Shown here: one piece after another, positions 1-64,000 of the stretch
How positions within the stretch are numbered: position 1 is the stretch's first letter
How the letters are laid out: each line of letters begins with the position of its first letter
NCBI GenBank assembly: GCA_950097015.1
Contig: CATNEN010000003.1
Location: 15,996,001 to 16,060,000 of the forward strand
DNA: 64,000 bases
From: Macrostomum hystrix
Taxonomy: Eukaryota; Animalia; Platyhelminthes
Direction: 5' to 3'
Translations under genes and position numbers: made by a program
The notes under the pieces: model-generated
Told to the model about the DNA's origin: nothing
What the model saw: only the letters and a program-made list of their open reading frames with translations
Database searches by the model: none

Positions 1-648
1 GCCATCGCGTCTGGATCCCATCCAGCAGCCATCAAGTCTAGCGAACAAACAGGCTCCCAGTGGTCTCGTGTGCCATGGAACCGTCCGCAAAGGAGCGGAG
101 GGTTACACGGTCATAATAAGCCAAAGATAATCGATTAAGCTTCCTCACAAGTCGACCATCCAGCGTGGCCTGCATCAGCTGACCATCCTCAGGAGAGGAA
201 GGGCCCTCTATTACGGCACCAAAGCGCATCGCATCCGGCTCGGAGCTCGGAGTGTCCAAGGCTGTACGCAATGCGGAGTCAGCTCCGCGATATCGCCGAC
301 CAGACCGCAGCGCTAGGTCGGGTCTGGTCCAACGCGAACTCAGCGAGGCGAAGGTTCTTCGGGATCACCTCCGCAGCAGCAAAAACACAACCCATGCCGA
401 AGAGGTCGCCCGAAACTGGCTTGATGATCCTCATCACCAGATGGTGGCCCGCGCTCGGTAACGCCCCGGGTCGTCCGCTGAAGTTTTGGGCGAAGGTCTG
501 GAGGATTGCGCGCAGTCGGAGGTCGGAGGGGGTGGTGAAAATCACAAACCGGGGCTTATCTTCACCCTGGACTTCCAGAGGTAAGCCCCAGAAAATCCCC
601 TCTGGTTACCATTGTTTAGTTTCTACCTTGTATAGGGAACATTGTATA

Positions 649-1008
649 GTTAGCACCTTATTTTTCAGTTAGCACCTTATTTTTCAGTTAGCACCTTATT
701 TTCAGTTAGCACCTTATTTTTCAGTTAGCACCTTATTTTTCAGTTAGCACCTTATTTTTCAGTTAGCACCTTATTTTTCAGTTAGCACCTTATTTTTCAG
801 TTAGCACCTTATTTTTCAGTTAGCACCTTATTTTTCAGTTAGCACCTTATTTTTCAGTTAGCACCTTATTTTTCAGTTAGCACCATATTTTTCAGTTAGC
901 ACCTTATTTTTCAGTTAGCACCTTATTTTTCAGTTAGCACCTTATTTTTCAGTTAGCACCTTATTTTTCAGTTAGCACCTTATTTTTCAGTTAGCACCTT
1001 ATTTTTCA
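649..1008 (+). repeat. 19-bp tandem array GTTAGCACCTTATTTTTCA x19, inside the RTE TSD
   Basis: Direct reading: 360 bp, one unit is 18 nt, one has a substitution. Confidence 0.97.
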
Positions 1009-1110
1009 CTCCGGCTGGAGTAAAAGTAAGGAGGCCACCGTCCGGCACCGGCGCGGGCCACGGGCTAACGGAGTCGCCCTCCTCTGGAGCGTGCGGCTAC
1101 TAAGATGGCC
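990..1110 (+). ncRNA. Candidate HDV-like self-cleaving ribozyme at the RTE 5' end (atypical long L3)
   Basis: P1 GTTAGC(990-995)/GCTAAC(1064-1069) followed by GG; J1/2 hairpin; P2 GGCCA/TGGCC; P3 CCG/CGG; L3 starts TCC; P4 AGTCGC/GCGGCT; J4/2 ACTAA. Confidence 0.55.
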
Positions 1111-4100
1111 ACCCACCGCGGAAGGCGGAGCGCTGCTGCTGCTGAACGTCGCCAGCAGCGGTTCAATGCTCGACGCAAAGAGCTGCGGGCTCTCGCCCGC
1201 CTCCGCCACGTAGACCGCCACAAGGACTCGCGGCTTGCCCAGCCGGAGCCTCGAGTGCTGGTAACTCCACCGCCAGCACCCAGCACTACACACCTGCCTG
1301 ATATTGACAACAACGCCAGCGCCAACAGCCCCAGACAGCAGCCTCAGGGTCGGAAACTGCTAAACTCTCTGTCCATTGCCACATTCAATGCACGCACTCT
1401 CTCTAACCAATGGAGGCTCCTTGAGCTTGCTAAAGCAGCAATCGATCTGTCTATCTCCATCGTAGCTATTCAAGAACACCGCAGGACTGCCAACCTGGAC
1501 ATCGACCTTGGCAATGGCTGGTTTTTCAAAGCAGCTGCAGCTTCTGACCAGGGCATCGGCGGAATCGGTTTCCTGCTCTCGCCGCTGGCAAACCGCTCTC
1601 TGCTAAGCCTCAGCTTTATCTCTGATCGCATCGGTCATGCATCGTTTGCCATCTCAGATCGCCGGCTTCATGTCCTCTGTGTCTACGCCCCCACTGCCCC
1701 GGCTACCACTGTGGATGCCACCACCACCCTTCAATTCTACGATCAACTGGGCCACCAGCTAGACCACCTCGCCTCCAGGGACCTCTACTTCATCGCCGGC
1801 GACTTCAACGCGCCTCTCCCGGTGGACGGCCAATTGGTGAGAAACAGGTGCGGCACTCCAAATGCCAACACTCCACACCTGTCAACTTTCATGGCTTCTC
1901 GCAATTTGCTCGCTGCAAACGGCTATTTCCGCCAGCGCCTCAACGCTCTTCCGACTTTCCGGGGTCCAAACAGCCGTACGACGAGGCTAGACTGGATCCT
2001 GTGTCCAGCCGCCTCCCGCTCCCGACTCCGCGCTGCTCAGAGTATCGTGCTGCACTGCGTCCCCTCCGACCATGCCCTCGTCTGCTGCCACCTCGATCAT
2101 CGGTGGCAGAGGTTCCGTCGCCCCACGGCACCACCCTACTGGGCTGCCCTGGCCCGGGCTGAGACTAAAGCAGCCTTCCTTAACCAACTGTTTGCCGCCG
2201 GGCTCACTCTAAACAGCAGCTTCAACGAGCTTGCGACGGCAGTAGCCTCTGCTGCCACTGCATCGCTACCCAAACGCCAGCCTCGCCAAGCAAGCGCCCG
2301 CTGGGCCTCCGACCCCAGCGTCACTCGAGCCCGCAGCCTCGTCCAAGCAACGGTTGCCAGACACGGCGCCGGTAGCGAGCAGGCAACAGCGGCGACCGAC
2401 ACCCTGAGAGACGCTCACCGCATCGCTGCCGAGCTCGCAACCCAAGAGGCGCTCATCGAGATCCAGGCGGCCACGGACAACTGTCGCCCTGCGGCCGCCT
2501 GGCGGGCCATCAACCGTCTGACGGGCCGTCGCGCCACACCGAAGGCTATCATCCCTGCCAACTCCCAAGAAGAGCGCAAGCAGCTGATGGCTGACCATTT
2601 CGAAGGCGTCCTCAACGCCGACGCGCCCGACCCCCTGCTCCCGCCTCTTGAAGGCCTCTTGCCCATTCCCGACGGCACCTTCGACTGCGGTCCTATCCGC
2701 TCTGCAGAGGTGAAGAAAGCCCTGCAGACAATGAGATCCGATGCCGCCGCAGGAGTTGACGAAATCCCGCCGCGCGTCCTCAAGCTTCCCGAGCTGCTGC
2801 CTGTTCTCACGGGTATTCTCAACCGCTCCTGCCCCTTGGGAGGTGATCCCACAGCCCGAGCTCCGGCTCTTTGGAGGATATCCAAGATCATCGCCATACC
2901 CAAGAAAGGAAGCTCCAGCAGCCTCGACAACCTCCGCGGCATTGCCCTCGAGTGCACGCTGGTTAAAGTCCTGAACATCGTCCTGCGCAACCGCCTGCTG
3001 CCCACTATCAATCAGCGGCTTCTTCACCTCCAGAGTGGTTTCCGCCCTGGCCGCTCGACCTCTGAGCAGGTGGCTGCCATCCGCTGCGTGGTCGAAGCCT
3101 GCAGGACGCGACTGATGTCGGCATCCATCGTTTTCGTCGACTTCCTCAAAGCGTTTGATTCCATCAGCAGGCCGGCCATTGCATGGCTGCTCAAAGAACA
3201 CGGCGTTCCACAATTGCTCATCCAAGCAGTGATGGACCTTTACACCGACTCCAGTGCTTTTATTCAGACTGCAGACGGGCCCACGACTGAGTTCGCTACC
3301 ACCTCTGGTGTTCATTCAAGGAGACACCCTTTCTCCTTTTCTTTTCGTGATGGTCATGGACTTCGTTCTCAGGCGCGCCCTACGCGACGACGATGGCTTC
3401 ATGGTCACCCGCAGGCGTAGTGCCCGGCTCCCCTGCGTCCGCCTGACCTGCCTCGCCTATGCCGACGACGTCGCCCTGACCTGCTGTGACCCTGACGCAG
3501 CCCTGAGAGCGGTCTGTCGCCTGGCCGAGGAAGGCAGGAGAGTCGGGCTTCACATTAACTACAACAAGACGGAGGTCCTGCACATGGGCACAGCAACCGC
3601 CCCACCACTGCAACTTCCAGACGGCAATGTCATCAACACCTGCAAGGACTTTAAGTACTTAGGTGTGCAAATTTTGGACGCCAACGCCATCATCGAATAC
3701 CGCAAGCAACAGGCCTGGCGCGCCCTCCACCTTCTGCGTACCATCTTTGACTCTACTGCCTCCGACGTCCTGAAGATCGGCCTCTTCCGCTCAGCTGTCG
3801 AATCCGTCCTTGCATATGGCCTCGAAGCAGTGCCGATGACGCCTACCCGTGAGGCTGCCCTGGAGGCGTCTCACCGACACCTGCTGAGGTCGGCGCTTGG
3901 CATCCGCTACCCTGAGACTGCGAGCAACGCCGAGCTGACCGCGAGAGCCCGTGTGCCCTCCCTCGCTCGTTCCCTGCAAAGGCGTCGGCAAATGCTGGCC
4001 GGCCACTGCCTGCGGGCTCATGCGAGGGGTGCGGGCCCGCCGCTCGCGACCCTTCTGCTCAACCCGCCCAGTGAAGGCCTTCGACGTGGACAGGGCCGTC

Positions 4101-4219
4101 GCGTGACTCTACTTGATTGCCTTTTAACTGACTTGCAGAGTCTTGGCTTCTCCCCTCAGGCTGCTGCCAGGGCTGACTCCCGCGTTTTTCGGCAGCGTGT
4201 GTTCGCTGCAGTTTTCTAA
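1105..4219 (+). CDS. RTE endonuclease-reverse transcriptase, split by a +1 frameshift at ~3311
   Basis: APE motifs ATFNARTL, IQEH, GDFNA, LDWI, SDH; RT motifs QSGFRPGRST, FVDFLKAFDSI, GVIQGDTLSP (restored by removing one T in GGTGTTCATTCAAGGA), YADD at 3458-3469. Confidence 0.92.
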
Positions 4220-4400
4220 CCTCCGCAGCGTCCGTTATTATTATTATTATAGGGAACATGCCGGGGATGCCAGCCCTGTGCCTTGGTGCGTGCTTGATGT
4301 CTACCTATTGTCTGTTCCATGAGCAAATGCATGCAAAGATGCTCTAGAAAATGAAAACGAGCCGCCGCATCCTATTTTCTTTAAGTCTGTAGTTCAGTAG

Positions 4401-5208
4401 TCCTGCTACGATTCCGGCTTCGATTCTCGCTACGATTCCTGCTACGATTCCTGCTTCGATTCTTGCTGTCATTCCTGCTTCGACTCTAACTACGATTCCT
4501 GTTCGACTCTATCTACGATTCCTGCTTTGATTCTTGCTACGATTCCTGCTTCAACTCTATCTACGATTCCAGATTCGACTCTAGTACGATTCCTGCTTCG
4601 ATTCTTGCTACGATTCCTGCTTCGACTCAATCTACGATTCCTGCTTCGATTCTTGCTACGATTCCTGCTTCAACTCTATCTACGATTCCAGATTCGACTC
4701 TAGTACGATTCCTGCTTCGATTCTTGCTACGATTCCTGCTTCGACTCAATCTACGATTCCAGCTTCGATTCTATCTACGATTCCTGCTTCGTCTCTAGCT
4801 ACGATTCCTGCTTCGATTCTTGCTACGATTCCCGCTTCGACTCTATCTACGATTCCTGCTTCGATTCTTGCTGCCATTCCTGCTTCGACTCTATCTACGA
4901 TTCCTGCTTCGACTCTAGCTACGATTCCCGCTTCGACTCTATCTACGATTCCTGCTTCGACTCTATCCACGATTCCTGCTTCGACTCTATCTACGATTCC
5001 AGCTTCGATTCTTGCTACGATTCCTGCTTCGACTCCATCTACGATTCCAGCTTCGACTCTATCTACGATTCCTGCTTCGATTCTTGCTGCGATTCCTGCT
5101 TCGACTCTAGCTACGATTCCTGCTTTGACTCTAGTACGATTCCTATCGACTCTATCTACGATTCCAGCTTCGACTCTAGTACGATTCCTGCTTCGATTCT
5201 CGCTACGA
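4401..5208. repeat. 24-bp minisatellite (CTACGATTCCTGCTTCGACTCTAT-type)
   Basis: Direct reading, ~33 variable units. Confidence 0.95.
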
Positions 5209-5902
5209 TGAAGAAGAATCAAAATATCCATAGATACAGACTTAGTGTTGATTCATCATTTCTGAATTTTTCTTCCAAGACAGGCAATGATTAGGTCGGA
5301 TTAACCGAAAGTATTTAATACGGAAGGCAGTGGATTAACCCTCTCAGCTGACCGTCCCTAGAGAATGGGCGTCAGAGCAAATGAACGTGTAGAATTCTGG
5401 AATAACTTTTCTTTTCTCTCGTCGACTAATGCTTAAAAGCCGGTAAGAAATGGCTAAGTGCAGTAGAACTCGTTGCTATAGTTGTGGTTACTTAAGAGTG
5501 TTGACATTGCAGCATCAGTCATATTGGGAATTTTTTAGGATTAGATTGAGCGAAATAAATTTCTTAATGCAGACACAATTTCATACAGAATTTTATATAA
5601 CTAAACTTGACGACAATGAGGTAGTCAAACATTAAGTCAGTGAGTGTGATATCTGGTCGTTAGACTACACTATATTTCACCTGGGGAAAGACGACGTGAG
5701 TATTTCAAATAACCGCTGCCTAACTTCGCGATTACCAAACAAAATGTCCGATTTTCGCGAAAGTCGTCCATATGGTTCAAAATATTCCGCCCTTTACGAA
5801 CAATTTACTTTCAGAGCCGTCCGACGTCAGCATCGTCTAGATATTCAGCAATTCTTGTCGAATAACCTAGTGGCAAGGGCAAGTGATATTGTTCTGTATG
5901 AA

Positions 5903-6750
5903 CATAGGAACAGGAGAGAATCTAGAAATAGGAACATGTGAGAATCTAGAAATAGGAACAGGTGATAATCTAGAAATAGGAACAGGTGAGAATCTAGAAA
6001 TAGGAACAGGAGGGAATTTTGAAATAGGAACAGGTGAGAATCTAGAAATAGGAACAGGAGGGAATCTAGAAATAGGAACAGCAGAGCATTTTGAAATAGG
6101 AACAGGTGAGAATCTAGAAATAGGAACAGGTGATAATCTAGAAATAGGAACAGGTGAGAATCTAGAAATAGGAACAGGAGGGAATCTAGAAATAGGAACA
6201 GGTGAGAATCTAGAAATAGGAACAGGTAATAATCTAGAAATAGGAACAGGTGAGAATCTAGAAATAGGAACAGGAGGGAATCTAGAAATAGGAACAGGAG
6301 GGAATCTAGAAATAGGAACAGGTGATAATCTAGAAATATGAACAGGTGAGAATCTAGAAATAGGAACAGGAGGGAATCTAGAAATAGGAACAGGTGAGAA
6401 TCTAGAAATAGGAACAGGTGAAAATCTAGAAAAGGACCAGGTAAGAATCTAGATACAGGAACAGGTGAGAATCTAGAAATAGGAACAGGAGAGAATCTAG
6501 AAATAGGAACAGGTGAGAATCTAGAAATAGGAACAGGTGAGAATCTAGAAATAGGAACTGGTGAGAATCCAGAAATAGGAACAGGTGAGAATCTAGAAAT
6601 AGGAACTGGTGAGAATCTAGAAATAGGAACAGGTGAGAATCTAGAAATAGGAACAGGTGATAATCTAGAAATAGGAACAGGTGATAATCTAGAAATAGGA
6701 ACAGGTGAGAATCTAGAGATTGGAACTGGTAAGAATCTAGATATAGGAGC
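5903..6750. repeat. 24-bp minisatellite (AATCTAGAAATAGGAACAGGTGAG-type)
   Basis: Direct reading, ~35 units. Confidence 0.95.
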
Positions 6751-7954
6751 AATACTCGTATTTCTGGCTGAACTGACTTCTAGTAACTTGATCTGTTGCC
6801 TGTTTGCGAAGCATATATATTTATTTTAGTCCTTCAAAAATGATAGGCAAGGTGGATGAAGCTTTCGAACCAAGCATTCAGATTGATGTCCGCACACACC
6901 GTACAACATGGTGTGGCTGTCTTCAGTACTAAAAATCATCCTAGGCCATCTGATCAAGGCTGCGCAGGTAAAGAATCAATTCAGCAATGCACTTTTACAG
7001 ATAGCGGGAGAATCGGAGGAACTATAGTTAGGTGGCAGCATGAGGCTGGCTTATCTGTATCCCAAACCAGCTGTAGGTTTGTATATTTTCTTAAGGGGTC
7101 ACGACGCAGAACACAAATATAAAAGAGATCGAAATCTTGTTTTATGCTTAGTAACGCTAGAAATTTTGGGATTTTGGGATTCGGTTTGGGAGCTATCGTG
7201 AAATGTCCTCAGCAACCTCAGCACATTTCAAAGGACGGAGCGAACCGGAAAAGTGTTGATTTGGAACCATTCATTTGGAGTTTGTACTTTTTCAGATTCT
7301 AAGAAATGTCTTTGAATTAGCATGGCAACCGCTGAGCAGAAATGCCATTTCCTTGGTTCGCTAATTCCGCAACTTTTGATACATTGACTGGGCCCAAAAT
7401 TCGCTGATTGCCCAGCAAGGGAAATGGCCTTCGTAAAGCCTTGATGCCAATGGCAAGAAAGTTCTTGGAAAACTGTTCCACCCAATGAGAAACTTATTTG
7501 AGCTTCTCGAACTGTTAAGCCAATCGACTAAGCAATTTGAGAATCTCTAATTTCCATTCGTCTTTTTAACGAAACATGATAGTTGTCATGGAGACCGGTG
7601 GATATGAAATTTATTTGTTCATTTACATTCTGATTAGATTAGATCTAATTTCAGTTGAAAATTAATTAGGATCGTCAACTATTACCGACATTTTATCGAT
7701 AGAAAAGGCAAAAACTTTCTTCTGAATATTTGCAATCCGATTTTTAAAGGATATATAAACAGTCAATTAAATATTACAGCTTGATAACTTTTTTTATTAA
7801 ACACAGACAGATGTCAAAAATGCGTTGCAAACATACCTGTGCCTGAAAATAAGTTATAACACATGGTCATACTGAGTAGCTGAGTAATTTTACAACTAGA
7901 TTCAGCTAGATTGCAGTGTGAGAAGTGTACAATAATCCCACATCCGGTTTTCAA

Positions 7955-8623
7955 TCAAAGTGCTGTCGCCGGCGACCTAGCCAGTCTCGCTCCCAGGTCA
8001 TCGGCGCCATCTTGATCACCCACTTCTGCCAGTCGAAATTCATCTTCATCTTCATGGACATCCTCGACGAGCTGGTTTTGAGTCCTCGAACGCCGTCGCT
8101 GACGCTGCCACCGCCTAGCAACGCAGGCCTGCATGGCTAGGAACACCAGCAGGAGGCAGTCAACGGCCACGAACAATGTCAGGCCGGCCAGGTTGGCCAG
8201 GGCTGACGCGGCTCCGGCCGAGTCGCTAGCCGCCTCGGCGCGCAGTCTGGCTACGGCATGGTCGGCGACTTCGCTAACTGTGGCCGCCAGCAGGCAGGCG
8301 ACGGCGGGCATCGCCAGGCAGCAGGCGCGGCAGGCGTAGGTGGAGAGGCCGGGAGAACGGGTGGCGGCCAACAGGCTTACGCAGCCGGGAGCCAGCAGCG
8401 CCGGCGCCAGCGGCAGCGCCAAGACGCGGACGGCGGCCTCGGCTGGCCGCTTGTAGAAGGCCAGGCAGGAGGGCGGACTGGTCGGCAGGAAGCAGCCGAG
8501 GAATTGAAGCGCGTCGGCAAAGATCAAAGCCGCCGCCAGGCCTAGCAGTGTCCAGGCGTTCTGCCGGAAATGCCGCTCGGATGAGAACCGCTGCCAGCAG
8601 TTCCAGCTCGACTGTGGTGGCAT
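7955..8623 (-). CDS. Orphan multi-pass (about 4 TM) membrane protein, 222 aa, with acidic C-terminal tail
   Basis: GC-rich ORF in AT-rich flanks; about four hydrophobic segments followed by RRWQRQRRRSR; acceptor-like CTGCAG ending at 8652 just upstream; AATAAA on the minus strand near 7795. Confidence 0.65.
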   Translation of the reverse strand: MPPQSSWNCWQRFSSERHFRQNAWTLLGLAAALIFADALQFLGCFLPTSPPSCLAFYKRPAEAAVRVLALPLAPALLAPGCVSLLAATRSPGLSTYACRACCLAMPAVACLLAATVSEVADHAVARLRAEAASDSAGAASALANLAGLTLFVAVDCLLLVFLAMQACVARRWQRQRRRSRTQNQLVEDVHEDEDEFRLAEVGDQDGADDLGARLARSPATAL

Positions 8624-9832
8624 CGGTGATGGTCTCTTTTTCCTCAGCCTCCTGCAGCGGAATAACTAATATTTCAGTGCACTGGTCCCACCACTGACGA
8701 TGCGGCCTTTGCATATTTTATAAGCCATTCGACTCTCAGCAATGCTCCTTCCTCCCAGTATCCTCCGCTCTTCTTCCCTCGAATGGGGATCCGGTGGGGA
8801 TATGCGCAGGTCAAGAACTGACCAAAAATGGGATTGGCTGAGGCAAGCCACAATTTTCCTTGGACCCATCTCCCACCTCGCGTTCTTATTATATTTTGAA
8901 CGAAGCATGCGCTTTTTTTAAATCGAATTTCAGTAGTGTGAGCAGAATTTTAAATTATTATTCAATTTAAATCTGTAAATTAAATTTCGTCCTCATCCAA
9001 GACAATCTGTTTATTAAATGTCTAACGTATTAAATGTCTAACGTTGAATGCTCAGTGTCCTGGCACCTCAGTTTTACTATCTCACACGAGGAATCTGAGA
9101 AAGAACTAGTTGATGTGCTTGAAGAAAATAATGAGTTTTCGCTAACCTGTCTGCCAATTATGGGCCAGTGGGAAACAGAAACTCAATGCTTTTAAAGTAC
9201 AATACTTCTTTGTTAATGAGAAACTCCAATAAGATAGAAAGTTTTCTAATAGTACAAACCGAAAAGTTCATCTCAGAAAAGTGAAGCAGTCAAAGTAAAG
9301 CTGAAATTTGACATAGACAAAAGGCGGGTACACCTGTGTCAGCCAGCACTGCCATAGAATGAGCCGGCACGGACCTGCATTTTCTGCTGTGTGAGAGATA
9401 CAATTCAGACTACTGACAACAGTAGAAAAGCAAAGACTTGGCTGCAAAACTCTCACATAACACAAAAAAATATCGCCATAAAAATGGCAAGCTTAAAAGA
9501 GACTTCTGTGCACACTAAGAGTGGTGGGAGAGGACGGCGTGTGGCTATGGCTGACTGTAGAAGGCAAACAAGCCAGAAACCGGTCTCGGTCTGCCAGCGC
9601 GAGGTTCGTTCCCCACTTTTAGTGTGTCACATGCTGCATTTAGAAGGGGCAGCGGCCCGAAAATAATAATCAAATCCAACAGCCGACAACGCTCGACTAA
9701 GAATTCTGGCCGATTCTACTCAGCCTTTGCAAATCGGATCAATAATTGACTGCAATTCAACTGCCACCTGCCAGCTAATTGACCAAATCTAACTGGGCCG
9801 TATACGGAATCGAAGCTGCATGGCAGGCAATC

Positions 9833-10486
9833 ATGGCGACGATGAAGTTGGTTATTGTTGGCGTATTGCTTGCAATTGCAACCACGACTGCTGCGGGTGA
9901 AATCACAACTGCTGCGGGTGAAACCACGACTGCTGCGGGTGAAATCACGACTGCTGCGGGTGAAACCACGACTGCTGCGGGTGAAATCACGACTGCTGCG
10001 GGTGAAATCACGACTGCTGCGGGTGAAATCACAACTGCTGCGGGTGAAATCACAACTGCTGCGGGTGAAATCACGACTGCTGCGGGTGAAATCACAACTG
10101 CTGCGGGTGAAACCACGACTGCTGTGGGTTCAACCACGACTGCTGCGGGTTCAACCACGACTGCTGCGGGTGCAACCACGACTGCTGTGGGTGAAATCAC
10201 AACTGCTACGGGTGCAACCACGACTGCTTCGGGTGCAGGCACGACTGCTGCTGGTGCAACCTCGACCTTTGCAAGTGAAATCACGACTGCTGCTTTTGCA
10301 GCTACGAAATCTTCGGGTGCAGCCACAGCAGTCGTGGAGGCATGTGCAGGCACGAATGCTTCGGCCTTGGCTGGCAACGCGACCAAAACAACTGAACATA
10401 AAAAACTATGCTTCGCGCCAGAGTTCGCCGTTCGGATCCGTACTGCTGGGCTGCGCGATGCTGCCGCCTGCGCTGACAATTTTTGA
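9833..10486 (+). CDS. Secreted Thr/Ala-rich mucin-like protein with TTAAGE(I/T) heptad repeats
   Basis: Signal-peptide-like MKLVIVGVLLAIA; 21-bp coding repeat; non-repetitive Cys-containing C-terminus; AATAAA overlapping the TGA stop. Confidence 0.7.
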   Translation: MATMKLVIVGVLLAIATTTAAGEITTAAGETTTAAGEITTAAGETTTAAGEITTAAGEITTAAGEITTAAGEITTAAGEITTAAGEITTAAGETTTAVGSTTTAAGSTTTAAGATTTAVGEITTATGATTTASGAGTTAAGATSTFASEITTAAFAATKSSGAATAVVEACAGTNASALAGNATKTTEHKKLCFAPEFAVRIRTAGLRDAAACADNF

Positions 10487-10504
10487 ATAAACTCTTTGAT
10501 TCGT

Positions 10505-11370
10505 TGAATGTATTAAAAGTATTAAATTTATGTATTGAATGTATCGAAAGTATTAAATTTATGTATTGAATGTATCGAAAGTATTAAATTGATGTATTGA
10601 ATGTATCGAAAGTATTAAATTGATGTATTGAATGTATCGAAAGTATTAAATTGATGTATTGAATGTATCGAAAGTATTAAATTGATGTATTGAATGTATC
10701 GAAAGTATTAAATTGATGTATTGAATGTGTCGAAAGTAATAAATTGATGTATTGAATGTATCGGAAGTATTAAATTGATGTATTGAATGTATCGAAAGTA
10801 TTAAATTGATGTATTGAATGTATCGAAAGTATTAAATAGATGTATTGAATGTATCGAAAGTATTAAATTGATGTATTGAAAGTATCGGAAGTATAAAATT
10901 GATGTATTGAATGTATCGGAAGTATAAAATTGATGTATTGAATGTATCGGAAGTATTAAATTGATGTATTGAATGTATCGAAAGTATTAAATTGATGTAT
11001 TGAATGTATCGGAAGTATTAAATTGATGTATTGAATGTATCGGAAGTATAAAATTGATGTATTGACTGTATCGGAAGTATAAAATTGATGTATTGAATGT
11101 ATCGGAAGTATTAAATTGATGTATTGAAAGTATCGGAAGTATAAAATTGATGTATTGAATGTATCGGAAGTATAAAATTGATGTATTGAATGTATCGGAA
11201 GTATTAAATTGATGTATTGAATGTATCGGAAGTATAAAATTGATGTATTGAATGTATCGGAAGTATAAAATTGATGTATTGAATGTATCGGAAGTATAAA
11301 ATTGATGTATTGAATGTATCGGAAGTATAAAATTGATGTATTGAATGTATCGGTAGTATAAAATTGATGT
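10505..11370. repeat. 31-bp AT-rich minisatellite (GTATTAAATTGATGTATTGAATGTATCGAAA)
   Basis: Direct reading, ~28 units with a left-to-right variant gradient. Confidence 0.95.
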
Positions 11371-12826
11371 ACTCTACCCACTCTACCTGTCTCCTCGCAC
11401 TCTACATGTCTCCCCTTCACACTACCAGTCTCCCTGCCACTGTCTCCCTCACACTACCTGTCTCTACCACTCTACCTGCACAAGTTGGATATGACAGAGG
11501 GGTATGATAGAGACATATAGTTAACTATATATAAAAATATTTATACATTCGAAAAATCGAAGCTATAATCTAAATTCTGCACTGTGCATGTCCTGCAGTT
11601 TTATTATAAAGCCGGTGAATAGCTGCGACACGGGTGTAGGTGTCTGCTGGGTTACGCATTGTTTTGCCCCTGTGGTGAAATAATGTGGCATCTGGCAAAT
11701 AAAAATAAATAAATGTTAAACTGGCTGAAATTATTATTTTTTTCAATTTACTCGCAGATTCTTAATCAAACAAAAAGCTGCACATGCTAATTTAGAATTT
11801 TATTATAAAGAGAATTTTTTGTTAGAATTTTGTTCATATGACTGAAAACTGATGACGCAGTTGAATATCACGACATAAGTTCGACTTGCATGGTTATGTG
11901 TGTATGGGTTATAGTACGCTTGCGTTTGTTAATACAAAGCTTAGAGAAAACAACACGACAGACGAGAGAGAAAATAGTTGCTATGCATGCTAATCTTTTG
12001 TTTTTATGTATAGGTGACAGTGTATGCGGGTGCTAAATAATACATACGGTTTGAAAAGCAAAACAGGAAACTGCGACGATTATTGAAAAATGACACTAAG
12101 ACGTAAGCCTTTTAAACTAAACATTTTTAAGAAACAGCTTTTGTTCTCGTGACTGCATATATAATTTGTTTAGTAAAACACAAAATATTAAAAGCAAAAA
12201 AAATTGAAAATTTACTTTTTAAATCGGTGCCAAAACAAATAATTGTTTTTTGTTTGATCGAAGTCACTCGTCGAACCCGCTTGTTTGGGCGCCAATTTAA
12301 ATTCCGAGACAAAAGACTAGACCAGCTAAATAGGAAAACGATAAGGATAAATTAGCGAAACAATGCTATCATGTGATGGATACAGGGCGTAAGTTATAGT
12401 AAAAATTACAATCAATAATTGTAAAATTCACTGATGAAGTATAGGTGGAGTGATTAGCAGAAAATGATATTAGACAATAAAATGACGTACAGAACACGAC
12501 ACATAAACGTGGATCTTGCGAAAAAAAATTATTTCGATTATGCAAAACAGCAACAAAACAACGTTCTGCATAGCCTGCACTAGATAGACTACTGGGCAGT
12601 AGTGCGTCCAGAGTCAAAATGGGTTTTAAATGTTGCAAATAAAGCTGAGCTTTTAAACTTCCAAACTGAGATATATAGCTTATAATTTATATCATAAGTT
12701 AGATGGCAAGGTATGATAAAAAGCAACTTTATTACGCCAATAATTAAGTAACTAAATTGGGCAAAAATGCAAAAAACTATATATGCATACCAAATGTGGT
12801 GATAAATTCTAGTAATAAATTTAGAC

Positions 12827-14007
12827 CAGGGGTCGGCAAATTTTTTAGCGAGCGGGCCACGGAGAGAACCTATAGGACGACAGCGGGCCGTATTAACTGT
12901 AGGAATATGAGAAAGGGGAGAGATGAGACACAGGATAGATGAGAAATGGGAGAGATGAGACACCGGATAGACGAGACAGGGGAGGGATGAGCCAGAGATG
13001 AGAATAGATAAGACTGGAGAGAGACGGGAGACACGGCAGAGATGAGACAGGGGAGAGATAATTAGACACAGGACATATAAGACACTGGAGAGATGAGACA
13101 GGGGAGAGATAATTAGACACAGGACATATAAGACACTGGAGAGATGAGACAGGGGAGAGATAATTAGACACAGGACAGATAAGACACTGGAGAGATGAGA
13201 CAGGGGAGAGATAATTAGACACAGGACATATAAGACACTGGAGAGATGAGACAGGGGAGAGATAATTAGACACAGGACATATAAGACACTGGAGAGATGA
13301 GACAGGGGAGAGATAATTAGACACAGGACATATAAGACACTGGAGAGATGAGACAGGGGAGAGATAATTAGACACTGGACATATAAGACACTGGAGAGAT
13401 GAGACAGGGGAGAGATAATTAGACACAGGACATATAAGACACTGGAGAGATGAGACAGGGGAGAGATAATTAGACACAGGACATATAAGACACTGGAGAG
13501 ATGAGACAGGGGAGAGATAATTAGACACAGGACATATAAGACACTGGAGAGATGAGACAGGGGAGAGATAATTAGACACAGGACATATAAGACACTGGAG
13601 AGATGAGACAGGGGAGAGATAATTAGACACAGGACAGATAAGACACTGGAGAGATGAGACAGGGGAGAGATAATTAGACACAGGACATATAAGACACTGG
13701 AGAGATGAGACAGGGGAGAGATAATTAGACACAGGACAGATAAGACACTGGAGAGATGAGACAGGGGAGAGATAATTAGACACAGGACATATAAGACACT
13801 GGAGAGATGAGACAGGGGAGAGATAATTAGACACAGGACATATAAGACACTGGAGAGATGAGACAGGGGAGAGATAATTAGACACAGGACAGATAAGACA
13901 CTGGAGAGATGAGACAGGATACTATAGGTGGTGTAAGGGGCAACGGGCCAGATTTAGGGGCTTCGAGGGCCGCATCTGGCCCGCGGGCCGGAGTTTGCCT
14001 ACCCCTG
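12827..14007. mobile_element. Non-autonomous hAT (Charlie-like) element carrying an internal minisatellite
   Basis: TIRs CAGGGGTCGGCAAA / TTTGCCTACCCCTG (13/14 match); perfect 8-bp TSD ATTTAGAC at 12819-12826 and 14008-14015; GGCCCGCGGGCC subterminal motif. Confidence 0.92.
13038..13917. repeat. 51-bp minisatellite, ~17 near-identical units
   Basis: Unit GAGATGAGACAGGGGAGAGATAATTAGACACAGGACATATAAGACACTGGA. Confidence 0.96.
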
Positions 14008-14868
14008 ATTTAGACACTTTATATAAGATTCTAAAATGGTACTCATATAAGAATAAGTTGGAATTAATTGATCCGCTAAAGACTAATAGGGCCACAAGCA
14101 CTATGTAGTACCAACTTAGTCACGATATGAACAAAAGAAAATTAATTAGTCGACTGAATGACTGCGATTTCATGTTAATAACCCGAAACTGAATATGCCA
14201 GGTCATCATACTGCTAAAATGGTAAATAGAGAGTTTCAAAAAAGTAAGCAATTCTACCTGATTAATTAGAAATATCACGAAAGGCAGAATTAAGAACAAA
14301 GATGATATACACAAGCAGAATACGCGAATAACTGGATTGCACAGATTTATCTTGAGTAAATTAAAACGGTTGAAATGAAACAAATTCTTCTTTAAAAATA
14401 CAAGCTTAAAGCTAAAAAAGGTAAACTTAAAGCAAAAATTAGCATAGTAATTAAAATTAGGAAATGAGGGAGTACAGAAAGCAATGCTGTAAGTAGGACT
14501 GCAGGGACTAAAGCAGGATTGTAAGCATCATTAAACAATAGCGAATTCATAATACACTTCACTAACTGACAAGTGGTCCTGAGGAAAAAAACTAATTAAG
14601 CGGCAAATATCTGTCTGTACCGAATAAGAACAAGGACTAAGAAATTCGCAAACTCTTCCACTAAACGATCTTTTCATAGAAAACCAACAATATATTGCGT
14701 CATTTCCTGTGCTAAAAATAGAATGCAAGCGTGAAAAGCTAAAGCCAATGTTTATCTTCGCCAGATTGGAAAGCGAAGGAACAAATTGACAGTGAGGTAA
14801 AGAGAACAGAAATAAAGACTAAAGAAGATAATGTTAATTTTAGAATCTTTAATGAACAGACCAGACTG

Positions 14869-14940
14869 TTACACACACGTGGGCTGACCACCAGAGCTTT
14901 GTACACCAACCGAAGTATTGTACGGCACTCCGGCTGCAAC
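14869..14940 (-). CDS. IgSF gene A, alternative terminal exon 7b (VAAGVPYNTSVGVQSSGGQPTCV*)
   Basis: AATTTTAG acceptor; phase 0 matches the exon 6 donor; ends in T-C-V class I PDZ motif. Confidence 0.6.
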   Translation of the reverse strand, partial: VAAGVPYNTSVGVQSSGGQPTCV

Positions 14941-16119
14941 CTAAAATTTGGATTTAAAATCGAATCGAATCAAAATTTAATTTAATGTGACCACTAGATA
15001 TTTAGCAATTACAATTTGGTTAGGATTTTCGAATCTGAAAAAACAAGGCAGTATTCAAGGCAAATTATTTATTACTGAAACAAACAGCCCACCAAGAAAT
15101 ACTATCAGATTCCAAAACGCTACTGTAAGTAGCTGACTGTGATTTGACTCGCATTATCCCAACGACTGGAAAAAGCAGGCTATAAATCCTATTTCAAAGG
15201 AACACAACCGGAACAAACTATGAGTTATAGTAAACCGTAGAAAACTTACTTTAATAGAAAAGTAAAGTTTTGCACCACAGCTGAGAAGCAGCAGCAGCAG
15301 CGGCAGCCATAACCATATTAATTATTTGAGTTTAGTTAATCAATTGTTGCATTTCTGATGCAAAATCTCAGAGCTGTGATATAAAAATAAAGCAATCAAG
15401 AACTATAATTTTATCTAAAAAAAGTTTGTCAATGTGAAACAGATGAACGATTAACAAGATATTGTAAGTAACTAGTTTTTTATAATTCTCTCTTGATTGC
15501 AACAACTCTAATTGAGTAGATGATCAATGGTTGTTATTTTGAGATCAACTTTCACTTTTCTAAACGTAAGGTTTTCAGACATTTTTTAGAATCAAATTAA
15601 CAAAAAATTACATTTCCAATATCACAGCAGCAGCAGCGGCATCCGTTGCGTTAGCCGTGTGGTAGAAAGCAAAATCATATTTATTATTGAAACTAGCAGT
15701 AAAAATCAGGGATGCAATTAAAAGCAAGCAGTTAATCGGCTATTCGATCAATGTAGAGCCCTTGTTACCCGTAAAACATTTTACCGATAAAGTAGTTATT
15801 GCCTACTTGCAGTAATAGGTAATTTTTTCAGCCACGGATTAAAACAAAGTATACAAATGCTACAATATACTTCAAATTTTATAAAAAGACACCACCTGAC
15901 GAACCTTCGGGCCATAATTAAGTGCTGCCGACTTTTTGAAGACTTTCAATTGTTTTAAAACTAGTGAGACCTCCAAGTCTTTTAATTATATAGAGGTAGC
16001 ATATTTACAGAACTTTATGTCGTTTTTTATTAGGAAATGCATTTTTATAATTCTGATTTTTATGCTTTAGCGATAGGTAAAAAATGGATATTTTTCTATA
16101 TTCTAGCTGTATGACCAGG

Positions 16120-16188
16120 TCACACTACAGTGGAGGGCAGCTCGTCCAGTCTGGAACGCAGCACTCGCCGACTGTCGGCTGCCGAAAC
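16120..16188 (-). CDS. IgSF gene A, terminal exon 7a (VSAADSRRVLRSRLDELPSTVV*)
   Basis: CTCGCAG acceptor; phase 0; ends in T-V-V class I PDZ motif. Confidence 0.7.
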   Translation of the reverse strand, partial: VSAADSRRVLRSRLDELPSTVV

Positions 16189-17016
16189 CTGCGAGTTGTT
16201 TTTTGTTTAAATTTAACAAAATTGAACAAGCCGTAGATTTTGCACTGGAAAGGACTAATTAAAATCTATATGCAAATATATGGGAACAATAAGAAAGTCT
16301 TTAGCAAGATTATTCTAATAAACTCTCATTATTCAACGACAACAAAAACTAATACAACAAAAATAAGTTGCTGCATATTAAAACACTAGACCATTCTACA
16401 AACAGACAGTGCCATTAGAGTCGTAATTGCGTGAAAATCTAGCGTGTGAAGTTGGACAATCTATAGCGTCTGAAACACTGTGCAGTTAAACAAATCACTT
16501 TGCTGAAACTAACAAATGATACCAATATTCTAAATCTTAGGTAATTTAGGTATTTTTGTGAAAATTGCAGCAGAGCTACTAAGTCTAAAGCATACAATTA
16601 GTGTCATGAAATTCCGATAACATTTACTTGCTCGTGTGAGTGAATAGCGAAATTCGTACTATATACAAAGTTTTTGTATGAATTAACATTCGTTATACTA
16701 CCATACAAATAAAAATATCTTACATGACATTGTTCTGTCAAGGATTCTGTCTTGAGCCGGCCTGATGATAACAATTGTTATAATAAATTTGTTTGTAAAA
16801 CTATTGTTCTCATGCAAAATAAAAATGTATTATTATTATAATTATAAGTTTCTTTGCTTCTAAATAATTAGTATCAATATCAATAGCGAATTATTGACAT
16901 AAGTAGGCAATAAATTAAAATATAATGCGAGGCAGACTACTAAAAATTATAGCATACAGTATTGCGATAATACAATAGAAGGCCCAATAGATGTAACTAA
17001 ACGAGCTTTTGCTTAC

Positions 17017-17062
17017 CGCCGCATCATTTTGGTTTACTCGACCGTAGCCAACTTTGTCACTT
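17017..17062 (-). CDS. IgSF gene A, exon 6, cytoplasmic (SDKVGYGRVNQNDAA)
   Basis: TTGCAG acceptor, GTAAGC donor, phase 2->0; VGYGRV fits the ITIM consensus. Confidence 0.75.
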
Positions 17063-17169
17063 CTGCAATTGGAAATATTGGAATTAAAAATGCACTTTTT
17101 CCTATTTAGGATGACATAAATAACATGAGCCTATAATGAAAGCAATGAAAAATAACATAACAAGTGAGT

Positions 17170-17676
17170 CTATGACCTGATGATTCGGCCACAGTGATTC
17201 CATGACATCATGGTTTTGTGATAGTGAGTCTGTGACCAGATGATCCGGTCATAGTGATTCCGTGACCCCATGATTTAGTCATAGCCATTTCATGACCTCA
17301 TGATTTGGTCATACTGATTCCATGACCTCATGATTTGGTGATACTGATTCCATGACCTCATGATTTGGTCATACTGATTCCATGACCTCATGATTTGGTC
17401 ATACTGATTCCATGACCTCATGATTTGGTCATACTGATTCCATGACCTCATGATTTGGTCATACTGATTCCATGACCTCGTGATTTGGTCATACTGATTC
17501 CATGACCTCATGATTTGGTGATAGTGATTCCATGACCTCATGATTTGGTCATACTGATTCCATGACCTCATGATTTGGTCATACTGATTCCATGACCTCG
17601 TGATTTGGTCATACTGATTCCATGACCTCATGATTTGGTGATAGTGATTCCATGACCTCATGATTCGGTCATAGTG
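17170..17676. repeat. 30-bp minisatellite (CATGACCTCATGATTTGGTCATACTGATTC), intronic
   Basis: Direct reading, ~13 good units plus degenerate left units. Confidence 0.95.
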
Positions 17677-17785
17677 AAAATGTGGCAGGTATTCAGCAAT
17701 TAGCTATTATTAAATGACCAATAATGTGTTTAGGGAATAAATTCATAAACGGTTACGCAATAAATATCCACAAAATTATACTCAC

Positions 17786-17903
17786 GCAGGCTTAGGAGCG
17801 GCGCTGCGTCGCTTTAAAGCGTAGGCGATGCCGGCAGCGATAATAACGAAAGCCAGAATTGCCAAAATCACTATGCCAGCGGTCATCATTGCCGAGTTTG
17901 TAG
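17786..17903 (-). CDS. IgSF gene A, exon 5, transmembrane (TNSAMMTAGIVILAILAFVIIAAGIAYALKRRSAAPKP)
   Basis: TTTGGCAG acceptor, GTGAGT donor, phase 1->2; hydrophobic helix followed by KRR; homologous to 55361-55455. Confidence 0.85.
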
Positions 17904-19144
17904 CTGCCAAAGTTGGCCAAAAACGAAGGAAATTTAGAATGATTTGTATAAAATTTTACTTGTCTATCGACAGATATAGTTACCAATAAACTCAGCTCGC
18001 CTACTAACAGTAGAGTAGTGCAACGCATTGTAAGTAAAAAACGATTCATAAAGTAATTCTTTCAACCGGGACCCACCGCCCACACAACCATCTGATCCAC
18101 CCCAAACCTTGGGCTGCTCTCAGCCAATTCCCGAGTCAGTCAGGGAAAATATCCTCACAGCTCGCATCGCCTCCACCCTTTTCTCTTTCTCTCCCTCTCT
18201 CCACGGTAGGTCTAATTTTCCCTCTGCGCCAGCGTCCCAAGTCTCCGCCTCTTCTACCCTCCAGCCCTGACCAAAGCACTCGCCCATCCTAACCCGGCTT
18301 TCATCAACAGAGAGGCAGCCCGGGGGGGCGGCATGAGGAACACGTGACTTGAGGTTGAGAGGAGGCACAGAAAGGAAAGAAACACGCAGGAAAATAGAAA
18401 GCAAGCGGAGAGGAGGACTAGAGAAAAGTGCAGACAAGACAACTCGGCTTGCTGCTGCTGCTGCTGCTGCTATTAGTGCTCAACAAAATGCGCTCATCCT
18501 CGAGCTGAGTTGCTTTTAAGCCAATCTAACTTTAGTTTGCTCACCTCTTCGTGTACCGAGCCCCCTACCCTAGAAGGCAGAGACTTACATCCCCAGAGTC
18601 CATCATCCAGTGAGATGGGATTTGGCGGAACATTCGGCAAATCCTTAAATAACAAGCGGACAGCCTGCTTTCTGACTAGCTTCAGCACTGGAATATAAAA
18701 TAGATACTGGAAAGGAATTTTCTAAATAGAGGGGATAATTTTCCTGAATGCCAATCCTGCTATATGGAGGCTCGAGCAAGGAATATCACCCGCTTGGTTG
18801 AGCTCAATCAATGTTCATCGCTGGGGGCCAAATTCTTAGTGATAGAATCCGTATTCAATCAACTGAGGAAAGCCAATTAGTTATCCTACCGCCAGTGCTA
18901 GAGCACAATCGAGCCATTTTTAATTATAGCCGAACAACTTTTGCTACACACTTATCTTTACATTTTAAGATAATTATATCTATCATTATCATCTTTCTGT
19001 CGCCGCTTTTTAAACTAATTCTTTACTCTCCTTTTTACTCTCCTTTCCCAATATTGCCTCATTTCCATTAGTCATTTAATTGGATTGCTAAAGTCACACT
19101 TTCTCATTTTTAATTTTTCCTTCTTAAATCTTGTTTTCTCATTT

Positions 19145-19568
19145 TCTCTCCCCTGTACTCCCATCTCTCCCCTGTACTCCCATCTCCCCTGTACTCCCAT
19201 CTCTCCCCTGTACTCCCATCTCTCCCCTGTACTCCCATCTCTCCCCTGTACTCCCATCTCTCCCCTGTACTCCCATCTCTTCCCTCTTCATACCTAATTT
19301 TCCCCTGCTTTCCCATCTCTCCCCTGTACTCCCATATCCCCTGTACTCCCATCTCTCCCCTGTACTCCCATCTCCCCTGTACTCCCATCTCTCCCCTGTA
19401 CTCCCATCTCTCCCCTGTACTCCCATCTCTCCCCTGTACTCCCATCTCTCCCCTGTACTCCCATCTCTCCCCTGTACTCCCATCTCTCCCCTGTACTCCC
19501 ATCTCTCCCCTGTACTCCAATCTCTCCCCTGTACTCCCATCTCTCCCCTGTACTCCCATCTCTCCCCC
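19145..19568. repeat. 19-bp minisatellite (CCCCTGTACTCCCATCTCT)
   Basis: Direct reading. Confidence 0.95.
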
Positions 19569-20109
19569 CTTTTCTCAATTCCCCTTCATTTATGGCTCTC
19601 TCTTTTGTATTTTTTTCTTCACTATAATTAATTTTCTGTCCTGCACTCTACTTGCCAGTATTTTAAACTCTATAATTGATGCAATCGTTAATTCCAATTA
19701 GTCCCCAGTCGGCATCACAAACTGTAGCAATTAAATTAGCAAATTAAGTTAACAACTACCTAAAACCAACAATCCTGAATGATTGAAGACTAATGATTGC
19801 ACCCCCAAATAAAGTAATAATACTGTGAATCGGAGGCAGAATGGTTAAGAAAAAGTCCGCCTCTCACACCGGAGACACAGAGGAAAACGTTTAGTTGAGT
19901 GAGATGGGGTTTAGCGAGTCAGTTTAACTTGCCAGGAAATATAATAATACCATATCAGGAGTGGTAAGGAATGGACCAGATGGAGGCGAAACTGGAGAGG
20001 GAAATGGGGAAGAGGGGGAGAGAAAGGAAGAAGAGGGGAGAAGAGGAAAAAAAGAATAAAAGTATGGGAGAAGAGGCTAGAGGAATGGGGGGAACTGGTA
20101 ACAAAGTGT

Positions 20110-22240
20110 AGAGCAAGATGGGAGAGGAAAGGGAGAGCAAGGGAGAGCAAGAGGGGAGAGGAAGGGAGAGCAAGAGAGGAGAGGGAGGGAGAGCAAGAGG
20201 GGAGAGGAAGGGAGAGCAAGAGGGGAGAGGAAGGGAGAGCAAGAGAGGAGAGGGAGGGAGAGCAAGAGGGGAGAGGGAGGGAGAGCAAGAGGGGAGAGGG
20301 AGGGAGAGCAAGAGAGGAGAGAGAGGGAGAGCAAGAGGGGAGAGGAAAGGGAGAGAAAGGGAGAGCAAGAGAGGAGAGGGAGGGAGAGCAAGAGGGGAGA
20401 GGGAGGGAGAGCAAGAGGGGAGAGGGAGGGAGAGCAAGAGGGGAGAGGGAGGGAGAGCAAGATGGGAGAGGAAAGGGAAAGAAAGGGAAAGCAAGAGAGG
20501 AGAGGAAGGGAGAGCAAGAGAGGAGAGAGAGGGAGAGCAAGAGGGGAGAGGAAGGGAGAGCAAGAGAGGAGAGGGAGGGAGAGCAAGAGAGGAGAGGGAG
20601 GGAGAGCAAGAGGGGAGAGGGAGGGAGAGCAAGAGGGGAGAGGGAGGGAGAGCAAGAGGGGAGAGGGAGGGAGAGCAAGATGGGAGAGGAAAGGGAAAGA
20701 AAGGGAAAGCAAGAGAGGAGAGGAAGGGAGAGCAAGAGAGGAGAGAGAGGGAGAGCAAGAGGGGAGAAGAAAGGGAGAGAAAGGGAGAGCAAGAGAGGAG
20801 AGGGAGGGAGAGTAAGAGAGGAGAGAGAGGGAGAGGAAGAGGGGAGAGGAAAGGGAGAGAAAGGGAGAGCAAGAGAGGAGAGGGAGGGAGAGCAAGAGGG
20901 GAGAGGGAGGGAGAGGGAGGAGAGCAAGAGGGGAGAGGGAGGGAGAGCAAGATGGGAGAGGAAAGGGAAAGAAAGGGAAAGCAAGAGAGGAGAGGAAGGG
21001 AGAGCAAGAGAGGAGAGAGAGGGAGAGCAAGAGGGGAGAGGAAAGGGAGAGAAAGGGAGAGCAAGAGAGGGGAGTGAGGGAGAGCAAGAGAGGAGAGTGA
21101 GGGAGAGCAAGAGAGGAGAGGGAGGGAGAGCAAGAGAGGAGAGAGAGGGAGAGCAAGAGGGGAGAGGGAGGGAGAGCAAGAGGGGAGAGGGAGGGAGAGC
21201 AAGAGGGGAGAGGGAGGGAGAGCAAGAGAGGAGAGAGAGGGAGAGCAAGAGGGGAGAGGAAAGGGAGAGAAAGGGAGAGCAAGAGAGGAGAGGGAGGGAG
21301 AGCAAGAGAGGAGAGAGAGGGAGAGCAAGAGGGGAGAGGGAGGGAGAGCAAGAGAGGAGAGGGAGGGAGAGCAAGAGGGGAGAGGGAGGGAGAGCAAGAG
21401 AGGAGAGGGAGGGAGAGCAAGAGAGGAGAGGGAGGGAGAGCAAGAGGGGAGAGGGAGGGAGAGCAAGAGGGGAGAGGGAGGGAGAGCAAGAGGGGAGAGG
21501 GAGGGAGAGCAAGAGGGGAGAGGGAGGGAGAGCAAGAGAGGAGAGGGAGGGAGAGCAAGAGGGGAGAGGGAGGGAGAGCAAGAGAGGAGAGGGAGGGAGA
21601 GCAAGAGGGGAGAGGGAGGGAGAGCAAGAGGGGAGAGGGAGGGAGAGCAAGATGGGAGAGGAAAGGGAGAGAAAGGGAGAGCAAGAGAGGAGAGTGAGGG
21701 AGAGCAAGAGAGGAGAGTGAGGGAGAGGGAGGAGAGCAAGAGGGGAGAGGGAGGGAGAGCAAGATGGGAGAGGAAAGGGAAAGAAAGGGAAAGCAAGAGA
21801 GGAGAGGAAGGGAGAGCAAGAGAGGAGAGAGAGGGAGAGCAAGAGGGGAGAGGAAAGGGAGAGAAAGGGAGAGCAAGAGAGGAGAGTGAGGGAGAGCAAG
21901 AGAGGAGAGGGAGGGAGAGCAAGAGAGGAGAGAGAGGGAGAGCAAGAGGGGAGAGGGAGGGAGAGCAAGAGGGGAGAGGGAGGGAGAGCAAGAGAGGAGA
22001 GGGAGGGAGAGCAAGAGGGGAGAGGGAGGGAGAGCAAGAGGGGAGAGAAAGAGAGGAGAGGAAAGTAGAGCAAGAGAGGAGAGGGAGGGAGAGCAAGAGA
22101 GGAGAGGGAGGGAGAGCAAGAGGGGAGAGAAAGAGAGGAGAGGAAAGTAGAGCAAGGGAGGAGAGGGAGGGAGAGCAAGAGAGGAGAGGGAGGGAGAGCA
22201 AGAGAGGAGAGGGAGGGAGAGCAAGAGGGGAGAGGAAGGG
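20110..22240. repeat. ~23-bp polypurine minisatellite (GAGCAAGAGGGGAGAGGGAGGGA), ~2.1 kb
   Basis: Direct reading; almost pure purine on the + strand. Confidence 0.96.
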
Positions 22241-22842
22241 GAGGAAAAGGGAACTGTTGAATAAAGAAGATAGGAGGGGACAGAAAGGAACAAAATAGTG
22301 AAGAAAAGAAGAGAAAGAATCAACTATACAAAAGTTCTACTTCACAGGCAAAACACACAGCAGACAGAAAGTCACATGGCTTTTAGCACTGCCTAATTGA
22401 GTCCTTTAGCTAAACAGGCAATAAAGAAGCCAAGCTTAAGATAAAAAGACAACCAAGCTTTAGAGATTTTTTCTAATCAGAAAGCAATCTGTCTTCTTTA
22501 ACTCAACTCGATTTATCTTTTAAAAAATTTCTAAAAGCTAACAACTAGTTTCGTCTCTTTTTCTTTCGAAGTCTAGAATTGATTTCCAAGGAGTCCAAAC
22601 AGAAATCTCCACGCATTCTATTCTAAGGGCTACTGAAAAATCCTATTTAAATTGATTGACTATCAGAAGCAATCTAATTTGAGGAAGTATTGGGAAACGG
22701 AGGGCCGGGGGATGAAATAGGGGGAAGAAAATGAGGGATGAGAGTAAAGAGGGATTTAGACACGGCGAAGAGGGCTAAAATCCTATGCAATTTAGTTTCC
22801 TTGTGTTTCTCAGCGCGTCAACACGTACTGGCATTGCCTCAA

Positions 22843-23012
22843 CAGTCACTCTACATAACCTAGTCATTACCCTCTCAGTCAATCTACATGAACTGGTCAT
22901 TACCCTCTAGTCAATCTACATGAACTGGTCATTACCCTCTCAGTCAGTCTTCATGAACTGTTCATTACCCTCTCAGTCTACATAAACTGGTCATCACCCT
23001 CTCAGTCAGTCT
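22843..23012. repeat. Degenerate ~33-bp tandem repeat, ~5 units
   Basis: TCAGTCAATCTACATGAACTGGTCATTACCCTC recurs. Confidence 0.8.
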
Positions 23013-23890
23013 ATGAACAAGTGAATCAGATTCTAATTAACTGACAACGTCTTTCTACTAGCCAAATATATAGCATATTGGATGTCTTTTTAATGTAGCA
23101 AAGTTAACGATAGCACTTAATTTTCATGTATCAATTTTTTATAACAGAAATGCATTTGTTTTTAACAAAAAATGCTACTTCTCTACAACTGATAAATCCG
23201 AACATCACACAAGGAAATTCAAACATTCTTTCATCCCATCTCAATCCTAAGATTTATTATACATATAAAATATATCCAACCTAGCCTTTGTCATCGTTGA
23301 CAGACACGACTAAAACAGAAATTTAAATTTATTCTATACAATTTGAATTTGAATATTTAAATTCACATATTTAGTTTCATCTATGAGGGCAGAAAATTTT
23401 ATTGAACTGTGTCGTCATTTTGTCTGTTCCGTATGTTTATCGTTGGGTAGGTGTGCATATTAGGATTTAAGTTTTTTGTCTACGGTAGTAATAAACATCA
23501 TCAGCACAGCTGGCTTTTTCTTTAGTCTTGCAGCATCAGCAGCAGCAGCGGGCAGTTAAAAGTTAATTGCAAAACCTCAGCTGTTAGTATTTAGGCTAGC
23601 TGCATGATATAGTGTGTTGTGCAGCTAATATAGAGTACGCAACAGTCCTACTTCCTCCAACCCCAATTCCTATCCTCCCTGTACCACTCATTCTTTTCCT
23701 TTTCCTTGATTCTAGATATTTAACGCACGCAAACCCTTATTAAAAGTCCTTCTCTATCATGCAACTGAAGCAGTGCCAGCAGTACTAAACTGGTATGCAC
23801 ATGTACCACAAGCTGATACTGCCTATAATAATTTAGAATTGTAGTGATTATATTGACTTGATTGCAGCTGAGGTTAGATGAGTAAGTTCG

Positions 23891-25033
23891 GGGTGAGATT
23901 AGATCAGTTAGTCAAGGGTGAGATTAGATCAGTTAGTCAATGGTGAGATTAGATCAGTTAGTCAAGGGTGAGATTAGATCAGTTAGTCAAGGGTGAGATT
24001 AGATCAGTTAGTCAATGGTGAGATTAGATCAGTTAGTCAAGGGTGAGATTAGATCAGTTAGTCAATGGTGAGATTAGATCAGTTAGTCAAGGGTGAGATT
24101 AGATCAGTTAGTCAAGGGTGAGATTAGATCAGTTAGTCAAGGGTGAGATTAGATCAGTTAGTCAAGGGTGAGATTAGATCAGTTAGTCAAGGGTGAGATT
24201 AGATCAGTTAGTCAATGGTGAGATTAGATCAGTTAGTCAAGGGTGAGATTAGATCAGTTAGTCAATGGTGAGATTAGATCAGTTAGTCAAGGGTGAGATT
24301 AGATCAGTTAGTCAAGGGTGAGATTAGATCAGTTAGTCAAGGGTGAGATTAGATCAGTTAGTCAAGGGTGAGATTAGATCAGTTAGTCAATGGTGAGATT
24401 AGATCAGTTAGTCAAGGGTGAGATTAGATCAGTTAGTCAAGGGTGAGATTAGATCAGTTAGTCAAGGGTGAGATTAGATCAGTTAGTCAAGGGTGAGATT
24501 AGATCAGTTAGTCAATGGTGAGATTAGATCAGTTAGTCAAGGGTGAGATTAGATCAGTTAGTCAATGGTGAGATTAGATCAGTTATAGTCAAGGGGGTCT
24601 AGGGGGGAGATTAGATCTGTTAGTCTAGGGGGGAGATTAGATCAGTCATTTAAGGGTGAGATTAGATCAGTTAGTCAAGGGTGAGATTAGATCAGTTAGT
24701 CAATGGTGAGATTAGATCAGTTAGTCAAGGGTGAGATTAGATCAGTTAGTCAAGAGTGAGATTAGATCAGTTATAGTCAAGGGTGAAATTAGATCAGTTA
24801 GTCAAGGGTGAGATTAGATCAGTTATAGTCAAGGGGGTCTAGGGGGGAGATTAGATCTGTTAGTCTAGGGGGAGATTAGACCAGTCATTTAAGGGTGAGA
24901 TTAGGTCAGTCAGTCTAAGGTAAGATCAGATCAGTTAGTCAAGGGTGAGATTATATCTGTTAGTCTAGGGGCGAGATTAGATCAGTTAGTCAAGGGTGAG
25001 ATTAGATCAGTTAGTCAAGGGTGAGATTAGATA
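23891..25033. repeat. 25-bp minisatellite (GGGTGAGATTAGATCAGTTAGTCAA)
   Basis: Direct reading, ~45 units, degenerate at right. Confidence 0.96.
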
Positions 25034-26329
25034 TGTTAAAAGTAATATTATAACTAACATGTTTAGTTGATAACAGTGCTGTGAGTTTCGATATTAATTT
25101 TTATTAATCTTAAGCAGAAGAGAATCCATTATGTGTATAAATCTTTAACGAGTACATAAATACCCTGCTAAGAATGAAGAAATTTGAAACTATTTCCACC
25201 TATTGAATTCAGATTATCTTTTATTCATATCTGCAAATCTTCGTATCATAAGATAGAGTTGACATTTGGAAAAGAGAAATGAGTTTCAGGAAATAATTCC
25301 TAAGACAAATGGTTTTGTATGTATTGTTCTTGACAACTGAAGGATATATAAATGTTCGAAAATGTTCGCTAGCAGTAAACGTGTCAATCTCATAATTTAT
25401 TCTCATTCTAAAGAATTGATTCCCTTAGGGAGAATAGGAGCCACACAAGCCATATGAGGCATGCAGATGAAGCGTAGAAGCTGGGAAGAGGGAAAATCGA
25501 TAAAACCGGGATGCTTTTGGTGGGCTCGGTGGAAAAGACCAGATGGGAGGCAGAATTGAAGGCATAGATCAGTGTTACAAAAGTGCAGGCTGCCCACAAT
25601 AAGAAGGATAGCTCAGGCTGAGACTGCTCAGAATATCATTATTTCAGCATTCATCAGATGTCACAGAGGGATATCAGAGAACAGAATACTGTAGAGATGT
25701 ATTTCATAGAATACTGAATCATATCGATATTTCACGAGAACACGATGCTTTTGTTACAGTTGCCAGGCGACAGAAATATGAATCTATCAGTTTAATTCAA
25801 ATAATTTTTAATTTATTTTAGTTTAATTTTTTTTTAAAAAGTACAAAAGAAATCCTGAATTTTTTTATCGACCAGGTGTAAAAATTTAACTGACGAAAAT
25901 TAACCTACTCGTACAAACATGTAATTCTCTTATTCTAGGGAATAACTTCCTATTCTAAGGAAAAATGATATATGAAGTAGAACATGACAGTTTGATTAAA
26001 ATAACTTTTACTTTCAGAAAATCGGTTTTGAAAAAAAATGTTTTATCTTTTTAAAAAATAAAAACAACACTTGTATCAATGGAGAGACCTTTGTAAGAGA
26101 AGGAAACATTAAATGGATGTGTGAAAGGCCAAAAAGGGCTAACATAGAAGAAATGAAAGCATAAACTAAGGCACAATTGAAGGGTTAAAAAGGGTTCAGG
26201 GAAAGAATAAATGAAGCGATGGATAAAGGAAAACGGATAATTGAAAGGAAAGTCGAAGGAATATGGGAATAGAAGAAAATAAAAAATAAAGAAAAATATG
26301 AAGGGAAAAATGAATGGGACAACTGAAAG

Positions 26330-27190
26330 GATAAATAAAGGGATGGATGAGGGAATGAATGAAGAAATTAGGAATGGACGAAGGAACAAATTAAATGACA
26401 AATGAAGGGATAAATGAAGGAACAGTTGAAGGTATAAATGAACGAACAAAGAATGGATAAATGATGGAGCAATTAAAAGACTGGATGAAGGGATAAATGA
26501 AGGAATGGTTGAAGGGATAAATGAAGGAATCGATGAAGGGATAAATGAAGGAATGGATGAAGGGATAAATGAAGGAATGGATGAAGGGATAAATGAAGGA
26601 ATGGATGAAGGGATAAATGAAGGAATGGATGAAGGGATAAATGAAGGAATGGACGAAGGAACAAATTAAATGACAAATGAAGGGATAAATGAAGGAACAG
26701 TTGAAGGTATAAATGAACGAACAAAGAATGGATAAATGATGGAGCCATTAAAAGACTGGATGAAGGGATAAATGAAGGAATGGTTGAAGGGATAAATGAA
26801 GGAATCGATGAAGGGATAAATGAAGGAATGGATGAAGGGATAAATGAAGGAATGGATGAAGGGATAAATGAAGGAATGGATGAAGGGATAAATGAAGGAA
26901 TGGATGAAGGGATAAATGAAGGAATGGATGAAGGGATAAATGAAGGAATGGATGAAGGGATAAATGAAGGAATGGATGAATGGATAAATGAAGGAATGGA
27001 TGAATGGATAAATGAAGGAATGGTTGAAGGGATAAATGAAGGAATGGATGAAGGTATAAATGAAGAAATGGATGAAGGGATAAATGAAGGAATGGTTGAA
27101 GGGATAAATGAAGGAATGGATGAAGGGATAAATGAAGGAATAGATGAAGGGATAAATGAAGGAATGGATAAATGGATAAATGAAGGGATA
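26330..27190. repeat. 24-bp minisatellite (GATGAAGGGATAAATGAAGGAATG) with a duplicated larger block
   Basis: Direct reading. Confidence 0.93.
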
Positions 27191-27263
27191 AACGCAGATA
27201 TGGAGGAAGAAATAGATAAGGTACAGGTTATAAGAAACACAATAAGATCAGTTCTGAACTCAC

Positions 27264-27554
27264 AAACTAGAGCCACAGAGGCCTTGTACGGTGTAGCCAT
27301 ATTGCTGACGTGACACTGGAAATTTAACTTGGCGTCCTTGATCTCAGCAGCCTTGTCGCTGAGTTTAACATAGGCGTACGACATGCCAAGTGTCTCCTTG
27401 TACTTCGGATATCCTTCCTGTAGCAGGGCGGTGTCAAAGTCGGTAATTCTTAAAGGCATGCTAGGATTATTCCTAGCCGAACAGATGGACACCTCGTCGG
27501 TGGTTTGAATAGGAATTTCGGTCGGTATTGTCATCTCGCTGTGGATGGCTGGAT
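27264..27554 (-). CDS. IgSF gene A, exon 4, third Ig-like (C2-type) domain
   Basis: TTTTATTTTCAG acceptor, GTGAGT donor, symmetric phase 1-1, 291 nt; CSARNNP...FQCHVSN Ig cysteine pair; splice junction gives LLAT-YP. Confidence 0.8.
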
Positions 27555-27665
27555 CTGAAAATAAAATCATCGTAGGATAAGATTTTGCACTGTGCGAAAT
27601 CAAGCATTTTTAGTGCTGTCTACAAGTATCTAGTACAGTTTCAGTACAGAATTTCAAAGTAGTTG

Positions 27666-29338
27666 AATCTAGTGCAGTCTAGCGAGAATCGACTGCAGTC
27701 TAGCAAGAATCTATTGCCGTCTAGCAAGAATCTAATGCAGTCTAGCAAGAATCTAATGCAGTCTAGCAAGAATCTATTGCAGTCTAGCAAGAATCTATTG
27801 CCGTCTAGCAAGAATCTATTGCCGTCTAGCAAGAATCTACTGCAGTGTAGCAAGAATCTACCGCAGTTTAGCAAGAATCTATTGCCGTCTAGCAAGAATC
27901 TACTGCAGTGTAGCAAGAATCTATTGCCGTCTAGCAAGAATCTATTGCCGTCTAGCAAGAATCTATTGCCGTCTAGCAAGAATCTACTGCAGTCTAGCAA
28001 GAATCTATTGCCGTCTAGCAAGAATCTACTGCAGTCTAGCAAGAATCTATTGCCGTCTAGCAAGAATCTATTGCCGTCTAGCAAGAATCTATTGCCGTCT
28101 AGCAAGAATCTACTGCAGTCTAGCAAGAATCTACTGCAGTCTAGCAAGAATCTATTGCCGTCTAGCAAGAATCTACTGCAGTCTAGCAAGAATCTACTGC
28201 AGTCTAGCAAGAATCTATTGCCGTCTAGCAAGAATCTACTGCAGTCTAGCAAGAATCTATTGCCGTCTAGCAAGAATCTATTGCCGTCTAGCAAGAATCT
28301 ACTGCAGTCTAGCAAGAATCTACTGCAGTCTAGCAAGAATCTATTGCCGTCTAGCAAGAATCTACTGCAGTCTAGCAAGAATCTACTGCAGTCTAGCAAG
28401 AATCTATTGCCGTCTAGCAAGAATCTACTGCAGTCTAGCAAGAATCTACTGCAGTCTAGCAAGAATCTACTGCAGTCTAGCAAGAATCTATTGCCGTCTA
28501 GCAAGAATCTACTGCAGTCTAGCAAGAATCTATTGCCGTCTAGCAAGAATCTATTGCCGTCTAGCAAGAATCTACTGCAGTCTAGCAAGAATCTACTGCA
28601 GTCTAGCAAGAATCTATTGCCGTCTAGCAAGAATCTACTGCAGTCTAGCAAGAATCTACTGCAGTCTAGCAAGAATCTATTGCCGTCTAGCAAGAATCTA
28701 CTGCAGTCTAGCAAGAATCTACTGCAGTCTAGCAAGAATCTATTGCCGTCTAGCAAGAATCTACTGCAGTCTAGCAAGAATCTACTGCAGTCTAGCAAGA
28801 ATCTACTGCAGTCTAGCAAGAATCTATTGCCGTCTAGCAAGAATCTACTGCAGTCTAGCAAGAATCTATTGCCGTCTAGCAAGAATCTATTGCCGTCTAG
28901 CAAGAATCTACTGCAGTCTAGCAAGAATCTACTGCAGTCTAGCAAGAATCTATTGCCGTCTAGCAAGAATCTATTGCCGTCTAGCAAGAATCTACTGCAG
29001 TCTAGCAAGAATCTATTGCCGTCTAGCAAGAATCTACTGCAGTCTAGCAAGAATCTATTGCCGTCTAGCAAGAATCTACTGCAGTCTAGCAAGAATCTAC
29101 TGCAGTCTAGCAAGAATCTATTGCCGTCTAGCAAGAATCTACTGCAGTCTAGCAAGAATCTATTGCCGTCTAGCAAGAATCTACTGCAGTCTAGCAAGAA
29201 TCTACTGCAGTCTAGCAAGAATCTATTGCCGTCTAGCAAGAATCTACTGCAGTCTAGCAAGAATCTATTGCCGTCTAGCAAGAATCTATTGCCGTCTAGC
29301 AAGAATCTACTGCCGTCTAGCAAGAATCTACTGCTAGA
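27666..29338. repeat. 21-bp two-variant minisatellite TCTAGCAAGAATCTA(CTGCAG/TTGCCG), ~79 units
   Basis: Direct reading. Confidence 0.97.
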
Positions 29339-29354
29339 CTTTAAAATTATAATT

Positions 29355-29570
29355 CTTTAGAATAGGATTCTTTAGAGTAGGATTCTTTAAAATGGGGTTG
29401 TAATATGGGATTCTTTAAAATGGGGTTGTAATATGGGATTCTTTAAAATGGGATTATTTAGAATGGGATTCCTCATGAGATCCTAGATAAATGGCATTAA
29501 ATGGGATTTTTAAACGGATTCTTTAGAAAGGGATTCTTAAGGAAGGGAATTATTTTAAATGGGGTTTTAA
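29355..29570. repeat. Degenerate GGGATTCTTTAAAAT-type repeats
   Basis: Direct reading. Confidence 0.7.
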
Positions 29571-30166
29571 GAATACTATTTTTTATTATTATTCGGAATG
29601 TCTTACTCGCCCTTAAAAAAGGCACGTTCTTTTCGAATATTTAGTCCCCTTAGCTTTCAGCTATTTCAGACGTACATGCTTTAGATTTATTAATTCTTTG
29701 AATTTCAATTCATTTCAAATTTTCTAGTTGTGAATTGTTTTCCATTTTCATTTTGTCGACTATTTTTTTCAGAAGAATTTTTTACTTTATTTACTTTATT
29801 ACTTTATTACTTTATTACTTGAATATTTTTAGCTTCAGATTCTATCACATGTAATCCTTACAACGCGAATATTTTATTAGCTACCTGAAACATTCCGAGC
29901 CGCAAACATTGTGTGGGGTATTTAAGAGCTGTGTACAGCTTGTTCAGTCCATAGACTGAGGAGGCCAAAGCACTAACACAACTTTCTATCCCAGCTGAGT
30001 GAGTTGAAGTCTAAAGCAATTGAAAATTCAAGTGTATTTTTTACGGTCACGAAGTATTTTACTTGGCCTGAGAAATGAATCCAACTCCCAACCTCTTGGT
30101 CAGAATTTGAAAGAGCTTATTACTTTGACTTAAAGATTCGAACCAGCGACCCCACTCGACACTCAC

Positions 30167-30395
30167 AAGTAGCCAGTAGTACAATCTGTTTTGTCTGCCT
30201 CTCGCCGAATCCGTTAAACACTTCGCAGCGGAAGTTAACAATCGGCTCTCTTGGCAATGTCTCGTCGAATTCCACCGCGTGGCCAACTGTGAGATTTGTG
30301 CGATTCTCTCGGCCGCTGATGCTCACTACGAAGCCGGGCTCCGGCGTGGCCTTTGGCGTCTCGCAACGGATGTTAATGCTGGTGTCAGCCGCCAG
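30167..30395 (-). CDS. IgSF gene A, exon 3, second Ig-like domain
   Basis: CTGCCAG acceptor, GTGAGT donor, phase 0->1; INIRCE...FRCEVFNGFG; 229 nt, same length as the paralog exon. Confidence 0.85.
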
Positions 30396-30614
30396 CTGGC
30401 AGATTAAGACAGGTGGGGAGGTGGGGGAAACTCATCATTTGGTGTCAGCCGCCAGCTGGCAGATAAGACAGGTGGGGAGGTGGGGGAAACTCATCATTTG
30501 GTGTCAGCTGCCAGCTGGCAGATAAGACAGGTGGGGAGGTGGGGGAAACTCATCATTTGGTGTCAGCTGCCAGCTGGCAGATAAGACATGTGGGGAGGTG
30601 TGGGAAACTCATCA
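30381..30614 (-). repeat. 59-bp tandem duplication of the exon 3 splice acceptor (~4 copies)
   Basis: Unit AAATGATGAGTTTCCCCCACCTCCCCACCTGTCTTATCTGCCAGCTGGC(G/A)GCTGACACC on the minus strand. Confidence 0.9.
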
Positions 30615-30755
30615 GAGAGAGGGACAAACAGCTAGCCAATCAGAATCGGGGGAGAAGAGAGAGAAGCAACGTTAGCTAAGAAGTTGAACACCTCCAAGCC
30701 ACAGCAAAGGGGGAAGTAATAACAGGTATCACACAAGCTCATTAATTTATCTCAC

Positions 30756-31198
30756 CTCAGTTCCGTTGGCAATCTCAATGCTAGTTTCCTTGTTGAGAAT
30801 GCGGAATTCGCTTATTGGTGGAGTTTTATCGCCAACAGTTAGACGGACAGGCGAGGATGTTGGATATTGGATAATGCTATGGCTCTGGCTAATATGCTCC
30901 ACCTTGCAATAGTAATCTCCCTGCATGGTGTCTCGCTGTGCCAAGATGTCTTTGATAATCAAAGAATCGCATGTAGTTTCATCTGTGTTGCATCCAGCTA
31001 AATTACAATTCTTCTTGAGTATTCTATTTTCCTGACATTTGTACTGAACCTCAGCAAAGTTATTAGTTCCAAGCATCAGAGTGTAGTAGACAGCAGCCGA
31101 ATCGGTTGGTGCTGGACCAGAGCAGGTGAAGCTAACTCGATCGTCAGTGATGGCTAAACTTGGCTCCACCTTCAATGTCACTTGCTGACCTGAGGAGC
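30756..31198 (-). CDS. IgSF gene A, exon 2, V-like Ig domain with extra cysteines
   Basis: AAATTTAG acceptor, GTGAGA donor, phase 1->0; VSFTCSG...MQGDYYCKV. Confidence 0.88.
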
Positions 31199-33204
31199 CT
31201 AAATTTATAAACAAGTTATGATCATTAAAAAATAGTAAATCTATATTTTTTTGTTTTAATAGAAACAATTACATATGCATAGCAAATATAAAATAAAATA
31301 CACAAAATAGAATTTTGGAATTGATAACAGTCAATTTCTTCAGCATACACCAAAAAGTGAATTTTTTAAATTTATACTTAGATAAATACACTTAAGGGCA
31401 GTTTACTAAAGCTTTATTAGATGCTTCTTTGCATTTTTATTAAAGTAAACTTAAACAAAAAACTATTTTGTAATTTACACCAAATTTACACACTGACTGA
31501 TAAGTACTCAGTTGTATATGTATATAATTATGTTTATTGAAGTTCCATAGTGAAAAGCATTTTAGCAAGACTCAAAATATATAAACTAACACACTTAAAG
31601 TATAGCAAACAACTGCATAATAGCAATGACACAAGTTTAACACTGTCCTGCTTTATGGTACTGTTAGACTGTTCACTCTGCGTGGCTCTGGGCTTGGCGG
31701 GCCTCGCTGTGCGTTGCGTGGTTATTTGCTGGCTATGTACATGTTATCATTCTCAGTCCTGCTGTGCGCGTGCTGTCGTTACATTGCTTATCTAATAGTG
31801 CATGTACATGGCTGGTTTTAGTCCTGGGGTTGGAGCTGCTCAACTCCGGTGTGTTATTGAGCTACAATATATTGACTTTCGCATAGCTACCGCCGGTTTC
31901 TCTCGTAGGCGTTTTGACACCTTGCAATCTCTCGCATTGGCTTGTCTCGGTTAACAGGTACAATGGATAAGAATTGCCCAAAAATTATAAGCCCATTTGG
32001 TTTAAATAACTTAAAAACATATCACCACTAAACAAGGCTGTAATAATGACTTTCTGTCATAATAGATAATCATTAAATCTTATTTGGTGCTTTTGAACTC
32101 ATTGTCAGTAATATTAAAAATAATTGTCGAAGGGCTGTAGCATATAGCATATCATTTAGGGTAATGTATCATCAACCAAATAAGAATATGTATTTTTTTA
32201 ATTCAAACCTAAGCTACAGATTTTCTATTTTAAAGATATGATGATAAATCAAAAGCCAAATTATAGAAAAAAGTTACATCTTTCTAAAAAGTATTTGCTT
32301 TTGCTATTTTGTCAAATAGAAAAAAGTTTTTCCTGCTTTTCATCTAAAACTGAACAATGATTTTCATGTATCTTCAAAACAAACAGAGAATTTGATGTTT
32401 GGTTTTATAATTTGAGTGAGTGGTTTAATCTTATTTTAAGGAGTGAACTATCATGAATTATGTCATTTGAAAGCATTTTTCCTGTTTTATAAATAACTAC
32501 ATTTATGGTCATTTAATTGGCAAGCAACCACATACAATCTTTGTCTAAAGTACATACTGAAAAAATGTTGTTAAAAAGTATGCTTTTGCAATAAAAATTT
32601 CTACTGAAACATCTATATCTTTCTTTCATCTTAATGCTTCATTGCACATCATGCCTCAGCTTGTAGATAATTTCTTCAACTTTCAAATTAGTTGTTCTGT
32701 GAAACACAATAGCTTGTTTCTGTCTTGCACGAGACCAAGGAAGGAGTCAAAATTCTTGTTCGGTTTTGAAGATACACTGTTCGGTTGATGATACATTACC
32801 CTATACTAGGCATTTATGGGTGTAAATGCCTAAAGATTTTTGTGGGTATACAAATTGATTGGAATCAGACAACATGACAATGATGACAAATGACAGCAAC
32901 ACCTAATTTCTTGCAAGGGTAATTTTGTTAGTTTTTTTCATGGATAACTATTGTTCATAAAAGTAGATAAATCAAGACAAGTTATAATTTTCATTTTTAT
33001 TTACAAATTTTTTTTGTAATATTTCCCTTAAACATATTTTTCAAGTTACAGTTTTCAATGCTACACTCAGATAGTGAAGAACAGGAGTTTCTCTTTAATT
33101 TGAAAACCCAAAATATTTTATAGGATTAAAGTTCAAGAAGCCAATGACATTCACTATTTGTTATGACTGGCCAAAAAACATTATGCATTAAAAAATGGAC
33201 TCAC

Positions 33205-33289
33205 GCTGAAATCCAGCAAATGACACAACTGTCACTAATATACACTTTGTGAGCAGAGACCCTACAAGTTTCCTGTTTGCGTCCTTCAT
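33205..33289 (-). CDS. IgSF gene A, exon 1, signal peptide (MKDANRKLVGSLLTKCILVTVVSFAGFQ)
   Basis: ATG, hydrophobic core, GTGAGT donor in phase 1; homologous to 52794-52878. Confidence 0.8.
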
Positions 33290-34367
33290 TTACTTTTTTT
33301 AGTATGGTCGAAAAAGTATAAATAAAAATGGGCGAATGGAAATGAAAATGACAAAATCGCTCCGTTAGAAGCTTCTGCTACATACAAGCAAACTTGCCGT
33401 AGAAAAAAATTATGCTAGCGACTTGGTGATTGATTGCTGCAAAATGATGTAGAAAAATTAATGTGTATTTACTTTGCAAGTTAAAATAAGGTAGAAAATA
33501 GTTTAAATGATGAGTAAAACATAAACTGATTAAAAAGATTTTACCTTACTAAGCTCAAAACTTCAAACGTTTATTGCGCACATATGTTATAAAAACTTAT
33601 TTTGTTTGTCTACCAGAATTAAAAATAGCAAGCCCGGCATCTTGACAACCAGTTATAATTTACGAGTAAAATTAATATTTTATAAACAAATAAGTTGCTA
33701 CATTTCATACCTATATTTGCCAAAAATTATTAGAATATATTTTCTTTTCGATAGATACATTTTTGTGAATGACGAAGCAGTCGTGATAAAATCAAGTCAT
33801 AGCTTTAAGCTCAAACTTTGGTTTGGTTTAGACTAGGTTTTATGGGTTGAATTTGTAAGTATAAGGCCTTTCCAGCAGTCTAATCTAAAATATCCAAAAT
33901 ATTTTAACAAGAAGTTTCTCTAAAATTTGCCTGAAGTTCAACGTACATGTAAAGGGATCTATGATCGATACTAGACGCATTTGTAAAATGTCACATTTAC
34001 TTGTAAATCTGTCTCAGTCCGACAACATAACACATGTGCAAAAGCTAGGACTGAATGGTCAAAACTAAAAGAGCGTAGGGAAAATATTCTAAATTGAAAC
34101 GGTCAACATGACTTCTGCTGACTAAAAATGGTCCACAGCTGGGCACTCAAATGCAGGATCATAAGGGATGAATCAAGGACTACTAAATTAAGTAACTAAG
34201 GTAGCTTACTTGGGCTGAATTCACACGCATTTTGGCTTCTTTAGTTGAAAAAAAGTGAAAAAAATCGAAAAATTAGTTGAAAAAATCGTCTTTTTTGTAT
34301 TTAGCTTATCATATCATGCTTTTTGCATTATTAAAACAACAATTTATTATCTTTTATTATCTCTTGA

Positions 34368-36890
34368 GCTGCAGGTCTCGGCAAGGGTGCCCTGGGCCTT
34401 CTGACGCAGGAATCCTTCCACACTGTCCCGTCAGCTACACGACCCATGGGTACACGTCCCGCGAGTGTTCAAGGCTGACCCTAGGGCAGCCGGACAAAAC
34501 GGGCAACAGCGCTGGACGACCCCATCCAGGGCCTCTGGCCGAAATGGGTACCTCATGATCTTGTCTGATCGGATAGGTGTCACCCTAGCTTTGACCTCAA
34601 CAGGGTATGCGGCCAGTCCGCAGCGTCGTAAACCTGTGAGTGATCGGGTACCGCTGGCTACGGCTGGAGAGAAAGGTGTCACCCTTCGACCTCAACAGGG
34701 TATGCGGCCAGACATTTGTCAGACCCCTGCTCTGTACGCTAGCGGCACCTCCGCTTAGCTTGAGAGCGCAGCTTTGCGGTCCCCCTTTAATTGCCTGTCT
34801 TCTTACAGGAAGTCCTGACTTTCTTTCTTTTGCAGCCAATCACGGCAAACAAATAAAGCGAAAACCAAAAAAACTGAACGGTGAATTCACAGCGCCTCCA
34901 GCCGTGGCTAGGGCGGTGGAGTCATCGATCATGCCAGCCGATACGACCGGGGACACTTAATTCGGCGAGACCCGTGGAGCAAAACGCAAGCAGCGCGGAC
35001 AACCCTGCGGAAATTGCCGCTGGAAAGCGGCTCAGTAGCACATCTAAAGCGGCTCGTCGGCGGATCGCTGAAAGCCAAGCGGGCACTGGAAGGAGCGCAC
35101 TAACCCGCACTGGTACAGCGGGCCCTCGGCCATCTGCAGCCACTGTTCTTAGGTCCGAGGCGGGCAAGGAGGGCCCCAAGCCCACCGACCAAACTGCCCA
35201 GGACCAGGGGGGTGTGGCAACCAGAGAGGAAAGCGGCCAACCCGACGACTCCACAAAAACTCGGGCCTCCTACGCTTCGGCGGTGAAGAGGCAACCGGCG
35301 GTTTTTATTCTGGGCAAAGATGCACGCCTAAACCATGATCAGTTAAAGCAGGTGAGCCGATCTGTCGATGGGCTACTGTGGAAGCTGACGCTGGGCAGCA
35401 CACCCCTGAGCATCCACTCGAGCGTCATCAGGGAGTCATGTTTTCTGCCCGGTGACGAGGACTCTGGCAAGCGACTACTACACTCACCAGGAAAGACGGC
35501 CCCGGCTTCACTGCCATACTTGGGATTTCCGAGGAGTGGATGCGCAAGTATCGCGACGGAAGCCTCATCAGTGTCGGCCTCTGGAAGATGCGTATCCGCT
35601 GCTACGAGGTCGACGAAAAGCGTCAGGGCTGCGCGTCGGGTGGGCAGGAGGCCACTGCGGTTGGGGCGAATCAATCTGCCCAGGCGGCGGGGGCAAACCG
35701 CTCATCACGTTTGTATGGCCGACGCGACAAGGCCGACCGCGCCGCGGAAGGCGAGCGACGTCCAGCGCGGTCCACTAAACGCAGAGGACTGTTGCGGCAT
35801 GCGGCTGAGGTCGTCCGAAATGCCAAGATCAGCCAACTGAGGAGGGGTGCCTCTGTCCAGCCAAGGCGGAACACATCTGCCAGGGAGGGGGTGAACGCCC
35901 AGGGAGCGACTGGCCCCGGAGCCAGACCTCCCAAGGGCGGAAACCGGCTCTGCTGAGACGGTGGGCCGGTGCTGAGACGGGGGCCAGGCTCCGACGAGTG
36001 ACCCCGCAGCTGGTATGCAAAGGGAGGCCAGTGCCGCGCCTATGGCTTACCCGACTGGTTAGGGGCAACTCGATGGATTGGAGCCCATGGAGACCGAGGA
36101 CCCAAATCCGAATCGGAATCCGATCAGCGCCGAGGAGTAGGAAGCACTCCTGGCCGATGGAATATCGGAGCAACTGCGCCCGAGCCTTAATTGTCCTGGT
36201 ACAAGAACCCTCATGGGAAACAAACGGTAAGCCAAACAGCGTCCCGTATGGTTATGAATGACTGTTTTTGCATACGGAGTAGGTTCAAGGTCAAATCGAA
36301 CCTCGCCTACAAGCAAGAGACAGACAGAGACTGTGTTGCACAGATGGCTCCCTGATGAACGGTAAATCTGGATTCGGGGCGTGCATCGTCGTCAATGGAG
36401 AAGTGGTGTGGAACTTTTCCCACCACACTGGAGGCGACTCCAGTGTTTTTCAGAGCGAAGTGCTCGCCATTAGCTCGTGTGCAGCAGAGCTGCGTTGCAG
36501 GCATCTCGGTGGCCGTAGTATATAACTCGGACAGCCAGTTGTAGGCCTTGCGAGCACTCTGCCGCAGCACCACCTGCTCTACTTCTGTTCTACGAGTAGA
36601 CTGCAACGCCCAGCTTAATGGACTTGCGCGGAGCAACACAGTGGAGCTCCACTGGATCCCTAGGCACGCCGGTTTCCCAGGAAATGAGCGGGTAGACCTG
36701 CTTGTCAGGGCGGGATCTGCTGGTTCCCCTGGTCGGAACAGGCCCAGGTGCTCCCATTCCCGTCTCGGTCATCAACTCGCGTATCAAGCGCTGGATGGAA
36801 TCCGAGCACCGTCGTAGGTGGACGAACACTCTGAACTGCCGCTGTCCCCTGCACAATTCTATGCAGCTGACACGAAAATTCTACACAAAC
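34368..36890 (+). mobile_element. Degenerate, internally deleted RNase H-bearing non-LTR retrotransposon (I group, LOA/R1-like)
   Basis: ORF1-like region (SYASAVKR); endonuclease start IVLVQEP at ~36190; RNase H motifs TDGS, SEVLAI, DSQ, LHWIPRHAGFPGNE at ~36335-36720; no RT seen. Confidence 0.75.
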
Positions 36891-37469
36891 TAAAGGCCCT
36901 AGAGACTTCAAGGCTATATGAATGAACTCGTATTTATGGAGATATGCGGATGGCTATGATGAGACACTGGAGAGATTAAATAAATCGGGAGCACGAGTCT
37001 TTCCCGCAGCGAGTTTTTTCACAGGAGTTATATTAGTTTCTTAAGTATCTTCTAATATTTCTACAGACAAAGAATGTTTTGTTAACTTAGCTCCTTTGTG
37101 CACCCACAAAGTCCACTAATAAACAAAAAAATGTGGACTTTAGTTTTTTTTTTAGTCAAAACCAAGTTTCTCAAAGGCGAATCAAAAAAGCAAATAGCAA
37201 AGCTCAGCAAAAAGCACAATAGTTCCATAAAAAATTTAGGTCAACAAATCCGTAGCAAACTTTAAATAGGAAAAGCGAAAATATTGGAAAACAAATCAAA
37301 GGCCACAAACACTGAATGCTCAGCAAAATGCATAAAGTTGCAAGAAGATGAACATGCTAAAACAAATGCTGCAAAAATCATTATCTTAAAAGTCCATTGA
37401 CAGTGAATAAAAATGTAATAATTACGAGCGTGTGCTGCTTTATAGGTTTCCCAACAGCTAGGCCCGAGA

Positions 37470-37660
37470 ACTCCAGCAGAAATTCGCTGATTCGTTGAGT
37501 ACCAGGCTGCGTACTGCTGCCACAGATTTTCGGTTTGGAGACGCCTGTATTTAGGGCTGTGCTGGCGCTGCACGCATTCCTGTAGAACAAGCGAAATGTG
37601 CACCGGCACCAGAAGGACCTCGTCGTTCAAGCGCTCCAGCAGACGCACGTTTCGCTACTA
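37470..37660 (-). pseudogene. Possible Mutator-like transposase C-terminal fragment
   Basis: LLERLNDEVLLVPVHISLV...RQHSPKYRRLQ..LWQQY resembles the C-terminus of invertebrate MULE transposases (recalled similarity only). Confidence 0.4.
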
Positions 37661-39019
37661 GCCGCAACCCACCAGCCGCATCACTTTTTATAATCACTTG
37701 TACCACTTGCAAAATCCGTCTTTTATAATAGATTTTGACTAGATATAAACGTACCACACGTTAAATTATCTTCATATTGCTAATCATGTCACTTTTGAAG
37801 CCTTCAAATTTCCGGACTTAAAAAAATCGGTGCGGCAGGCATTGGGCTGTGGTGTCTTGGTGTGTGGCGGTCTTCTAATAATTAATTGCTCCTACAACAA
37901 TAATTTTGACCATTTTTACGATTTTACTCTTCAGAATTAATTTAATTTTAATTTAAGTTTAATTTTTTCTCTAAGCAAATCCAACTAACTGATGTTCTTT
38001 GCTGTTTAAATTTATGTAATAAAAAAATAAGTGAAACCAGCAATTTTTTTTGCAAGCAGCCAAGATTTAGATAAATTAGAATGCAAAATATAATATAGTT
38101 AATTAAGTTAAACAAGCAAAGGAAGCTTAACTATTAGGGTATTTGTTTTAAACGTCCTTTTGGACGTTTAACAAAACTTCTTTTAAAGACGAGATGGCAG
38201 CAGACGAAAAGACCTGAAACTGCTAAAAGAAATGGACACTATATATATGGTTTTTAATAAACTCTGTCCTTGTTTTAGGCTTCATCACTTTTTTAAATAC
38301 CAGTGAAAGTATTGCAAGTGTTATTTAGTATTGGTTGACAATTTTATTAACTGACAAATATGCTCGAGCTTTTCACATTTTGCGTCACCAGACACGTCAC
38401 TAGACACCATTTTACGTTACTAGACACCAAACACTCATGGCGCAAAAAAAAAATGTTAAGTAAAAAGACCAACAAGAGGCCTACTCTATAAATTTGGATC
38501 GAAGCCCTCAATTGACAAAAATATTATTTCTCACATCTTTGAATCCTATTCGAATCTTATCATATGCGAATTTACGGTTTTTCGGCACGTGACGGTTTCT
38601 TGTAATGTTTGCATTTGAAAATAACACAGCAGATATTCTAGACGATTTATTTTATTTGCAGTTAATCAAATTATTAAGAAAGTAAAAAGGTTTTAAGCCC
38701 TCGCGTTTCTGTTATTTTGTTTCTTACATAGTTACTTCTGGTAACTATTCCAAAACGAAAATAATTTTATATAATGTAGTAAACTGTTTTTGATAAGTCA
38801 AGTTTCTATAAATAGCTCACTGCTGCTGCTGCAATGTTTGTACGTAGGGCGTTGAAAGAGACCTTAATATTTTTTGTTCACAATCTCCAAATCGACAAAC
38901 TTCTGGCGACCTGGCCTAACATTTTATAGCAGCATAAGCATAGTGGCATAGACGTTATAGGACCTATATTAGGCCTACCATTTATAAATGCTATTAGAGA
39001 GCTAGTAGATATTAAGATA

Positions 39020-39700
39020 GGAAGTGCTTATTCCCACGGTCCCGTGCCGATAATTTCAATTCTATCCACACGGATCCGTGCCGATAATTTTCTGCTTATC
39101 CACACGGCAGCTTGTATGAATAGGTCTACTTTCAAGTCCCTACCTATTCTTCTCTGAGCATAAGGCTTCTGATTCAGAGTATAGTGTATCGTGTACACTA
39201 TCAATCCATAGTGTAATATAATAACAATGATGTATAAATATGTGTGACGAGTTTGGTGCTGACTAGAATTCTGCTGGTTGACTCATGATTTTCTTTAATA
39301 GACTTTTTACTTTTTAAGTCAATACAATTCGAATGAAAACACGTAACGATGACAAAAGATTTAGTAAGTTGTAAAAATTAAAATAATAAAAAAGGATGTA
39401 ATTAATGTCTGTTAATGAATGTGTAGGTTGAAATATAGAACACTGTCGTAACACACTGGCAACTTTGTCAGTCTATTGGCTCGAGGGTTCAACAAAATGT
39501 TCAAACCTGAAAGGGCCTCATTTCAAAGAACAGAACCGTGTGGATAAAATTTAAATTAAAGGCAGGGCAAATACAAAGAGTTTTAGACATGCCGTGTGGA
39601 TCATACAAGCTGCCGTGTGGATAAGCAGAAAATGATTGGCACAGATCTGTGTGGATAAAATTGAAATTATTGGCACGGGACCATGGAAATAAGCTCTGCC
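39020..39700. mobile_element. Mutator-like MITE with ~100-bp TIRs
   Basis: TIRs 39020-39119 / 39601-39700 starting GG; 9-bp TSD ATTAAGATA at 39011-39019 and 39701-39709; repeated CCGTGTGGATA subterminal motifs. Confidence 0.9.
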
Positions 39701-40719
39701 ATTAAGATATTATGTTTTGCTAGGCATAAATCAATTAGACTAATTCTAGCTAGCTCCATAAATTTTTGTTTTTTTTTAAATTTCTCCTACAGACAGAGTT
39801 TTTATCACCAGTACGCCAATGCTTATGCCATTGCAAATTCAAAGTTCCAACAGTATAAGGCATAATCAAGATTAGGTAATTATGCCAGAACAAAAGGAAA
39901 TTTATCATTTTTTTTAATTCTGAAAAATTATTTTTTCAGAATTAAAAAATAATTAATTACACTACTTGTTACAATTACACTACAATTACCAATGATCTTA
40001 AGTGTACTAACAAGTAGGCCTATACAATTACAAACTTGGTATAGGTGACCACAAGTCAGTTATCATTTGCTAAACTTAGTTGTATTTATACTTATTTTGT
40101 AATAAAAATGGTAGACATAGTTAAACAAAGTCTTTATATGTTATAATAAGTATTCATTCATTTAAGTCGCAATTTATAACAAAATTTCAATGTTATAGTG
40201 CTTTCTAGTAAATCAAATTTAGAAATAATCTATTACAGATTTTTAACCTAATGTGCTTTCTAGTTTACCTAGTGCTTTAAAAATTGCATGTTAAGTAATA
40301 AGTGCAATTTTGTTACTTTTAGGTTGATAGGTAGGTTGGCTCAGGCAAATAGCTTGTTTTGCCAATATTATAGCTTTTGCAGCCTAGTTAATGCTGCAAG
40401 CATTTAATTTAATTATAAGTAGGTGTATCAATGCTGCAGCAGTTGCTCTGGCAGCCTGTCTATGGCTCGACTGTGGCAAACCTGCATTTAATATAATCCT
40501 GCAAGTGCGCATTTAATCATGTGGCAACTTTGCAGACAGGGCTATATCAAACTGCATAGCCCGGCATAAAACTGCATGAAATTCACAAAAATGTAACATA
40601 TCACAATGGAGCACAGTTAAAACAAATGAAAAAATTTCTAGAAACTTAAATGAAAATCTTGTCAAAAAGTGGGATGTAGAAAAAATTCAGTCTGCAAATT
40701 GACTTATCATTGCCGGGCT

Positions 40720-40990
40720 TAAGCAATTGCTTCTCCTGCCATGCACGCTGGCAGAAATTGCATCATCTGGTACCAGCCACTGCACTTGCCGACTGTCACC
40801 TTAGTAGTTGCAGCCTCAGCAATTCGGTGAAGCACAAGAACTCACCAGTCACGTAATGAGTAACCAACTGGCAGGCTGTTGAGTTCTTCTTAAACTTCCT
40901 GCAGTGCCAGCTGGCGCTGGATGGCAGCCTTTAAGCACGGATGCGCATTCTCAACTGGATTGAGGAATGGTGAGTATGGCAGAATGCCGA
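40720..40990 (-). pseudogene. IS630/Tc1-family DDE transposase C-terminal fragment
   Basis: ILPYSPFLNPVENA...KCSGWY...FLPACMA with in-frame stops. Confidence 0.75.
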
Positions 40991-40994
40991 TACC

Positions 40995-41685
40995 CATGCG
41001 TTCAGGTCTCCGAGGACAACCACTGTCTCGCTGCACTATCGTATCCACCTGCATGGAGAGTTGCTCGAAGAAATCTGAGCCTCATCGGGCCAAGTGTCAG
41101 GGGGCGCATAGCCACAGAAAAGGCAAGCATTCCAGCTGCAAAGCCAGACATCAACCCGAAGTAGCTGAGGGGACAGGGAGACGCAGCGACAGCTCTGCTG
41201 CAGCCTCGGTCCGATCAGCGCACTGACTCCTCCACGACCACGATGGTCCGCTGATAAGTAGTGGACAGTCCATCTGGCACCCAGGTCTTTGCAGTGGAGC
41301 CCTGGTTCCGCCCTGATGGACACCTCTTGCAACGCAATGACATTGTAGCTCAGGTCGTGCGCTAGCTTTGCCAGCAGTCCTCTCCACCAGGTGGCTTTGA
41401 GGGTGCGGCAGTTCAGCGTCCTGACCCTGAGCGTGCCCTGTGGTATGGCTGATTCTCGGTGTTGCTGAGTCAGTTGGTCCCCGGCGCCACCTGTAAGATC
41501 CATTGAACTGCAGAAAGTTGCGGCTCGGCGAGCAGTGCCACGCTGTTACACTCGCCACCGGGTGCTGCGCTGCCCCCGCTTGGTCCTGCTGCTGTTGGCT
41601 GCCGCAGCAGTTAAGCAGGGCTCGCCGACTTCACCACTGGGAGGTCGCAGCATATCCTTGCACAGGAGTGCAAAGATAAGAAGTC
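40995..41685 (-). mobile_element. 5' part of a second RTE element (APE endonuclease fragment plus 5' UTR)
   Basis: TLNCRTL, IALQEV, GRGGV, GYAP, VVLGDLNA motifs; ATG at 41503. Confidence 0.8.
41517..41685 (-). ncRNA. Candidate HDV-like ribozyme at the 5' end of the second RTE
   Basis: P1 GACTTC/GAAGTC followed by GG; J1/2 hairpin; P2 TGCTGCG; P3 ACC/GGT; canonical 7-nt L3 TCCCAGT; P4 CGAGC/GCTCG. Confidence 0.65.
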
Positions 41686-42001
41686 TGCAAATATAATAAG
41701 TCTTTAGAAAGTCTTTAGTCTTTAGAACATTGCACAACAGTTTTTAGAATAAAGGACAGTCCATACCAGAGTCCTAATGAGCCTACCAGAGTGTTGGGTG
41801 TCACAACCATGTAATGTATTTACCCCTCCTGAAATTTTGAAAGCATACAGATGGTATTTTAAAACAAATTTTGTTTAGAATACTGTTTTGGAGATCCGTT
41901 TTCATATGACAAAACTTAACCTGAACATTTCAGCTCAAAATTTTATAAAAATCTGGTATTTGAAGGTGCTTCTAAAATATATATTCAACCTTAAAGCAGC
42001 A

Positions 42002-43096
42002 ATGTCAATCGAGAGTAGAAAACGCAGACGCAGATTTCTTCTATCATTGGTATTTATACTAAGCCTAGCAGAGTTAGCTTTGCTAATCTCTGCCTATGCT
42101 ACACAGCACTGGGTAGATGCGACTCCTTGGCGAAAAGTGGATCGATCTACAACTGAAGTGGCTAAGAATCTAAGCTCTTCAAAACTCAGTGGGCAGGTGA
42201 GTGTCTAAATTACTTTCATTTTAAATGACAAATTAGAACTGGTACTTAACAGTCGGGCATGATTACCCCGTGACAGTAAGGGTGAATGATATTTTAACAA
42301 ATAAACCCTCCATTGTCCCCACCCCTCCTGTATTTATTATTATTTATTATTAGTTGCTAAACAGTCAGTAAACAACACGTCATCATCGAGCTAAAAAACT
42401 CAATGAATTATTTGTCAATACAATATTATCAGGTACAGCTTGGTCTGTTCGTCGGTGTTCAGACACTAGACAATGGCTTAGGTCCTCGAATTTTACAAAT
42501 CGATGTGCGCGCACAAGTATTGGCAAATCCGCCGTTGTTTAGCTATGGCCTCTGGGTGGCCATGCTAGTTTTTGGTGTGCTCATCGCGGCATGGGCCCTG
42601 GTAAGATTCGTTTTTATTGGAAACCCTCACACACAGGCTTGTGTCACAGGGCAAAATCGCTGATTTTAAATAACAAGAGCTACAGTATAATTTCGTTTTA
42701 ATATCAAATGAATTGATTTTGCAGGTGAGCGCAGGCTTTGCTCTATTAAATATTGGTAGAAAACCGGTGCGCACTTTGAGTGGACCAACCGGTCTCTATC
42801 TGTGGAATACCTGCGGCTTAGTGGCCTGCTTAGCAGCCATCGGCATCTATCTAGCCGCTTACATGAATAGCCTGCGTCACAATGTGCTTCGCCAGTCCGA
42901 CCTAACAGATTATGATTGGAGCAGCGAAGGCGCCGCCTGGTTGGGCATGTCATTCTACTTGTTAGTTGGCTGCGTGCCCTGCCTACTAGTGTCTTACCTA
43001 TTCACTTGGCTATCTGGCGCAGATCTGCCTTGTCGTAGACGCGACGCTCAAGAGAAAGCTAAATTAGAAGGCATGGACGCTGTTATTATGTATTAG
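42002..43096 (+). CDS. CLRN: Clarin-family tetraspan membrane protein, 3 exons (42002-42196, 42433-42600, 42725-43096), ~244 aa
   Basis: GT-AG phase-0 introns; 4 TM; ATQHWV, GLFVG, SGPTGLYLWN and C-terminal IMY motifs typical of clarins. Confidence 0.88.
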
Positions 43097-46000
43097 GCTG
43101 TAGGGATTTTAGATGCGCGAATGGCAGTAAACCTGACCCGACTCTGAATAGATCCCATTAATAAAGGCAGGTTTAATTTAATAGTACTGTTGTAATATGG
43201 CTAGCTGTCAAAATCAATATGCGAAATTGCGAAATGCAGTGTTAGCTTTCATCAGTTAGTCGATGCTCCCATTTTTGTATGTTTGAACTAGTATATTTGA
43301 CTAGCATTATGGCCTTATTCATATGTTAGTCTTAAAAATTGTGTTTCTCAGCAGTTTAAGTGTCCAGGATAGGATTTTAATGTGGAATGATTTTTAATCA
43401 CATTTTCAGGAGGTAGTATATAACTCGTATAATTTTTAAGGTGTCATGATTTTTCACAGCTAAAGGTACATTCTGTGCAGAAAGTTATACCTATAATAAT
43501 GATTTTTCGTACACATTATTAAAACTAGCGCCTCGACATATAGAAACTGTTGTCTGCTGCAACCGGACTGCTGATCAATTTTGATTACTAATATTACTAA
43601 TCTTTTATTACTTTCTAATCTAATCACAATGCCATAGCAAATGTTTATTATCTATTAGGACCTGTGTTTTTTTACCTGCCACATGTCTGTTGTAACGTTT
43701 GTGATAGTTTATGATTTTGAACTTGTAAAGTTTTGTCTGGCCAAACAAGCTGTCTCTGCATTCCCTTTGTTACCTTTTCCTCGTTGAATCTCACAAAACT
43801 TCAACATTATTAATTTTTTTTCATTTTTACGTCAGATAATTACTTCTGTTTGCGCTCACACATTCCAGCTTATTCTACGTTTTTACCTTTATCTAATCGC
43901 CTTTTTTGTCTACAAAAAAGTAATCGAACATTAAATTTCACAATTTGGGTCATTCTGAGTATAAAAACCAATGCAGCAAGAATGCTATGATTTCATTCGG
44001 TATTGAAAAGTATTGCATCAGTCGATTATTACGTAAAGTATAAAATATAAAAAAATGCTTACTTGGTAATGAATTTCATGTGTTATTAAAGGTAATGTTC
44101 AAAAAAATTAAATACAAAACTGTTTACTTTTTAAATCAATCAAATTACGACTAACTCGTTACTCAATTTATATATATAAGTCTCACTAGTAGATAATGTA
44201 AGTTCACGAGAGCGACACTGGCAGAGACTTTCGTCGACTTTCGCCGTTGTTTGGAGCGTGGCAGTCCTATCACCGTACGATCAGCACCTTTGGGTCGAAC
44301 ACGACGCTTCACAGTGGCTGCCAAACGTAAAGATCGAAAATCACTGCCACAGCTGCCGACGCCTGCTCCGCGATTGTCGGGTCCAAGCTGCCGCTCATCG
44401 GTCAGGGAGCTGTTGACTGCCGACGCCTGCTCACGTTGCACAGGTCGACCTGTAGAGTTACTCTTTTGCCTTCATCATGCAGTTGAACATGAAGCAGTCG
44501 TTTGTTGCAGCCTAGACAGGACATCTGATTAACTATGATTTAATCATTGTCTTCAGAGTTTCCGTTGGCGAGGCAGAACCTGATACACCTGAAAATTGCC
44601 AATACGTTTTTTCAAGGAGTGAATTTTGCAAGAAAAAGTGCATATAATTGGTCCAGTTTCAGCAAACCAGTAAATTTCTTTCATTTGCAAGTACAACAGT
44701 ACATGCAACAGAAAAAATTGCTGGGCGCTTGTGGAAGGTACACGGGTTATTTACTTACGAATTTTGCTATTTGATGTGGATTCTATATTGCTTCCATATG
44801 ACATGTAGCAATAGACATGCAGTCTTGTCTTGTCAGGCAAAAGCACATTATTTAATAAATATGCTCTGCATTTAGGCACAAAAAGAAATTTTGAAATAAA
44901 ACTAATTTTTCACAGGAGAACTACAAGAGCAGGATCTTATTACACTCAACAATTAATCTTACCTTAGTAAGAGTATGATTGTTCCAAATTACTTTTTAAA
45001 ACAGTCAACTAACGGTTGTGTTGGGGGGATCAGTGGCACCACGCGTACGGTCCCAAAGTTTGATTCCACGGCGAGGCCACATTATTTTGGGGCGCAGCCG
45101 CGGAGAGAAGGCTTAAGGGCTTGTCGTGAAATTTACGCCGTTAAGTGCCAACCTGCAAGGCACAGTGAAATGTACACTGACTGACGATGAGAAAGGCGTC
45201 ATATGCTCACACCTGTGTGAGCATATGCCTGTGTACAGTATATATCTGTGTGCGTGTGTGCTCAGGAGTCAGCGAAATGAGCAAAGTTGCCTCCTCGCTG
45301 GCTGCGGGTCTAGTGTCACTAAATGATGTGCCATTGCCCACAGCCCTCCTGCAATAAATAATATTATATTATCATAACTGTTGTCCACAAGTTGAGGCCG
45401 AAAGTCAAATCTGTATTTTGCAACCCATTCGGAAAAAAGACGTTAGCGACATTTTACCGCACTGTTTATAACATGTTAATTAAAGTGCGACCAGTGGCAA
45501 ATGGTTCAGAACAATCTGCAGCTTCAGCCACTACTTCTACTCTTAATAATCTTCAGAAACTCTTCAGCCACTTCTAACTTAATAATAAAATTATGTTGTA
45601 GACCTCTTTCGCTATACAATTACTTACTAATATTAATACTGCATAATATTCTCTTATTTAATTATCTCATAACTCCAGTCACTTGTCCGTGACTCAGTTA
45701 GGCATCATACACACACCCTTCTAGGTGGTCGAACAAACTATTCTTATAGTTTGGGTAGCGTGGCGTTCTACACCATAGATTCTGGCCTCTTGCCAGAGGC
45801 CATATACTTCAGATATGTCAGGCTCTCTGGCCAGTCCTCGGGCTTTCCCCGGATCGGTGTTAACAGCTTTCACTCACTTAGAAATAAGTAATTCTTTGGA
45901 AAATGCTCACGAAGAGACTTGAACTGTTTAAGCTTCCAATTTAATGTTTGGCCCAACGGTTAGCTTCCTATATAAAACCCCTCTTTATTTATACTAAAAT

Positions 46001-46699
46001 CCTATTGAATACTCCCAGTATATTTTAGAGGCGTAAACATTGCACACTCCCAGGCACGAAGGCAGACAGAGACAGCTGTTGCGACACAGCAGAGAGCGAA
46101 CGAGGGAAGGGCACCGTCTATGGCCCAAACCCAAGATGGCCCAAGGCCAAGCTGCAGAGCTCGTGGTAGCGGCGGCTGAGGTGCGAACCCGAGACCGTAG
46201 GCGAGCGATCTGCAAAGAAAGGAATTGGCGGGCGGCGGACGAAAGGGTGTGCTCATGAAGGTTGTCAGTTTCAATGTCCACTGTGCCGTAGAGCCAGAGC
46301 AGAAAATTTGCCAGCTCGCTGGTGTCATCTGCGCGACTGCCACTGTCCGCAAAGATCTGGAACGTCCCAGGCACGTGGAAGGCTTGGATAACGAAGAAAA
46401 ATTTTCACACCACGCAGCGAGAAGAGACAAGGCGGGCGTCGGCTGAAATACTACCCAGCTCAAGGCGGAGGGGTGGGTGTCTGGGGTGTGTGTTTACACC
46501 CAATCAGCGAGCGCCGATTAGACACTAAAACAAAGATTATGCATAGATATTTGTTGCATATAAAAGAAAATATAAAAATATTTCACGCGCTAGTCTGATT
46601 TGACCAATGAAGCCCTTTTAAAATTATAAATAACCTGCTTGATTAAACGTCTGAATTAAAAGACATTGAATTTTTGCCAGTTTAACAGTTCTTTTGTTC

Positions 46700-47676
46700 C
46701 AGCGGCAGGTCCAGGACGTCATCCCCAGCGTGCAACAGCGACGCCAGCAGCCGCGCAACCTGGCGTCCATCAGGGCCCGCGACAACGACGCCAAGCAGCG
46801 GATGGCCCGGTACGCCGACGACCGCCGAAGGGCCGCAAGCCACGACATTAGAGCCGGCGACTCGGTGCTACGCAGGCGGCGACCAGCGGCCAAGACAAAG
46901 ACACCCTTCGAGCCGGAGCCCTGGACCATCGACGAGGTAAAGGGCGACTCCCTGGTGCTGAGCAGAGGGCGCCAGACCTGCATGCGCCACATCACGGTTC
47001 TAAGGCACCTGCCCGCAATCGAGCAGCCACCGACGCCACCGCCACCAGCCGGGTCTACGCCACCAGTGGAGCCACCAGCGGCAGCGGCACCACCAGCGGC
47101 ACCAGAGGCGCCTACAGCGCTGCTACCGGCGCCACCCCAGGCGCAGCCACGGACGGCGGGAGGCCGTGCATCGCCGCCGAACGTCTCGAGGTGCCCCCTG
47201 CCGCGCGCGTGCAAAACCAGTCGACTGTGACTCTATTGCGAGTAAAACTGACCTGTGAAAGCACTCATCATCATGGTATTCAATATGCTGTCTCTTATCA
47301 CTACTTCCGCATCATCGTTCAATACTCGTCATTCATTTGCCATGTTAACAATCTATTACTCACTAATTTTAAATCCCTGTTGGGGGTGGGAGCGCCTGTT
47401 TTGCTTTATTCAGATTTCGTCTTTGTTGCCACCTTGCTCGTGTTAATCTCCCATTTTAATTTCATTTGGGGAAGGATGTAAGGCTTGCGTACTGTGTACT
47501 TCGCTCCCTTTGTGTCTGGCCACTCCAGCCAATCAGCGCCTTACACGTGCGCTCAGCTATCATCTCTCACCTGCCGTACCCCCACCCCAAATTATCGATA
47601 CATCAAATATATAGTGTCGCCCGCTGGGCAGCGCTCAGTTGTGCGTTACTTTCGACTACTAACTAAAGTCTCTACA
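46700..47676 (+). mobile_element. 3' fragment of a Gypsy LTR retrotransposon (post-integrase region, PPT, 3' LTR)
   Basis: KQRMARYADDRRRA...IRAGDSVL...PFEPEPWTI; purine tract GGGGAAGGA 47468-47476 followed by TGTA...TACA LTR 47477-47676. Confidence 0.75.
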
Positions 47677-47779
47677 GAGCTCTTTTGGCATGGACACTGC
47701 TTTACACTTTGACAATCTTTTTTCTATGTTTCATTCGAGTTATTATATTGTTTCTTCTGCCTTTGTTAAGCCTTAGCCA

Positions 47780-49600
47780 CGCACTATCGCAGCCTAAACC
47801 TTGATTGGAGATTGTTCATAGGGAATTCTCTATCAGTGCCATTAACAGTGTGCTGTAGAATTGGCTTGCGAACAAACTTTCCAACTGAATCATGGACATT
47901 AAGGTCCTTTTGTCTTAGTAAATCAATGAGTTCTTTCCACCCAGTTGGTTCACTGGTACGTTTCCTGTGCGCGAATGGAAGAGTAAAGCATGCAGTTTGA
48001 AATTTAGAGTAAAAAGAACACATTAAAACAAATATATCTTAGAAGTTTTGTTGTATGCTCACGAAAAAAACTGCACTATCCCATTAAAAAGAAACACTTA
48101 TTATAATTTAATAAAACATTTATTGCATAAGGCAAAGTATTGACCACAATCGTTATTGCTGCCATTGCGCTTCTGCTCAGAGAGAAGACCTTCGCGAAAG
48201 TCTTTGATGAACCTGTTCAAATATGCAGTAATTTATTCAAAAATGAAATACTGTGGAGCAAGATTTAGTTAGAAGTAGTTTGTAACATATATTTATGGAA
48301 CACGAAAATTATACGTAATACCCACGAACAACATTTACGTAAAATTTACGTTGAAAAAATCTACGTATATTTACGTAGATAAACCAAGCATACCAATTGG
48401 GCTGGTACATGGTAGTCTTCAAATCGTCAGGACAATCTTCAGCGAACAGAATTTCATCACACTTCATCTGCGCCTGTTTCATGGCCACATCAGTTACAGA
48501 TTCAGTGGGCTTTGCACTCTGTCTGCATTTCATAATCTGATTCCATAATTAAAACGATTTCATTGAATTTGTGCATTTGCCCTCCTCTTCTTCACAAGTT
48601 TCAGCAGAACTGGAAGAATCTTGACGAAAGCAGCAGTCAGCAAATCTGCAGCTTTTCTTTTCTTTGCAGGGATTCTGCGGATAATTTCCTTTGATTTTTC
48701 AAGTAGTCTTCTCTTGAGGTAATAGTGGTAAATGGTCTTGTAGTAGGTTGTGGCATGATTCAGCAAGGAAAATTCCAACTTCTTTTGGTCTTTCTTTTAT
48801 TAACATGCGCTTCAGGCGAATAGTGAGGTCAGGACTTCAAACAAACTTCGATGGCAGTCAAACACTTCCAAAATGATTTTTTCTTTGTTTGAACGACTAG
48901 GATGAGCACAAGTGATCCATTCTTAAGCATAGACCAGATTGGGGCGCTGATTGGGCAGAACTCGCGCTCGGACTCGTAGCTCATCCGGGTGGACGGGTGG
49001 AAATCCAGAAACAGATGCCCCCTGCCCTGCGATGTGACATGCTTGAACACCGCAAGTAGAAAACTCGGCTTCTCGGGAAAGCACTGCCTGCCCAATGCGG
49101 AAATCGGCAGCTGATCTCTGGGGTTCTTCATGATCACGTAGTAGATGGCATTCAAACTCATCGTCCGGAAAACTCCTTTCCCTTGAAAAACATGTTCTGA
49201 GTCAGCATCAACATAAAGCATGGCAGATGATGGGCTATTTCAGTAAAGATATTTTGCACTGAAGTAGAACTTGAGCTTTCATCAATCAAATCGTCAAACA
49301 CAACCAGGTCATTGGGTCTGAGTGCTGTCTCAAAGTTGTAGGGGAATCTCTGCTGCAAGTGGACCCCAAGGCTGCTCAGCTCAGCATGCGGCGTCTGTAC
49401 CATAGTACAATAGTACCAGAGCACTCTGCCAGGTTGAATGTCGAATAGGAATTCCCTATACTGAATTAGATGCTTCACAAAGGTTGTCTTTCCCGGATTT
49501 GTGGGACCGCTGAGAATCATGCAGCTGACGTGACGCAGGCGAACATCGCAGCATGCTAGCTTTCTTTTGAGATTCCATCTGTACAATAGACTTTCAGAAT
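47780..49600 (-). mobile_element. Degenerate Maverick/Polinton (adintovirus-like) fragment with A32-like packaging ATPase
   Basis: Walker A SGPTNPGKTTFV, Walker B LVVFDDL, LTQN, RTMSLNAIY, KNPRD, LFLDFHP; frameshift at ~49185; downstream small basic ORF and PxGW-containing ORF. Confidence 0.85.
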
Positions 49601-50639
49601 ATACTCAAGGCTTCTGGCTTTTTCTTAAGCCAACTTCAAATTGCCTGAGTACTTTACAAGTTACTGACTACTAAACGTCAATGGCGCAAACAAGGAATTT
49701 AGGAACATACCGTCGCTAATAAGCTTCCTCATAAGCTTATATGGAACTTTATTACACGTTGAAGAGCTTGTTTGGCTCTGTCTTCCAGTTTCTAGTCAAA
49801 TACGAGCGCTCGAAGTTTTGTACTTTATATTCTCCTGTTGCCTCCTATATATTGTTTACATACTTCAATTATAAGGTGATAAAGTTATAAGCTTCCAGTC
49901 ATGCGCAAATAAAAAAGTTCAATTGCTAGTTTGTTATATTTTCCGTCAAATAATTGTTTTCTGTAAACTTTATTAGTTTTGACATAGCTAGTCTATTCTA
50001 AAAGTCTTGCTTGTAGAATCCGCGGTTTTATTGAAGATTTAGTGCTGAAAACGAAAGTTACTGTATTTGCTTATAGTAGATTTTATGGAAATTGATTTAC
50101 CGATGGAGCTAATGGATCTCATCGCGATAAAATATATAATAATTATAAATATTGATTTCGTTCATTTTACGTTGAATAGATTTCTATAAGCTGCAGAAAT
50201 TGAGTGCTCTTTATTGCACAATTCAATTTGTTGTTACCGGCCTCCTTTGCAGACAGAAATGGGAGGTTCCTAACGGTGCCCACCGAGGCCTCACTTTTCG
50301 GCGAAAAAAAGGAGGGGGCCGTAATAATTGTATTGTTAGCAGGCTTTTTACCATAGATAAAAGATGAACACATCAGTCTATTTACATAGTCAAGCGCAGC
50401 CCCCGCTTGGGGTGTGGGAGCGAAAGCACCCCATATAACCATAGACTTTCAGAAAATGTTGAAGAGAAGCCCCATCAGTGAGAAAGCAGCGCTTGACTCA
50501 AATTTAAGCAATCGATAGTCTTGCCATAGACTATAATCGTCGTCAGGGAAGGTTTGAGACTTTTTATAAGAGAGCGAGTATAAGAAAGAAAAAAGACAGC
50601 AAATGATTAAATAAGAGAAAAGAAAATGCGGTCAATTCC

Positions 50640-51260
50640 AATTCTAAAAGAATCGAAGACGAGATTTCCGGACTTATTCAAGAGATGTCGTTAATTGTGT
50701 TCAGCGACAACGTGCCTTCTGGAATTTCATCAAACACCGGTCTAACTGTGGAACAGACACAGGATCTAGAGGCTTTCGATAAGTGGCTACATGAGAGTGA
50801 CGACACGTCGAGTCTGGGTCGTCGAGTCTACTCGAGTCTACGTCGAGTCAGAGACAGGGGTGTGGGGCAGAGCCCCCACTTCGGGGTGCCATAGACATTT
50901 TAGCCTCAGTAAGCCATTCCTATTGGTCAATGCCTTTTTCGGGTGGTTAATGGGTAATGGCTATCCATTTTCTCGACATGCGAAGCAAAGACGGGCTCTT
51001 GCTTCTACGCTACGTACGCCGCACGTTTCCGTGCGGCGTACGTTGACGATCGAGGACTGACATCGCAACTTGAGACAATACCGACTCGATATTTATGTCA
51101 CTATCTGCGCCTGTATTTTTCTGTGGTTAAAAAGGATGATGGAACGAAGCTCAGAAAGTACGGCATTCTGAGCTTCTTGTGATGCTGGTGCTTGTCTATG
51201 GCTAGGACCAAAAAATCGAGCTTCTGGCGATCCAGATATATTATTCATCCATGGTTGCTG
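50640..51260 (+). mobile_element. Possible Crypton-like tyrosine-recombinase transposon relic
   Basis: LCHYLRLYFSVVKKDDGT at ~51095-51150 resembles the Crypton/DUF3504-associated N-terminal region; clustered CCATAGAC motifs. Confidence 0.35.
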
Positions 51261-52328
51261 CTAATATGTGACCAGAGCTTTCGGGCCGCAGCCGCACTGT
51301 CTATGGAAATGAAGATACGGAAATGTCTATGGCTGCATGCAGAGCGGCCCTTCCGCAGGCTCATGGTTAAAAGCAGGTCCTTCCACACCCCTTCTGCCAT
51401 AGACTATGAAGTTAGAGACAGGGCCCCTTTCAATTTCGAAGGTTTATGTGGGGTGACAAGGAAACTAGCAAACTTGTCTTTTCGTTTTTGCCCGGCCAAA
51501 CTGCTCGAACGACCTGCTTACAGTTTAATTGATTTCAGAGAGCCAAGAAAAAAATATTCATCAACTGCAATTCGAAGTATATATAAGTCAGCCTTTGTGT
51601 AAGCCCTCCATATGCGTAGGCTATATCTAAACAGGCTACCCATATACTATTGACATAAAGCTGCAGGATCTATTATTATATCAACAACGAGCATTCGTAT
51701 AGGATCTAATATATTTTATACGCAGCTGATAGCATTAAACTTGTAGAGATGACAATTATATTTTAATTAGAGAGAACTGATCCATACTTTTTGTATATCA
51801 GAGTGAACTGCGTACGCTATTATATGCACAGACCGATAATGATAGGGTCTATTGTATGTACGAAGACTGCATGGCCTATTATACTAACAGCCTGTAGGGC
51901 CTATTATATTGACAAAGCTTTTAGGGCCTACTATATTAACATACTTACACAGCCTATTTTGTCATCACAGGTCATCACAGGCTTTTTGTCAGTAAAATGT
52001 ATTTATAGAAAGCTATAACAAGACTGAAAATTCTAATCACTTTTGGCAAATATAGGTATGATAAGAAGCAACTTACAGTGTGTTACTTACTTGATAAAGA
52101 AAATATACTTTTCATCGCAAATTGTATCTAGCTGCCTAGCAGTAGCAGTCAAGTCAAGTTAACTGGTTTGCTATATTCAATTCTGGTAGATAAACAAAAT
52201 AGAATTTTTTTACAACCTGTGTGCGCAATAAAGGTTTGAAGTTATGAGCATATATTATAAAAACTATTTTAATACTCGTACGTTTATGTTGTACTGAGCA
52301 GACTAAGCATAATTTACCTTATTTTAAG

Positions 52329-52607
52329 CAGGGACCACTATAAAGCACTTTAAAAAGAAGATGGACGGGACACGTCGTTTCTAGTTTTATAAATTTTATT
52401 ATTATTTTCTGAATTTTTCATGCTTTTCACATAAAATGTTGATAACTTATTATTGGAAGCACATCCAATGCTGTTCTTTTGATAAATTTTGATAAAATGT
52501 TATCAACAGTTTATGTCAGAATCAAGAAAAATGTCTATGTTGTTAGTGCATTTACAGTAAATTTTCGCGGACACAAAGTGTCCAATCCGTCTTCTCTGTG
52601 GTCCTTG
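52329..52607. mobile_element. 279-bp MITE
   Basis: TIR CA(G/A)GGACCAC; 8-bp TSD ATTTTAAG/ATTTTAAC; the empty site is present at the paralogous position near 33480. Confidence 0.85.
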
Positions 52608-52820
52608 ATTTTAACTTGCAATGTAAATGCATAATTTTAATACAACATCAAGTTTATAGCACTCGCCTTAATTGTTGCTAGCTTGTAAGTAGCAGAAGTA
52701 TCTAATGGAGCAGTTTTATCATTTTCATTTCTATTCATATTTGCGCATTCCTATTGCCTTTTTTCAGCATTACTAAAAATAGCAAAAAGGTAAATTAAGG
52801 ACGTAATCAAGCCACTTGCC

Positions 52821-52878
52821 ATGTCTCTGCTTACACAGTGTATTTTGGTGACAGTTACGTCATTTGCTTTATTTAAAA
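52821..52878 (+). CDS. IgSF gene B, exon 1, signal peptide (MSLLTQCILVTVTSFALFK)
   Basis: ATG, hydrophobic core, GTGAGT donor in phase 1. Confidence 0.78.
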
Positions 52879-53008
52879 GTGAGTCAGTTTTTATTAATTA
52901 AATGGCCAGTTATAAGAAATAATGAATGTCATGAACTCAGTCATAAATGTGAATTCATTTATTAGGGTCAGGAAGACAACTTTTGATCATAGCTTGTTAT
53001 AAATTTAG

Positions 53009-53454
53009 GCTCCTCAAGTCAGCAAGTGACAATGAAGGTGGAGCCAGGTTTAGCCGTCACTGGAAATCGAGTTAGCTTCAACTGCTCTGGTCCGGCACCA
53101 AACACAGATTCGGCTGCTGTCTACTACACTCTGATGCTTGGAACTAAGGTAGTTGCTGATGTTCAGTACAATTGTCAGAAAAAGAAATTTCTCTTCAAGC
53201 AATGTAAATTAGCTGGATGCAACACAGATGAAACTACATGCGATTCTTTGATTATCAAAGACGTCCTGGCACAGCGAGACACCATGCAGGGAGATTACTA
53301 TTGCAAGGTGGAGCAACTTAGCCAGAGCATTAGATTTATCCAATTTCCAACATCCTCGCACGTCCGTCTAACTGTTGGCGATAAAACTCCACCGATATGC
53401 GAATTCCGCATTCTCAACAAGGAAACTAGCATTGAGATTGCCAACGGAACTGAG
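53009..53454 (+). CDS. IgSF gene B, exon 2, V-like Ig domain
   Basis: Paralog of 30756-31198; intact splice sites and frame. Confidence 0.88.
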
Positions 53455-53855
53455 GTGAGATAAATTAATGAGCTTGTGTGATACCTGTTATTACTTCCCC
53501 CTTTGCTCTGTGTTAGTTTACACTCGTTCGCTCTCTTACTCTGCTTTCTCTATCCCTATATGTGTTCAACTATTTAGCTAACCCTTACTTCTCTCTCCTC
53601 TCCCTCGTATCTGATTGGCTAGCTGTTTGTATGACTTTCCACCCCCTCATCTTCATATCTTACCCCCTGTCCCGACTTTACTCCTGTTACATACAAGACA
53701 CAATGTGAGTGTAGTGTCACTGCCTAAAGATAGTCAGGACAGATGTACTGACACCATCAAACTCAAATACTCTTACCCACCTGTCGTATCTGCCAGCTGG
53801 CGGCTGACACCAAATGATGAGTTTCCCCCACCTCCCCACCTGTCTTAACTGCCAG

Positions 53856-54084
53856 CTGGCGGCTGGCACCAGCATTAACATCCGGTGCGAGACGCTAAAG
53901 GTCACACCAGAGCCCAGCTTCGTAGTGAGCATCAGCGGCCGAGAGAACAGCACAAATCTCACAGTTGGCTACGCGGTGGAATTTGACGATACAATGCCAA
54001 GAGAGCCGATTGTTACCTTCCGCTGCGAGGTGTTTAACGGATTCGGCGAGAGGCAGACAAAACAGATTGTACTACTGGCTACTT
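53856..54084 (+). CDS. IgSF gene B, exon 3, second Ig-like domain
   Basis: Paralog of 30167-30395; intact splice sites and frame. Confidence 0.85.
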
Positions 54085-55360
54085 GTGAGTGTCGAGTGGG
54101 GGGTCGCTGGTTTGAATCTTCAAGCCAAAGTAATATGCTCTTTCAAATTCTGACCAAGAGTTCGATTCAGAGGTACTGAATTGAAACCTTTATCTCCGAA
54201 TTTCCAAGTGCATTAATTCACCCAGATAGGATAGAAATTTTGGTGAAACTCCGCCCAAATATCAGGTAATAAAATTTGCAGGTAATAGAATCTTTATATA
54301 ACATAATATTCAGGTCATGAAATCTTTAGGTAGTTTAATATTTTGGTAAACGAGTCTTTAGGTAGTGAAATCTTCAGGTAATTAACAAATAACCTGAAAA
54401 ACCAGCAAATAACTAAAGCCCCAAAGCAGCAGAGAACTAATGTCCCCTTAGATATCTAATGCTTTTCCACAAAAAGCTGCCATGCAATTTATTTGATATC
54501 TCATACTGCTATCCATTGACATCTAGCGCTAAAATATCCTTTACTTTCATGTTCTGCTTCGAATTATTATGCTTTCAAAATATAAAAAACTGTAATTGCT
54601 TCAATTCCCTGCTTGAAAGCACGCTAAAATTTAGAAGAACAATGTTATTTGCTCTAATTAAATTATTTTCTCCTAGTTTTTAATCTAATAAAAACTAGAT
54701 TGAAAATCTAATAAAAACTGCAAAACATTGATTGCAGCAATGCTCGAAACACTATTATTTAGTTTTTTTAGAAAGGCCGCTAGGCCTAACACTTAAGGTT
54801 TGCAGCAATGCTCAATAATATTTCATTGGTTTTAGTATCGAATAATGCTAAAAGCTACGTACACGCTAATTAAACAGCCACTTTCATTTTGCTTTCGCTT
54901 CTTATTATAGTCAATCAATTTGAATTGGATTTTTTCAGATTACTCGTGAGATTTTTTAATGGTGAATTGAATTAAGTTAAAGACGACAGATTGCTCTTTG
55001 ATTAGAAAAAATCTCTAACGCTTGATTGTCTTTTAAGCTTCAGCTTTTGTACAAGCTTTGTGTTTTTCTTGCCTGTTTAGGTAAGTGACTTAATTAGGCA
55101 GTGCAGAAAGGCACTTGACTTTTTGTCTGCTGTGTTTTGCTTGTGTAGTAGCTTATTTAAATTTCTCTTTTTATCTTTACTATCTGCCCCTCCCATCTTC
55201 TTTACTTCTTTACCTCTCTTCCTCCCTACCTCTCCCATCTTGCTCTCCCTTCCTCTCTCCGTTGTACTACTCAACTTTTAGTTGTGATCCTGTTAATAGG
55301 CAAGTAAAGTTTTATATATTTTATTCAAAAATTTCCTTCGATTTTGGCCTAATTTCGCAG

Positions 55361-55455
55361 CTAAAATCTCGACCAGACGTCTGCCAAACCGGCAAAACTC
55401 GACTATGATGACCACTGGCACGCTGGCATATAGTGATTTTGGCAATTCTGGCTAA
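55361..55455 (+). CDS. IgSF gene B, last exon: frameshifted, truncated TM-exon homolog (SKISTRRLPNRQNSTMMTTGTLAYSDFGNSG*)
   Basis: Acceptor and ATGATGACC...TAGTGATTTTGGCAATTCTGGCT are homologous to the gene A TM exon; a small duplication shifts frame and homology then stops. Confidence 0.6.
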
Positions 55456-58169
55456 TCTACTGGAATCGATGTGTATTAACAATCGCAAGCATACCATAAC
55501 CCATACATACCTAAACAATTGGAGCTTATGTCATGACTTGTGAGTTTCTAATACTCGTACAAGGCTTTTCAGTTATCAGTAAGGCACTCGTTTTTATAAT
55601 TAAAATGTCAAAGCCTGTAAAGTTGGGAGTGTTGCGTTTATCTATAAGTGTTTTAGAGTTTATCGTACATTTAAGTAAACTAATATAATATATATTGTCT
55701 AGATGGTGTAAACTAGGTTTTGTATTGTACGTGAAGCAAACGCGGCTAACAATTATCTAACTGTTTGTAACCGTTGTGCTAGATTTAACTAGCATTCTGT
55801 TGGATGAACATGTATGGATTGTTGCATTTTATTACCTAATCAAAAAGCAAACCCGTTATTCGATAAAGTGTCTGTTAATGTTTCTTTTGTGGTACTTGTG
55901 GTGAAATAATTTGGCATCTTGCAAGTAAAAAGAACTCTTGAACCGGAAAAAATTCAATGTCTTTTAATTCAGACGTTTAATCAAGCAGGTTATTATATTA
56001 TATTTCCGTTTTTTGTTATGGCGCATGTTGGCTAACTGGCCTGAATAATTCCTCTGTCCTTATTCAAAATTTACAATCCGTCTAATATATTAGGCAGGGT
56101 AGCGATAATACACGGCAAATATTACGTTAATTGCTAATTATCATGACTTTACTATACTGTGTATAATTTAAATATTAGACACGTGAAGCAATTTAAAAAG
56201 CCATTTGAAAATCCAAAAAGCTACCTAACGAAATTACCTGCCTCTAGTGACGTCTAGTCTTCGATTAGCCCTATATGTCTTCTAGCTGTCTTGCTTATGA
56301 CAAAATAAAAAGCAGCAAACAATTGTTTTTAGTACCTATACTAGTGCTAGCAGTAATTTATTTCATTTGACAGCTTTAACGTATTCAACTTGAAGATTGC
56401 ATGTAAAATAGATTTTTGTAGTTAACATAAACATAGCAATGTGCATGCAACTTTCTTTACATTACAAGATATAATATTTGCTTTTTTGTAGGCCTAATTT
56501 TCATAATTAGCATAAGCGTCAGTAAGTGTATTTATTTATTATAGCCATGGCCTCTTCCACTTAAAGGCCTAAAGGCCTTATAGCTTCTGATAAGTTCCTT
56601 GTTTCTCGTTAAGGAATTTATCACTTCCAGCAACTGCTGGGTGCCCCAATTAATACGAAATTGGCAAAAGTTGTAGATCTTACCTTCTTTAGATTAGTTG
56701 TTCTCTTGTCTCTCTTTGGTTGCTGCAGGCTTTGATATTCTGGCTTTGTTTGGCTTCTGGTTGCCCTTCAGTTACCTGGATCGTTCGAATACTCTTTTAT
56801 TCTCTTTGTTTCTGTTGCAGTTACAACGGACCAATAGTAATTATTGAACCTAGGTTGGGTGCTGTGTCTTCCTGACTTCGATTTGTCGTTGACGTCGATT
56901 AACCAATAGTCACTTGTGGAGTGTGTTCCTTCTTGCCAGCTTTGGTAGGTTCTCCATGTAATCACACGTCTGTATTTATAGAGAATCGAACCCTCTCGGG
57001 TTCGATGAGTGCGTTCAATGTACAGGTGTCAAACTGGTGTCAAAAAGTTTGGTTCAACGCTTGAAAACTTGAGAGGATAGACTTTTTGACAACTAAAGTA
57101 GTAGAAACGCAAAAAGATGGATTATCACTTTCTTGACCTTTTGATTGATTTTGGGTAACATGATTGGTTTGATTGTTGGTTGCTATGACATAAAAATATA
57201 TTTGATACTATTAATAGTAGTCACATGACATTTGATTGGTTCGTTTGTCCTTTTTTGTGAAATGAATCACATGCTGTACTTGTATGTATTTGGTTCGAAT
57301 TTTCTAAAAATACTACTAAGCGGATGAGTAGAGTAGCTAGCGCATGATTGGTTAAAATAAATATTACCGTAATTCTGCACTCTACACTTCCTCCTAAGTG
57401 TGGCCTTTTTGTACATTTTGTTCATTTCATTCAAATTGCAAAACTTTTAATTTTTAGCATTTTTTGAATTCAGGGCCTATGTACCTAAGCTAAGCAACGG
57501 TTAATAGCCTTTCTGTGATATCCCTTTCCTCTTCTGTATTATTATTTATATAATTAAATCTACCAAGCCAAGCCAAGGCTTAAATGCCTTTTAATTACTC
57601 TTAAAACTTTTAGTTCCAACAAAGGCCTAGTGCTAAAATGGTTCAATCATACGGCCTATGGATATATAAAATTTAAAGTTTAACAATGGCTAATACAATT
57701 TATCTTTGTAGCTAATGCAGTAATGATGGATGATATTGTTGAAGAATGGAATATTTCAGACTCTTCAATGTCTAGTTTTCTTTTGCTACCTACAATTGCT
57801 ACAGCAGCAAATTTTAATTTACAGTTGCCTAATTTATCTAGTTCCTTATCACATGGACATGGCGATAGTTTTTCATATAAATATGACTAATACTAGTAGC
57901 AACTCAGAGGAAGACCTTTCTTTAATGGAGTTAAATTCTAATGCCAGTTTTTATAGTTCAGATCAAACCTCTTTGGCATTGCATCCAGAACCATGTAAGA
58001 GTGAACTTGAACATCTGGAAGTGAATCCATAGGCCCAAATTGGCAATACTTCTCTTCAGAAAGCCTATACAGTTGCTCCTCAGACTCAGTAAGTTGATGT
58101 TGCACTCAAAGCTGCTTCTTTAGAAGCTGATTTAGTATAATTCTGAAGAGAAAAAAATTGATGGGTTAA

Positions 58170-59750
58170 CTATGACACTTCTATATTGAAGAAACTTCAT
58201 CCGTCTCATCCAAATTTGCCTTGTGGTGCAGGGAGCTCAGATTTTGATTCTGCAACTAACGGCAATTCATATGAAAGCAAGATTGTCTCACCCGGCAAGT
58301 ATAGTCATTTTGGCATTGAGGCTGGGCTACAGTCTACACTACAGCATTTGAAGCTGAAGGAAAAAAGCACTAGATTTAATTCTCCACATTGATGGCGTCT
58401 GGGTCTATAAAATTGTGCAAAAGGAATTTTGGTCTATCCTTGTTGGGTTGGTGTTTTGTTGCTGGCATTTATCATGGTTCTGCTAAACCAGACTGTCCAA
58501 ATGACTATCTTAGTGACTGTGTTCAAGAATTGGAAAGTCTACTAGCCAATCGAGTTATTGTTGCTGAGAATTGTTCAGTATTGCAATTTCACATATTTCA
58601 TGTGACTCTATGGCAAAGGCATTTATTAAAAAATATCAAGTATCCAACTGGATTCTTTGCTTGCGATCGCTGTCTAACAGTAGGAAAAAGTGAAGATGGT
58701 AGCAGGCGTTTCTTAGAGCACGATGCAATGCGCCGTACAGACCAGGATTTTAGAGACCAAGTACAAGCTCAGCATCATCGTGGGACTTCACTCGTTGCAA
58801 CACTACCATCTATCAATTCTGTTACAGATTTTCCAAATGATTATATGCATTCTGTTTGCCAAGGTATCATTCTGAGGATGCTGGAATTGCTACGAGACAA
58901 GGACTGCACTGTGACTTGATAAAAAAGGGCTTCATGAAATAAATGTAGACATAATTGACTCTATAGACTGGGTGCCCAGCGATTTTCAAAGGGGACCTCA
59001 AAGTTTTAATTTGTTGTCGAAGTGGAACGCAACAGAGTTAAGATTTTTTGGTTTGTATATTGGCCATTTACAGGCCTGAAATTGGTGAAAGCTACGTTGG
59101 CTTTCCATTATAATGCGAATTTTGTGTCACCCAACACCCTGCGTAGTACAGGTTTAGAGATTTAGAGAGGGTGGCCGCGAACAAAACTGCAGGTGCCTAT
59201 GCTCAGGATTTGGCTGCAGCATTTTTTAATAAGTATAGGGCAGAATTTAGTGCCAAGTTCATGTCACTAACTGTTCACTCACTGATTCATCTTGTTGAAG
59301 ACTGTCAAACTAGAGGTTCTGCTGATCGTTTCAGCTGCTTTCGATTTGAAAGCTTTTTACGTTTGTTGTTGGCTCCATCAGGTCCTCTAAGAAACCATTG
59401 GAGCAATTCAGCAACTTTGTCAGAAGACATGGTCAACATCTAGGCCCTGGCTCACACAGCGCAATGTGTCTCAAAGCCACTAGTTTGGACCAACTGAAAG
59501 ACAAAATTGTTGCTGGATTTGCATGGAAAGATTTCAGTCGGCTTTATCGCTGTATAAAACTTGAGTCTATGTCGATTGACTCCTTAACTTAAAAGCAAAT
59601 CGCTATGTGCTTACTAAGTCTGATTCAGTTCTGAAGCTACAATGTATTGCTGTTTTGGATAATCAATTTTATCTGATTGGTTATAAGCTTTTAAACAGAT
59701 GTGCTGCATTTGAGTCCCCTCTTTCATCTGAAGCAGTTGTGACGTTGTCA
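58170..59750 (+). pseudogene. Degenerate CACTA/EnSpm (CMC) transposase
   Basis: GIYHGSAKP, IKYPTGFFACDRC, RRTDQDF, DYMHSVCQG, KWNATELR, VHSLIHL, FSCFRFES motifs, broken by stops and frameshifts. Confidence 0.85.
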
Positions 59751-60049
59751 CTTTGCATAGAAAGTCCATTTGCCTCCGTTCCCTGCGTTTTCGTATATAT
59801 TTCATTCAATATACATATTGCTGATTTCACACCTTTACGTTTCTAGCAGTTGTGTTTCTATATTGGTACTGTCAGTAGACGTCAACGTACAACATTCTGC
59901 CCCTAAGATGTTTTCGCAAATGTATCAATGTTATTCTCCCTCAGCCAATGAACGTGCGAGCTCTCTGTTTGCTCAATTTATCGATCGCTCTCGTTTTCAG
60001 TCGGCCCAGCCTTTAAATAAAATTTTAATATTTTATTTAAAATATAGCC

Positions 60050-63000
60050 CGCCCTGAGCCCGCTCCGCCCTGCTCCGCCCCGCTCCGCACCGCCACTCCT
60101 CCGCGCTGCCATTCCACCGCTCTCCCGTTACACTGTCTCGCCGTCTGTTCCCTGCCTTACTTTTGCTGCCACTTGATTTTGACTCGTCTCCCAGTCAGCC
60201 TTACTTTGTTTGTTCGTCATCGCCAGAGCTCCTGCACCTGCCTTTAATTATTACCTATTGTCGTGCGCCCCAGTGGATCAATTAAAAAATATAGTGCTAC
60301 CGCTACACTACGTTGACCAGAATTGAGGATTCTAAGACTGCCGACTTGCCTTTGTTGTCCGCCTTAACAACGTCACACAGTGGATATTTACAAAGGTGAC
60401 TGTTTTCAGCACCTGCTAACAGCTGTTCCAATTGGCAATCTAAAGTGCGAAATGCATCGCTATAAAAAACTTTTATTTCTTTGCTTTATACTTACTGTCT
60501 GTAATTTAGAACCAGTGCTGCCATTCTTAGCGTCTTTTTTAGCAATTGGCAGCTTTCATGAGTTGTTTCTTGACACTGCATTATTTCTTTACTCAACCAA
60601 AAAGAAACACCCTCAAACCCATAGAACTACCTTCAACCCCATATAATATAATTCTCAACCTGACAGAATTGCTCTTAGTATATTGGATATAGTAAATTTG
60701 TCAGGCGGGATGAGCGGCAGCTTTGACCCGACAATCGCGGAGCAGGCGTCGGCAGCTGTGGCAGTGATTTTCGATCTTTACGTTTGCCAGCCCCTGTAAG
60801 CGTCGTGGTCGACCCAAAGGTGTTGATCGTCTGGTGAAGAGCAGAAAGCCGAGCCCTGACAGTATCACAGCAGCGCAGTGCATGATCGGCAGTTGCAGAC
60901 TGATGATGCGGATGATCAAGGATGGAGATTTAGTGATCGAAAAGAACGGATCTGTAGATACCACCGATTTAATGAATCATATGCACTAATCGATCCACAT
61001 TGGCGAGCTGTTCGAGGCTGGCTTCAGCCTGGCTCAGGTGAACCGATTTGACGAAGACTATCGCTGCAAACAGGCCGAGACCGGCATGCGCTGGGGCAAG
61101 GAGTCCTTTCAGCTTGTGGCGAAGCATTTGATCAAAGCCGGAGCTCCTGCCAATCCGGCAGCAAATAAGTCAGCATCGCAGTCTTGGCAGCAGCGCTTTC
61201 AGAACCAGAAGCCAATAGACCCCAGAAGCCTCAGGACCCCAGACGGGGAGGAAATCTGCTTGCATTTCAAACGCAGGGGCTGCTTCCGGTCAAGTGGCAA
61301 ATTCCGGCAAATCTACCGCATCTGCTTTGAGGCCCACCCGGAGGCCAACCACCCCACAAGAAACTAATAGCGGCGGTGCCCAATTTTCATCCCGAGAACC
61401 CGTCCAGTGAGCGGCCTAATATCAATTTTATCAATCCAACTGCTCAGAGTGGAGGAGATAGTCTGCGTTTTTGTTCGTGGAAGTCGGAGCTGTTGGATGA
61501 TCCGGATCGCGATTTTATTTTAGACGGCATCGCGCTAATGGTTTTCGCATTACTGATGGCGAAGTGCTTCAGGAAACTTTTCATGCTAATTACATGTCAA
61601 CCGATGCTTATCATCGTGCTGTTGAGCTGCAGATTAAAGAGGAGATCGACAATGGTAGATATCTGGTGGTTGCCGGAAGCCAACTATGGTGAGCCCTCTG
61701 GGCGCCATTGCTAAAGAGTAAAGACAATGGGAAAGTTCGCCTTATTCACGACTGCAGCAAGCCCATAAGCTGCTCGGTTAATGACAACTATTCAAAAAAG
61801 CTCAGCCCAAAGTTCGAGTCCGTCAAGGAAGTCGCGTCTTCAATTGGAAAAGGCTGGTTTATGGCTAAGCTCGATCTCTCCCAGGCCTACAGAAGTGTTG
61901 CTATTCACCCGGAGGACTATCAGGCAACGGGCATTGGATGGCGTTTTAAAGGCAGTCAAGACCTGACGTGGCTCGCTCGTTGACACACGGCTGCCATTCG
62001 GTAGCTGCGCCTCGGTCGAGATTTTCTACCGTCTGACCCAGGCGGTCAAGAGAATGATGGTGCGGCGTGGCCAAAGCAACGTGTCAGTCTACCTGGATGA
62101 CTTCCTGGTTGCCGCGTAGAGTAAGGAGGAGTGCATGAAGGCCCTTAACGAGCTGATCAGGTTGGTACGCGAACTCGGATTTGGCGTCAACTAGAGCAAG
62201 CTGGTGGAGCCAACTGAATGTCTGGTGTACCTCGGAGTTAAGATCGATACCGTGCGTGGCGTTCTCGGAATTCCGGCTGAGAAGTGTGAGGTGTTGCGCG
62301 ATACTCTGCTTAGCTTCTCGCAGCGTAGGCGCCTCTCGAAGCGCCAGCTTTCGTCGCTCTGTGGCAAGCTCAGTTGGGTCGTTCGGGTGGTGCATTCTGG
62401 GAGCTGTTTCCTCAGGCCCCTGTTCGACTTGCTAAAAGCTCTTCACAAGCCACATCAAAAGATCCGTGTGTCCGCTGTCACCGTGCGTATTTTATTGTGG
62501 TGGCGTAGCGCCCTTCAGCAGTTTCCTGAGTTTCAGCTTTGTAGGCGTGATTCGAATTCCTGGGTCATCGAGACGGATGCCAGCAGTGTTGGCATTGTTA
62601 GCTATTTTTCGTAATGCTAACGGAATGGTTGATTGGCTGTACGTCAGGAACTGGATGCCGCAGGAGTGTTCAAGGACATGCATATTACGTACAAAGAAGC
62701 GATTGTTCCTCTCCTGGCGATTGTGCGCTGGAGTGCTTTGCTTAATAATAGTTCTGTGGTGTTCTACTCTGACTCTAGCGCCGCTGTCGGCATGATTAAT
62801 AGAGGTTGCTGCCGCAAGTCTGAGTTACAGCCGCTTTTTCAGAGCCATGCCATGCTAATCGCAGTTAGGCGCAGTGTCGAAGTGCGTGCGCTTCATGTGC
62901 CTGGTTGGTACCAGCTTTTCGCAGATCCGTGCTCTAGACTGCACTCTAGACAGCACACAGTGTGCAAGATGCGAGACTTTTTATTTCGTGTGTATGGAAC

Positions 63001-64000
63001 AGTTAACTGTAGCGCTACTGAAATTGCAAGCCAAACTTTCTGCCGTTCTGCTTCCGCCTTTCTCTTTTTTTCAGGCCCTCTGCGCCAGGCTCCCGACCGC
63101 CTCAGCCAGCGCTGAGCATTTCTCCTCGGCAATGCATTCGCTCCCCATGCACACGAAGCGCAGTTAGGCCTACCGGTCGCAGCTCGCGTCATGGTTGCGG
63201 TTCTGCAGCTCCAAGCGCTTGACACCAGCCCGAGCGCAGCCGGTACACGTGGCTGAATACCTAGCTGAGCTGTCCAATCGGCTGACCGCCTTCTGCAGTT
63301 GCCATGCGTATGCGAACGCAGTCTCTCTGTACTTCAGAGCGATTGGTCGGCCGGACCCGTGCGACACCGACGGTCAAGTGGGTGCTTCGATGCCTTCGCC
63401 GGTTTCTCGGTCGACAGCAACACTCGAAGGAGCCAATCCGAGTCGCCGATCTTCTCAAGCTGCACGCCTATCTTGACCAGAAATCACGCAAGAACATCGC
63501 TTTCTGGTCGGCGATTCTGACGGCCTGGTGGGGAATGCTGCGAAAGGCGAATGTCACCACGCAGGTAGGGGAGCTCGATCTGGTGCGCAATTTGTCAGCG
63601 TCGAGTGTCACCTTCTCGGAGCGCGACTGTGAGCTGGTAGTTCGTTTCAAGACGAACCAGTTTGGCGACAGAGTTCAGCGGGTGTTTCTTCCGAAGCTCG
63701 GATGGCGGGCTAGAGGCCATTTGCCCGTACCGAGCTCTGAAGCAGCAGCTGGCCGCGCTAACCTGGTGGATCAAGCCCCTGGTCCTGTTCATCTTTTTGC
63801 GACCAGGTCGGCGAACGGGTGGACGTCCCTGACAGCTAGCGGTTTCGAAGGCCGCCTCCGATCTCTGTGCGCTCCGGCGGGTTTTTTCGCCGCGTGTCTA
63901 TTCACAGGCCACGGGCTGCGGCGTGGCGGGGCTACGACGCCGATGCAGCTCGGTGTTACTCTGCCGGTAATCAAGCAGCTCGGCGACGGGAAGAGCGGCT
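60050..64000 (+). mobile_element. Degenerate Ngaro/DIRS tyrosine-recombinase retrotransposon (gag, RT, RNase H, YR), truncated by the window end
   Basis: gag Cys/His finger at ~61250-61360; RT RLIHDCS, KLDLSQAYR, LPFG, YLDD (~62089), YLGV; RNase H TDAS, YSDS, HVPG..ADxxSR; YR GMLR, KTNQ, CPY, GHGLRRGGAT, LGD; no methyltransferase seen. Confidence 0.92.

What the first reader, a model, noticed from the sequence alone, without database searches (positions are those of the whole stretch)
631..1110. RTE retrotransposon inserted with 19 tandem copies of the first 19 nt of its own predicted self-cleaved RNA
Seen: the TSD TATAGGGAACAT (631-642, 4248-4259) encloses the 19-bp array, so the array lies inside the insertion. 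The last unit is continuous with the 5' UTR and base-pairs with it: GTTAGC pairs with GCTAAC at 1064-1069, and CCTTATTTTTCACTCC pairs with GGAGTAAAAGTAAGG. The array starts exactly at the G that would be G1 of an HDV-like ribozyme. Inference: the RT may have repeatedly re-copied the 5'-terminal 19 nt of its template (telomerase-like reiteration or template jumping during target-primed reverse transcription), which would be a route for minisatellite birth. Each unit also offers an alternative P1 5' strand, so ribozyme cleavage could reset the 5' end each cycle. Alternative: ordinary post-insertion slippage in a minisatellite-prone genome.
Basis: partly seen in the sequence, partly recalled or inferred. 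Interest (0 to 1): 0.85.

Follow-up and report, generated by a model that had tools for sequence, protein, structure and literature searches.

The report
Repeated ribozyme cut-site module heading RTE
A jumping gene (RTE-type LINE) in this flatworm-like genome starts with 19 tandem copies of the short piece that sets the cut site of its own HDV-like self-cutting RNA. The same design, with 1 to 32 copies, recurs at independent insertions of at least six RTE families, so the array travels with the element rather than growing by chance at this one site.

Summary
A 12-bp target-site duplication (631-642, 4248-4259) encloses a 19-bp x 19.1 array (648-1008). Its last unit runs into a 5' UTR that folds as an HDV-like ribozyme.

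The unit is the ribozyme's P1 5' strand plus most of the 5' arm of a clamp hairpin in J1/2 (P1.2).

- **This family.** The exact 19-mer occurs nowhere else in the 220-Mb genome except at the 5' ends of the two other copies, each with about 4 units. One of those is a twin-priming inversion with the array at the inner cDNA junction.
- **Other families.** Five more RTE families carry their own 17-18-bp units in 1-32 copies.
- **Phasing.** 22 of 24 element 5' ends lie within -1 to +2 of the predicted cleavage G.

The array is therefore part of what is retrotransposed. Post-insertion slippage alone is unlikely.

The mechanism is open. RT-level re-copying of the terminal module (about 0.45) and template-encoded arrays with DNA-level length change (about 0.35) both fit. 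No raw RNA reads were available to map 5' ends.

Earlier notes of this scan (s1-408110, s1-408160) reported the same design on other DNA of this genome.

Verdict: a new variant of a known kind.

The parts
631..642 (+). 5' target-site duplication TATAGGGAACAT
   Evidence: Identical 12-mer at 4248-4259.
643..648 (+). Junction filler TGTAT plus an A that matches the last base of a unit. TGTATAG repeats the target sequence 628-634.
   Evidence: Read. 10 of 14 G1-phased arrays in the genome likewise start with an A before G1.
649..1008 (+). 19 tandem units of GTTAGCACCTTATTTTTCA. The unit is the P1 5' strand plus most of the 5' arm of the P1.2 hairpin.
   Evidence: TRF; unit walk; the exact 19-mer occurs only at three RTE 5' ends in the genome.
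990..995 (+). P1 5' strand of the last unit; G990 is the predicted G1, with cleavage 5' of it
   Evidence: Complement of 1064-1069. P1 covaries across 7 families: 36 of 42 pairs, the best of 5040 strand permutations.
997..1031 (+). P1.2 clamp hairpin in J1/2 (15 bp, loop GGCT)
   Evidence: -16.2 kcal/mol when formed by the last unit, against -3.7 and -3.2 with upstream units. A comparable hairpin is present in all families.
1033..1037 (+). P2 5' strand GGCCA
   Evidence: Pairs with 1106-1110; changes on both sides in relatives.
1038..1063 (+). P3 (1038-1041 with 1060-1063) enclosing an expanded L3 (1042-1059). C1042 and C1043 pair with G1071 and G1070 (P1.1).
   Evidence: P3 is 100% paired in 6 sequences, with 2 pairs changed on both sides; P1.1 is invariant.
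1064..1071 (+). P1 3' strand GCTAAC followed by the P1.1 GG
1073..1097 (+). P4 (GTCGC with GCGGC, inner CTCC with GGAG)
   Evidence: helices 6-7.
1098..1110 (+). J4/2 TACTAAGA, with C1100 as the candidate catalytic C, then the P2 3' strand TGGCC. The start codon ATG at 1105-1107 overlaps the end of J4/2 (A1105) and the first two bases of the P2 3' strand.
   Evidence: Conserved A-C-T-A-A in relatives; ORF start.
1105..4219 (+). RTE ORF (endonuclease plus reverse transcriptase), split by a private 1-nt insertion near 3314
   Evidence: Pfam Exo_endo_phos (below Pfam's cutoff: 22.5 bits against 24.5, E 1.1e-4) and RVT_1 on both pieces; ORFs 1105-3420 and 3254-4219; base 3314 is absent in all runs; the copy on C39 has an unbroken 1033-aa ORF.
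4220..4247 (+). 3' UTR end and (TTA)n tail
   Evidence: the same tail is seen in the other copies and in family B.
4248..4259 (+). 3' target-site duplication

Best explanation
The stretch is the 5' end of an RTE-type LINE headed by an HDV-like self-cleaving ribozyme. The 19-bp unit is the ribozyme's substrate module: the P1 5' strand, which sets cleavage in front of its first G, plus most of the 5' arm of the P1.2 clamp hairpin. Shown: the array is part of the inserted element. It is found only at 5' ends of this family. Its number differs between independent insertions. Element 5' ends sit at the predicted cleavage site of one unit, in this and five other RTE families. Inferred: the copy number is largely set during retrotransposition. 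The RNA end is defined by the ribozyme, which should strongly prefer the last unit. A polymerase working at that terminus, either the RT on the RNA or during second-strand synthesis, then re-copies the terminal module by realignment on homologous units or by template jumping. This builds the array outward from the 5' side. A later transcript is trimmed again, so the array is rebuilt each cycle. DNA-level slippage may add further changes afterwards.
For: 1. The exact 19-mer occurs only at the three RTE 5' ends. The counts are 19, 4.4 and 4 units, each element with its own target duplication.
2. In the copy on C29, a twin-priming inversion, the array lies at the inner junction where the cDNA ends (...GGTGCTAAC plus 5 filler bases). 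It was therefore on the cDNA at integration.
3. Families B-F carry 17-18-bp units with 1-32 copies inside the target duplications.
4. 22 of 24 element 5' ends lie at -1 to +2 of G1 (P about 5e-15).
5. P1 covaries across families. The pseudoknotted fold gives 83% paired cells against 30-50% in slid controls. The family E core scores 27.9 bits on drz-agam-1.
6. The last unit forms P1.2 at -16.2 kcal/mol, against about -3.5 for upstream units. A stable P1.2 speeds such ribozymes about 1000-fold (PMC4908430). A single-unit RNA is therefore expected, yet only 4 of 24 ends carry one unit.
7. The junction A is the only variable position in a 32-unit array. A-less units sit at the 5' end of arrays in three families.
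8. An A precedes G1 in 10 of 14 arrays but in 0 of 4 single-unit copies. Two arrays start with partial units of 8 and 9 nt. Both patterns fit aborted extra rounds.
9. The window array has 2 changes in 361 bp (0.55%), against 0.59% private divergence of the body. It is as old as the insertion.
10. The R2 protein can extend a cDNA end on a further template in cells (PMC11331408).
Against: 1. There is no microhomology between the cDNA end and the landing site. G1 is followed by the unit's last A only within arrays; in the last unit the base after that A is a C.
2. The run pattern of 16- and 17-nt units in L073 is far from independent: 6 runs against 16 expected, z = -3.9.
3. L056 has two pairs of identical variants. 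This fits block duplication or copying of product, not repeated copying of one RNA unit.
4. The CCATATT variant is shared by the window array and the C39 array.
5. RNA libraries hold the collapsed multi-unit array word set at a depth above that of the body (21.4 against 9.7), so multi-unit RNAs, or cleaved leader fragments, exist.
6. No RNA 5' end and no ribozyme activity were measured.
Confidence: 0.45

Rival explanations
1. The array is template-encoded. Source copies carry the array and it is transcribed. The RNA 5' end is set either by initiation at the CA|G unit junction (an initiator-like site in every unit, with an A/T-rich box in each unit, like miniature L1 monomers) or by ribozyme cleavage at an upstream unit. 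Daughters inherit at most as many units as the source. Array length is kept up by replication slippage or unequal exchange in a genome rich in minisatellites.
For: Multi-unit array words are present in RNA libraries whose coverage is flat from 5' to 3', unlike the DNA run, whose depth rises toward the 3' end. The A before G1 in 10 of 14 arrays fits a start at the A of CA|G, with the single-unit copies lacking that A as the ribozyme-cleaved products. The CCATATT variant is shared by two insertions. L056 has repeated variants and L073 has long runs. The window holds about 15 separate arrays of four or more units, among 45 TRF rows, many of which overlap.
Against: Cleavage at upstream units is disfavoured by about 12 kcal/mol in P1.2 formation. 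Nothing here tests for a promoter. The shared variant sits 7 units from the 3' end in one array and 4 units in the other, so it is not a simple nested truncation. Junction-specific loss of the A in three families is unexpected for plain copying of DNA. Other arrays in the window are 77-98% alike, which looks like birth followed by decay rather than constant homogenisation. Five of six family B arrays have 11 units or fewer beside one of 29.
Confidence: 0.35
2. Ordinary slippage after insertion, starting from a single unit at this locus.
For: The genome is rich in minisatellites. Array length changes leave no trace in a perfect array.
Against: Multi-unit arrays are found at 20 of 24 element 5' ends in six families, including very young copies with 0.04-0.25% private divergence and up to 29 units. 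One array lies at an inner inversion junction. The left edge always coincides with the element's terminus, which a first duplication by slippage would not respect. The window array carries as many private changes as the body.
Confidence: 0.07
3. The 5' UTR is not a ribozyme, and the pairings are chance or serve another role such as translation control.
For: Rfam gives no match for the window's UTR. L3 is atypically long (18 nt). No activity was tested.
Against: P1, P2 and P3 show changes on both sides. Families B-F have the HDV-like core ACC/GCC-TCCTSG...GGY, followed by the P1 3' strand and GG. Family E gives a sub-threshold drz-agam-1 match.
Confidence: 0.08

Closest known systems
HDV-like ribozymes at the 5' ends of non-LTR retrotransposons (R2, RTE, L1Tc; drz-Agam families)
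   Same: A nested double pseudoknot sits at the very 5' end, cleavage in front of G1 defines the element's RNA end, and the start codon lies in or next to the ribozyme (own knowledge; PMC3774820; sub-threshold Rfam drz-agam-1 match).
   Different: Here the substrate module (P1 5' strand plus P1.2 5' arm) is reiterated 2-32 times upstream of a single catalytic core. In family A, L3 is expanded to 18 nt.
P1.2 peripheral domain in J1/2 of large HDV-like ribozymes (drz-Agam-2-1; PMC4908430)
   Same: A stable hairpin between P1 and P2 that should pinch the two helices together.
   Different: Its 5' arm is part of a tandem repeat, so only the last unit can form the full clamp.
Monomer arrays in the 5' UTR of mouse L1 (own knowledge)
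   Same: A variable number of tandem repeats at the 5' end of a LINE, often with a truncated outermost repeat.
   Different: L1 monomers are about 200 bp long, act as promoters and have no ribozyme. Here the units are 17-19 bp long and phased on a cleavage site.
RT slippage on terminal repeats: (TTA)n, (UAA)n and (TGTAA)n 3' tails of RTE, I factor and UnaL2; telomerase (own knowledge; I factor cited in PMC8501958)
   Same: Reiterated copying of a short terminal template segment.
   Different: Known at the 3' end, where reverse transcription starts, and with 3-5-nt units. Here it would be at the template's 5' end with 17-19-nt units.
Template jumping and 'extra template' 5' junctions of the R2 protein (PMC11331408; own knowledge of Bibillo and Eickbush)
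   Same: The cDNA end is extended on another template without homology before joining to the target.
   Different: Those events add whole or random template pieces, not phased copies of the first 19 nt.
Twister-variant ribozyme at the 5' end of Perere-3, an RTE-clade element of the flatworm Schistosoma mansoni (PMC8501958)
   Same: A flatworm RTE with a 5' self-cleaving ribozyme, target-site duplications and a short tandem-repeat tail.
   Different: A different ribozyme class, and no 5' tandem array is reported.

Membership tests
HDV-like self-cleaving ribozyme | P1 helix whose 5' strand starts at the cleavage-site G1 | tested here: met
   GTTAGC pairs with GCTAAC. Matched strands in 7 families give 36 of 42 pairs, the best of 5040 permutations.
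HDV-like self-cleaving ribozyme | Nested double pseudoknot: P2 crossing P1, P3 directly 5' of the P1 3' strand, P1.1 (GG with CC of L3), and P4 | tested here: met
   83% of cells paired against 30-50% in slid controls. P3 is 100% paired with 2 compensatory pairs; P1.1 is invariant. The test rests on only 6 sequences and a MAFFT alignment with some misplaced gaps.
HDV-like self-cleaving ribozyme | Catalytic C in J4/2 followed by purines | tested here: inconclusive
   A-C-T-A-A is conserved in 5 of 6 A-group sequences, and CCAA or CAAA in families B-F. The assignment of C1100 is by analogy only.
HDV-like self-cleaving ribozyme | Match to a curated covariance model | tested here: not met
   The window gives no HDV-type match even at E 10. 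Family E scores 27.9 bits on drz-agam-1, below the gathering score of 37. Rfam models omit the pseudoknot and long insertions.
HDV-like self-cleaving ribozyme | Self-cleavage giving a 5'-OH at G1 | not testable with these tools
   Only contigs of public runs were on hand.
RTE-clade non-LTR retrotransposon | Single ORF with an N-terminal APE-type endonuclease and a reverse transcriptase; about 3.3-3.6 kb; target-site duplication; short tandem-repeat tail | tested here: met
   Pfam RVT_1, plus Exo_endo_phos just below Pfam's cutoff (22.5 bits against 24.5). One 1033-aa ORF in the C39 copy. Duplications of 9-12 bp and a (TTA)n tail.
RTE-clade non-LTR retrotransposon | Placement within the RTE clade on an RT phylogeny | not tested
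Promoter monomer array (mouse L1 type) | Units drive transcription initiation | not testable with these tools
   No raw RNA reads. The CA|G junction and the A/T-rich box are resemblances only.

The most novel reading that the evidence does not exclude
A LINE reverse transcriptase (or its second-strand synthesis) reiterates the ribozyme-defined first 17-19 nt of its template at the 5' junction, telomerase-like. Each insertion is then born with a fresh, perfect minisatellite that the ribozyme trims back to one unit in the next transcript. This would be a built-in route of minisatellite birth, and possibly a source of some of the many short arrays in this genome.
Probability: 0.4. Interest if true: 0.85.

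Novelty: new variant of a known kind. Interest (0 to 1): 0.66.

Why it matters
How LINEs finish their 5' ends is the least understood step of target-primed reverse transcription. Here a ribozyme fixes the RNA end to the base, and dozens of insertions record what happened next: phased arrays, partial outer units and junction slips. This gives a natural read-out of polymerase behaviour at a template's 5' end. It also offers a testable origin for minisatellites in a genome full of them. Even under the rival reading, tandem alternative substrate strands for a single HDV-like core, or 17-19-bp promoter monomers, have not been described to my knowledge.

Tried and rejected
- **Rfam.** A scan of 500-1400 gave no ribozyme match.
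- **19-mer hits with 2 mismatches.** Six were found elsewhere in the genome and look like chance, against 0 and 2 hits (forward and reverse strands) for the control pattern.
- **Empty site.** The 5' flank 380-642 is single-copy, so no paralogous empty site exists. DNA run X2 holds the filled site.
- **Read laying.** The stretch 860-4390 was laid instead. All runs are contigs, so no RNA starts could be read.
- **General hairpin-driven process.** I asked whether other minisatellites in the window also abut a fold-back. Only the RTE array does (duplex z = -2.0, the others -1.3 to +2.6). An exact inverted-repeat scan was too insensitive, and its one outlier is a coding repeat.
- **Genome fetches.** Target duplications were therefore checked for only four family B copies.
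- **The look-up of encoding contigs.** The element-length ENA contigs that encode 52-66% relatives could not be read.
- **Metagenome scan.** It gave one distant, truncated relative.
- **Array depth ratios.** Ratios in the contig runs were too uncertain to size arrays.

Full report
**What is there.**
The window's first 4.3 kb hold one RTE-type LINE.
- TRF reports a 19-bp array at 648-1008 with 19.1 copies and 98% matches. Walking it unit by unit gives 19 units, one of them 18 nt long and one with a T>A change.
- TATAGGGAACAT flanks the element at 631-642 and 4248-4259, the second copy directly after a (TTA)n tail.
- Between the 5' duplication and the first G of the array lie TGTAT and an A (643-648). 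TGTATAG repeats the target sequence at 628-634, so this is a junction filler.
- The ORF carries Exo_endo_phos (just below Pfam's cutoff, 22.5 bits against 24.5) and RVT_1 domains. It is split by a private 1-nt insertion near 3314, a base that all four runs laid on it lack.

**The ribozyme.**
The last unit continues into a UTR that can be drawn as an HDV-like double pseudoknot:

| Element | Coordinates |
|---|---|
| P1 | 990-995 with 1064-1069 |
| J1/2 hairpin (P1.2) | 997-1012 with 1017-1031, predicted at -16.2 kcal/mol |
| P2 | 1033-1037 with 1106-1110; ATG 1105-1107 overlaps its 3' strand |
| P3 | 1038-1041 with 1060-1063 |
| L3 | 1042-1059 (long) |
| P1.1 | CC 1042-1043 with GG 1070-1071 |
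| P4 | 1073-1097 |
| J4/2 | TACTAAGA |

Rfam does not find it, but comparison with relatives supports it.
- Relatives in the genome with a homologous UTR (L043, L045, L004, L005) change both sides of P1, P2 and P3.
- On the six-sequence alignment, 83% of cells pair, against 30-50% when partners are slid. P3 has two compensatory pairs.
- Across seven families, the six bases at the element's start match the six bases in front of the conserved GG anchor in 36 of 42 positions. That is the best of all 5040 ways of pairing the strands.
- Families B-F have a near-canonical core: ACC or GCC, TCCTSG..., GGY, then the P1 3' strand and GG. Family E scores 27.9 bits on Rfam drz-agam-1, below the gathering score of 37.

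I therefore accept an HDV-like ribozyme as the reading of the UTR. Activity is untested.

**What the unit is.**
In every family the repeat unit runs from G1 to just before the loop-proximal pairs of the J1/2 hairpin. It is the P1 5' strand plus most of the 5' arm of P1.2. Units have the form G...CA, and the last one is followed by a C that continues the stem.

**Is the array part of the insertion?**
Yes.
- The exact 19-mer, and its one-mismatch forms, occur in the 220-Mb assembly only at the 5' ends of the three copies of this family.
- The copy on C39 has a partial 8-nt unit plus 4 units inside its own duplication, AGGTGAGGAAA.
- The copy on C29 is a twin-priming inversion. The reverse complement of element positions about 933-3226 is followed by positions 3206-4211 in direct orientation, inside the duplication AAAGATCTT. 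Its 4 units lie at the inner junction, where the cDNA ends in the exact complement of G1 followed by 5 filler bases. That array was on the cDNA when the insertion was resolved.
- The flank is single-copy, so no paralogous empty site could be read. A DNA run of a related sample holds the same filled junction.

**The pattern is general.**
A protein search of the genome found many RTE families. Five of them, at 31-37% amino-acid identity to this one, carry their own 17-18-bp units:

| Family | Units per copy |
|---|---|
| A (this one) | 19, 4.4, 4 |
| B | 29, 11, 9 plus a 9-nt partial, 6, 5, 4, 2.6 |
| C | 27, 14, 2, 1 |
| D | 15, 1 |
| E | 18, 3 |
| F | 32, 19, 14, 4, 1 |

- Four family B copies were checked and their arrays lie inside the target duplications.
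- Of 24 element 5' ends, 10 start with an A plus G1, 8 start at G1, 4 start at base 2, and 2 start inside a unit. So 22 lie within -1 to +2 of the predicted cleavage site (P about 5e-15).
- Earlier notes of this scan (s1-408110, s1-408160, s1-840152) had seen the same design at other places. I re-derived it independently from the sequences.

**How the copy number arises.**

Arguments for building the array at retrotransposition:
1. The full clamp can form only with the last unit: -16.2 kcal/mol, against -3.7 and -3.2 for upstream units. A stable P1.2 accelerates such ribozymes by about three orders of magnitude (PMC4908430). The processed RNA should therefore carry one unit, yet only 4 of 24 ends do.
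2. In the 32-unit array of L073 the only variation is the presence or absence of the junction A. A-less units sit at the outer 5' end of arrays in three families. This suggests that junctions are made anew and that arrays grow outward.
3. An A precedes G1 in 10 of 14 G1-phased arrays but in none of 4 single-unit copies (Fisher P = 0.02). Two arrays begin with partial units. Both patterns fit an aborted further round.
4. The window array has 2 changes in 361 bp (0.55%), matching the copy's private divergence of 0.59%. It has existed at about this length since insertion.
5. Two family C copies 1.2% apart have 27 units and 1 unit.
6. The R2 protein is known to extend cDNA ends on extra templates in cells (PMC11331408).

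Arguments against:
1. No microhomology links G1 to the landing site.
2. The 16- and 17-nt units in L073 come in long runs: 6 runs against 16 expected.
3. L056 has two pairs of identical variants.
4. The CCATATT variant is shared by the window and C39 arrays, though at different distances from the hairpin.
5. Three wastewater metatranscriptome libraries hold the collapsed 49-nt array word set. In one it has a depth of 21.4 against 9.7 for the adjoining body contig, which itself starts 11 nt upstream of G990.
6. RNA-library coverage is flat along the element, while the DNA run rises 4- to 10-fold toward the 3' end. The signal is therefore RNA rather than carried-over DNA. It could still be precursor RNA or cleaved leader.

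A mixed model fits best. RNAs may carry one or a few units, a polymerase at the terminus re-copies the outermost module, and later DNA-level events act on older arrays. I put RT-level reiteration at about 0.45, purely template-encoded arrays with DNA-level change at about 0.35, and post-insertion slippage alone at about 0.07.

**Specificity.**
Other minisatellites in the window do not abut a fold-back that pairs with their unit. Only the RTE array does. The hairpin link is therefore specific to the RTE 5' ends and not a general feature of this genome's arrays.

**Limits.**
- Only contigs of public runs were available.

Noticed in passing
L037 (G000:C29:5633500-5640732), 3517-6823: A copy of this RTE family with a classic twin-priming 5' inversion. 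There is an 18-21-nt overlap of the two arms (element positions 3206-3226), the duplication AAAGATCTT, 5 filler bases at the inner junction and a 17-bp deletion in the 3' UTR.
   Followed up: yes
window 1-30700: The first half of the window is packed with minisatellites of period 12-59 bp: 45 TRF rows and about 15 separate arrays of four or more units, at 77-100% unit identity. The second half has almost none.
   Followed up: partly
window 9883-10293: The 21-bp array is in frame and encodes 7-residue repeats (roughly T-T-A-A-G-E-I/T). It looks like a coding, mucin-like repeat rather than a non-coding minisatellite.
   Followed up: no
L067 (G000:C5:3296027-3299977), about 290 to 98 nt upstream of the ATG: An 18-bp array, GTGTTATCCTCAGGTTCA x 10.7, directly abuts the family B array and starts with the same GTGTTA as the family B P1 strand. 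It may be an orphan module array of another RTE.
   Followed up: no
L051 and L071 (G000:C7), L036 (G000:C39): Two RTE copies sit inside pre-existing minisatellites, with the same 20-bp or 30/40-bp array on both sides. Target sites begin with TA or TTA, matching the (TTA)n tail.
   Followed up: partly
L043 1388-1430, L045 1394-1440, families B, E and F: The 5' arm of P1.2 keeps ATTTGCA(T) in several otherwise diverged families, and its complement stands in the 3' arm. This is the octamer motif, so there may be a constraint beyond pairing, such as a protein-binding or promoter site.
   Followed up: no
L056 and L054 (family C), L073-L077 (family F): The start codon's place relative to the ribozyme differs by family: in the P2 3' strand (A), in the P2 5' strand (B, D, E), and inside the L3 insertion (C). 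No ATG lies upstream of the ribozyme core in F.
   Followed up: no
window 860-4390, runs X5, X7 and X10: Wastewater metatranscriptome libraries hold this RTE at 95-99% identity along its whole length, so a close relative of the organism lives in wastewater and transcribes the family.
   Followed up: partly
L047 (G000:C29:7671924-7675679): A 5'-truncated RTE of another family directly abuts a 30-bp x 20 array that is unrelated to the element's sequence.
   Followed up: no
L033 (G000:C38:18088041-18091059), around 1500 on the minus strand: Two degenerate units resembling the family A module (GTTATCACTTGTCATATTTGTCA and GTTGGCACTTTATTTTTCA) stand upstream of a CAG-rich open stretch. Their origin is unknown.
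   Followed up: no
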